This document shows, piece after piece, positions 1-32,000 of a DNA stretch of 32,000 bases. The translations under genes were made by a program, and so were the position numbers. Within the stretch, counting starts at the first letter, position 1; each line of letters starts with the position of its first letter. Below the pieces are notes generated by a model. That model saw only the letters and a list, made by a program, of their open reading frames with translations. It searched no databases and had not been told where the DNA came from. Source of the DNA: Candidatus Methanoperedens sp. (GTDB taxonomy: Archaea > Halobacteriota > Methanosarcinia > Methanosarcinales > Methanoperedenaceae). The stretch spans positions 73,322-105,321 of the forward strand of contig JAPZAR010000025.1 in NCBI GenBank assembly GCA_027460535.1, read 5' to 3'.

Positions 1-26
1 CTGGGCGTGGTGATGTACCTGTGCTT

Positions 27-1730
27 TCAGTTTACACTCGCCATGACATCATAGCGGGTGATATAGAGGTACATCATAGTGGTATCTGAAGTCATTTCTG
101 TGTAGTTCTGTAAGGCTTCATCATAGTGGATCGCCTGATTGTTCTTGAGTTTGAACTCCTTTCCGACTATTGCGCCAAATACTTCCATATCATTCTCAAG
201 CTCTATTTTAGAATACGGTGCCCATATAAAACCCCGGTAATCCACATTATTATGGATGGTTATATCCTGGGATGATGAAGTGATGACTTGGAATAGATAT
301 GATTTGTCATTGTTGGTGGGATTTATTAATGCATTATTATTTAAATCTAATTTCTCGTTCAGGTATATTCTTACATGATAACTGCCTCTCACATTGATAT
401 TTGCATTATTTGACACTTTTAAATCGTGAGACTCAATCGCCATATTAACTGCACCTGAGGTTGTATCAAGTATCAGGACACTCTTGTCACCCAGATCAAA
501 TTTCTCGAGATAATAGTTTCCGGTGTAAATTACGCATTCAGGATTATTATCGCTATTTTTTTTCCAGTCAGAATTATTCGAGTATTTACCATCTAATGTT
601 CTGTTCCCTGCATCCCTGAGACAAGTTGATGCAAGATTATTGTTTGTGGCTTGGTACTCATTTAACTTGCTCTGCACAAGGCTTGTTGTGCTCCCGAGAC
701 TTAATCCTTCCACAGGTCCATATTCCATTCCCAATACATCGACATAGTCAAAGCTATTGGCATAGGCATCTTTTGTTATCGTGCCTTTCCCTGTAATATC
801 GCCGTGGGTCATAGCATTCCCTTTCACAATTGCATGGTCATCCATTTTTATTTCAGCGGTTGCACGGATGCTTCCATTTTCGGATTTGCTGGAACTGTAA
901 GGCCCTTTGGAGGAATTATAGCTGTCTGATATTGCATTATTTTTCATTTCTATCTTCTTTGAGGCAAGTGCCCCATAGAAAAAGTTGGTGACAACCGGCT
1001 GGGTTTGAAGAGACAAAACCACTTTTTTTTCATCCGGAACCTCTTTTACTGTTGCCAAAGTTATGCTCCTGAAATAATCTGCCCATCCATCATAATACTC
1101 ACTCTTCAGAGTGATAGTAACCTGCGTTACGTTCTTAGAAAGGGGATTCGGGAAAGTGGCGTTTGGACATATTATCTGTGCCTCTCCTCTCTTCTCTACA
1201 TTAAGGGTTGAAGTTCCCTTGCCCCCCGAAGAATAATTCCCAGTAATATTCACAATAGGAAAAGTCAGGGTGACTCCGTTATAATTAAACTCAGGTGGGG
1301 AGAGCATAACGCTTCCTGCCGGATATTTGCTCCAGACACCGCCTCCTTCGTATGCGACTTCTCTATCTCCATTCCTGTAGACTATTTTCCCCATGGGTAT
1401 TGTTACTGGGATTATTGCGCCTGTGTCCATCTTGAATTCAATTAAGACATAGCTCTGCGCAGATGATGAATTAGGTTGAATAGACACAGAACCTCCGCCC
1501 GGATTAACGTCAATGATCTGCCTCGGTGCTTCCCCCAATGCCACCCTGCTTACGCGTGAGTCCAGCATCGTATATGTCTGCTCCATATTTTGCACATTTG
1601 CCCTCTCCTCAAGTTGGTAGATCACAGGAACACCCACAAGTGTTATCATGGATATTCCTGTAACAGTTATGCCTAATATGATGACATGGCCTACAACCTC
1701 TACTGCTGCCTTTTCCGATCCGGGGAACAT
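27..1730 (-). CDS. Large type IV pilin-like surface protein (class III signal peptide; putative pilus-associated adhesin / minor pilin)
   Basis: 567-aa ORF. The N-terminus MFPGSEKA|AVEVVGHVIILGITVTGISMITLV is a short charged leader, an Ala, then a ~22-residue hydrophobic helix, as in archaeal prepilins. The ATG overlaps the upstream stop (TAATG). It has many N-x-S/T sequons. The C-terminal part is Asn-rich and repetitive (NNANINVRG..NNNALINP..HNNVDYRGFIWAP), which suggests a beta-helix. It is the last cluster gene visible in the window. Confidence 0.6.
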   Translation of the reverse strand: MFPGSEKAAVEVVGHVIILGITVTGISMITLVGVPVIYQLEERANVQNMEQTYTMLDSRVSRVALGEAPRQIIDVNPGGGSVSIQPNSSSAQSYVLIEFKMDTGAIIPVTIPMGKIVYRNGDREVAYEGGGVWSKYPAGSVMLSPPEFNYNGVTLTFPIVNITGNYSSGGKGTSTLNVEKRGEAQIICPNATFPNPLSKNVTQVTITLKSEYYDGWADYFRSITLATVKEVPDEKKVVLSLQTQPVVTNFFYGALASKKIEMKNNAISDSYNSSKGPYSSSKSENGSIRATAEIKMDDHAIVKGNAMTHGDITGKGTITKDAYANSFDYVDVLGMEYGPVEGLSLGSTTSLVQSKLNEYQATNNNLASTCLRDAGNRTLDGKYSNNSDWKKNSDNNPECVIYTGNYYLEKFDLGDKSVLILDTTSGAVNMAIESHDLKVSNNANINVRGSYHVRIYLNEKLDLNNNALINPTNNDKSYLFQVITSSSQDITIHNNVDYRGFIWAPYSKIELENDMEVFGAIVGKEFKLKNNQAIHYDEALQNYTEMTSDTTMMYLYITRYDVMASVN

Positions 1731-2515
1731 TATTCAATCTCCGTTACCATATCAGTATTCAGTATATAGACATCCAGATTTGGCGTGGCATTTAACCGGG
1801 CAGTATAAGGGCCTCCAATTTGAATATCCCATTTCATCGTGTTATTGAGGTAATTCCTCCATCCAGAAACATAATCTCCCGTGATAGTAATGGTAACGCT
1901 GCTCACATTGCTCCAAAAAGTGACACCGGGCTCCCCTTCTGCCCTGATCCTGCTCAAACCGTTGCCGCCAACACTGTAATTTCCGTTTATCCTGACAACA
2001 GGTATGACAAGCTTATTGTTCTGTTTATTAATCATCGGCTTGTAAGCATTCAAAACAACGCCATTGGGATATTTTATCCAGACGCCGGTGCTTTCGTACG
2101 CAACAATAGTATCTCCTATGGAATTTTGGATGTTGCCCATCTGCTCGGAATACAGGGTTGTTTCTTCATTACCGGGTTTGGTCAAATTGTACCATGTCAC
2201 ATTGATTTTAATAGTACTTCCCCTTCCAACGCTCAGCCGCCCCCCATATAGCTTCAGTTCCAGCATCCTGGAAGGGGCCTGTCCGAGCGCAACCTTATTT
2301 AAGTTCTCACCCACTACAACAAAACTCTGCCTGGTATTTTCAACGTAACTGCTTTCCTGGGCATTTCTCAATACGGGATATCCAGCTACACCTATAATAC
2401 TCAACGAAAGCAGAATGATCCCGGTGATCGATATGTAATCCAAAACCTCAGCTACTGCATCCTCCGACTTCAGGAAATACTCGTTTTTGGATATATCTCT
2501 TGCTGATGGCATCAT
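1730..2515 (-). CDS. Type IV pilin-like protein (class III signal peptide)
   Basis: 261-aa ORF. The N-terminus ..FLKSEDA|VAEVLDYISITGIILLSLSIIGV is followed by a region (NKVALGQAPSRMLELKLYGGRLSV) paralogous to the 567-aa neighbour (SRVALGEAPRQIIDVNPGGGSVSI). It is translationally coupled to the downstream gene. Confidence 0.6.
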   Translation of the reverse strand: MMPSARDISKNEYFLKSEDAVAEVLDYISITGIILLSLSIIGVAGYPVLRNAQESSYVENTRQSFVVVGENLNKVALGQAPSRMLELKLYGGRLSVGRGSTIKINVTWYNLTKPGNEETTLYSEQMGNIQNSIGDTIVAYESTGVWIKYPNGVVLNAYKPMINKQNNKLVIPVVRINGNYSVGGNGLSRIRAEGEPGVTFWSNVSSVTITITGDYVSGWRNYLNNTMKWDIQIGGPYTARLNATPNLDVYILNTDMVTEIE

Positions 2516-2553
2516 TCATCCAAAAATAATGGAACTCTCAGATCGTGCTTTTC

Positions 2554-3030
2554 CTATTGTTCCTCTATATTAATGCTATCAGTGCTACTATTGTAGTAAA
2601 GTATATAATTTTCGGCACCACTGTATATTTTTCTTCCAATAAAATTCACAGATGTATTGAAAGGAATCACTACTTTAGCCCCGTTTTCCGCTTCAATGAT
2701 TATCTCATAAGAAGAATTGGTTATATTCATCGCATAGCTTTTACCTGCTATCGATTGTGATACTGGAAACTCATATTCAAGTGAATTAACACTTCCACCA
2801 TAGGATTTGGTCACATTGACCATGGTATCCATGTTAGTAATCTTGATGGCAAGCCCACTTCCTATTATCCTGAAGCTCTCCGTCATGGCAGACTTTTCAG
2901 TACGCTGTGAAAGGGTGTAGAAAGAGATAATAAGTGCAGAAAATATCAAGACAGTAATTGCAAGCATAAGCATGAAACCAATTGAAATTGATACGGCATC
3001 ATTATTTTTAAGAATCTTCCTAAATATCAT
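2554..3030 (-). CDS. Type IV pilin-like protein (class III signal peptide)
   Basis: 158-aa ORF. The N-terminus MIFRKILKNNDA|VSISIGFMLMLAITVLIFSALII has the same 'DAVS + hydrophobic helix' pattern as the DUF1628 pilins upstream. It contains several N-x-S/T sequons. Confidence 0.6.
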   Translation of the reverse strand: MIFRKILKNNDAVSISIGFMLMLAITVLIFSALIISFYTLSQRTEKSAMTESFRIIGSGLAIKITNMDTMVNVTKSYGGSVNSLEYEFPVSQSIAGKSYAMNITNSSYEIIIEAENGAKVVIPFNTSVNFIGRKIYSGAENYILYYNSSTDSINIEEQ

Positions 3031-3034
3031 GACT

Positions 3035-3868
3035 TCACCACGGCACTGAAATTGGAATCGTAATATTGGCGCGTATTTTGCTTGTGGAAAGAATTACCGT
3101 GGCATTCAGAATATAATCGCGGGCTCTGGTGAAATTTCTGCCGTAAGAGGTATTGCCTATGATTTTGAACCTGCCCCCGGCGTTCGAGCCATTCAAGAAC
3201 GTGATCCTGGTAATATTGGCACCAACATTTGTAGTGAAGTTGTATGAACCATTTAGTAGACTGATATTGGAATAATTCACGCCATAGTAACGGACAAAGC
3301 CGCTTGCATTTTTTATGCTTATATTGTTGGGAGAATTCAATTTCATGGACCATAGAAATACGCTTGTTGATTGATTGCTTACATTCACCTCGAAATATGA
3401 ACCTGAAACATTTCTTAATTCAAATACATATATTCCTCTGGCGCTCTCCATTATGGTCCAGTTTGTCGCGCCGCTCGCAGTCCCATTATCTGTGAAATTG
3501 GCAAGGCGACTATTATTCCAATTGCTTATATCCTGGCTTAAGTTTACGATCTCCCCGTGAAGCACATAACTCTTTTGCAGGTTTGCACTGAAATTTCGGA
3601 TTTGATTACTGAAATTCATCTGGCTATCATTTCCCCCTAATTCGGTTGCATTTCTGTATGCGCTTCTTACCCCATCTTTTGAAACAATCATCAGATTTAC
3701 CATATCGTTCTTTGAAAACTCATTTCCTGCTCCAATTGCCATGTTGAACTCGAATATGACACTGCCGAGCATCACCGTGGTTATAACCAGGCCAATAGCT
3801 ATGATGAAAGACGCCAGAAGCATGAATTGGGCATCGCGGTTTTCTATTATCCCCATCACGTCCTCCAT
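3035..3868 (-). CDS. Type IV pilin-like protein, extremely sequon-rich (predicted heavily N-glycosylated)
   Basis: 277-aa ORF. The N-terminus ..GIIENRDA|QFMLLASFIIAIGLVITTVMLGSV is prepilin-like. I count 24 N-x-S/T sequons by hand. An alternative ATG at 3856 would give an ATGA overlap with the upstream stop. Confidence 0.6.
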   Translation of the reverse strand: MEDVMGIIENRDAQFMLLASFIIAIGLVITTVMLGSVIFEFNMAIGAGNEFSKNDMVNLMIVSKDGVRSAYRNATELGGNDSQMNFSNQIRNFSANLQKSYVLHGEIVNLSQDISNWNNSRLANFTDNGTASGATNWTIMESARGIYVFELRNVSGSYFEVNVSNQSTSVFLWSMKLNSPNNISIKNASGFVRYYGVNYSNISLLNGSYNFTTNVGANITRITFLNGSNAGGRFKIIGNTSYGRNFTRARDYILNATVILSTSKIRANITIPISVPW

Positions 3869-4455
3869 AGAAAAAGCCTGATATCCACTATATTTTTAAG
3901 ATTGGTGGAGGGATCAATATCCTTTATCGGATTGGCAGGATTAAAAACATCACTGTTGTGCAATACGATTTTCCTGGATACTATTACAACGTTATTCGAT
4001 GGGACACCTGCGTATATCCATTCTTCCGGGGCCGATGATACTGTAATGTTATCTGAAATAAAGAGAGAAGAGATCTCCACCTTGTGGGCTATGCCCTGCC
4101 TGCCTAACGTCGCGCTCAAGATCCCTGTCAGGTTATTTACAAGGCTGGTTGCATTACGTGGATCGTTGGTATTTTCCAAATACTTTGTACCATTCCACAC
4201 ATATTGCTCTCCAGTCCAATTTAAGATATCATTTTTGAGATTTGAATTATACCCAGGCTCTGTATAATCCAGCGTGTTCAAAATATCCTGGCCCATTACT
4301 GCAAGCTCAGTGTCCATATGCACATTTGAGGTTGACGAGGTCAGAGGCGTCATCGAGGTCGCATCTATTGCATATATAATTACCATAAGCAGGAGCGTTG
4401 TGGCAACCACTCCCTCGAGTGTATGCATCTGGGCTTTTTCATCTAACATTACCAT
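3856..4455 (-). CDS. Type IV pilin-like protein (class III signal peptide)
   Basis: 199-aa ORF. The N-terminus MVMLDEKA|QMHTLEGVVATTLLLMVIIYAI has an acidic residue shortly after the putative cleavage site, as in bacterial type IV pilins. It overlaps both neighbouring genes. Confidence 0.55.
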   Translation of the reverse strand: MVMLDEKAQMHTLEGVVATTLLLMVIIYAIDATSMTPLTSSTSNVHMDTELAVMGQDILNTLDYTEPGYNSNLKNDILNWTGEQYVWNGTKYLENTNDPRNATSLVNNLTGILSATLGRQGIAHKVEISSLFISDNITVSSAPEEWIYAGVPSNNVVIVSRKIVLHNSDVFNPANPIKDIDPSTNLKNIVDIRLFLWRT

Positions 4456-5054
4456 ACCCTCACTGAAATGATAGCTGATTCATTATAGCCTGTGGATGAA
4501 TTTACGATTAAGACAAGCCTCTTGCTCTGGCCGATATTTATGTTTTCAGGAAGTTCTGGGCCACTCTGGTTCATTATACTGCCATCAAGACGTGTTGCCG
4601 AGATATTCACATCAAAAATGATTTCATTGCTTAACAGTCCAAGTTCACCAAGTTCATTATTGTAATAGGTCTGGTTAGAATGGTTCAACTTCATGTTATT
4701 GAAGTAATACAATTTGCCCTGGTCTATAATATTCATAGCCCCTGCTTTATCAGCAACCAGCAGTCGCTCCACCAGCACTGTGCTGACTCTGTCCGCAGCC
4801 AGTACAACTTCATCCGATCCCGACTGGAAAGGAATGAACAATCCATAAATGAACTGGAACACAAAGGCTACAGCAAGGAGAAAAATGCCCATGCCTGCGG
4901 CATAGTCAATCGTCATCTGGGCCTTATCATCTTTCACAGTGCCAATCTTGTTTTGGATTGTATTAAGATTAATGAACAACAATTGCCGCCCATAGCATGG
5001 AAATAGACCAGAGCTCATATGTGAAAAATAATCTTTTAGCACCATTATACTCAT
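4449..5054 (-). CDS. Type IV pilin-like protein (class III signal peptide); true start probably internal
   Basis: The ORF track gives 201 aa, but the pilin-like signal is ..VKDDKA|QMTIDYAAGMGIFLLAVAFVFQFIYGLF. A GTG at 4937 would give a leader of the same length and pattern as the neighbouring MVMLDEKAQMHTLEG protein. The upstream 39 codons look non-coding. Confidence 0.5.
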   Translation of the reverse strand: MSIMVLKDYFSHMSSGLFPCYGRQLLFINLNTIQNKIGTVKDDKAQMTIDYAAGMGIFLLAVAFVFQFIYGLFIPFQSGSDEVVLAADRVSTVLVERLLVADKAGAMNIIDQGKLYYFNNMKLNHSNQTYYNNELGELGLLSNEIIFDVNISATRLDGSIMNQSGPELPENINIGQSKRLVLIVNSSTGYNESAIISVRVW

Positions 5055-5105
5055 AATGATATGCTGCTATTACAAAAACCTTCTGGCCTGATATAGCCGT
5101 TATAT

Positions 5106-5585
5106 TTATCTCACTTCGACCACCGTATCAAGCACCATGGTCTTGAAAGGATACAAAATTATTTTGACATCATACTTTTCACCCGATAACATAACCCCGG
5201 CTGTACCATCGGTATAGACCGAACGATTGGTAACGGTATAGTTTCCAGCGCCGCTGGTCAGATTGTAGGTTATTATCTGGTCTCCAGCCCTGAGGTCGCT
5301 TCCCGGATTTGAGATTTTATAAACAGGCGGCTCTCCGGCCGGAACGATGGATATCTGCCAGTCCGTTCCAACTAATCTATCCCCGGCTTTGTGCTGTATC
5401 TTGATATCGATTCCAGTAGTATCAGTATCGCTCGAAACTACAATAGCAGCCGTAGGTCCTTTCTGGTCAGGTTTTCCCATTCCAAATACGAACATTAAAA
5501 CCAATGAAGCCAGCATTACGGTAACCGCCACCATCAAAATGACTCCTATGACAGGCGATACCGCCTCATCATTCCCTTTCTCCAT
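5106..5585 (-). CDS. Archaeal type IV pilin, DUF1628/Pilin_N family (major-pilin paralog 2)
   Basis: 159 aa. MEKGNDEAVSPVIGVILMVAVTVMLASLV is the signature N-terminus of archaeal Pilin_N (DUF1628) proteins. The C-terminus YDVKIILYPFKTMVLDTVVEVR is paralogous to the upstream gene. AGGA lies ~8 nt before the ATG. Confidence 0.8.
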   Translation of the reverse strand: MEKGNDEAVSPVIGVILMVAVTVMLASLVLMFVFGMGKPDQKGPTAAIVVSSDTDTTGIDIKIQHKAGDRLVGTDWQISIVPAGEPPVYKISNPGSDLRAGDQIITYNLTSGAGNYTVTNRSVYTDGTAGVMLSGEKYDVKIILYPFKTMVLDTVVEVR

Positions 5586-5597
5586 TCTCTATATCCT

Positions 5598-5640
5598 TAA
5601 AAAAAAATAAAAAATGCCCCTCAAAAAAAGTAAAAGGGGC
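5598..5640 (-). terminator. Intercistronic stem-loop plus long U-tract between the two major-pilin paralogs
   Basis: The minus-strand RNA reads GCCCCU-UUUACUUUUUUUG-AGGGGC (6-bp GC stem, arms at 5616-5621 / 5635-5640), followed by A-U6-A-U9 (plus-strand A runs at 5599-5607 and 5609-5614). It lies directly downstream of the 5652 stop and upstream of the 5585 start. Confidence 0.4.
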
Positions 5641-5651
5641 TGGTATTTCAG

Positions 5652-6140
5652 TTACCTTACATCTACTACTGTATCAAGCAACATGGCATTGGACGGGATG
5701 TGAACTAATTTAACATCGTATTTGCCAACCAACATGGCGGTACCACCCATTACACTTTGGTTTGTTACAATAGGGGCTGAAGCATCTGTTGTCGTGTTAG
5801 CGATGATTTGACTTCCAACTGAAAATGTGCCCAATGATGAGTTTGAAGTCACAAATACAGGGGGATTGCCAGCAACGACTACGGATAACTTCCAGTCCCC
5901 GCCTTTCAGTGTATCTCCGCCTTTGTGCTGTACCTTCAGATCAGGTGCTGTTGTATCAGGGTTGTTCGCTCCGGTTATACTTGCTGTCGGCGCGGCTACC
6001 TGCTGGCCACCTAATCCGAACACGAATGCAGCTATCACGGCTGCCAATATCACAGTTATCGCCACCATGAGGATAACACCTATGACAGGCGACACTGCAT
6101 CTTCATTTCTTCTAAACATTTTCATATACATATCCTCCAT
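5652..6140 (-). CDS. Archaeal type IV pilin, DUF1628/Pilin_N family (major-pilin paralog 1)
   Basis: 162 aa. ..MFRRNEDAVSPVIGVILMVAITVILAAVIAAFVF carries the Pilin_N signature. The Ig-like body motif (LKVQHKGGDTLKGGDWKLSV) is typical of this family. The C-terminus YDVKLVHIPSNAMLLDTVVDVR matches paralog 2. Confidence 0.8.
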   Translation of the reverse strand: MEDMYMKMFRRNEDAVSPVIGVILMVAITVILAAVIAAFVFGLGGQQVAAPTASITGANNPDTTAPDLKVQHKGGDTLKGGDWKLSVVVAGNPPVFVTSNSSLGTFSVGSQIIANTTTDASAPIVTNQSVMGGTAMLVGKYDVKLVHIPSNAMLLDTVVDVR

Positions 6141-6141
6141 T

Positions 6142-6345
6142 TTAAATTGCTTCTTTTTTACGTTTGACCACTTTTTCGAGCTTTTTAGCCCACATATCCT
6201 CTACCTGCGTATATTCGCAATCGAGGTAATGATGAACAGCTTTGGCGAGCGCGTCCTTAGTACTACTCTCACCCGTCTTTACTTTCAGGGCTTCGAGGTC
6301 GTCCACCACAAGAACTGTCTGCACATGCACAATCTTCGCCATCAT
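6142..6345 (-). CDS. Small protein, possible ribbon-helix-helix (CopG/Arc-like) DNA-binding protein; first gene of the pilin operon
   Basis: 67 aa. The pattern TVLVVDDLEALKVKTGESSTKDALAKAVHHYL fits a strand-helix-helix layout, and the tail is basic (KKLEKVVKRKKEAI). Its stop lies 1 nt from the start of pilin 1. The functional call is from pattern only. Confidence 0.4.
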   Translation of the reverse strand: MMAKIVHVQTVLVVDDLEALKVKTGESSTKDALAKAVHHYLDCEYTQVEDMWAKKLEKVVKRKKEAI

Positions 6346-6367
6346 TCATCTCCTTGAACAGGTCAAA

Positions 6368-6432
6368 CCGCAATATATATTTGCGGGTACCATTTTTTGG
6401 TAGTGTATCATTATTATCATAATGTATTTAAA
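6368..6432 (-). promoter_or_regulatory. Candidate promoter (TTTAAATA box) and palindromic operator / 5'-UTR hairpin of the pilin operon
   Basis: On the minus strand, TTTAAATA (plus 6425-6432) matches the archaeal TATA consensus, ~80 nt upstream of the 6345 start. Between them lies CCGCAA-TATATAT-TTGCGG (6368-6386), with perfect 6-bp inverted arms. Confidence 0.3.
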
Positions 6433-6705
6433 TGTTACGTATAGGGGGGTTCAATGAAAAAAGTTTGTTAATCGACATGCTGAAACATATTTTTAATGAT
6501 TATTTTGAAAAAACGCTCTTTTTGTGAGGGCTGGTTTTCACGGAAATATCTATCGAATAACAATATATATTATCTGCATATATATATATATTCAAAGGCG
6601 TTGCGGGTGAAAACATCGGGTTTTCACGAGAAATCTGGTAAAGAACAAGAGGAGCATGATTATATAATTCCATCGCTCCGGAGCCTTTCGTTGAAATCGA
6701 ATGTA

Positions 6706-7380
6706 TCAGAACCCATCCTTTATAATTGCCAACACCTCATGTTCATCCAGGTCATGCCATTCTTTATAGGCATCTGCCACAGCGAACATGGTTGTTTCCC
6801 TTATATTCAGGCAAATCAGTTCATCAACATGAGGGCTAACAGTCTCGATCGCATTCTTTGAAGCCGTGGGGACAGCGACTATTATTCTGGCAGGAGAGTA
6901 CTTTCTGATGGAGCTTATAGCTGAAAGCATGGTATAACCTGAAGCCAGCCCATCGTCCACGATTATTACGGTCCGGTCTTTTAATTCAGGAAATGTTCTT
7001 TTACCCCTGAATTTTACTATTCTTTTATTAAGTTCGCGTTTGGCCTCAGAAATAGCAGATTCAATCTCAGCTTTCGTCAGGCCAAGCTGGCGCAATAGCA
7101 TTCTGTTAATGAGCACTTCCCCATCCCAGCTTACAGAGCCAAAACCTGCCTCGGTGTTAAATGGAATTGGGATTTTCCTGACGATAACCATATCCATCGG
7201 GAGGTCAAGTTGTTTTGCAATCATCGCCCCCACGGGAACACCCCCGGATGGTATGGCCAGGACTATGGGGGATTGCGAGTATGTCTTGAGTTTTCGGGCA
7301 AGCAGTTCTCCCGCATGAGCTCTGTTCTTGAAGACGTAATTCTTGTTCCGCAGGTCAGTTTCTTCAACTATTTTTGCCAT
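6706..7380 (-). CDS. Phosphoribosyltransferase-family protein (type I PRTase fold), partner of NAPRTase
   Basis: 224 aa. It has the PRPP-binding loop VIIVDDGLASGYT and the motif AIPSGGVPVG. It lies 18 nt downstream of pncB on the same strand. Confidence 0.8.
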   Translation of the reverse strand: MAKIVEETDLRNKNYVFKNRAHAGELLARKLKTYSQSPIVLAIPSGGVPVGAMIAKQLDLPMDMVIVRKIPIPFNTEAGFGSVSWDGEVLINRMLLRQLGLTKAEIESAISEAKRELNKRIVKFRGKRTFPELKDRTVIIVDDGLASGYTMLSAISSIRKYSPARIIVAVPTASKNAIETVSPHVDELICLNIRETTMFAVADAYKEWHDLDEHEVLAIIKDGF

Positions 7381-7398
7381 GAACTCCCCCCGGGTATG

Positions 7399-8757
7399 CT
7401 ATTTGGCTCTAATTTCTTCTTTTCTGATTTTTTCAACAATTTTTTTTCGAAGATCGATCAATCCTTTACTGAACTCAACCGGATACACCGAAGCAGACTC
7501 AAGTTTCCTGCAACTGTCAGGCAATCTCGAAAAGTTTTCGGCTGCGGTTAGCCTTATCTCCTCAAGCGAAGGCCTACTGCAGACGATTTTCCCTTTTCTG
7601 ACCGCCTGTTCCAGCAAAGGCTCCGCATTATCCACAGTTTCATCTTCCAGCGCTATAATATCTTTTAGAAATTTTCCCTTTTCAATGATGCGCCAGACAA
7701 GTTTTCTTCCGGGAAGCGTCGCCTTTACAGTCTCTTCAGAAAGTTTCATCTTGGGTATATGTTTCCCCTCCCGCATAACGTCAGATAGCTTGTATATACC
7801 GTCAAGAGCAGGGGTCGGGCGCCCTGTTATAAGTTCAGTACCTACACCGAACATATCGATACTTGCACCTTTCCTCATAAGCTCATCTATTTTCCATTCA
7901 TTAAGATCGCCGCTGGCTACTATCTTAACATAATCAAGACCAGAGTCATCAAGTATTCTGCGCACCTGTTTTGAGAGTTCTGCCAGATCCCCGCTGTCAA
8001 GCCTGACCCCCAGGAGCCTCTCTCCCCTCTCCTCAAGCTCCTTTCCTACGATCACTGCTTTTTTGGCGCCTTCTATGCTATTGTAGGTGTCAATCAACAG
8101 GAAGCACCGCTTCGGGAACGCTCTGGCATAGGCGCGGTAGGAATCTATCTCATGGTCGAAGCTCGTTACGAAGGAATGCGCCATGGTACCTGAAACAGGT
8201 ATACCCAGCTTCTTCCCGGCAAGCACATTGGACGTTGAGGAACATCCCCCTATGTAAGTGGCGCGTGTCGCCTCAAGATGCCCGTCGCCCTGGGCCCTGC
8301 GCAGTCCGAACTCCGCAATTGACCTGCCTCTTGCTGCATAGACCACTCGAGAGGCTTTGGTTGCGATGAGTGTCGAGAAGTTCATCTTGTTGAGTATGAA
8401 TGTCTCCACAAGCTGTGCTTCGATTATTGGGGCTGTCACCCGGATGATGGGTTCGAGAGGAAAAGCGATGCTCCCCTCCGGCATCGCAAGGATGTCCCCT
8501 CCAAACCTGAAATCCCGAATGTGTTCAAGAAATTCGTCATCAAAACCCTGGGTTCTTAAGTATTCGATGTCATCTTCCTCGAAACGCAGGTTCCCGATGT
8601 AGTCAAGAACATAGCTCAACCCTGCGGTAACAAGGTATGATCCAAAGGGTATTTTCCTTACAAAATAATCAAATGTGGCTTCGGGATTATGCCCGGACTT
8701 CCAGTATGCCTGCATCATGGTGAGCTGATACAGATCGGTCCGGAGTGCTTCGCTCAT
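7399..8757 (-). CDS. pncB: Nicotinate phosphoribosyltransferase
   Basis: 452 aa. The N-terminus LRTDLYQLTMMQAYW is characteristic of NAPRTase, and SGTMAHSF and GVRLDSGD are typical family motifs. Confidence 0.9.
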   Translation of the reverse strand: MSEALRTDLYQLTMMQAYWKSGHNPEATFDYFVRKIPFGSYLVTAGLSYVLDYIGNLRFEEDDIEYLRTQGFDDEFLEHIRDFRFGGDILAMPEGSIAFPLEPIIRVTAPIIEAQLVETFILNKMNFSTLIATKASRVVYAARGRSIAEFGLRRAQGDGHLEATRATYIGGCSSTSNVLAGKKLGIPVSGTMAHSFVTSFDHEIDSYRAYARAFPKRCFLLIDTYNSIEGAKKAVIVGKELEERGERLLGVRLDSGDLAELSKQVRRILDDSGLDYVKIVASGDLNEWKIDELMRKGASIDMFGVGTELITGRPTPALDGIYKLSDVMREGKHIPKMKLSEETVKATLPGRKLVWRIIEKGKFLKDIIALEDETVDNAEPLLEQAVRKGKIVCSRPSLEEIRLTAAENFSRLPDSCRKLESASVYPVEFSKGLIDLRKKIVEKIRKEEIRAK

Positions 8758-8834
8758 ATGTTTATTATTGAGACCGCTGTTAGATTAAAATTATCTGAAA
8801 TGCTCTTAGAAAATAATTAATAGATTGGAAGCTC

Positions 8835-9209
8835 TTGTTCAACCCAATGAAAGCAAAACTCAGAGGCCATCACCTTATATGCCTGAATTTTTTTAGAGGA
8901 GAGGGCTATTCAGAAGATTTTATCAAAAATATTTATTCGGTTATATCTAAAGAAAAAGTGGACATAGTAAAAGGACCGGATGAGGTTTGCGCCAGATGCC
9001 CGTATCTGAAGGATAATAAATGTTCAAGTGGAGAATATACCGATGAAAAAATCCTGCTACAGGATAAAGAAGCGTTACGGCTCCTCGGGTTCAGACCGGG
9101 CGAGACCGTTGACTGGAAGATAATTGAGGCCAGGCTACCAAAAATTATAGAAGAATGGAAGACTGAATTCTGCCAGGACTGCGGATATCTGAAAGTCTGT
9201 TTTGGCTAG
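8835..9209 (+). CDS. DUF1284-family Cys-rich protein
   Basis: The track start is TTG; the ATG at 8847 gives MKAKLRGHHLICLNFFRGEGY, the typical DUF1284 N-terminus. Cys clusters CARCPYLKDNKC and CQDCGYLKVC are present. Confidence 0.7.
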   Translation: MFNPMKAKLRGHHLICLNFFRGEGYSEDFIKNIYSVISKEKVDIVKGPDEVCARCPYLKDNKCSSGEYTDEKILLQDKEALRLLGFRPGETVDWKIIEARLPKIIEEWKTEFCQDCGYLKVCFG

Positions 9210-9796
9210 ACCGTTTGCTGTGAGAACATTAAATATCCTCCAAAACCAATTGCCCATAGTAATATGGGATATGCCATCATCCTCTCCATTCCCCCGGCAC
9301 CGAATCCGAGATAAATCTCAAATGCAAATAAAATAAGAGCTACCAGGCTCGTTATACCCATCAACACAGAGAAATAAGAGAACGGTGCTTTCGCCAGATT
9401 GATGGATAAGATCGTAGATAATCCTCCGAAAAGGAAAACTATCAGGGATACAACTAAATGAATCACTCCAGCAGTTTCAGGGAACAATCCGACTCCTATA
9501 GCCCCGATCCCGGTGAGAGCGAAAAATATTGAAACCATGGTGCTATGAAATTCACCCCAGATGAAATACGAACCCAGCAGGATAAGCAGTCCAAGGAGAG
9601 TTGCGGAGGTGTTAAAGATGATGGCAGAGGGTTGATGTACCGTACACGTCGTCCCGCTGCAGGTAGCCCCCAGGTCGCTTATGAAATTACTTGAAACACT
9701 ATATCCGGGATACAGGAATTCCGCCACCTGCATCGCCATGATAAACTGAACCGCACCTATGAAAAATAACATCCCCGCCGCATTTTTTTTGTCCAT
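9206..9796 (-). CDS. DUF998-like polytopic membrane protein
   Basis: The track ORF extends to 9904 and overlaps the upstream gene. The internal ATG at 9796 (MDKKNAAGMLFFIGAVQFIMAMQVAEFLYPGYSVSSNFISDLGA) fits DUF998 N-termini. About 6 hydrophobic helices follow. Confidence 0.65.
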   Translation of the reverse strand: MDKKNAAGMLFFIGAVQFIMAMQVAEFLYPGYSVSSNFISDLGATCSGTTCTVHQPSAIIFNTSATLLGLLILLGSYFIWGEFHSTMVSIFFALTGIGAIGVGLFPETAGVIHLVVSLIVFLFGGLSTILSINLAKAPFSYFSVLMGITSLVALILFAFEIYLGFGAGGMERMMAYPILLWAIGFGGYLMFSQQTV

Positions 9797-9833
9797 CTGA
9801 TTAACTAATCTGTCCGCCAGTATAAAGAATTTA

Positions 9834-10547
9834 TTAACGACATCGAGATGGATTTCGGATAAGGTGCACGGGTATTGCCCCGTTGTGCACTGCCGTTGCC
9901 ACAAGTGCCCCGCTCACTCCAATTTTTTCCAGAGACTCTATGTCGTGCATATCCCTGATCCCGCCTCCCACCAGAACATTGTGGTTTGATACTCCAACTA
10001 TCGTTTTCAAGAATTCTGTATCAATCCCAGCGCCTGTTCCAACCCTGCTTAGCTCCAGGATGATAATATCCTCTATTTCAACCCCATTTAACGATTTTAC
10101 AAGCTCCTCCGGATTCATGTCCATCTTCCTGTCTTTTGTCAAGACCATTCCATTTTTCATGTCTATGCTCACGTTAATCCTGCCTGTAGAACGTTTGCTT
10201 GCATTTTTGATCAGGTCATATGAAGCAGTCTCAGTTCCCATGATGACAATATCGGCAATCTCTGCACATTTTTCTACGTCATCCATATTTTCCACGCCAA
10301 TATCCACCATTGTCCTTGTTTTTTTGGATATTTCCTTTATCAGCCCAAAATTGTCCCCTTGATGCTGTAATCGGTCAAGGTCGGCGATATAGACCTCTTT
10401 CGGCGAAAGCGCAGATATTATATCACGTGGATTGGATGAATCGCATATCTTGCTGCCCTTTATCGGCTGATACTTGGCCCTCTCCCCCCTTACGGCGTGG
10501 ACTGCATTACCATTGAGTATGTCCAGCACGAAAATAATTCGAAACAT
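9834..10547 (-). CDS. HisA/HisF-family (beta/alpha)8-barrel protein
   Basis: 237 aa. VLDILNGNAVHAVRGER, ADLDRL and VGGGIRDMHDIE match the HisA/HisF phosphate-binding barrel family that is conserved as a stand-alone paralog in methanogen-type archaea. Confidence 0.75.
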   Translation of the reverse strand: MFRIIFVLDILNGNAVHAVRGERAKYQPIKGSKICDSSNPRDIISALSPKEVYIADLDRLQHQGDNFGLIKEISKKTRTMVDIGVENMDDVEKCAEIADIVIMGTETASYDLIKNASKRSTGRINVSIDMKNGMVLTKDRKMDMNPEELVKSLNGVEIEDIIILELSRVGTGAGIDTEFLKTIVGVSNHNVLVGGGIRDMHDIESLEKIGVSGALVATAVHNGAIPVHLIRNPSRCR

Positions 10548-10577
10548 TTCGTATCAATTCCCACATCCAATTTTCGA

Positions 10578-10832
10578 CTATCTATCATAGATATTTTTCC
10601 TGTACCCAACTTTTAAAATTAATATCCTAAGTATTTTGTTATCGATATCCATTATGACCCTATAATCACCCACTCGCAGCTTATAACCCGGATCTCCCAC
10701 AAGTTTAGTCACATAAGCTTCAGGTCTTACTCTAATCCTTTCCAATACTGCAATTATTCTTTCCTGGACATTTCTTTCCAGTTTCTTAAGCTGTCTGAGA
10801 GCTTTGTCCGAAAAGATGATCTCATAAGTCAT
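10578..10832 (-). CDS. RelE/ParE-family type II toxin
   Basis: 84 aa. The sequence (FSDKALRQLKKL..YKLRVGDYRVIMDIDNKILRILILKVGYRKNIY) is a classic RelE/StbE pattern. It has a 4-nt ATGA overlap with the upstream antitoxin. Confidence 0.85.
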   Translation of the reverse strand: MTYEIIFSDKALRQLKKLERNVQERIIAVLERIRVRPEAYVTKLVGDPGYKLRVGDYRVIMDIDNKILRILILKVGYRKNIYDR

Positions 10833-11047
10833 AGACCAAGCTCTTTCTTGACCTCAGCTAAGGAATGGAATTTGCCTTCTTTTATCTCGGCACGAGCAAG
10901 GGCTATTTCTTTTCTTGTCTCCTCACCAAGTTCCTGGGAATCCTCCACCAAATTCCAGATTACTTCCTCATAGGTCTCTTTGTCAGAGATCTTCCTCTTA
11001 ATTAACTCTTTTTGTAAGCCTTCACTTATCTGAATGGAAGTTGCCAT
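10829..11047 (-). CDS. Type II antitoxin (small acidic protein coupled to RelE)
   Basis: The track start is a GTG at 11056; the ATG at 11047 gives MATSIQISEGLQKELIKRK.. The protein is acidic and helical. It is overlapped by the toxin gene start. Confidence 0.7.
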   Translation of the reverse strand: MATSIQISEGLQKELIKRKISDKETYEEVIWNLVEDSQELGEETRKEIALARAEIKEGKFHSLAEVKKELGL

Positions 11048-11054
11048 TAATATC

Positions 11055-11080
11055 ACTATAATCTACTATAATCTATTATA
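11055..11080 (-). promoter_or_regulatory. Tandem 10-bp direct repeats / TATA-like sequence immediately upstream of the antitoxin
   Basis: The plus strand has ACTATAATCT twice in perfect tandem (11055-11064 and 11065-11074), followed by the partial copy ATTATA. The repeats start 8 nt upstream of the ATG at 11047. Confidence 0.3.
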
Positions 11081-11215
11081 GTATTAAGTTTTTTCTTCCC
11101 CGATACCCGTGCAGTGGACAGGTCTTACAGGGTAATCACTGACCAATACTGTCGCTGTGAAGCAGACCCATAACAAATTCGAAACATAAATGTATTAGTG
11201 CATCAATCTGATTCA

Positions 11216-11923
11216 ATGATTATGAAATTACTTGTAAGCCCGATCAACGTTGAAGAAGCAAACATCTGCAGACTCGGTGGAGCGGATATCATAGACGTGA
11301 AAAACCCCAGGGAAGGTTCCCTTGGTGCTAATTTCCCATGGATGATACGCGCTGTGAAAAAAGCCGCGGGCAAGGTGCCGGTGAGTGCAACAATTGGCGA
11401 TTTTAATTATAAACCCGGTACTGCATCACTGGCAGCGCTGGGGGCAGCAGTGGCGGGGGCAGAATACATCAAAGTGGGATTGTATGATATCCAGACAAAG
11501 GAGCAGGCTCTGGACATGCTGACCAATATTGTTCGCTCGGTTAAGGACTTTGATAAGAATAAGAAAGTGGTGGCATCCGGTTATTCAGATTTCAAGCGGA
11601 TCAATTCTATCTCGCCTTTTGAACTACCTGCAGTTGGGGCAAAGGCTGGTGTGGATGTAGTAATGATGGATACGGGCATCAAAGATGGACGCTCAACCTT
11701 CGAATTCCTCCAGGAACAAGAGCTTACTGAATTCGTTAAGAGCGCGCAAAAGCACGGACTTCAAACAGCCATTGCAGGAACGATCACGTTTGTGGACATC
11801 CCGGCGTTAAAACGCATTTCACCAGACATCATTGGAGTAAGGGGCTGCGTGTGCGGAGGGGACCGTAATTCAGCCATCCAGAAGGAACTTGTGGAACGAT
11901 TGAAAACTGAGATTCAAGAGTAA
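11216..11923 (+). CDS. mfnB: (5-formylfuran-3-yl)methyl phosphate synthase (methanofuran biosynthesis, MJ1099 family)
   Basis: MIMKLLVSPINVEEANICRLGGADIIDVKNPREGSLGANFPW matches the MfnB/DUF556 family N-terminus. The track start (GTG at 11198) is probably too far upstream. Confidence 0.8.
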   Translation: MIMKLLVSPINVEEANICRLGGADIIDVKNPREGSLGANFPWMIRAVKKAAGKVPVSATIGDFNYKPGTASLAALGAAVAGAEYIKVGLYDIQTKEQALDMLTNIVRSVKDFDKNKKVVASGYSDFKRINSISPFELPAVGAKAGVDVVMMDTGIKDGRSTFEFLQEQELTEFVKSAQKHGLQTAIAGTITFVDIPALKRISPDIIGVRGCVCGGDRNSAIQKELVERLKTEIQE

Positions 11924-11936
11924 TAAAACCGCATAC

Positions 11937-13097
11937 TCAATTATATTCCTTTATCACTTTATAATTTGTAGTCCTTTCCACCGGTATCCTGCCTGCATTC
12001 TTGATCAAATGTATAAGCCTCTCTTTAGGCATATACTCCGGCGATACGCTCCCTGCAGCATGTGTTATGCGCTCTTCCATTACGGTACCGTCGATATCAT
12101 TCGCACCGTAATGCAGCGCGATTTGAGCTATCTTCTCCCCAGCCATCACCCAATAGGTTTTGATGTTATTGACATAACCGTTCAACAAAAGCCGCGAGAC
12201 TGCGATTGTCTTCAAGTCGTCAAACCCTGTGGGACTGAACTTAACAATACCTCTCTTTTGAAGGTCGGTATTATCAGGGTGGAATCTTAAAGGTATGAAT
12301 GCCTGGAATCCCCGGGTCTTTTTCTGAAGTTCTCTTATCCTCAGAATATGGTCCACAATATCTTCTGGTGTTTCGATGTGACCATAGAGCATAGTGGCAT
12401 TGCTCCTTACGCCCAATTCATGTGCTTTCTCCATGACCTCAAGCCACCTTTCACCGCTAACCTTGTGAGGACAGACCTTTTGTCTCGTCTTTTCATTGAA
12501 TATCTCTCCTCCGCCTCCAGGGAGACTGGTGAGCCCTGCGTTTTTCAGGCGCAAGAGCACCTCGCTTGCGCTCATTCCAGTCGTTTCAGCAAGATACCCT
12601 ATCTCCACTGCGGTGTAAGCCTTCAATGACATATCAGGATATTTTTCATGGAGCCTGGCAAGCACTTCTTCATAGTATTCGAAAGGTAGTTTCGGGTTGA
12701 GAGAACCCACGATGTGCAATTCAGTGGCGCCCATTTGTGAGGCTTTTTCAGCTTTTTCCATTATCTCATCTATGCTGAGAGTAAAAGCGCCCTTCTGTCC
12801 CTCTTCCCTGAAATATGCGCAAAAACTGCATTTTGAGATGCAGATATTGGTGTAGTTTATGTGACAGTTAGTTACGAACATGACATTGTCACCAACAGTT
12901 TTTCTGCGCACGTGATCTGCAAGTGACCCGATAAGTGAGAGGTTCCTTGACTCCAGAAGACTCATGCCATCCCCGAAATCAAGTTCTTCCGAAGCCTGTA
13001 TTTTTTCTATTATTGAAGAGAGGTCTTCCATCGGATTGTTCTTATACGCAGATAGTAAATAAGGGCATCGTTCAGCGTTGCTTCTTGAGTTCATCAA
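11937..13097 (-). CDS. Radical SAM enzyme of the MqnC/MqnE/CofH family (futalosine-pathway type)
   Basis: It has the CxxxCxxC-type cluster motif NYTNICISKCSFCAY, plus PGGGGEIF, ATMLYGHIE and GFQAFIPLRF. The likely real start is the ATG at 13031 (MEDLSSIIEKI..), which removes the overlap with the upstream gene. Confidence 0.75.
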   Translation of the reverse strand: MMNSRSNAERCPYLLSAYKNNPMEDLSSIIEKIQASEELDFGDGMSLLESRNLSLIGSLADHVRRKTVGDNVMFVTNCHINYTNICISKCSFCAYFREEGQKGAFTLSIDEIMEKAEKASQMGATELHIVGSLNPKLPFEYYEEVLARLHEKYPDMSLKAYTAVEIGYLAETTGMSASEVLLRLKNAGLTSLPGGGGEIFNEKTRQKVCPHKVSGERWLEVMEKAHELGVRSNATMLYGHIETPEDIVDHILRIRELQKKTRGFQAFIPLRFHPDNTDLQKRGIVKFSPTGFDDLKTIAVSRLLLNGYVNNIKTYWVMAGEKIAQIALHYGANDIDGTVMEERITHAAGSVSPEYMPKERLIHLIKNAGRIPVERTTNYKVIKEYN

Positions 13098-13905
13098 ATT
13101 CTCTTTTCAAAAGCAATGCATCCTTCTCCAGATTCGGGCTCTCGCATATCACCATCCCCTTGATATCAAGATCAATAAAAGCCTGTGCAAGCTCTTTATA
13201 TTTGAAATCGGATTCTGCAAATTCGAGGTGCCTTTTCTCCCCTTTATCCGAATATTCGATCCCGGAGACGTGGATATGTATATTATCAAGCCCATCACGT
13301 CCAAGTTTATCTTCAACGCGCCCCAGGATGGATGCAAACTCCCCCCTTGAATTATTTTTCCCCGTTACGGCATGCAGGTGGGAGAAATCAATGCAAGGCA
13401 GAACTCCTTCTACTTCGGTTATGTCAAGAACTTCATCCAGGCTTCCGAACTTCGAGTTCCTTCCCATAGTCTCGATACGCAGCGTTATGTTCACACCTTC
13501 GCTTTTTAGGCGCTCCAGAATCTCGATCAACTGCTTTCTTATTTTTTGATACACGTCCTTACGCGATGCTCCCTGGCCAAAACCAGCATGGATTATAACG
13601 CTTCTGGCGCCACAGATATTTCCAATTCTTGCTGAATTCAGGATTCTTTCTCTACTCTTGATGAGTGTTTCACCATCGCCATTGAGGTTTATATAATAGG
13701 GAGCATGCACACTCAATTTTATATCAAGTCGTTTTGCTATTTCGTTCACTTTGTGTGCAGTCTCTTCTCCCATCTTGACGCCGCGAACAAACTCAAGCTC
13801 CATGCAGCCAAGACCGAGTTCATGAACCCGTTCGATGCCGGAGATACTATCGTTGCCTTTTGAGCTGATCGGTGTGCCTGCTGTGCCAAAGAGCAAGCCT
13901 TCCAT
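13072..13905 (-). CDS. nfo: Endonuclease IV-family TIM-barrel protein (AP endonuclease)
   Basis: 277 aa. The ordered motifs SVHAPYYINL, IIHAG, RIETM, DFSHLH, HIHVS and ICES correspond to the Endo IV metal-ligand series. Confidence 0.75.
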   Translation of the reverse strand: MEGLLFGTAGTPISSKGNDSISGIERVHELGLGCMELEFVRGVKMGEETAHKVNEIAKRLDIKLSVHAPYYINLNGDGETLIKSRERILNSARIGNICGARSVIIHAGFGQGASRKDVYQKIRKQLIEILERLKSEGVNITLRIETMGRNSKFGSLDEVLDITEVEGVLPCIDFSHLHAVTGKNNSRGEFASILGRVEDKLGRDGLDNIHIHVSGIEYSDKGEKRHLEFAESDFKYKELAQAFIDLDIKGMVICESPNLEKDALLLKREFDELKKQR

Positions 13906-14421
13906 TCAACCCTCTATCGTTGGAGGGGAGTAACCATACCACGAGCCCTCCTGATTGAGGTAATACAGAGCATCTTCGAGCGTTCTCTTATGTTCTTCCT
14001 CAAAATGTACCAGTTTCAAAAACAGGTCCTTACTTGATTCAATCTCCGTTCTCTGAGCGCTGTTTGAATATAATTCAATAGATCTCTTTTCTGTCCTGAT
14101 CCCCAGCTCGAGGACATCCTTTGTCTCTGCTATACCTAAAGGCTCGAGGGATTCTGGAAATATGCGGCGAGCTTTTTCCCTGTTCTCTTTGTCCAAAACC
14201 TTGATATCGATGGATGCTCCTGAGATTTTCTTGTATTCTTTCTCAAGCAATTCCCTGTGTTCCCCTTCATCCCGTGCCAGTCCCCTGAAAATCCCCTTTG
14301 CGCTATCACCTTCAACGAGTTCGCTAAATATCGAATAGTACTCTTTCCCAAAGACCTCGATCGATATCGACTCTTTTAAAATTTCAAGAAGTATCCTCTT
14401 TTGATCGTTCGTAGTATTCAC
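13906..14421 (-). CDS. Rubrerythrin/ferritin-like di-iron domain protein
   Basis: Two ExxH-type helices are present (ARDEGEHRELLEKEY and HFEEEHKRTLEDALYY). The track ORF runs to 14625 and overlaps the divergent CBS gene. The GTG at 14421 gives 171 aa and leaves a 96-bp divergent intergenic region. Confidence 0.65.
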   Translation of the reverse strand: MNTTNDQKRILLEILKESISIEVFGKEYYSIFSELVEGDSAKGIFRGLARDEGEHRELLEKEYKKISGASIDIKVLDKENREKARRIFPESLEPLGIAETKDVLELGIRTEKRSIELYSNSAQRTEIESSKDLFLKLVHFEEEHKRTLEDALYYLNQEGSWYGYSPPTIEG

Positions 14422-14517
14422 CCAATAGAGGTTGATTTCAATAGATAATAAAGTTTGGTATGCGACATGTTTAATGGGGGCAAAACCATTTACGTTAGAT
14501 AGCCAATAGATGCCACC

Positions 14518-15333
14518 ATGACAGACCATCCAAAAGTCAAGGACTATATGACACAGGAAGTGGACACCGTTTCTCCTGAAAATACGGTCAAGGATGTCAT
14601 AAATCTTATAAGAAGGACGGGCCATGATGGTTTTCCGGTCGTTGAGGATAACAGGGTCACCGGATATGTATCTGCTGCAGGATTGCTGGAAAAAGGGCTC
14701 GGTGAGAAGATCGCCAACGTTATGAGCCGGGATATACTTGCGGCAGATACCGAGATGGATATGAGCGATGTAGCAAGGGTGATATTCAGGTCAGGAAAAT
14801 CCAAATTACCTGTGGTGGATCAAGGCGGGCATCTGCGGGGTATAATCACAAATTCCGATGTGATACGCTCACACATTGAAAGAACAAGCCCGCAAAAGGT
14901 ATGGACGCTCAAGAAGACCCTTGAAGCCATCCATAATATCCATGTTGACGTCGTTCGCGAGACTGTCAATATAGATGAACTTGTGCCAACGCAACCTAAG
15001 GTTTATGCAGATGAACTCGACGGGAGGATATACGAATTGAAAAAAGGGTTGGCTGAGCCCATAGTTGTAATAAAAAAATCCAACAAACTCATACTTGTTG
15101 ATGGTCATCATAGGGTGATAGCGGCAAAGAAACTTGGCATAAAAAGCATGGACGCTTATGTCATTCCGCTGGGTGATAATGTGCAACTGGGGATGGAAAA
15201 AACCGCCGCATCCGCAGGGCTCCATACCCTTTCGGATGTCAAGATACTCGATTATGCAAAGCATCCATTGATCGAGATTACAAAAAGATTAAAAAAGAAT
15301 GATGAGAATGGTTTGACCGATATAGCTCAATAA
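14518..15333 (+). CDS. CBS-pair domain fused to a ParB/sulfiredoxin-like domain
   Basis: The N-terminal half has two CBS repeats (MTQEVDTVSPENTVKDVINLI.. and MSRDILAADTEMDMSDVARV..). The C-terminal half has ELVPTQ...LILVDGHHRVIAAKKLG, the ParB-like (DGHHR) signature. Confidence 0.75.
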   Translation: MTDHPKVKDYMTQEVDTVSPENTVKDVINLIRRTGHDGFPVVEDNRVTGYVSAAGLLEKGLGEKIANVMSRDILAADTEMDMSDVARVIFRSGKSKLPVVDQGGHLRGIITNSDVIRSHIERTSPQKVWTLKKTLEAIHNIHVDVVRETVNIDELVPTQPKVYADELDGRIYELKKGLAEPIVVIKKSNKLILVDGHHRVIAAKKLGIKSMDAYVIPLGDNVQLGMEKTAASAGLHTLSDVKILDYAKHPLIEITKRLKKNDENGLTDIAQ

Positions 15334-16202
15334 GCAGAGAGTCGATCCAGGATATCCGTTTTTGAAATAAGCCCTACGAATTCCCCGTTGACCTTTACCA
15401 GAAGACGTCCCACTTTCTCTTTATTGAAGACTTTTACAACCTCATAAAGTGGGGTTTCACCATCTACGGATATTATTTTCTTCGTCATTATATCCTTTAT
15501 CTTAAGGCTGGTTCTTCCTTCAGCAAGTGTTTTCCCGATATCTGTGAGGGTGACTATACCTACGATGACATTCTTGTCCCTTACAGGCGCACCATGGATC
15601 TTATTCTCAACAAGTATCCTCGAGGCTTCCTGAATTGTCGCTATCGACGGGATCGTGATAGGTTGTTCATTAATATAATGTTTGACAGGTTTCTTGGGAA
15701 GGGAAATCATTTCCTGTATAACGAACAATACGGTATTCTGCGTATCATCCCTTCCAATCACTTCTCCACGGATCACCAACTTATTGACAGGTGTGGGGCC
15801 TATTGTTATTGCGTCTCCTATATCGATCTTTTTAATGTCCCCGATAACATGCACTGTGGCATTGCACAGGTCGGGATGTCTTACCGTTGTAAAACTGATC
15901 TCCGCAGCAGTTGCATTAGGAATAACTTCTTCATTGCGTTTTATAGGTACTACTGTTTCCTTTTCAAGTTCATACAAGCAGAGGGCACGATAGGTTTCTC
16001 CCGTGGCTTTATATCCTCCCTTCGGTCCGGGTACCCCTTCCACCAACCCAAGTGCTTTGAGCGACTGCATTTGATTCCTGACCGTTCCCGGGTTCCTGTT
16101 TATTATTTCAGCGATATCTTCCCCTTTAATGGCCTGTTTCCTTTCCCTATATAAACTGATCAGGGCCGTTAGAATTTCTTTCTGAATGGGCGTAAGTTCC
16201 AT
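15327..16202 (-). CDS. Transcriptional regulator: N-terminal winged HTH, C-terminal CBS pair (COG2524-like)
   Basis: MELTPIQKEILTALISLYRE..GEDIAEIINRNPGTVRNQMQSLKALGLVEGVPGPKGGY is the HTH part. The C-terminal CBS repeats include IMTKKIISVDGETPLYEVVKVF. It converges on the CBS-ParB gene with a 7-nt overlap. Confidence 0.7.
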   Translation of the reverse strand: MELTPIQKEILTALISLYRERKQAIKGEDIAEIINRNPGTVRNQMQSLKALGLVEGVPGPKGGYKATGETYRALCLYELEKETVVPIKRNEEVIPNATAAEISFTTVRHPDLCNATVHVIGDIKKIDIGDAITIGPTPVNKLVIRGEVIGRDDTQNTVLFVIQEMISLPKKPVKHYINEQPITIPSIATIQEASRILVENKIHGAPVRDKNVIVGIVTLTDIGKTLAEGRTSLKIKDIMTKKIISVDGETPLYEVVKVFNKEKVGRLLVKVNGEFVGLISKTDILDRLSAY

Positions 16203-16330
16203 AAAGTCTCCTTAATTGTTATTATTATCAGTTATGTATGTAATCTATAATACTTATATATGTATTTATTGACGCTGAGTCATTCATTTTACAATAAAAA
16301 ATATATTTTTATATATTTAAATTCTGTTTT

Positions 16331-17533
16331 TTATCTTTTCTCCCATTTTTCAAGCTGTAATACCTCGGAAAGCGTCTTTCCCATCTTGATCTCATGGCGG
16401 ATTCTGCTCTCGTTTTTTTCCACTTCGATCGCACGCCTTGCGATCTCGTATCCCCTTTCTTTAGGTATGACCACAACGCCGCAATCATCCCCAGCGATCA
16501 GATCACCGGGTTTAACTGTCTGTCCTCCGCATTGTATTTCGGCATTGATCTCTCCTAATCCTTTGGGTTCCCCCGCGTTCGGCACTATGGAGACCGCAAA
16601 AACAGGAAAGTTAAGGCACCTTATGTCATCCACGTCCCTGACCGCACCATCGATTACCACTCCTGCAATGCCTTTATTTATGCAGCTTAAGGTCGCCAGC
16701 TCTCCCCATGGGGCGACGTGTGGGCTGCCGTTATAGATTACGATAACGTCCCCCTCTTCTGCAATATCGATTGCCTCCACGGTCTTTGCCCAGTCCCCTT
16801 CAAAGGTCTGTACCGTGACAGCCCTTCCCACCATCTTAATGCCCGGACAAATGGAATGGATGTTTTTCATAGCACCTTTCCTGTGCATGGCATCAGATAT
16901 GTTGGGCGTAGAAACTCGTTTGAGCAGCTCGATCGTTTTCTCGTGCAAGGATTTTTCAGGTTCTATAGAGATATGCGGGGCATCAATACTCTGCCGGATA
17001 GCTCTCGCTGAAGCCGTTACACTGGATGAGCGAACGATATTTCCTCCCACGATAACAATGCCAGCACCTGATAATATCGCATCAGCGGCACTTTGCGCGT
17101 CAAGACCCCCCGCCACCGCGACAGGCACACTGAGCTTGAGTTTTTTCAGTATCCTGACAGGGTCTTCTCCCATCATCTGCTGGTCAATGCCGACATGGAT
17201 ATTGATGTAATCGATGCCAAGCTCTACTAATTCTTTGGCCCTTTGTGCCGGGTCCTCTGAAGAGATCAGGTCGGCCATGAGCTTTACACCATATTTTCGT
17301 GCCGCTCTGGCAGCATCCTGAATTGTTGAGTTATCCGAATTTCCAAGAAGTATGATGATATCCGCACCTGCTTTTGCTGCCATCTCTATCTCCATAGCGC
17401 CTGTGTCAACGGTTTTCATGTCCGCGAGGATGACATGTCCCGGGAATGCCGCTTTGAGCTGTCTGATCGCATCCATGCCTTCGCTCTTGATCAAAGGCGT
17501 ACCTGCTTCTATCCAGTCAGCTCCCCCTTCCAC
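16331..17533 (-). CDS. Bifunctional 3-hexulose-6-phosphate synthase (OMPDC-suprafamily barrel) / RraA-like domain protein; N-terminus extends beyond the ORF-track start
   Basis: The N-terminal half ([31 protein letters not shown]) is HPS-like. The C-terminal half ([49 protein letters not shown]) is RraA/DlpA-like. Homology continues in frame upstream of 17533 ([23 protein letters not shown]). Confidence 0.8.
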
Positions 17534-17721
17534 TGCCTCTTTAGCGATCTGGATGGCACGCTCTGTCTCTAAAACATCAAGCGCGACCTGAAGTATAGGT
17601 CTTATAAAATCACCATTGGATAAATTCGTGTATGTGATTAAAGCTTTAATGGTTAAATTTCATTAATCCGTGATACGACAAAATATTAAGAGAAAATATA
17701 AAGCTTGAATGTGTTTATTTA

Positions 17722-18450
17722 GTGAAAGCAGGAGAAATCGATATAATATCCATTGAGAACCTTTCAAAGACATTCGGCACCAACATTGTTCTGAGAAATA
17801 TCAATCTTCGCATTGAAAGAGGTGAATTCCTGACGATCTTTGGCCCCAACGGCGCCGGAAAAACCACCCTCATCAAAATAATCTCCACCCTGGTAAATCC
17901 CACCTATGGCAGAGTCGTTATAGATGGGATCGATATCAAAGAAAATCCCATCGAGATCAGAAAAAAGATAGGGGTCATCTCTCACGATACCTTCCTGTAC
18001 CATGAACTGACAGCGGCCGAGAACCTGCGCTTCTTCGGGAAGATGTACGGCACATCGGATATAGAGGCTCGAATAAACGACCTGATAAAACAGGTCGGAT
18101 TGAGCTACAGGAGAAATGACAGGGTGAGGACTTTTTCAAGGGGTATGAAACAGCGCCTTTCGATCGCAAGAGCTTTGATCCACGATCCACCGGTGCTTTT
18201 GCTCGATGAACCTTACACAGGGCTGGATCAGCATGCCAGCGCCACTTTTGACAGGATACTTTCAGGGACGAACGCAAATGACAAGACACGAGTTCTTATT
18301 TCTCATGACATCGAACGAGGGATCTCATTGTGCGACAGGGCTGTCATCCTTACTGATGGTCATATTGTCCATGAAATGAGCAAGAGTGAGATCCGCGACC
18401 TCCTGCAGTGCAGGGCAATATACGAAAGATACGTGGCGGAGCGCACATGA
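17722..18450 (+). CDS. ccmA: ABC ATPase, cytochrome c maturation / heme exporter subunit A
   Basis: It has Walker A (GPNGAGKTT), the signature FSRGMKQRLSIA and Walker B (LLLDEP). It overlaps ccmB by ATGA. The assignment rests on the ccmB/ccmC context. The start is a GTG. Confidence 0.75.
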   Translation: MKAGEIDIISIENLSKTFGTNIVLRNINLRIERGEFLTIFGPNGAGKTTLIKIISTLVNPTYGRVVIDGIDIKENPIEIRKKIGVISHDTFLYHELTAAENLRFFGKMYGTSDIEARINDLIKQVGLSYRRNDRVRTFSRGMKQRLSIARALIHDPPVLLLDEPYTGLDQHASATFDRILSGTNANDKTRVLISHDIERGISLCDRAVILTDGHIVHEMSKSEIRDLLQCRAIYERYVAERT

Positions 18451-19136
18451 AGTTCCTTGAGATAGCCAGAAAGGACCTTAAAGCAGAGTTCCGCACCAAG
18501 CAGATGCTCAATTCAATGATGATATTCGCGCTGCTCGTCATTGTTATATTCAGTTTCGCTTTCGGGAGCGAGGCTTCCATATATATCAAGGACATTAATA
18601 AGAAAGTAGTGGATTTACTTGCCCCGGGAATTCTCTGGATAGCATTCACTTTTGCTGGGATGCTTGGTCTTTCAAGGTCATTCGCGGGTGAAAAGGAAGA
18701 AGGGTGCCTTGATGGTCTTAAGCTGTGCCCCGTGGAAAGGAGTGAGATATATAACGGCAAAGTGATCTCCAATGCGGTCCTAATGTTTTTGATGGTGGTC
18801 ATAACAATACCTGTTTTTGCAGTGCTTTTCAGTTATGATATCTTGAATATCTCAGGTCTGGTACTGGTAGTGATCCTGGGGACTCTCGGATTCATCTTCG
18901 TGGGAACGCTTCTCTCCGCACTTGCCGTCAATACAAGGACGCGGGAGATCCTGCTTCCTGTGATTCTTTTCCCGGTTCTCCTTCCTGTTATACTCTCGGC
19001 CGTGACCGCAACAGGGATCATGCTGGCAAAAGGTGAAATTTCCGAAATAACCGGCGAGTTGCAGATCCTTGCTGCGTATGATATAATTTTTTTTATTGTG
19101 GCACAGCTTGTATTTGAATATACGATCGAAGACTGA
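18447..19136 (+). CDS. ccmB: Heme exporter membrane subunit B
   Basis: The ATG at 18447 gives MKFLEIARKDLKAEFRTKQMLNS.. About 6 TM helices follow. The motif FAGEKEEGCLDGLKLCPVERSEIYNGKV is typical of the CcmB family. Confidence 0.75.
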   Translation: MKFLEIARKDLKAEFRTKQMLNSMMIFALLVIVIFSFAFGSEASIYIKDINKKVVDLLAPGILWIAFTFAGMLGLSRSFAGEKEEGCLDGLKLCPVERSEIYNGKVISNAVLMFLMVVITIPVFAVLFSYDILNISGLVLVVILGTLGFIFVGTLLSALAVNTRTREILLPVILFPVLLPVILSAVTATGIMLAKGEISEITGELQILAAYDIIFFIVAQLVFEYTIED

Positions 19137-19189
19137 ATCGGAATGACAAAGATAAATATTATTACCACACAGGTAAAGGTGGAGATAAT

Positions 19190-19876
19190 ATGCTAAAGAA
19201 AATACTTTTTTCCCTTACCGTTGTATTGATACTTGTTTCCATATATCTGGTTTTTTTTGTTGCTCCTATTCCGATCAATCCTGGACAGGCAGTCGGAGAC
19301 AAGAACAACTTCAAAATATTCTATTTCCATCTCCCGATAGCAATATCCTCATATCTTGGTTTTGCGATCGTGTTCATTTCAAGCATCTTATATCTTCGCG
19401 GCAAGCAACAGAAATGGGACATAATTGCCTTGTCGGCTGCTGAAGTCGGAGTGATATTCGCTTTTTTAACTCTTGCCAGCGGATCTGTATGGGCAAAGTC
19501 CGCATGGGGAGATTACTGGGTGACATGGGATGTGAGGCTCAACACTTCACTCGTACTGTTCCTGATATACCTCTCTTACCTGACGATCCGCCAGGCTGTT
19601 GAGGAACCTGAGAAAAGGGCGAGGCTATCAGCCGTTTTTGGAATAGTTGGTTTTATTGGCGTACCTCTGAGTTTCCTGTCCATAAGATTATGGACAAGAG
19701 GCACGATGCATCCCGTTGCAGAACTGGATTATACCACGTTCGGACCTCTGATGATGACATTAATTGTGAATTTTGCGGCATTTTTCCTGCTCACTGCATC
19801 CCTCATCGTCCTCAGGGTTGACAATGAGAAGATAAAAGAAAAGGGAAATGAATTAAAAAGAGTGAAAGGTCTATAA
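19190..19876 (+). CDS. ccmC: Heme lyase/exporter subunit CcmC (cytochrome c assembly, system I)
   Basis: It has the Trp-rich WWD-type motif WGDYWVTWDVRLNTS, flanked by conserved His-containing segments (FYFHLPIA and GTMHPV). The protein is polytopic. Confidence 0.8.
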   Translation: MLKKILFSLTVVLILVSIYLVFFVAPIPINPGQAVGDKNNFKIFYFHLPIAISSYLGFAIVFISSILYLRGKQQKWDIIALSAAEVGVIFAFLTLASGSVWAKSAWGDYWVTWDVRLNTSLVLFLIYLSYLTIRQAVEEPEKRARLSAVFGIVGFIGVPLSFLSIRLWTRGTMHPVAELDYTTFGPLMMTLIVNFAAFFLLTASLIVLRVDNEKIKEKGNELKRVKGL

Positions 19877-19881
19877 AAAAA

Positions 19882-20463
19882 TTATGAGGCTACAGGTTCA
19901 GCCTCTATTTCTGTCTTCCTGACCTCGACTCTTCTGAGGGGATATATCGGCTTAACGTCATGATAAATATTAGCAGAGAGCTTCCCTGTAACGATTTCCT
20001 GGACGAACTGAGCCAGATCCAGTTCTTTCGCTCTTGAGATTATGACATTATTCATTATCAAGCGGATGGCTTTTATCTGATTAGCTCGCGCCCTTTTTAT
20101 GGTGAAGCATGAAGGTTTGACTCTTATGGTATAATCATCCTTGGTCTTCACTGAAATGTTTGATTCTATGCTCGATGTCTGTCTTTTTACAAGTGAGCGC
20201 AGGTAATCCTGCGTAAGCTGATGCCCTGTGAATTTTGTATATGCCGAGTCTCCGCCGACGCGGTCCACTTTCAGAAGCAGTTTGATGTTCTGCTTTGACA
20301 TATCGTTGGTCAATTCCCCAAGGGTTACCTCGATGACCCTTCCCATTAATTTCTCAGGCACATCTGCTACTGTTTCTCCGATGTTTGCTTTTCCGAACAT
20401 GTCGGGTGCGACCATGTTGTACCAATTTTTAGCTTTCCAGCCTTCTGTTTTTGTAACTGCCAA
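19882..20463 (-). CDS. rps3ae: 30S ribosomal protein S3Ae (eS1)
   Basis: MAVTKTEGWKAKNWYNMVAPDMFG...VIEVTLGELTND..KLLLKVDRVGG matches the archaeal/eukaryotic S3Ae family along its full length (193 aa). Confidence 0.9.
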   Translation of the reverse strand: MAVTKTEGWKAKNWYNMVAPDMFGKANIGETVADVPEKLMGRVIEVTLGELTNDMSKQNIKLLLKVDRVGGDSAYTKFTGHQLTQDYLRSLVKRQTSSIESNISVKTKDDYTIRVKPSCFTIKRARANQIKAIRLIMNNVIISRAKELDLAQFVQEIVTGKLSANIYHDVKPIYPLRRVEVRKTEIEAEPVAS

Positions 20464-20494
20464 ATAAGTTCCTCCAGATTATTGGGATCGAAAA

Positions 20495-20511
20495 TGTGAA
20501 CCATGTTCACA
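20495..20511. promoter_or_regulatory. Perfect 7-3-7 palindrome TGTGAAC-CAT-GTTCACA in the rps3ae / GTPase divergent intergenic region
   Basis: Read directly from the sequence. It lies 32 nt upstream of the rps3ae start (20463) and ~120 nt upstream of the 20634 start. Confidence 0.3.
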
Positions 20512-20633
20512 AATCATTTGCTTAATAAGGCATTCAATACTTAATACTTTTGGAGCGGCAAAACTGAGGCGCTTAAATCCAGAGAACGCCAATTTCATAT
20601 ATTATCAGACTTATTATAACGTGGAGTCTTGTT

Positions 20634-21674
20634 ATGGCAAATATATCGATCATAGGCAGCGAGAAATCAGGGAGAACAAGTCTTGCCGCAAACCTTGGAA
20701 AGAAGGGCACCGAGTCGGATATTACGCTCTATAATTTTGTAAAAGGAGATCAGATCTATTCTTTTGTCGACGCTAATGGCTATCCAGGCTCTTTGAAATC
20801 CCTGATCAACGCAATAAATCTCTCGGATATCGCCCTTATCTGTGTTCCATCAACTGGATTAAATGCACAGGTAGGCGAATGTATCGTTGCACTTGACCTG
20901 CTTGGTAACAAACGCGGGTTGTTCTTGATCACAATGTCGGACACATCAAACCCCGTGGCGCTTTCTGGGCTGTCTGAAAAAATAAAGGCCATAACAAAAG
21001 GCACAAACCTTGAGAGCTGGGGATCAATTGCCATCTCCACAACAAGCTTTGAAGGAATGGAAGACCTCAAGGGGAAAATTTTCGCGCTGGGAGAGGAAGC
21101 AAGCAGAAGCAATTCTGCAAAGAACGACCTTCCTACTCGCGTGATAGTGGACCATTTCTTTAATGTGACAGGTATAGGATGTGTGGTGCTGGGCGTCGTG
21201 ATCCAGGGGACTCTCAAGATGCATGACAACCTTAACGTTTTTCCAATAAACAGGCCGACGGAGATACGATCCATCCAGAGCAATGATGTGGATATGAAAT
21301 CCGCGAATGCCGGCATAAGGGTGGGACTTGCGCTAAAAGGAGTTCAGTCAAAGGATTTCGACCGTGGATATTTAATTTCGCAGAGGGAAGAGGTATCTTC
21401 CAAATTCAGCCTGAAATGCCGACTCACGAGGTTCACATCCGGGCTCGGCGTAGGGGATACCGTTCATCTATTCGCAGGGCTCCAGGTGATGCCTGCAACG
21501 ATCGGGACCATTTCAATAGCAGGCAAAGATGTCACACAGGCTCCGCCGGGTTCTGAGTGTGACGTTTCCATGACGACCCAGAGCAATATCGCATACACTA
21601 AAGGTGATCGATTCCTTATCGCACAGCTCAACAATCCCAAACAGAGGCTTGTTGCAGGCTGTGAGGTCGTGTAA
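20634..21674 (+). CDS. EF-Tu/SelB-like translational-GTPase homolog with degenerate G motifs
   Basis: 346 aa. A G-domain-like N-terminus (IIGSEKSGRTS, VDANGYPG, LITMSD) is followed by an EF-Tu domain-2-like barrel (VIVDHFFNVTGIGCVVLGVVIQGTLKMHDNLNVFP..EIRSIQSNDVDMKSANAGIRVGLALKGV). Confidence 0.6.
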   Translation: MANISIIGSEKSGRTSLAANLGKKGTESDITLYNFVKGDQIYSFVDANGYPGSLKSLINAINLSDIALICVPSTGLNAQVGECIVALDLLGNKRGLFLITMSDTSNPVALSGLSEKIKAITKGTNLESWGSIAISTTSFEGMEDLKGKIFALGEEASRSNSAKNDLPTRVIVDHFFNVTGIGCVVLGVVIQGTLKMHDNLNVFPINRPTEIRSIQSNDVDMKSANAGIRVGLALKGVQSKDFDRGYLISQREEVSSKFSLKCRLTRFTSGLGVGDTVHLFAGLQVMPATIGTISIAGKDVTQAPPGSECDVSMTTQSNIAYTKGDRFLIAQLNNPKQRLVAGCEVV

Positions 21675-21680
21675 AAACTG

Positions 21681-22457
21681 ATGTCTTTCTATGAACTTTG
21701 CAATAATGCTGCCGAGGCGGTCGAAGAGGCTGTTTCAGACCTTATAGGAAAACCCGAAGCGGCGGTTATGCTTCGTATCGGGGCTGACGGCACCCCTACA
21801 GAGAAGATAGACGAAGTCGCCGAGAACGCTGCGCTTTCCACGCTTCTGGCAAGTGGCAAGTCTATGCGTTTTGTGAGCGAGGAACTGGGCGAAAAAACGA
21901 TTGGCAAGAAACCTGATTTCACTTTCGTTCTTGACCCGATCGACGGCACCTTCAACGCAGTAAACAATATCCCCTTTTTCTGCGTTCCTGTTGCGATAGG
22001 TAATTCTGACCTGTCGGATATCAGGTACGGGTACGTAAAGAACCTGGTCAACGGGGATATCTATACTGCGGAGAAGGGAAAAGGTGCATACTTGAATGGA
22101 AAGAAAATACATGTTTCAGATCTTTCGAATTTATCCCAATTAAGCGTAATATCCTACAGCCACAAACCTTTTGCAATAGCGATCAATAATCACAGCGTCA
22201 GAAGAGTAAGAGTATTCGGGTGCGCTGCTCTTGAACTCTGCTATATCGCATCCGGAATATTCGACGCGTTCTTCGACATGCGCGGGATGCTCCGCGTCAC
22301 AGACATAGCAGCAGGGAAACTTATTGCTGAGGAAGCGGGCGGGCTTGTGACCGATGGAACGGGGAAGTCTCTTTCCACGCCCCTTGATGTGAAACAGCGG
22401 GTGAATGTGATTGCCAGTAACGGACGCGTCCATCAAAAATTGCTTGAGCTTGTATAG
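21681..22457 (+). CDS. Inositol monophosphatase / FBPase / NADP-phosphatase family protein
   Basis: 258 aa. It has the metal-binding motifs FVLDPIDGTFN and the upstream EE, plus a C-terminal AAG..IAEEAGG. It sits directly upstream of NAD kinase. Confidence 0.8.
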   Translation: MSFYELCNNAAEAVEEAVSDLIGKPEAAVMLRIGADGTPTEKIDEVAENAALSTLLASGKSMRFVSEELGEKTIGKKPDFTFVLDPIDGTFNAVNNIPFFCVPVAIGNSDLSDIRYGYVKNLVNGDIYTAEKGKGAYLNGKKIHVSDLSNLSQLSVISYSHKPFAIAINNHSVRRVRVFGCAALELCYIASGIFDAFFDMRGMLRVTDIAAGKLIAEEAGGLVTDGTGKSLSTPLDVKQRVNVIASNGRVHQKLLELV

Positions 22458-23285
22458 GTGCATATGAAAAAAATCGGGTTGATCTCCAGATGCGACAGGG
22501 ACGATGTGCTTGCTCTTGCTGACGAGATCGTAAATCACCTCAGCTCAAATGTGGAAGTGCTCATAGATATGAAGACGGCCGAGAAAATCCATCGTAAGGG
22601 TACGCCTGTTGCTGAAATGAGAAAAAAAGGAGCTGAATTCGTAATTTCCATAGGGGGTGATGGGACCGTGCTTCGCGGGATCCAGAAAATGGAGGACCCT
22701 CTCCCTGTGCTCGGGATAAACATGGGAACTTTCGGGTTCCTTGTGGATGTAGATCCGGAGGAGGCGCTCACGGTCATAGATAAGGTGCTTTCCGGTTTTG
22801 AGGTGGAAGATCGCTCCCGGCTTGCGATCATGCTCAATTATGAGCCTCTTCCTCCCGCCACCAATGAAGTTGTGATAATCACAGCAAATCCCGCAAAGAT
22901 CTTGTCTTACAGGATATTCGTGGACAAGAACCAGTTAGAGGAACTGAGGGCGGATGGTGTGGTTTTTGCCACGCCCACGGGCTCCACGGCCTACGCCATG
23001 AGCGCGGGCGGGCCCATAGTGGACCCGGGCGTTGACGGCACGGTGATAGTCCCATTGGCTCCTTTCAAATTATCGTCGCGTCCTTGGGTTGTCCCGGCCA
23101 AAAGTGAGATACGGGTGGAACTCACAGTCCCGAAAAAGGAAGCTGTGATCGTGATAGACGGACAGCATACGAGAAAGATAAAAGAAGATGACACGATCTT
23201 TATCACGAAAGCGGATAAGCCCGCAAGGTTCGTGAAGACGAGGAAGGATGGGTTCTACGAAAAAGTAAAAAGCAAGCTTGCATGA
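22458..23285 (+). CDS. nadK: NAD kinase
   Basis: It has GGDGTVLR, GINMGTFGFL and ADGVVFATPTGSTAYAMSAGGPIV. The start is either the GTG at 22458 or the ATG at 22464 (MKKIGLISR). Confidence 0.85.
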   Translation: MHMKKIGLISRCDRDDVLALADEIVNHLSSNVEVLIDMKTAEKIHRKGTPVAEMRKKGAEFVISIGGDGTVLRGIQKMEDPLPVLGINMGTFGFLVDVDPEEALTVIDKVLSGFEVEDRSRLAIMLNYEPLPPATNEVVIITANPAKILSYRIFVDKNQLEELRADGVVFATPTGSTAYAMSAGGPIVDPGVDGTVIVPLAPFKLSSRPWVVPAKSEIRVELTVPKKEAVIVIDGQHTRKIKEDDTIFITKADKPARFVKTRKDGFYEKVKSKLA

Positions 23286-23322
23286 ATAAGATAGCCAAAA
23301 AAGGTTATGCTATTTAGGAATT

Positions 23323-23808
23323 ATGATCATTATCGGAATTGACCCAGGACTTGCCACTGTCGGCTTTGGGGTCTTACGAAAAGAGAAAAACACGATAACA
23401 CCTGTCAGCTATGGATGCATAAGAACCCCTGCTGAAAAACAGGTTCCTGAACGTCTTCTGGAAATATACTCTGAGATCTGCACATTGCTTGAAAAGTATG
23501 CCCCGTCCGCGGTCGCAGTCGAGAGACTCTTTTTCAATAAGAATGTCACAAACGCGATGAGCGTGAGTGAGGCAAGGGGTGTCATCTTTCTTGCCGTGCA
23601 GCAAAAGAGTATCCCGATCTTTGAATATACCCCGAACCAGATAAAACAGGCCATTACAGGCTCGGGGCGGGCGGATAAAAGACAGATGCAGGAAATGATA
23701 AAAAGGCTTTTGAACCTGGATGAACTGCCGCAGCCCGATGATGCGGCGGACGGGCTTTCGATTGCTTTATGCCATATAAATATAATTGAAACTGGATTAT
23801 GCCATTAA
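23323..23808 (+). CDS. ruvC: Crossover junction endodeoxyribonuclease RuvC (bacterial type)
   Basis: 161 aa. MIIIGIDPGLATVGFGVL.., VAVERLFFNKN, ..ITGSGRADKRQMQEM.. and ..PDDAADGLSIALCH carry the full RuvC catalytic-residue series (D..E..D/H). Confidence 0.9.
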   Translation: MIIIGIDPGLATVGFGVLRKEKNTITPVSYGCIRTPAEKQVPERLLEIYSEICTLLEKYAPSAVAVERLFFNKNVTNAMSVSEARGVIFLAVQQKSIPIFEYTPNQIKQAITGSGRADKRQMQEMIKRLLNLDELPQPDDAADGLSIALCHINIIETGLCH

Positions 23809-23813
23809 TAACG

Positions 23814-23859
23814 TTTTTTATGGCTGTGAGCGTGTGTGGTCTATTCATTCGGAATAGGC
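23814..23859 (+). terminator. Oligo-T tract and short hairpin immediately after ruvC
   Basis: T6 at 23814-23819 lies 6 nt after the TAA. A hairpin follows (GTCTATTC-attcg-GAATAGGC, 23839-23859, with one G-U pair). Archaeal terminators are typically oligo-T. Confidence 0.3.
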
Positions 23860-24222
23860 TCAAATTGAAAACTAACTCCCGCCAATCCCTAAACTTTATC
23901 TTATTTTTAGGAAGTCGAGCCCCATAAACGCAATATGAGGCATTTTTTGTCTTTAAGCGGTACCAGTCTATTTTTAATAGCAGGGCGATTGATGACGGCA
24001 TGAAAGATTTTATCAGTGCATGCTCAAGGCAATATAGGCGAATTTTAACTGGAGAAATAAAGGTGTTCAGTAAGTTTTTATATTATGTGCTTTATATGTA
24101 TACCTTATATAGAGAGTTTCCTCGCCTAAAGCAAAAACTATATAATACAATAATTAAAGAGTATACGGTGGTGAAAGGCTCCAAAACTTTTAACATAAAA
24201 ATTCTTATAGAGGATGTACCCA

Positions 24223-24483
24223 ATGAATGACGAAGAAATAAAATTTGAAGAAATTAATCTCGAAGAAAAAAGGATTTTATTGGACATTCTTGGTTATGAA
24301 GTTGGCGAAGCCGGTATACTTTTAGATAAAAATACTAAGAAAGAGCATATCTGTCCAATAACAGACAGCGTTGTTTTTATTGAGAATGCGTCTGTTTTGC
24401 CTGGCTCCTCCGTTGTTATTAACACTTCTGAACTTTCTTTAGCGGAATATTTTACAAAATTCGTTGAAATGCGATGTAAGTAA
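24223..24483 (+). CDS. Hypothetical small acidic protein (island ORF-A)
   Basis: GAGGA lies 8 nt upstream of the ATG at 24223 (the track start at 24214 is also an ATG). The product is 86 aa and Glu/Asp-rich (MNDEEIKFEEINLEEKRILLDILGYEVGEAG..). Its stop overlaps the next start (TAATG). I recognise no family. Confidence 0.5.
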   Translation: MNDEEIKFEEINLEEKRILLDILGYEVGEAGILLDKNTKKEHICPITDSVVFIENASVLPGSSVVINTSELSLAEYFTKFVEMRCK

Positions 24484-25247
24484 TGATTATTCCTGCCGAT
24501 ATACCTCCCGACCTTCTAGATAAAACTCTTCCTGAACTTTTAAAACTTGTTGCCTTACAAAAACTAACAGGAAAAATATTAGATTGGGCTACACAAAGAA
24601 TAAAGGAACTGTGGGAGAAACGAGAGTATGGATTTACTCCTGAACCTGATGTCGCCTCTGGGCTACAAAAAATTAGTAAAAGCGACGCATATAGAAGAAT
24701 GAAAGAGTGTATCGGAAATCATCGTTTTTTAGGATTGGTAAAACTTGGGTTCAGAGTTGATGAACTTAACGAACAGGGAAATACAACAGCAATAGCCAAG
24801 ATTAAGAGTAATGTATTTGAAAAACATGGGGTTGAAGGAATTAGAATACTTACAATGGGTACAACAGGAGTACTTACGGGAATAATCCAGTACCTTAGTG
24901 ACATGAAACTCAAAAACGATTATAGCCAAGCTATTATGGCAGACCATTTTGAGAAGATTATTAAAAACTGGATGCAGATAACGATATTCCATCAGGCAGT
25001 ACAAGGGCAAAGAACATTAGAAAAAGGCATTCTTACTTATATGAAGGCTAACTACGATATATTTTTTGTATTTTCGATGGGCACCGCAAGTGAACAAGCC
25101 ACAAAACTTATTGCACAACTTAAAAAAGATGGAATCATTAAGAAGAATGGGTATATGTTTGACCTATATCGAAGAAGGGAAGTGGCTGGAAGAGTAATGC
25201 ATACGTGGGTATTCCAAAATATAAAAGAGTGGAGACCATTTGTTTGA
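24483..25247 (+). CDS. Hypothetical 254-aa protein (island ORF-B)
   Basis: This is a long uninterrupted ORF in a ~30% GC region, where stop codons are frequent by chance, and it is coupled to ORF-A. I could find no Walker A, no TM helices and no motif I can assign. The C-terminal segment YDIFFVFSMGTASEQATKLIAQLKKDGI has an alpha/beta-fold look only. Confidence 0.6.
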   Translation: MIIPADIPPDLLDKTLPELLKLVALQKLTGKILDWATQRIKELWEKREYGFTPEPDVASGLQKISKSDAYRRMKECIGNHRFLGLVKLGFRVDELNEQGNTTAIAKIKSNVFEKHGVEGIRILTMGTTGVLTGIIQYLSDMKLKNDYSQAIMADHFEKIIKNWMQITIFHQAVQGQRTLEKGILTYMKANYDIFFVFSMGTASEQATKLIAQLKKDGIIKKNGYMFDLYRRREVAGRVMHTWVFQNIKEWRPFV

Positions 25248-25501
25248 GACGGTCATCTTTAATTTTATTTCCATGAATATGAACAATAAACACTGAGATT
25301 AAATACAAACCTCTGACTAGTTGGGATATTAGCGAACAATTCAACGAATATCTATTTATCATAAATCATATAATTACAAACATATTTTTATATCCCAAGG
25401 AACACCTCTAAAAACGAAACTAAAAATATAAAACAAGCATGTATAGAAGATATGAATAATTACATAATTTCAAATTTCATATTAATATAATGAGATAATA
25501 T

Positions 25502-26092
25502 ATGATTTCACATATATATGGCGAGATCGCGCACGTGGGCGGAGGATTTGTTGTGATCGATGTCGGGGGCATGGGATATCAGGTCAATGTGACAAAACCT
25601 GTGTTGCAGGAGCTTGCTACAAAAAAAGAAAAAATAAAACTGTACACATACCTCCATGTCAGGGATGATGCCCTGATGCTCTATGGGTTCATGACATCTT
25701 CCGAGCTTGAGATGTTCAAACTTTTAATAAGTGTGACGAGGGTTGGCCCGCAGATAGCGCTATCCATCCTGTCCCAGATAAAGATCGAAGAACTCGCTGG
25801 AGCTATAATCTACGAGGATGAAAAGATCCTGACAAGTATTTCAGGTATCGGCCCGAAAAATGCCAAGAGATTGATACTGGAACTCAAGGATAAGATAAAA
25901 AAGAAAATGGAAAATTATCAGGGTCACATTCCTTCGAGCAATGTGAATTATGACGCAGTTAGCGCGCTTGTATCGCTTGGATTCACACAGCGTGAAGCCC
26001 AGGAAGCCGTGGATTCTGTTTCATCGGGATTGAAAGAGCCCACAGTCCAGGTATTGATCAAAGCCGCACTTACAAGATTGAAAGAGCGTTAG
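25502..26092 (+). CDS. ruvA: Holliday junction branch migration complex subunit RuvA
   Basis: MISHIYGEIAHVGGGFVVIDVGGMGYQVNV.. is the OB domain. ISGIGPKNAKRLILELKDK provides the HhH motifs. The C-terminal domain III (ALVSLGFTQREAQEAV) is also present. Confidence 0.9.
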   Translation: MISHIYGEIAHVGGGFVVIDVGGMGYQVNVTKPVLQELATKKEKIKLYTYLHVRDDALMLYGFMTSSELEMFKLLISVTRVGPQIALSILSQIKIEELAGAIIYEDEKILTSISGIGPKNAKRLILELKDKIKKKMENYQGHIPSSNVNYDAVSALVSLGFTQREAQEAVDSVSSGLKEPTVQVLIKAALTRLKER

Positions 26093-26095
26093 AGT

Positions 26096-27082
26096 ATGGA
26101 AGAAAGAATCATCACCCCGGTCTTGCTGAATGAGGAAAAGGAAGATATAACCATCCGTCCAGGCCGGCTTGACGAATTTATCGGTCAGAATGCCCTGAAG
26201 GAATCCCTGAAGGTATTCATCGAAGCCTCAAAAAAACGCGGCGAACCTCTTGACCACATCCTCTTTTCAGGCCCGCCAGGACTCGGGAAGACAACGCTTG
26301 CCCATATAATAGCCCGTGAGATGGGCACCGGTATTAAAGCCACGTCAGGACCTGTCCTGGAAAAACCCGGGGACCTGGCGGCAATCCTGACAACACTAAA
26401 GAATGGTGATGTGCTATTCATCGATGAGATACACCGCTTGAATTCTGTTATAGAGGAAATACTCTATCCTGCAATGGAGGATTTTGAGATCGATGTAATG
26501 ATAGGGGAGGGACCGAGCGCCAGGTCGATAAAGCTTGATCTTGAGCATTTTACCCTTATAGGTGCGACCACAAAAGTGGGCCTTCTGGGTTCGCCTTTCA
26601 GGGACAGGTTTGGTTTCATATCACGTCTCACCCTCTATGAAGTCGGTGAGCTTGTGCAGGTAGTAAAGAGAAGTGCCTACATACTGGGAATCCCGGTAAC
26701 GCAGGACGGATCGGTGGAAATAGCCAAACGCAGCAGGGGCACGCCCAGGATCGCGAATCGGCTGCTCCGGCGTGTGAGGGATTTTGCTATGGTGAGGGCC
26801 CAAGGAGAGATTACGCAGGTGGTGGCAGATAATGCGCTTACTATGCTTGGTATAGACAAACTCGGACTGGATGACCTCGACAGGCGCATACTTTCTGTGA
26901 TAGCGGATGATTTTGATGGAGGACCCGTAGGCGTGAAGACCATTGCAATCTCAGTGGGCGAAGAGGTCAGGACGATAGAAGAAGTTTATGAACCATATCT
27001 TATCCAGATCGGATTTATAAAGCGAACGCCGCAGGGAAGGGAGACAACCCCGGCTGCAAGGAAGCATATCGCAGCATCATGA
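26096..27082 (+). CDS. ruvB: Holliday junction ATP-dependent DNA helicase RuvB
   Basis: It has [11 protein letters not shown], Walker A ([11 protein letters not shown]), Walker B ([10 protein letters not shown]), sensor regions ([23 protein letters not shown]) and a winged-helix C-terminus. It starts 4 nt after ruvA. Confidence 0.95.
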
Positions 27083-27139
27083 CGAGGCAAAACTTTCGGG
27101 CGTCACATTTAAAATAGGCACACGTAGATATACTGTCTC

Positions 27140-28102
27140 ATGAAAAAGGGTTATATTGCTGAGCGCCTTATTTATACTGCCCTTATAGCCTGGGGCGTCA
27201 TGACCGCTGCTTTTGTCATTATAAGGTTAGGCCCGAATTCTCCTGCCGACAGGTATATTGCCAATCTCGGTGCCGGTCATAACGTCACCCAGGTCGCGGC
27301 TGCCATAGAAGCGAGATACGGGTTGAATAAGCCACTCTACGAGCAGTATCTTGAATACATGAGTTCCCTTCTGCATGGGGACTGGGGCTGGTCCTTTTCT
27401 ACTTCAATGCCCGTGATGGAATTGATAAAGACCCACTGGTTCTACTCTTTTCAGCTCATTCTACTCTCATCGATTTTTGCAATCTCCCTGGGTCTTCTTA
27501 TTGGTATCTATTCTGCGGTCAAGAAAGGCACGAAGTTAGATCATTTGGCAACATTTTTCTCTTTTATCGGTATTTCGATCCCGAATTTCTGGCTGGGTAT
27601 AATGCTTATCCTGATATTTTCAGTCAGGTTAGGCTGGTTCCAGACTTATTACGACACAGGCCTGCCCACGTTCTCTCTGGCCAACGTGAAAGCCCTGATA
27701 CTTCCAGTCATAACCCTTGGCACGGGAATGGTGGCTGGATACAGCAGGTATGTGAGGTCCTCGATGCTCGAGAACTTGCGCAAGGACTTTGTAAGGACAG
27801 CCCGTGCAAAAGGACTTCCTGAATATGTGGTGATAGGAAAACACGTGTTCAGGAACGCATTATTGCCGATATTAACGATAATCATGTGGGATATGAGCGC
27901 TATCGTTTTTGGAGGAGCTTACCTGACAGAGGTAATTTTCGGGATACCAGGTCTTGGGAGGATTTCTTTTAATGCGATATTCGCGGATGATTATGCCGTG
28001 GTAATGGCGGTAACTCTGATAAGTGCTTTTGTCACCCTGCTCTTTAACCTGATTACAGATATTGCATATACACAGCTTGATCCTAGGGTGAAGTATGATT
28101 AG
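27140..28102 (+). CDS. ABC peptide/nickel-type importer permease (DppB/OppB/NikB family)
   Basis: 320 aa and polytopic. The EAA-loop region is YVRSSMLENLRKDFVRTARAKGL. The N-terminus (RLIYTALIAWGVMTAAFVIIRL) is typical of the family. Confidence 0.85.
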   Translation: MKKGYIAERLIYTALIAWGVMTAAFVIIRLGPNSPADRYIANLGAGHNVTQVAAAIEARYGLNKPLYEQYLEYMSSLLHGDWGWSFSTSMPVMELIKTHWFYSFQLILLSSIFAISLGLLIGIYSAVKKGTKLDHLATFFSFIGISIPNFWLGIMLILIFSVRLGWFQTYYDTGLPTFSLANVKALILPVITLGTGMVAGYSRYVRSSMLENLRKDFVRTARAKGLPEYVVIGKHVFRNALLPILTIIMWDMSAIVFGGAYLTEVIFGIPGLGRISFNAIFADDYAVVMAVTLISAFVTLLFNLITDIAYTQLDPRVKYD

Positions 28103-28193
28103 ATTGGACATTCTGAACATTCCAGAAGGGAAAGACATCTTTTTTACCCTTCCGATTTTATATTCGAATAATGTTCATAGAGGTTAAACAGAT

Positions 28194-29096
28194 ATGATCA
28201 TTGCACAGCGCCAATGGGAGAAGATAAAAAATAATAAATCCGCATTCCTGGGGCTGATATTTATAATCTTCCTGTTCGCGACCGCTATTTTTGGTCCTTT
28301 TCTGACCAGAAATCCCAATGAAATTAATTTTAACGATAAGAATCTTCCGCCCGTTGGCTTCAGCATCGAGCAGTCGGTTTACAATCTAAAGACGCAGGCG
28401 CTTGAGACAATCAGGAAGGAGGGAAACTGGGAACACCCGATGGGTACGGACGACAAGGGGAGGGACATGTTAGCCATGTTAGTTTCAGGAGCGAGGGTAT
28501 CTCTGGAAGTAGGCTTTCTCGCAACAGGTATTGCAATACTGATCGGAACTATCATAGGCGTGACATCCGCATATTTCGGAGGTGCCTTTGACAATGTTCT
28601 AATGAGATTCACGGATGTGATAATGACATTTCCTTTTTTCCTGCTGCTTGTTCTGATAGTTTATATGTACGGCGCGAACATGATTTTTATAATCCTGGCA
28701 ATAGGGCTCACGGGATGGACCGGGACTGCAAGATTGGTGCGCAGCGAGGTCCTCTCCCTGCGCACAGCGGATTTCATTACAGCTTCAAAAGCCCTGGGAG
28801 CAAGCGACCTGCGGATAATCTTTCATCATCTGATTCCTAACGCCATGAGTTCGATCATAGTTATCACGACGCTTTCGATCCCCGGCGTGATCCTCGCGGA
28901 GGCGGCACTCTCATTTATCGGTCTTGGGGACCCGACAGTAACGAGCTGGGGAAGAGTGCTAAATGCCGGGCAGGATAGCCTGGTAACGACCTGGTGGGTA
29001 GCTGTTGAGCCTGGAATAATGCTATTCCTTACAGTCCTTGCTTTCAATTTTCTTGGAGATGGTTTAAGAGATGCCTTTGATCCGAAAAGTGAATAA
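28194..29096 (+). CDS. ABC peptide/nickel-type importer permease (DppC/OppC/NikC family)
   Basis: 300 aa. It has HPMGTDDKGRDMLAML, the EAA loop (LVRSEVLSLRTADFITASKALGAS) and a C-terminal [12 protein letters not shown]. Confidence 0.85.
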   Translation: MIIAQRQWEKIKNNKSAFLGLIFIIFLFATAIFGPFLTRNPNEINFNDKNLPPVGFSIEQSVYNLKTQALETIRKEGNWEHPMGTDDKGRDMLAMLVSGARVSLEVGFLATGIAILIGTIIGVTSAYFGGAFDNVLMRFTDVIMTFPFFLLLVLIVYMYGANMIFIILAIGLTGWTGTARLVRSEVLSLRTADFITASKALGASDLRIIFHHLIPNAMSSIIVITTLSIPGVILAEAALSFIGLGDPTVTSWGRVLNAGQDSLVTTWWVAVEPGIMLFLTVLAFNFLGDGLRDAFDPKSE

Positions 29097-30057
29097 TGGA
29101 AATACTGAGGCTGTCTTGAGTGTGGAGAACCTGAGGACATATTTCTTCACAAAAAAAGGCATCGTCAAGGCAGTTGATGATATTTCTTTTGATCTTAATA
29201 AAGGTGAGATTCTCTGCATCATCGGCGAATCGGGTTCAGGGAAAACAGCAACTGCCCTATCTATTTTAAGACTTATAGAAAAGCCGGGTGAAATCGTCGA
29301 TGGTAGTATCTTGTTTCAAGGAAAAGATATCTTGAAATTGAAGGAGGAGGAGATGCGAAAGATAAGAGGAAATAAAATATCTATGATCTTTCAGGATGCA
29401 TCATCCTCCCTGAATCCTGTACTGCGGATTGGCGATCAGATAAACGAATCTCTCATGCTGCACCTTCAATTAAAGAAGGAAAAAGCCAGGGAAAAAGCTA
29501 TTGATATTTTGACATCGGTTGGAATCCCTCATGCCGGGGAACGCCTGGATGAGTATCCGCACCAGTTCTCAGGAGGCATGAAACAGAGGGTAATGATCGC
29601 AATGGCTCTATCGTGCAGCCCTCTTGCACTTATTGCAGATGAACCGACCACGGCACTCGATGTGACCATCCAGGCACAGATTCTCGACATATTCAAAGAA
29701 TTGAAATCTGGTATTTCGATATTGTATATAACACACGACCTCGCGGTAGTTTCTGAAATCGCGGATAGAATCATAGTGATGTATTCAGGGAAATTCCTGG
29801 AAGAAGGAGATGCAGGTGAGCTTTTGGAGAACCCAAAACATCCTTATATGCAGGGCCTGATGGGGTGTTTGCCATCGGGGAAGGGAAGACTTGTATCCAT
29901 TCCCGGAAGCATCCCGAGCCTGATCGATTTGCCTCCCGGCTGCGTGTTCAATCCGAGGTGCACTCATGCAATGGAAATCTGTAAACAAAGAATGCCTGGT
30001 GAGACAAGAATTTCAGACAGGCATTCAGTGAGGTGTTATCTCTACGGCACTGCTTGA
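29071..30057 (+). CDS. ABC peptide/nickel-type importer ATPase (DppD/OppD family)
   Basis: It has Walker A (GESGSGKT), the signature [12 protein letters not shown], Walker B ([11 protein letters not shown]) and the C-terminal oligopeptide-ABC extension with Cys residues ([16 protein letters not shown]). Confidence 0.9.
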
Positions 30058-30112
30058 AGTAACTGACCTGAAAAAATACTATCCTCTGACCAGCGGTTTC
30101 CTGTACTCAAGG

Positions 30113-30976
30113 ATGACAGGGGAAGTGAAGGCGGTTGATGCTGTATCCTTTTACATAAATGAGGGGGAGACCCTTGGTCTTGTGGGTGAATCGGGCTGTG
30201 GCAAATCCACGCTCGGAAGGACAATTATCCGATTGGAAACGCCCACATCAGGTAAAATCTGTTACAAGGGAAATGATATTTCCAGTCCAAATATAGGAAA
30301 CCTGAAATGGCTTCGAAAAGAAATGCAGATGATCTTCCAGGACCCTCATTCGAGCCTTGACCCCAGGATGACTGTGGGCGATTCCATAGATGAGGCATTT
30401 ATTATCCATGGAATAAAAGAGGAAAGTGCTGAACTGCTGGAAAAGGTAGGGCTCACATCGGATTTTGCCTCCCGCTATCCACATGAATTGAGCGGTGGCC
30501 AGAAACAGAGAATAGGTATCGCACGGGCCCTGGCGGTCCGTCCAAAACTCATAATTGCAGATGAACCCGTGAGCGCCCTTGATATATCGGTACAGGCCCA
30601 GATCCTCAATCTCCTGATGGACCTTCAAAAAGAATATGGATTGACCTATTTATTCATAGCCCATAATCTTTCCGTGATAAGGCATATCTCTGACAGGGTG
30701 GCGGTCATGTATCTCGGCAAGATAGTGGAGCAGGGAATTAATGAAGAGATTTTCAATAATCCATTGCATCCATACACGCAGGCGCTTTTATCCGCAGTTC
30801 CCGGCATGAGAACCAGACGTCAGCCTTTGCGTGGAGAAGTCCCCTCTCCCATAAATCCTCCAAAGGGCTGCAGGTTCCATACGCGCTGCCCGAAAAAGAT
30901 GAAGGTCTGTGAGGAAAAAGAGCCTGAGTTTATAGGAAAGGAGCATGGAGTGGCCTGCCATTTATTTGGTTTATGA
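30113..30976 (+). CDS. ABC peptide/nickel-type importer ATPase (DppF/OppF family); real start probably upstream of the first canonical start
   Basis: It has Walker A (GESGCGKST), [23 protein letters not shown] and the C-terminal [11 protein letters not shown]. The in-frame upstream sequence [21 protein letters not shown] is clearly part of the conserved N-terminus. Confidence 0.85.
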
Positions 30977-31040
30977 TTATGGAACAGATGATTTGATATC
31001 TATTCGACCTGCGATTTTTTAGGTGACCGTTTCAATTCGT

Positions 31041-31120
31041 GTTGGTAGTTAGGTCAATGTGCAACACAACACAAATATCTTCTTTGCCTAAAACTTTTAG
31101 TTGGTAGTTAATCCAAATGT
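31041..31120. repeat. Two copies of GTTGGTAGTTA(N2-3)TC(C)AAATGT-like motif, 59 bp apart, in an intergenic region
   Basis: Copy 1 is at 31041-31060 (gttggtagttaggtcaatgt) and copy 2 at 31100-31120 (gttggtagttaatccaaatgt). The 11-nt core is identical. Confidence 0.3.
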
Positions 31121-31269
31121 TAATCACAAGTACATATATTGTTTTCTGACACAATGCAAGGAGTAGATTTAACGTCTCCCTGGAAGACAGCGGTCTACTC
31201 CCTCACGACAGCTCAATTAAGAGTCATATAAATATTCTTATCAGATATAAGAAAAAGAATATGCCAAAG

Positions 31270-32000
31270 TCAAGTTATTTTTGGAACAACTGAAAATCCA
31301 TTGTTATTCCAGTTTGCAAAGTTATCTGCTGTATCGTTGAATACAACACCTTTGTCTGTCGTAACCGTAATATCATCTATATACAAACCGCCATTTCCAC
31401 CATTAGAGTAAGGTAAATTAAAGAACAATATTTTTATCTCTTTACCAATATAACTAGACAGGTCTATTTTATGTGTAGTCCAAGGCTGTTTACCATAAAA
31501 TATTGAAACACTACAAACATCTGTACTATCACAGATCTTTCGCTTAGCTTCCTGATAATATGAACTCACAGAATAATTTATTTTATATTCAAGAGTCGCT
31601 GAATTAACCCCCTTTAGATTTATGTAATTTTTTGTTTCAATATTAGACGTATATTTGCCAGACCAGAATACATTGTTTATTGAATTCGTCAACCGAATAG
31701 CATCTATATGGGGGAAACAACATGTGTTATCAGCAACAATTTTGAGCGTATGAATACCTGAGGTTGTTATAGTTAAGGTTCCTTGCTTTTCCCAGATTCC
31801 AGAACTCAGATACCAGCTTCCAGTGCTTGAAGCGATCCCATTATCAATAACTTTAACATTGTCAAGATATATATCCTCTGGACGAGACCATTCCGCAGCA
31901 TATTTTATCTCAAGATTGTAAGAACCCACAGATGGAAAGTTAATATCATATTCTACAGAATTTGGACTACTGCCACCATTAAAAATATGCTTGCCACCTG
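31270..32000 (-). CDS. Partial CDS (5' end off-window): secreted beta-sandwich protein with a CBM6/35-like carbohydrate-binding module pattern
   Basis: The reading frame stays open from 31929 to the window edge (..GGKHIFNGGSSPNSVEYDINFPSVGSYNLEIKYAA..). The stretch GSYNLEIKYAAEWSRPEDIYLDNVKV...HTLKIVADNTCCFPHIDAIRLT resembles CBM6/35 modules. The gene is AT-rich (~30% GC in a hand-counted 50-nt sample). Confidence 0.5.
   Translation of the reverse strand, partial: GGKHIFNGGSSPNSVEYDINFPSVGSYNLEIKYAAEWSRPEDIYLDNVKVIDNGIASSTGSWYLSSGIWEKQGTLTITTSGIHTLKIVADNTCCFPHIDAIRLTNSINNVFWSGKYTSNIETKNYINLKGVNSATLEYKINYSVSSYYQEAKRKICDSTDVCSVSIFYGKQPWTTHKIDLSSYIGKEIKILFFNLPYSNGGNGGLYIDDITVTTDKGVVFNDTADNFANWNNNGFSVVPKIT

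Follow-up and report, generated by a model that had tools for sequence, protein, structure and literature searches.

Bacterial-type RuvABC genes of Candidatus Methanoperedens and an insertion between ruvC and ruvA

The ruv genes and their surroundings

The window, i.e., the whole stretch of 32,000 nucleotides that was analysed, is chromosomal DNA of Candidatus Methanoperedens (Methanoperedenaceae). Its plus strand carries ruvC (23323..23808; 161 aa) encoding the Holliday-junction endonuclease, followed by ruvA (25502..26092; 196 aa) for the Holliday-junction binding subunit and ruvB (26096..27082; 328 aa) for the AAA+ branch-migration motor. The genes form one co-oriented cluster in ruvC-ruvA-ruvB order that is broken by a 1705-bp insertion. 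An initial sequence-only reading had described all three as intact with full motif sets, and we can confirm this down to the exact coordinates and lengths: the curated models are passed and the catalytic residues are kept.

RuvC matches the Pfam family of the same name (PF02075; E=6.5e-52; 175.8 bits, cutoff 22.2), the NCBIfam equivalog NF000711 (225.1 bits, cutoff 163) and TIGR00228 (141.6, cutoff 100.65), and it aligns end to end with the E. coli RuvC structure 1hjr (E=4e-34). This alignment places the retained catalytic acids at D7, E67, D140, and D143, which we take to be the counterparts of D7, E66, D138, and D141 of the E. coli enzyme. The three-domain architecture of RuvA is complete, with the OB-type RuvA_N at residues 1-62, HHH_5 at 72-130, and RuvA_C at 148-193 (Pfam). 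The protein scores 200.8 bits against TIGR00084 (cutoff 85), aligns over its full length with the solved RuvA of 7x7q (E=5e-31), and displays two HhH motifs, the acidic pin D55-D56, and domain III, the C-terminal domain through which RuvA contacts RuvB. For RuvB, all Pfam domains are matched (RuvB_N, AAA_lid_4, and RuvB_C), with 500.8 bits against NF000868 (cutoff 282), 460 bits against TIGR00635, and a full-length alignment to the RuvB of 7x7q (E=2e-126). Its motifs comprise Walker A (GPPGLGKTT, 59-67), Walker B (LFIDEIH, 107-113), an arginine finger (RDRFG, 169-173), and sensor-2 (215-226).

With scores above the curated equivalog cutoffs, the three genes are, as judged from sequence, true bacterial-type RuvABC orthologues. 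By homology, a RuvA tetramer would bind the four-way junction, RuvB AAA+ hexamers would power branch migration, and a RuvC dimer would cut the Holliday junction. We infer that these proteins would be biochemically active in the archaeal cell and would cooperate there with RadA-based recombination.

The neighborhood of the cluster is archaeal, as had been proposed, and includes ribosomal protein S3Ae as a marker of archaeal chromosomes (19882..20463, minus strand; PF01015, E=2e-73; NF003142, 272 bits), MfnB/4-HFC-P synthase, and three Pilin_N (formerly DUF1628) proteins. CcmBC is also encoded within the window, and scans of its whole length for tRNAs and against Rfam returned no match. The reported start of ruvC 37 nt past the NAD kinase gene (22458..23285, plus strand; Pfam NAD_kinase and NAD_kinase_C) is correct as well. 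In this Methanoperedens lineage, the gene is the conserved upstream neighbor of the ruv cluster, adjacent to it at 10 of the 12 informative related NAD kinase loci from metagenomes.

The insertion at the ruvC/ruvA boundary

Between ruvC and ruvA lies a gap of 1693 nt (23809-25501) that is essentially the work of a low-GC insertion at 23787..25491 (1705 bp, plus strand, including the right copy of a direct repeat), which makes up ca. 45% of the interval from ruvC to ruvB. Its GC content is 0.34-0.37 compared to 0.45-0.50 in the flanks, and its open reading frames are codon-usage outliers with a GC3 of 0.29-0.31, a composition as sought for recently transferred DNA. Five relatives (L003, L086, L087, L088, and L089) have the corresponding empty site with an uninterrupted ruvC-ruvA junction in a contiguous ruv cluster, while the inserts at interrupted junctions of other relatives are unrelated to this one. 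Both flanks of the insertion align to the junctions of L003, L088, and L089, where they overlap by 14 nt. Exactly at these breakpoints, a repeat search found a 14-nt direct repeat (13/14 identical) with its left copy CATATAAATATAAT at the 3' end of ruvC (23773..23786) and its right copy CATATTAATATAAT inside the right end of the insertion (25478-25491), i.e., a target-site duplication. Since this foreign DNA separates ruvC from ruvA, one cannot speak of a contiguous three-gene module; the sequence-only reading had been right about the gene order but had overlooked the insertion that the empty sites of relatives reveal.

The insertion also reaches into the coding sequence of ruvC, where it encodes the last seven residues of the protein (IETGLCH) in place of an ancestral end in ...MR, as seen by comparison with the empty site of L003. 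This change falls beyond the last conserved residue that aligns to E. coli RuvC. A 1.7-kb AT-rich segment with two genes has thus been inserted, most likely recently, exactly at the ruvC/ruvA boundary, where it duplicated 14 nt of the target, swapped the last two codons of ruvC, and uncoupled this gene from ruvAB. It may lower the expression of ruvAB or alter RuvC.

The first gene of the segment is publicly called with 86 aa (24223..24483, plus strand), and its longest open reading frame spans 24214-24483 (89 aa) with an orthologous 89-aa frame in L083. Its stop overlaps the start of the second gene (24483..25247, plus strand; 254 aa) by 1 nt, and the two genes also adjoin each other in L081, L083, and L084. 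The 254-aa protein belongs to a conserved uncharacterised archaeal family with 49 homologues, all of them annotated as "hypothetical", in Methanoperedens, Methanosarcinaceae, Methanohalophilus, and Lokiarchaeota; none was found in IMG/VR. Its AlphaFold2 model (pLDDT 90.5) is helical in the N-terminal part, whereas the C-terminal domain has the pattern beta-alpha-beta-alpha-beta-beta. The best Foldseek matches are to Alba/Sso10b (E 0.04-0.5; TM(target) 0.6-0.7), and none in PDB or BFVD had an E value of 0.001 or lower, so that the modelled C-terminal domain may weakly resemble Alba. A further 76-aa open reading frame at 24000-24230 is probably not a gene because it is absent from public annotation and only partly conserved.

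All three open reading frames of the insertion were without matches in Pfam, NCBIfam, PADLOC, and PHROGs, including any transposase, casposase, or integrase family. The ends lack terminal inverted repeats, with a best inverted alignment score of 14 compared to a shuffle mean of 15.2, and we therefore dropped the idea of a casposon or insertion sequence. A toxin-antitoxin or defense cassette was likewise discarded, given that no toxin, antitoxin, or defense family was matched and the overlapping two-gene layout is the sole likeness. An exact search of JGI metagenomes with the left end of the insertion gave no match.

These features bear on two readings of the locus, first among them the alternative already raised by the sequence-only reading that a chimeric assembly (or bin contamination) had joined bacterial and archaeal DNA. 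The data are metagenome-derived and GC content drops abruptly at 23.8-25.5 kb, but the drop marks an insertion that left a clean 14-nt target duplication, rather than a join. In addition, seven contigs that stem from different samples and assemblies (NCBI GCA_027460495.1 and a Logan assembly among them) have an identical gene order from S3Ae to opp, NAD kinase and ruvC share a single contig in the independent metagenomes L092, L095, and L108, and ruvCAB is present on Methanoperedens contigs of 0.5-2 Mb. The recurrence of the same locus on seven contigs of several assemblies therefore leads us to reject a chimera, to which we assign practically no probability.

The second reading holds that the ruv genes are decaying, functionless relics and that the insertion has disabled the operon in this genome. 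Besides the parting of ruvC from ruvAB and the changed RuvC C-terminus, one could cite in its favor that some species have a ruvB without nearby ruvA or ruvC. However, all reading frames are intact with every catalytic motif kept, the altered residues lie outside the conserved part of RuvC, and AT-rich spacers between ruv genes are frequent in relatives in which these genes are intact. Furthermore, many species pairs give dN/dS values below 0.1, which are rough because dS is saturated but indicate strong purifying selection. We consider decay to be very unlikely.

Age and origin of RuvABC in Methanoperedens

The sequence-only reading had understood the locus as the horizontal acquisition of a whole bacterial module, and its recent acquisition by this particular genome would agree with the overwhelmingly bacterial distribution of RuvABC, with the C-A-B gene order that is common in bacteria, and with the differing context of the ruv cluster among Methanoperedens species, where its neighbors are DUF447-CitG, HerA-NurA, or NAD kinase. 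However, the closest relatives of the proteins are all from Methanoperedens. For RuvC, these comprise at least 120 clusters (76-88% identity; orthologues of 155-157 aa), and the named ones are all assigned to Methanoperedens, "uncultured archaeon", Euryarchaeota, or Methanobacteriota and each already carry a RuvC annotation in public records. Similarly, the closest RuvB loci are those of Ca. Methanoperedens (84-86% identity), compared to 56-63% for bacterial RuvB with 63% as the best bacterial match.

Composition and divergence also argue against recency. The sequence-only reading had suggested comparing the codon usage of ruvC, ruvA, and ruvB with that of the flanking genes. Both codon usage and GC content are indistinguishable from the flanks (GC3 0.50-0.52; codon distance 0.16-0.19, within the range of the other genes of the window), and when measured against the same relatives, the ruv genes have the same dN (0.08-0.15) as their neighbors NAD kinase and IMPase (0.08-0.16). 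With native composition and presence throughout Methanoperedens, the ruv genes do not look like a recently transferred genomic island, and no integrase was found in their flanks. The adjacency of NAD kinase and ruvC is moreover kept in related species. The varying context of the cluster and the separation of ruvB from ruvA and/or ruvC in L001, L002, and L004 show that inheritance has involved rearrangement. A recent acquisition is thus extremely improbable; RuvABC is widespread and vertically inherited at least at the level of the family, an outcome that the sequence-only reading had itself named as speaking against its interpretation.

Where the genes came from before is suggested by neighbor-joining trees of the 80 most similar loci, in which bacterial sampling is shallow and Methanoperedens and Methanomicrobiales form one clade among bacterial sequences (bootstrap out of 100: RuvB 100, RuvA 90, RuvC 79). 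From this placement of the archaeal sequences as one small clade among bacterial ones, the ultimate origin of RuvABC is read as bacterial, so the idea of a horizontally acquired bacterial module stands as far as its source is concerned and fails on novelty and recency.

An alternative to passage between archaea is that Methanomicrobiales and Methanosarcinales/Methanoperedenaceae inherited RuvABC from their common ancestor, with many subsequent losses. It is in line with such ancestry that the archaeal sequences of each of the three proteins form a single, well-supported clade, as is the deep divergence between Methanoperedens and Methanomicrobiales (RuvB 70-72% identity, or 80% for the partial match L009; RuvA and RuvC 39-62%). 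However, RuvABC turned up in just 2 of the 97 archaeal genomes of one survey, which means that it was missing from most of the sequenced archaea, presumably with Methanosarcina among them (Zhang et al. 2012; PMC3403352). In addition, Methanoperedens stands beside a single metagenome-assembled Methanomicrobiales genome (MM4) in the trees of RuvC (bootstrap 99) and RuvA (63), though not of RuvB (6), in agreement with lateral transfer from one archaeon to another, and for both RuvA and RuvC the Methanocella copy clusters with Firmicutes. Shared ancestry with many losses is therefore a possible but rather unlikely account, and any direction assigned to a transfer among archaea would be tentative.

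Taken together, RuvABC is a long-standing inheritance of Methanoperedenaceae, widespread in the family and already annotated; its acquisition is not recent, nor is it confined to this genome. Very probably, the locus combines functional bacterial-type RuvABC orthologues that entered from bacteria in ancient times, form a single clade with those of Methanomicrobiales, and descended vertically within Methanoperedenaceae, with a recent 1.7-kb insertion at the ruvC/ruvA boundary of this genome. The ruv genes would thus have passed from bacteria to archaea long ago and would since have been inherited like ordinary housekeeping genes under selection, beside NAD kinase in this lineage. A bolder reading would see in the imported RuvABC the main Holliday-junction system of Methanoperedenaceae (and Methanomicrobiales), spread from archaeon to archaeon, linked into the archaeal RadA/Mre11-Rad50-HerA-NurA pathway, and replacing Hjc/Hel308 in part or altogether. 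In that scenario, the bacterial operon would be in the course of becoming "archaealised" by AT-rich spacers and cassettes that provide each gene with its own promoter, and the 86 + 254 aa cassette with its 14-nt duplication would represent a novel type of small mobile unit. We regard this combination as unlikely.

The RuvABC of Methanoperedens is an ordinary known feature and the insertion a minor new detail. Public annotations already record the presence of RuvABC, and published work on related methanogens has described the phenomenon. It opens no new question, and the leads that the inserted cassette and the reshuffled ruv cluster offer are no more than modest. Still, an environmentally important family of methane-oxidising archaea stably maintains in its genome, under selection, a recombination machine that textbooks treat as "bacterial-only". 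This can help to annotate Methanoperedens genomes and to understand the ways in which DNA-repair modules from bacteria join archaeal RadA-based recombination.

Comparison with known Holliday-junction systems

Archaeal Hjc/Hje, Hel308/Hjm, and Hef serve the same task as RuvABC, the processing of Holliday junctions and stalled forks, but belong to unrelated folds and families, with Hjc being a PD-(D/E)xK nuclease (PF01870). None of these proteins is encoded in the window or in the related loci analysed, which gave no match in tblastn searches with Hjc of P. furiosus and A. fulgidus, and a word-prefiltered database search with the latter returned only Archaeoglobi and Methanosphaera.

With bacterial RuvABC as known from E. 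coli, P. aeruginosa, and T. thermophilus (1hjr, 7x7q, and 1ixr), the Methanoperedens system shares its domain architecture, catalytic and ATPase motifs, and C-A-B gene order. It differs in that the host uses RadA instead of RecA, no yebC is seen in the window, ruvC is parted from ruvAB by the 1.7-kb insertion, and the upstream linkage is to NAD kinase rather than to the usual bacterial partners.

In Methanomicrobiales, RuvABC of Methanoregula boonei and Methanospirillum hungatei has been attributed to horizontal transfer (PMC3403352), and it has been noted in a Methanoregulaceae metagenome-assembled genome (PMC6498233); our literature search found no paper on RuvABC of Methanoperedens, where public annotations do name RuvC. 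Both groups share one clade and a bacterial-type system in methane-metabolising Halobacteriota, but Methanoperedens belongs to a different order and family (Methanoperedenaceae).

A complete RuvABC set in an archaeal gene neighbourhood

The three ruv open reading frames matched exactly the coordinates and lengths that the sequence-only reading had assigned to them: ruvC at 23323-23808 (+; 161 aa; PF02075, E = 6.5e-52; NF000711, 225 bits with a cutoff of 163), ruvA at 25502-26092 (+; 196 aa; RuvA_N, HHH_5 and RuvA_C; TIGR00084, 201 bits with a cutoff of 85) and ruvB at 26096-27082 (+; 328 aa; RuvB_N, AAA_lid_4 and RuvB_C; NF000868, 501 bits with a cutoff of 282). In these profile searches all family scores lie above the curated cutoffs and far over chance, and each protein aligns over its full length with a solved structure (RuvC with 1hjr, E = 4e-34; RuvA and RuvB with their counterparts in 7x7q, E = 5e-31 and E = 2e-126). 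The expected motifs are present, i.e., D7, E67, D140 and D143 of RuvC (alignment to 1hjr), two helix-hairpin-helix motifs, the acidic pin D55-D56 and domain III of RuvA, and the Walker A (59-67), Walker B (107-113), RDRFG (169-173) and sensor-2 (215-226) motifs of RuvB.

It is established for this family that RuvA attaches to the Holliday junction and opens it, that the junction is migrated by RuvB hexamers as they pump DNA, and that resolution comes from RuvC nicking two strands; all of these activities are directed at DNA structure and have no requirement for RecA. By homology, the proteins of the window would bind, migrate and cleave junctions likewise, and a place downstream of archaeal RadA is plausible for them, though inferred. 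A review describes Hjc as universal among archaea (PMC7776575).

The archaeal setting claimed for these genes was confirmed, and it is chromosomal. Upstream of ruvC lie genes for ribosomal protein S3Ae (E = 2e-73), a protein resembling EF-Tu, a phosphatase of the IMPase/FBPase family and NAD kinase, the last separated from ruvC by 37 nt. Farther upstream are CcmB/CcmC, MfnB (4-HFC-P synthase, E = 2.5e-92), a radical SAM enzyme resembling CofH, a regulator of the HrcA-CBS type and a locus for type IV pili that includes three archaeal Pilin_N proteins, while an OppBCDF-type ABC transporter follows downstream of the ruv genes. For the EF-Tu/SelB-like protein (20634-21674; 346 aa), EF-Tu domain 2 is the sole Pfam match, and a partial match to selB (TIGR00475) stays below the cutoff at 133 bits; its gene is kept upstream of IMPase-NAD kinase in relatives. 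Scanned against GTDB with each species represented by a single genome, window RuvB was 84-86% identical to that of Candidatus Methanoperedens, 70-72% to Methanomicrobiales such as Methanoregula and Methanospirillum (80% for a partial match, locus L009), 63% to Methanocella and 56-63% to Bacteria. The window therefore derives from a Methanoperedenaceae archaeon.

Age and origin of the ruv genes

The sequence-only reading had offered a chimeric assembly as the alternative to horizontal acquisition. This is ruled out by seven contigs, including NCBI GCA_027460495.1 (79.8 kb) and a Logan assembly of SRR15677233, that encode an identical 254-aa protein between ruvC and ruvA and share one gene order from S3Ae to opp. 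The comparison of codon usage with the flanking genes that it had called for showed that the ruv genes are no outliers, with GC3 of 0.50-0.52, a codon-usage distance of 0.16-0.19 and GC likewise within the range of other window genes. Their dN relative to orthologues in other Methanoperedens genomes (ruvC 0.08-0.15, ruvA 0.13-0.18, ruvB 0.09-0.12) resembles that of the adjoining NAD kinase and IMPase genes (0.08-0.16), with dN/dS below 0.1 at saturated dS. These values point to strong purifying selection and to descent together with the housekeeping neighbours, and a recent arrival is ruled out by native codon usage and GC3 and neighbour-like dN.

In neighbour-joining trees of proteins from the best 80 loci, Methanoperedens and Methanomicrobiales come together in one clade amid bacterial sequences (bootstrap 100/100 for RuvB, 90/100 for RuvA and 79/100 for RuvC). 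Methanocella falls outside this clade, and its RuvA and RuvC pair with those of a Firmicute. This topology argues that the module is ultimately bacterial and would have entered the Methanoperedens/Methanomicrobiales group once, long ago. Within the clade, Methanoperedens may have obtained ruvABC from a Methanomicrobiales relative, since it groups with one Methanomicrobiales MAG (MM4) at bootstrap 99 in the RuvC tree and 63 in the RuvA tree, but only at 6 in the RuvB tree; alternatively, both lineages may have inherited the genes and other archaea lost them. The claimed horizontal acquisition of a bacterial module thus stands as to its bacterial origin but not as to its implied recency, as the acquisition is ancient and the genes are widespread and vertically inherited in the Methanoperedenaceae. 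On one Methanoperedens contig (L090, 4883-7480), bacterial-type queA and tgt (366 aa) lie directly upstream of ruvC and overlap it, and in many bacterial loci queA-tgt is found 3' of ruvB, which hints that the transferred fragment was larger than the ruv genes.

An insertion between ruvC and ruvA

The module is complete and in the order ruvC-ruvA-ruvB as claimed, but the cluster is split by 1693 nt of low-GC DNA between ruvC and ruvA (GC 0.34-0.37 versus 0.45-0.50) that the sequence-only reading had overlooked. In five related loci (L003, L086, L087, L088 and L089), ruvA begins 3-4 nt after ruvC. Both window flanks align to this uninterrupted junction of relatives with an overlap of 14 nt, and the same 14 nt are doubled in the window, as CATATAAATATAAT at 23773-23786 and CATATTAATATAAT at 25478-25491, spaced by 1705 bp; the predicted empty site at the ruvC/ruvA boundary reads ...GCCATATAAATATAATGAGATAATATATG.... 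From this arrangement, 23787-25491 is a clean 1705-bp insertion with a 14-nt target duplication, precisely at the boundary of the two genes. It swapped the ancestral end of RuvC (...NIMR*) for ...NIIETGLCH*, which accounts for a length of 161 aa instead of the usual 155-157, and the altered C-terminus falls past the last conserved residues in the alignment to 1hjr. We found no terminal inverted repeats at the ends of the insert and no recognisable transposase, integrase or other recombinase in it.

Two genes lie in the insert, one of 86/89 aa and one for the 254-aa protein, with the stop of the first overlapping the start of the second. Other Methanoperedens genomes carry this pair too, at unrelated loci (L083, L084/L085) and with ca. 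80-85% DNA identity over ca. 1.1-1.2 kb. The 49 relatives of the 254-aa protein, all "hypothetical", come from Methanoperedens, Methanosarcinaceae, Methanohalophilus and a Lokiarchaeote, and no match was found in Pfam, NCBIfam, PADLOC or PHROG. Its AlphaFold2 model is confident (pLDDT 90.5), with a helical N-terminal part and a beta-alpha-beta-alpha-beta-beta C-terminal domain whose best structural neighbours are Alba/Sso10b, at weak E-values of 0.04-0.5; that it binds nucleic acid is a guess. A second compositional outlier (31270-31929, - strand, and 31001-32000; GC 0.34, GC3 0.27) lies at the window edge and may be another foreign insertion; the 219-aa protein that it encodes has a MAM domain like that of InhA (E = 4e-9).

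Distribution and reshuffling among Methanoperedens

A RuvC search of 5.8 billion proteins returned at least 120 clusters, formed at the 90% level and 76-88% identical to the query. Among the matches listed, every cluster with a name is called "crossover junction endodeoxyribonuclease RuvC" and is assigned to Candidatus Methanoperedens, an uncultured archaeon, Euryarchaeota or Methanobacteriota; some lie on contigs of 0.75-2 Mb. Sampling JGI metagenomes by NAD kinase, and so independently of ruv, we found ruv genes adjoining NAD kinase in 10 of 12 informative Methanoperedens-like loci, three of which (L092, L095 and L108) share the window's orientation. The genes lie by NAD kinase on the opposite strand in L096, L097 (3188-5250), L098, L100, L101, L102 and L111, and where the set is complete (L097, L100, L101, L102 and L111) the order is ruvB-ruvC-ruvA, a circular permutation of C-A-B that suggests a duplication in tandem with a later deletion, or some other rearrangement.

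In other species, contiguous ruvCAB adjoins DUF447-CitG (L003, L088 and L089), a context shared by L001 but with only ruvB there, and the ruv genes of L090 are non-contiguous. In L086 (7001-14471), a MazE-PIN pair comes after ruvCAB and precedes herA (DUF87), nurA and a rad50-like SMC gene, so that archaeal end-resection genes at least coexist with the ruv cluster. Both subunits of Exonuclease VII, another typically bacterial repair system, are encoded ca. 4 kb upstream of ruvB in the Methanoperedens-like genome L004 (4280-5726; XseA, large, E = 1e-87; XseB, small, E = 2e-22), adjoining a KaiC-family ATPase.

Relatives often have AT-rich spacers separating ruv genes that are intact, and separate transcription would thereby seem to be tolerated. 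The ruv gene junctions of other Methanoperedens species repeatedly hold small cassettes or spacers of low GC (0.28-0.40; L108 7345-8137 and 8723-9564; L100 9200-9659; L101 8887-9301 and 9761-10448; L001 1-1851; L004 8000-9979; L002 9783-10000), and in L001, L002 and L004 ruvB is directly preceded by something other than ruvA. These junctions look like points of repeated insertion or rearrangement.

Overall, the observation of the sequence-only reading is confirmed and its interpretation partly supported. Our literature search found no paper treating RuvABC of Methanoperedens, though the proteins are already annotated as RuvC. The phenomenon itself is known from related methanogens: a survey of 97 archaeal genomes reported RuvABC in Methanoregula boonei and Methanospirillum hungatei and termed it horizontal transfer (Zhang et al. 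2012; PMC3403352), and a Methanoregulaceae genome note also mentions it (PMC6498233). Only details are new, namely that 1.7 kb was recently inserted and that the ruv cluster has been reshuffled among species.

Follow-up and report, generated by a model that had tools for sequence, protein, structure and literature searches.

The ruvC-ruvA interval holds a 1,705-bp islet

The window analyzed here (the whole 32,000-nt stretch of Candidatus Methanoperedens sp. contig JAPZAR010000025.1) encodes ruvC, ruvA and ruvB in the same orientation, and about 1.7 kb of DNA carrying two further genes, ORF-A and ORF-B, lies between ruvC and ruvA (Table 1). The ends of this interval, as placed by a first-pass annotation made from the sequence, agree with the ORF coordinates and the Pfam matches.

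Table 1. Features of the ruv locus and of the inserted DNA (positions in the window)
Feature	Position	Strand	Description
ruvC	23323-23808	+	Pfam RuvC, E=6.5e-52; tail rewritten by the insertion (empty-site junction comparison)
Target duplication, left copy	23773-23786	+	CATATAAATATAAT; once in empty sites L009, L013 and L016, twice in the window
Inserted DNA	23787-25477	+	1,705 bp with one repeat copy counted; GC ~0.34
Left flank of insert	23787-24051	.	Common to no other copy of the pair; no recognisable gene remnant
BRE/TATA-like block	24132-24147	+	CAAAAACTATATAATA; ~77-90 nt upstream of ORF-A; putative promoter
Ribosome-binding site	24210-24214	+	GAGGA; 8-nt spacer to the ORF-A ATG
ORF-A	24223-24483	+	86 aa, pI 4.5; alpha/beta fold without known type
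ORF-B	24483-25247	+	254 aa, basic, pI 9.5; ATG overlaps the ORF-A stop (TAATG)
T-rich tract	25258-25270	+	Just past the ORF-B stop; possible archaeal terminator
Right flank of insert	25266-25477	.	GC down to 0.18 per 100 nt; unshared with other copies
Target duplication, right copy	25478-25491	+	CATATTAATATAAT; 13/14 identical; followed by ancestral GAGATAAT, then the ruvA ATG
ruvA	25502-26092	+	Intact; Pfam RuvA_N/HHH_5/RuvA_C
ruvB	26096-27082	+	Intact; Pfam RuvB_N/AAA_lid_4/RuvB_C

In six related Methanoperedens genomes ruvC abuts ruvA, and the junction is a single CATATAAATATAAT directly followed by GAGATAAT and then the ruvA ATG. Homology to the ruvC of relatives stops at position 23786 of the window and picks up again at 25474/25478, and the native GAGATAAT is kept upstream of ruvA. 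Because the empty sites hold a single 14-bp target that lies on both sides of the island in the window, the interval is a true insertion, a horizontally acquired islet of 1,705 bp placed precisely at the ruvC/ruvA junction with a 14-bp target duplication. Relative to the empty sites, the C-terminus of RuvC has changed from the ancestral ...CHINIMR* to ...CHINIIETGLCH*. ORF-A and ORF-B are missing from the ruv loci of all of the other Methanoperedens species fetched (12/12), with a clean empty site in six. The first-pass annotation had called the island foreign and predicted an indel polymorphism among aligned ruvC-ruvA loci, and these relatives bear out both points.

No other stretch of the window is as poor in GC as the islet. 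Its GC content is 0.26-0.38 across 300-nt windows and 0.33-0.34 when counted per kb, compared with 0.42-0.57 in the flanking genes, about 0.44-0.50 in DNA nearby and ~0.44 window-wide. An earlier hand count of 27-30% GC fits parts of the island but is somewhat low for the whole.

Within the islet, the BRE/TATA-like block is conserved in independent copies of the pair (the window, L006, L020 and L021), and AGRGGA is conserved at the ribosome-binding site in other copies. A third plus-strand ORF (24000-24230, 76 aa), which covers the conserved promoter, is probably spurious. Searches of the left flank against all fetched loci by blastn and tblastx returned self-species matches only. We considered that the unshared flanks might be remnants of a larger element; this was not supported, as they resemble no fetched sequence. 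Terminal inverted repeats were sought and none was convincing; by eye there is just a weak gapped similarity, TGAAA..TTATG, which we do not claim. No tRNA was found in the window and no integrase in the islet.

The T6 tract (23814-23819) and 9-bp hairpin (~23838-23860) described after ruvC do exist, but the folding energy of the hairpin is not significant against shuffled sequences (z=-0.97), and terminator prediction gave no site at that position. Transcription of ruvA and ruvB now probably comes by read-through or starts within the AT-rich right flank, which may supply their promoter.

ORF-A and ORF-B form a conserved, translationally coupled pair

Homologues of ORF-A begin at the same Met as the ATG at 24223, which yields 86 aa with GAGGA 8 nt upstream; starting from the ATG at 24214, the protein would be 89 aa long. 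The 254-aa length of ORF-B and its TAATG overlap with ORF-A were likewise correctly described at first pass. We identified 44 homologues of ORF-A and 49 of ORF-B, each set of constant length, together with 204 more distant cluster representatives of ORF-B. The dN/dS ratio (omega) is 0.04-0.20 for ORF-A and 0.12-0.23 for ORF-B. Judged from these homologous sequences, both are real genes, in keeping with the initial view that the island holds two convincing coupled ORFs. The purifying selection measured may nevertheless stem from a past in mobile elements and not from a function in the solo state.

The expectation that the two genes always occur together was confirmed at every locus with enough upstream sequence: ORF-A lies directly 5′ of ORF-B, including in one copy at 36% identity and in two very distant ones. 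Across all loci the spacing between them ranges from -20 to +22 nt, and the two proteins co-diverge (pairwise distances, r=0.95), with ORF-A slightly more conserved than ORF-B.

ORF-B carries a predicted Alba/IF3-C-like domain

Neither window protein matched Pfam, NCBIfam, PADLOC or PHROGs, and sequence profiles from alignments A1, A2 and A3 had no match in the PDB. PADLOC-DB v2 gave zero matches for either protein and noise-level single matches among 101 relatives of ORF-B. When 101 and 33 family members were searched one by one with PADLOC and Pfam, Alba alone rose above noise, in three of the 101 ORF-B relatives (best E=1.4e-4); the window ORF-B itself had no match to Pfam Alba (PF01918) at E<=1. 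Scanning IMG/VR with the profile of ORF-B and searching annotated plasmids and phages by tblastn returned no match, and a cluster look-up of 10 distant ORF-B representatives returned no names or taxa. Alignment A1 was used in a metagenome scan.

ORF-A is acidic throughout, as is its family (median pI 4.5). Its AlphaFold2 model (pLDDT 83) had no fold match in a Foldseek search of the PDB. Pfam searches of 33 individual members of its family gave no match, and in particular no RHH, HTH, AbrB or Phd antitoxin domain.

The model of ORF-B (pLDDT 89.7) predicts a helical N-domain (residues ~1-161) and a C-domain (~163-246) with a beta-alpha-beta-alpha-beta-beta order, traced over residues 167-246, that resembles Alba and IF3-C. 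The top Foldseek matches of the C-domain are Alba, Sso10b and Pop6-7, with target TM scores of 0.57-0.71 and probabilities of 0.98-1.0 at weak E-values (0.1-0.5). The family has a median pI of ~9.1, and the C-domain a pI of 10. Across 101 relatives the conserved residues are only K108, K114, R121 and Y224 plus core positions, and no D, E or H is conserved; ORF-B therefore looks like a binder and not a nuclease. A Foldseek search of BFVD found one uncharacterised siphovirus protein (E=5e-3) and SpoVS/Alba-fold matches, uninformative on function. The initial view that both proteins defy placement thus holds with respect to curated families, but not for the C-domain of ORF-B, for which the model predicts an Alba/IF3-C-like fold.

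Alba proteins, ~90-100 aa long, are chromosomal and stand alone. The C-domain of ORF-B is comparable to those of the Alba/Sso10b/Pop6-Pop7/Rpp20-Rpp25 group in its predicted topology, in its strongly basic character and in the Pfam Alba matches of its three distant relatives. It differs from them in that the E-values are weak, with the window protein below Pfam Alba, and in that the domain is mobile, has an obligatory small acidic partner and is joined to a helical domain of 160 aa without known fold.

The pair is a unit of archaeal mobile DNA

The pair occurs in Methanoperedens, in other Methanosarcinales-type archaeal genomes and on unassigned archaeal contigs. Many copies are solo low-GC islets at differing sites (L006, L020, L021/22, L028, L031, L032/35/40, L041 and L025/26). 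In other loci it adjoins a tyrosine integrase (L001/L002/L029 and L048). Solo copies outnumber element-borne ones, and their neighbours are mostly housekeeping genes and not defence islands. All that different copies have in common is the promoter, ORF-A and ORF-B (at most 24052-25265). Taken together, these data show ORF-A and ORF-B to be an old unit of archaeal mobile DNA whose two genes are strictly inherited together. Decayed copies with a broken ORF-B and an intact ORF-A were found in L037, L040, L042 and L043; as ORF-B is three times longer, the excess of broken ORF-B over broken ORF-A is statistically non-significant. Upstream genes of 430-464 aa were considered as a shared integrase, which we rejected: only that of L001 is an integrase, whereas the sequence of the L023 gene, with its YADD motif, reads as that of a group II intron reverse transcriptase, and that of L025 is similar to neither.

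Given this distribution, a role as host RuvABC accessory factors (e.g., junction-binding cofactors) recruited into the operon is essentially refuted. The genes are co-oriented within ruvC-ruvA-ruvB, and binding of branched DNA by a basic nucleic-acid-binding domain is conceivable, but they are absent at the ruv loci of the 12 other species, their homologues have unrelated surroundings and lie on mobile elements, and the pair has a foreign composition and its own promoter.

We also considered whether the islet could be mobile by itself, as a minimal element such as a tiny transposon or an integrated mini-replicon, with ORF-B, assisted by ORF-A, acting as a new recombinase or initiator that inserts it and makes the 14-bp target duplication. 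Solo two-gene islets at many sites with no other gene inside, the clean duplication in the window and the 97% conservation of Y224 among 101 relatives would suit such an element, as would the recurrence of the exact target 14-mer 158 nt upstream of the independent copy in L021. However, we saw no enrichment of the 14-mer around 12 other copies, and so rejected it as a conserved att site or element end. Nor is there a DDE, HUH, PD-(D/E)xK or tyrosine-recombinase R-K-H-R-H constellation in ORF-B, given that it has no conserved acidic or histidine residue. Copies share neither termini nor inverted repeats; they are assembled through on long contigs with no second copy at any fetched locus, which suggests low copy number, and the pair also rides as cargo in elements that have their own integrase or primase. 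We consider self-mobility quite improbable.

Casposons generate 14-15-bp target duplications, and the islet resembles casposon-like or non-autonomous insertions in being discrete, with a 14-bp duplication of an AT-rich target. Unlike casposons and transposons, it has no transposase or Cas1, no terminal inverted repeats, no shared ends and no signs of multiple copies. A site-specific integrative element would differ in turn, in that the islet encodes no integrase and the window offers no tRNA target.

The first-pass annotation had considered the insertion point itself unusual, but it is not unique. In sister genomes the same junction holds a ParE toxin gene with a small ORF upstream plus HicB (L014), a GNAT gene (L008) and another cassette, making the ruvC/ruvA junction a recurrent hotspot. 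The view in that annotation that the ruv module was horizontally acquired may hold; it would be consistent with ruvABC being of bacterial type and conserved across this archaeal genus.

Proposed function of the pair

The best explanation of the whole, which we hold tentatively and at somewhat less than an even chance, is that ORF-A and ORF-B form a mobile accessory cassette of a toxin-antitoxin-like or conflict type. ORF-B would be a non-enzymatic, basic nucleic-acid-binding effector that acts via its predicted Alba/IF3-C-like C-domain, and ORF-A an acidic, co-translated partner that would bind ORF-B and neutralise or regulate it. The two may act together as a module for addiction or for conflict between elements (by defence or exclusion); this module would travel as cargo of integrative elements and persist as a solo cassette once the carrier is lost. 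At the ruv locus, all three ruv genes remain intact after the insertion, ruvC with a changed C-terminal tail.

This toxin-antitoxin-like reading draws circumstantially on the layout, the mobility, the hotspot neighbours and the acidic/basic pairing. Its context comprises the ParE/HicB and GNAT genes at the same junction and the decayed copies in which ORF-B is broken and ORF-A intact. Like type II toxin-antitoxin operons (ParDE, HicAB and the GNAT/RHH TacAT), the pair consists of two co-directional, translationally coupled genes with the small one first, has its own promoter, a patchy mobile distribution in low-GC islets and carriage by integrative elements, and occupies a hotspot that is held by ParE/HicB and GNAT in sisters. 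Against it, neither protein is homologous to a known toxin or antitoxin, and in the databases searched there was no sequence or fold likeness to known toxins, antitoxins or defence proteins. ORF-A has no recognisable DNA-binding antitoxin domain (RHH, HTH, AbrB or Phd) and is at least as conserved as ORF-B, whereas many type II antitoxins are not the more conserved partner, and the 254-aa ORF-B has no catalytic signature. The weakness of the Alba similarity (Foldseek E ~0.1, with the window ORF-B missing Pfam Alba) and the housekeeping surroundings of most solo copies also count against this reading.

Alternatively, the pair may be a regulatory or chromatin-type module of integrative elements, for example a nucleoid protein or transcription factor of Alba-like type together with a modulator, controlling lysogeny, copy number or superinfection immunity. 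The window islet would then be functionless and slowly decaying, left over from a larger integrated element that had lost its other genes by deletion. Its position directly after the integrase in L001/L002, beside one in L048, and directly after an HTH regulator at a divergent control region in L005, inside a D5-primase/RHH/HerA-type element, is consistent with this. So are the decay of several solo copies, the appearance of ORF-B as a DNA or RNA binder without catalytic residues, and the likeness of the 14-bp direct repeats to short att cores; PMC4158269 reports a 15-nt repeat that flanks an integrated element. However, most copies found stand alone, are intact and have a conserved promoter of their own, and the flanks in the window hold no remnant of other element genes. 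A pure element regulator would be expected to be lost fast after its element, yet the window copy is intact and identical in seven contigs from several samples. We regard the regulatory role as unlikely, though deserving serious weight.

The pair can also be set beside the accessory cargo genes (“morons”) and the “dark matter islands” that integrated elements of archaea carry (Makarova et al. 2014, PMC4158269; 2019, PMC6393860). It is similar to these in being uncharacterised, fast-moving and associated with integrases, primases, HerA-like ATPases and short flanking direct repeats, and unlike them in that the unit is just two genes, usually without an integrase. Term searches in PMC4158269 and PMC6393860 did not find the family, and no description of the pair turned up in literature searches on Alba plus toxin-antitoxin systems and on Methanoperedens mobile elements.

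What emerges is a gene family that is conserved, occurs strictly as a pair and is demonstrably mobile, and for which we found no name in the sources searched. Methanoperedens are anaerobic methane-oxidising archaea with unusually rich extrachromosomal elements, and we know of almost no accessory genes in them with an assigned function. The locus offers a clean comparison of empty and filled sites together with a structural model of high confidence, and it suggests a mechanism that can be tested, that of a basic Alba-like binder with an acidic partner. Should the pair prove to serve addiction or defence, archaeal toxin-antitoxin and defence systems would gain an effector class with an Alba fold.

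A more far-reaching and rather doubtful possibility is that the pair represents a new archaeal conflict system, in which an Alba-fold, non-enzymatic binder is checked by an acidic partner that is possibly a nucleic-acid mimic, and that the 3′ end of Methanoperedens ruvC is a dedicated capture site where unrelated small selfish cassettes (this pair, ParE/HicB and GNAT) have entered repeatedly via a site-preferring mechanism. The reuse of one operon junction by unrelated cassettes is a tractable case for the entry of small selfish cassettes into archaeal chromosomes, here into an essential-looking operon without visible disruption.

The ruvC-ruvA island is an insertion

The first-pass annotation described two coupled ORFs in an AT-rich island between ruvC and ruvA. 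The ORFs were borne out by the sequence, and ruvC, ruvA and ruvB by Pfam matches. The interval spans ~1.7 kb with a GC content of 0.26-0.38, versus 0.42-0.57 in neighbouring genes; the low GC stands, although the hand-counted values were slightly too low. The T6 tract reported after ruvC is present; the hairpin falls short of significance (z=-0.97), and terminator prediction gave no site at this position. The window corresponds to a Candidatus Methanoperedens MAG. ORF-B and ORF-A are 100% identical to O8C66_07880 and O8C66_07885, respectively, and window positions 23323-27082 are identical (3760/3760 nt) to part of contig JAPZAT010000038.1 of GCA_027460495.1.

Scanning one genome per species retrieved ruvA loci from a further 12 Methanoperedens species, none of which (0/12, tblastn) contains ORF-A or ORF-B. 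The ruvC-ruvA distance is ~10 nt or less in six of the 12 (L009, L010, L011, L013, L016 and L018). At these empty sites, ...TGYCATATAAATATAAT abuts GAGATAAT.., which leads into the ruvA ATG. Comparison with the window junctions identifies the island as an insertion of 1,705 bp that duplicated 14 bp of the target (13/14 identical). In ruvC it exchanged the final codons (...CHINIMR-stop became ...CHINIIETGLCH-stop); ruvA and ruvB remain intact. Several samples of this population, with 7 contigs in all, show the same filled site. The six empty sites and the filled window thus provide the presence/absence variation among relatives that the cassette reading of the first-pass annotation called for.

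Sister genomes carry other cargo at the ruvC 3′ end (L014, L008 and L017), and these three cargoes start within ~6 nt of each other. This common start point of unrelated cassettes marks the ruvC-ruvA junction as a recurrent insertion hotspot. The co-location (“guilt by location”) supports the toxin-antitoxin (TA)-type reading in the first-pass annotation without proving function.

Features of the ruv region in the window and of the comparison loci (L-numbers, fetched genomic loci)
Location	Strand	Feature	Details
Window 23323-23808	+	ruvC	Pfam
Window 25502-26092	+	ruvA	Pfam
Window 26096-27082	+	ruvB	Pfam
Window, ATG at 24223	+	ORF-A, 86 aa	GAGGA 8 nt upstream
Window 24483-25247	+	ORF-B, 254 aa	overlaps ORF-A in TAATG
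Window 23773-23786		left target copy CATATAAATATAAT	precedes island; from comparison with empty sites
Window 25478-25491		right target copy CATATTAATATAAT	ends island; then ancestral GAGATAAT and ruvA start
L014:4257-6000		1.7-kb cargo	ParE toxin (E=4.6e-11), upstream 75-aa ORF, HicB-like antitoxin (E=2.3e-9)
L008:5121-6000		0.9-kb cargo	GNAT acetyltransferase (E=3e-13)
L017:5431-6000		0.6-kb cargo	122-aa ORF
L008:6586-7023		long ruvA-ruvB spacer	
L010:6601-7008		long ruvA-ruvB spacer	
L011:6601-6782		long ruvA-ruvB spacer	
L012:6586-6806		long ruvA-ruvB spacer	
L001/L002/L029:4224-12400		low-GC integrative element, at least this span	428-447-aa tyrosine integrase first (C-terminal zinc ribbon), then A-B pair, 240-aa minus-strand gene, small ORFs, 492-aa protein, RHH protein
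L005		pair inside element	D5_N/DUF5906 primase-helicase, RHH, HTH and DUF87 genes
L048		distant relative	adjoins 260-aa integrase
L047		pair in 6-kb low-GC island	GIY-YIG gene
L020		solo pair	between AF_0136_C-domain gene (downstream of S7 ribosomal cluster) and radical-SAM gene
L021/L022		solo pair	between Glu_synthase and CbiA
L025/L026		solo pair	before leuD-leuB
L041		solo pair	between glyA and rpoH-rpoB
L028, L031, L032/L035/L040		further solo islets	

ORF-A and ORF-B form a strictly co-inherited pair

Length-conserved homologues were found for both ORF-B (49) and ORF-A (44), and 204 ORF-B relatives, nearly all ~250 aa, emerged when 1.84 billion cluster representatives were searched with a profile. 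By the Nei-Gojobori method, omega ranges over 0.04-0.20 (A) and 0.12-0.23 (B), with dS at least 0.4. Given these homologues and this purifying selection, the ORFs are not spurious. When both family HMMs were run on every ORF in all fetched loci, A immediately preceded B in the same orientation, with a gap of -20 to +22 nt, in each locus with sufficient upstream sequence, and the order is kept in a copy at 36% identity. The co-occurrence proposed for checking extends to two highly divergent B relatives (profile E=4e-31 and 3e-18), whose overlapping upstream 87-90-aa genes are ORF-A homologues (E=6e-21 and 1e-11). Across 136 locus pairs, the distances between A proteins track those between B proteins (r=0.95), with A slightly more conserved. 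ORF-A and ORF-B are real genes and a strictly co-inherited pair.

A 76-aa ORF (24000-24230, +) runs across the conserved promoter-like block and into the start of ORF-A. It has no family match, DNA conservation with L006 starts only at 24052, inside it, and it is probably spurious.

Protein features

Neither protein could initially be placed in a family, and scans of Pfam, NCBIfam, PADLOC, PHROGs and PDB sequences gave no match for either. When family members were scanned one by one (101 for B, 33 for A), only noise was returned, barring Pfam Alba, which matched three of the 101 B relatives (best E=1.4e-4). The AlphaFold2 model of ORF-B is confident (pLDDT 89.7) and comprises nine helices (residues 1-161) and, C-terminal to them, a beta-alpha-beta-alpha-beta-beta domain (residues 167-246). 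For this C-domain, Foldseek/PDB matches were Alba/Sso10b/Mja10b and Alba-fold RNase P/MRP subunits, with probability ~1.0 and target TM 0.57-0.71, but E ~0.1-0.5; Foldseek/BFVD gave SpoVS-like matches and one full-length uncharacterised siphovirus protein. The statement that neither protein is placeable thus holds for curated families, but the modelled C-domain resembles Alba at the level of fold, not of family membership. No fold match was found for ORF-A (model pLDDT 83).

B-family proteins are basic (median pI ~9.1; C-domain pI 10) and A-family proteins uniformly acidic (median pI 4.5, range 4.2-5.35). Conserved in 101 diverse B relatives are G89, Y224, K108, K114, R121 and residues of the hydrophobic core. 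None of the conserved columns is acidic or histidine, a pattern that argues for a putative role of ORF-B in nucleic-acid binding and makes a nuclease dependent on metal, a transposase or an HUH enzyme less likely.

Genomic settings of the pair

Copies on mobile elements are those of L001/L002/L029, L005, L047 and L048. In L001/L002/L029, the pair immediately follows a tyrosine integrase and borders a >8-kb low-GC region; the 492-aa protein of this element could not be assigned to a family. More commonly, the pair stands alone in a low-GC islet (1.2-1.7 kb, GC 0.31-0.37) flanked by unrelated housekeeping genes. Searches of IMG/VR, of INPHARED for phages and of PLSDB for plasmids gave no homologue. 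The L023 copy is near a group II intron reverse transcriptase (2-1396, YADD motif) and an AbiEii-family gene (2026-2961). That the pair is a ruv accessory factor is contradicted by the distribution data and hardly credible.

DNA-level conservation between copies covers only a promoter-like block, A and B. The widest shared span (window 24052-25265, with L006) carries a BRE/TATA-like motif, CRAAAACTATATAAT, as well as an AGRGGA RBS, and the outer flanks (23787-24051 and 25266-25477) matched nothing else fetched. The results show that the insert is a two-gene operon of foreign origin, mobile and strictly co-inherited, with its own putative promoter, and that it was inserted with target duplication.

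An exact copy of CATATAAATATAAT occurs at L021/L022:6570-6583 (minus strand), 158 nt upstream of an independent solo pair at a different chromosomal site. None of 200 shuffles matched equally well, and no enrichment was detected near 12 other pair copies. This exact 14-mer and the conserved Y224 would suit a mini-element that mobilises itself, B being a recombinase of a new kind, but B lacks catalytic residues, the copies share no conserved ends and there is no sign of multiple copies, making this account improbable.

In decaying copies, B is truncated or fragmented and A intact (L037, L040, L042 and L043); L039 retains only a C-terminal ORF-B fragment. The bias hints that B may be costly, although it is not significant, B being three times longer.

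Possible function

In layout and behaviour the pair matches type II TA or “moron” cassettes and archaeal “dark-matter islands” (PMC4158269, PMC6393860), but it lacks the homology-defining features of known TA, defence, Alba and IS families. Our tentative reading, which we hold at slightly less than an even chance, is a TA-like addiction or inter-element conflict module. B would act as a non-enzymatic nucleic-acid binder, which A, its acidic partner, would neutralise or regulate, and the module would ride on integrative elements and persist afterwards as a solo cassette. The alternative that the pair served an element as regulator or chromatin factor and persists as a remnant is rather unlikely. 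Both proteins are named only “hypothetical” in the sources consulted, and no description of the pair was found in the literature searched. The pair is a well-delimited, testable, undescribed archaeal gene pair, accompanied by a recurrent insertion hotspot.

Other variation in the window and at ruv loci

The island and the last kilobase of the window have its lowest GC; the latter (31001-32000, GC 0.346) is a second low-GC patch around a minus-strand 219-aa ORF (31270-31929).

The ruvA-ruvB spacer is 182-438 bp in some Methanoperedens loci versus 30 bp or less elsewhere. The L008 spacer contains two long palindromes, and that of L010 equals the L011 spacer plus a ~226-bp insert with inverted termini; these palindromes and this insert look MITE-like. 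In L007, L012 and L015, ruvC is absent from the 6 kb upstream of ruvA (at 6001), and thus the ruvC-ruvAB linkage has been broken in other ways.

Bacterial-type RuvA is encoded in 12/12 of the other species' loci (L007-L018), RuvB in all ten with sufficiently long fetched sequence, and RuvC is linked in nine. The sole non-Methanoperedens match of the ruvA scan was a Saccharibacteria genome (40% identity). The ruvABC distribution is consistent with a putative old acquisition from bacteria.
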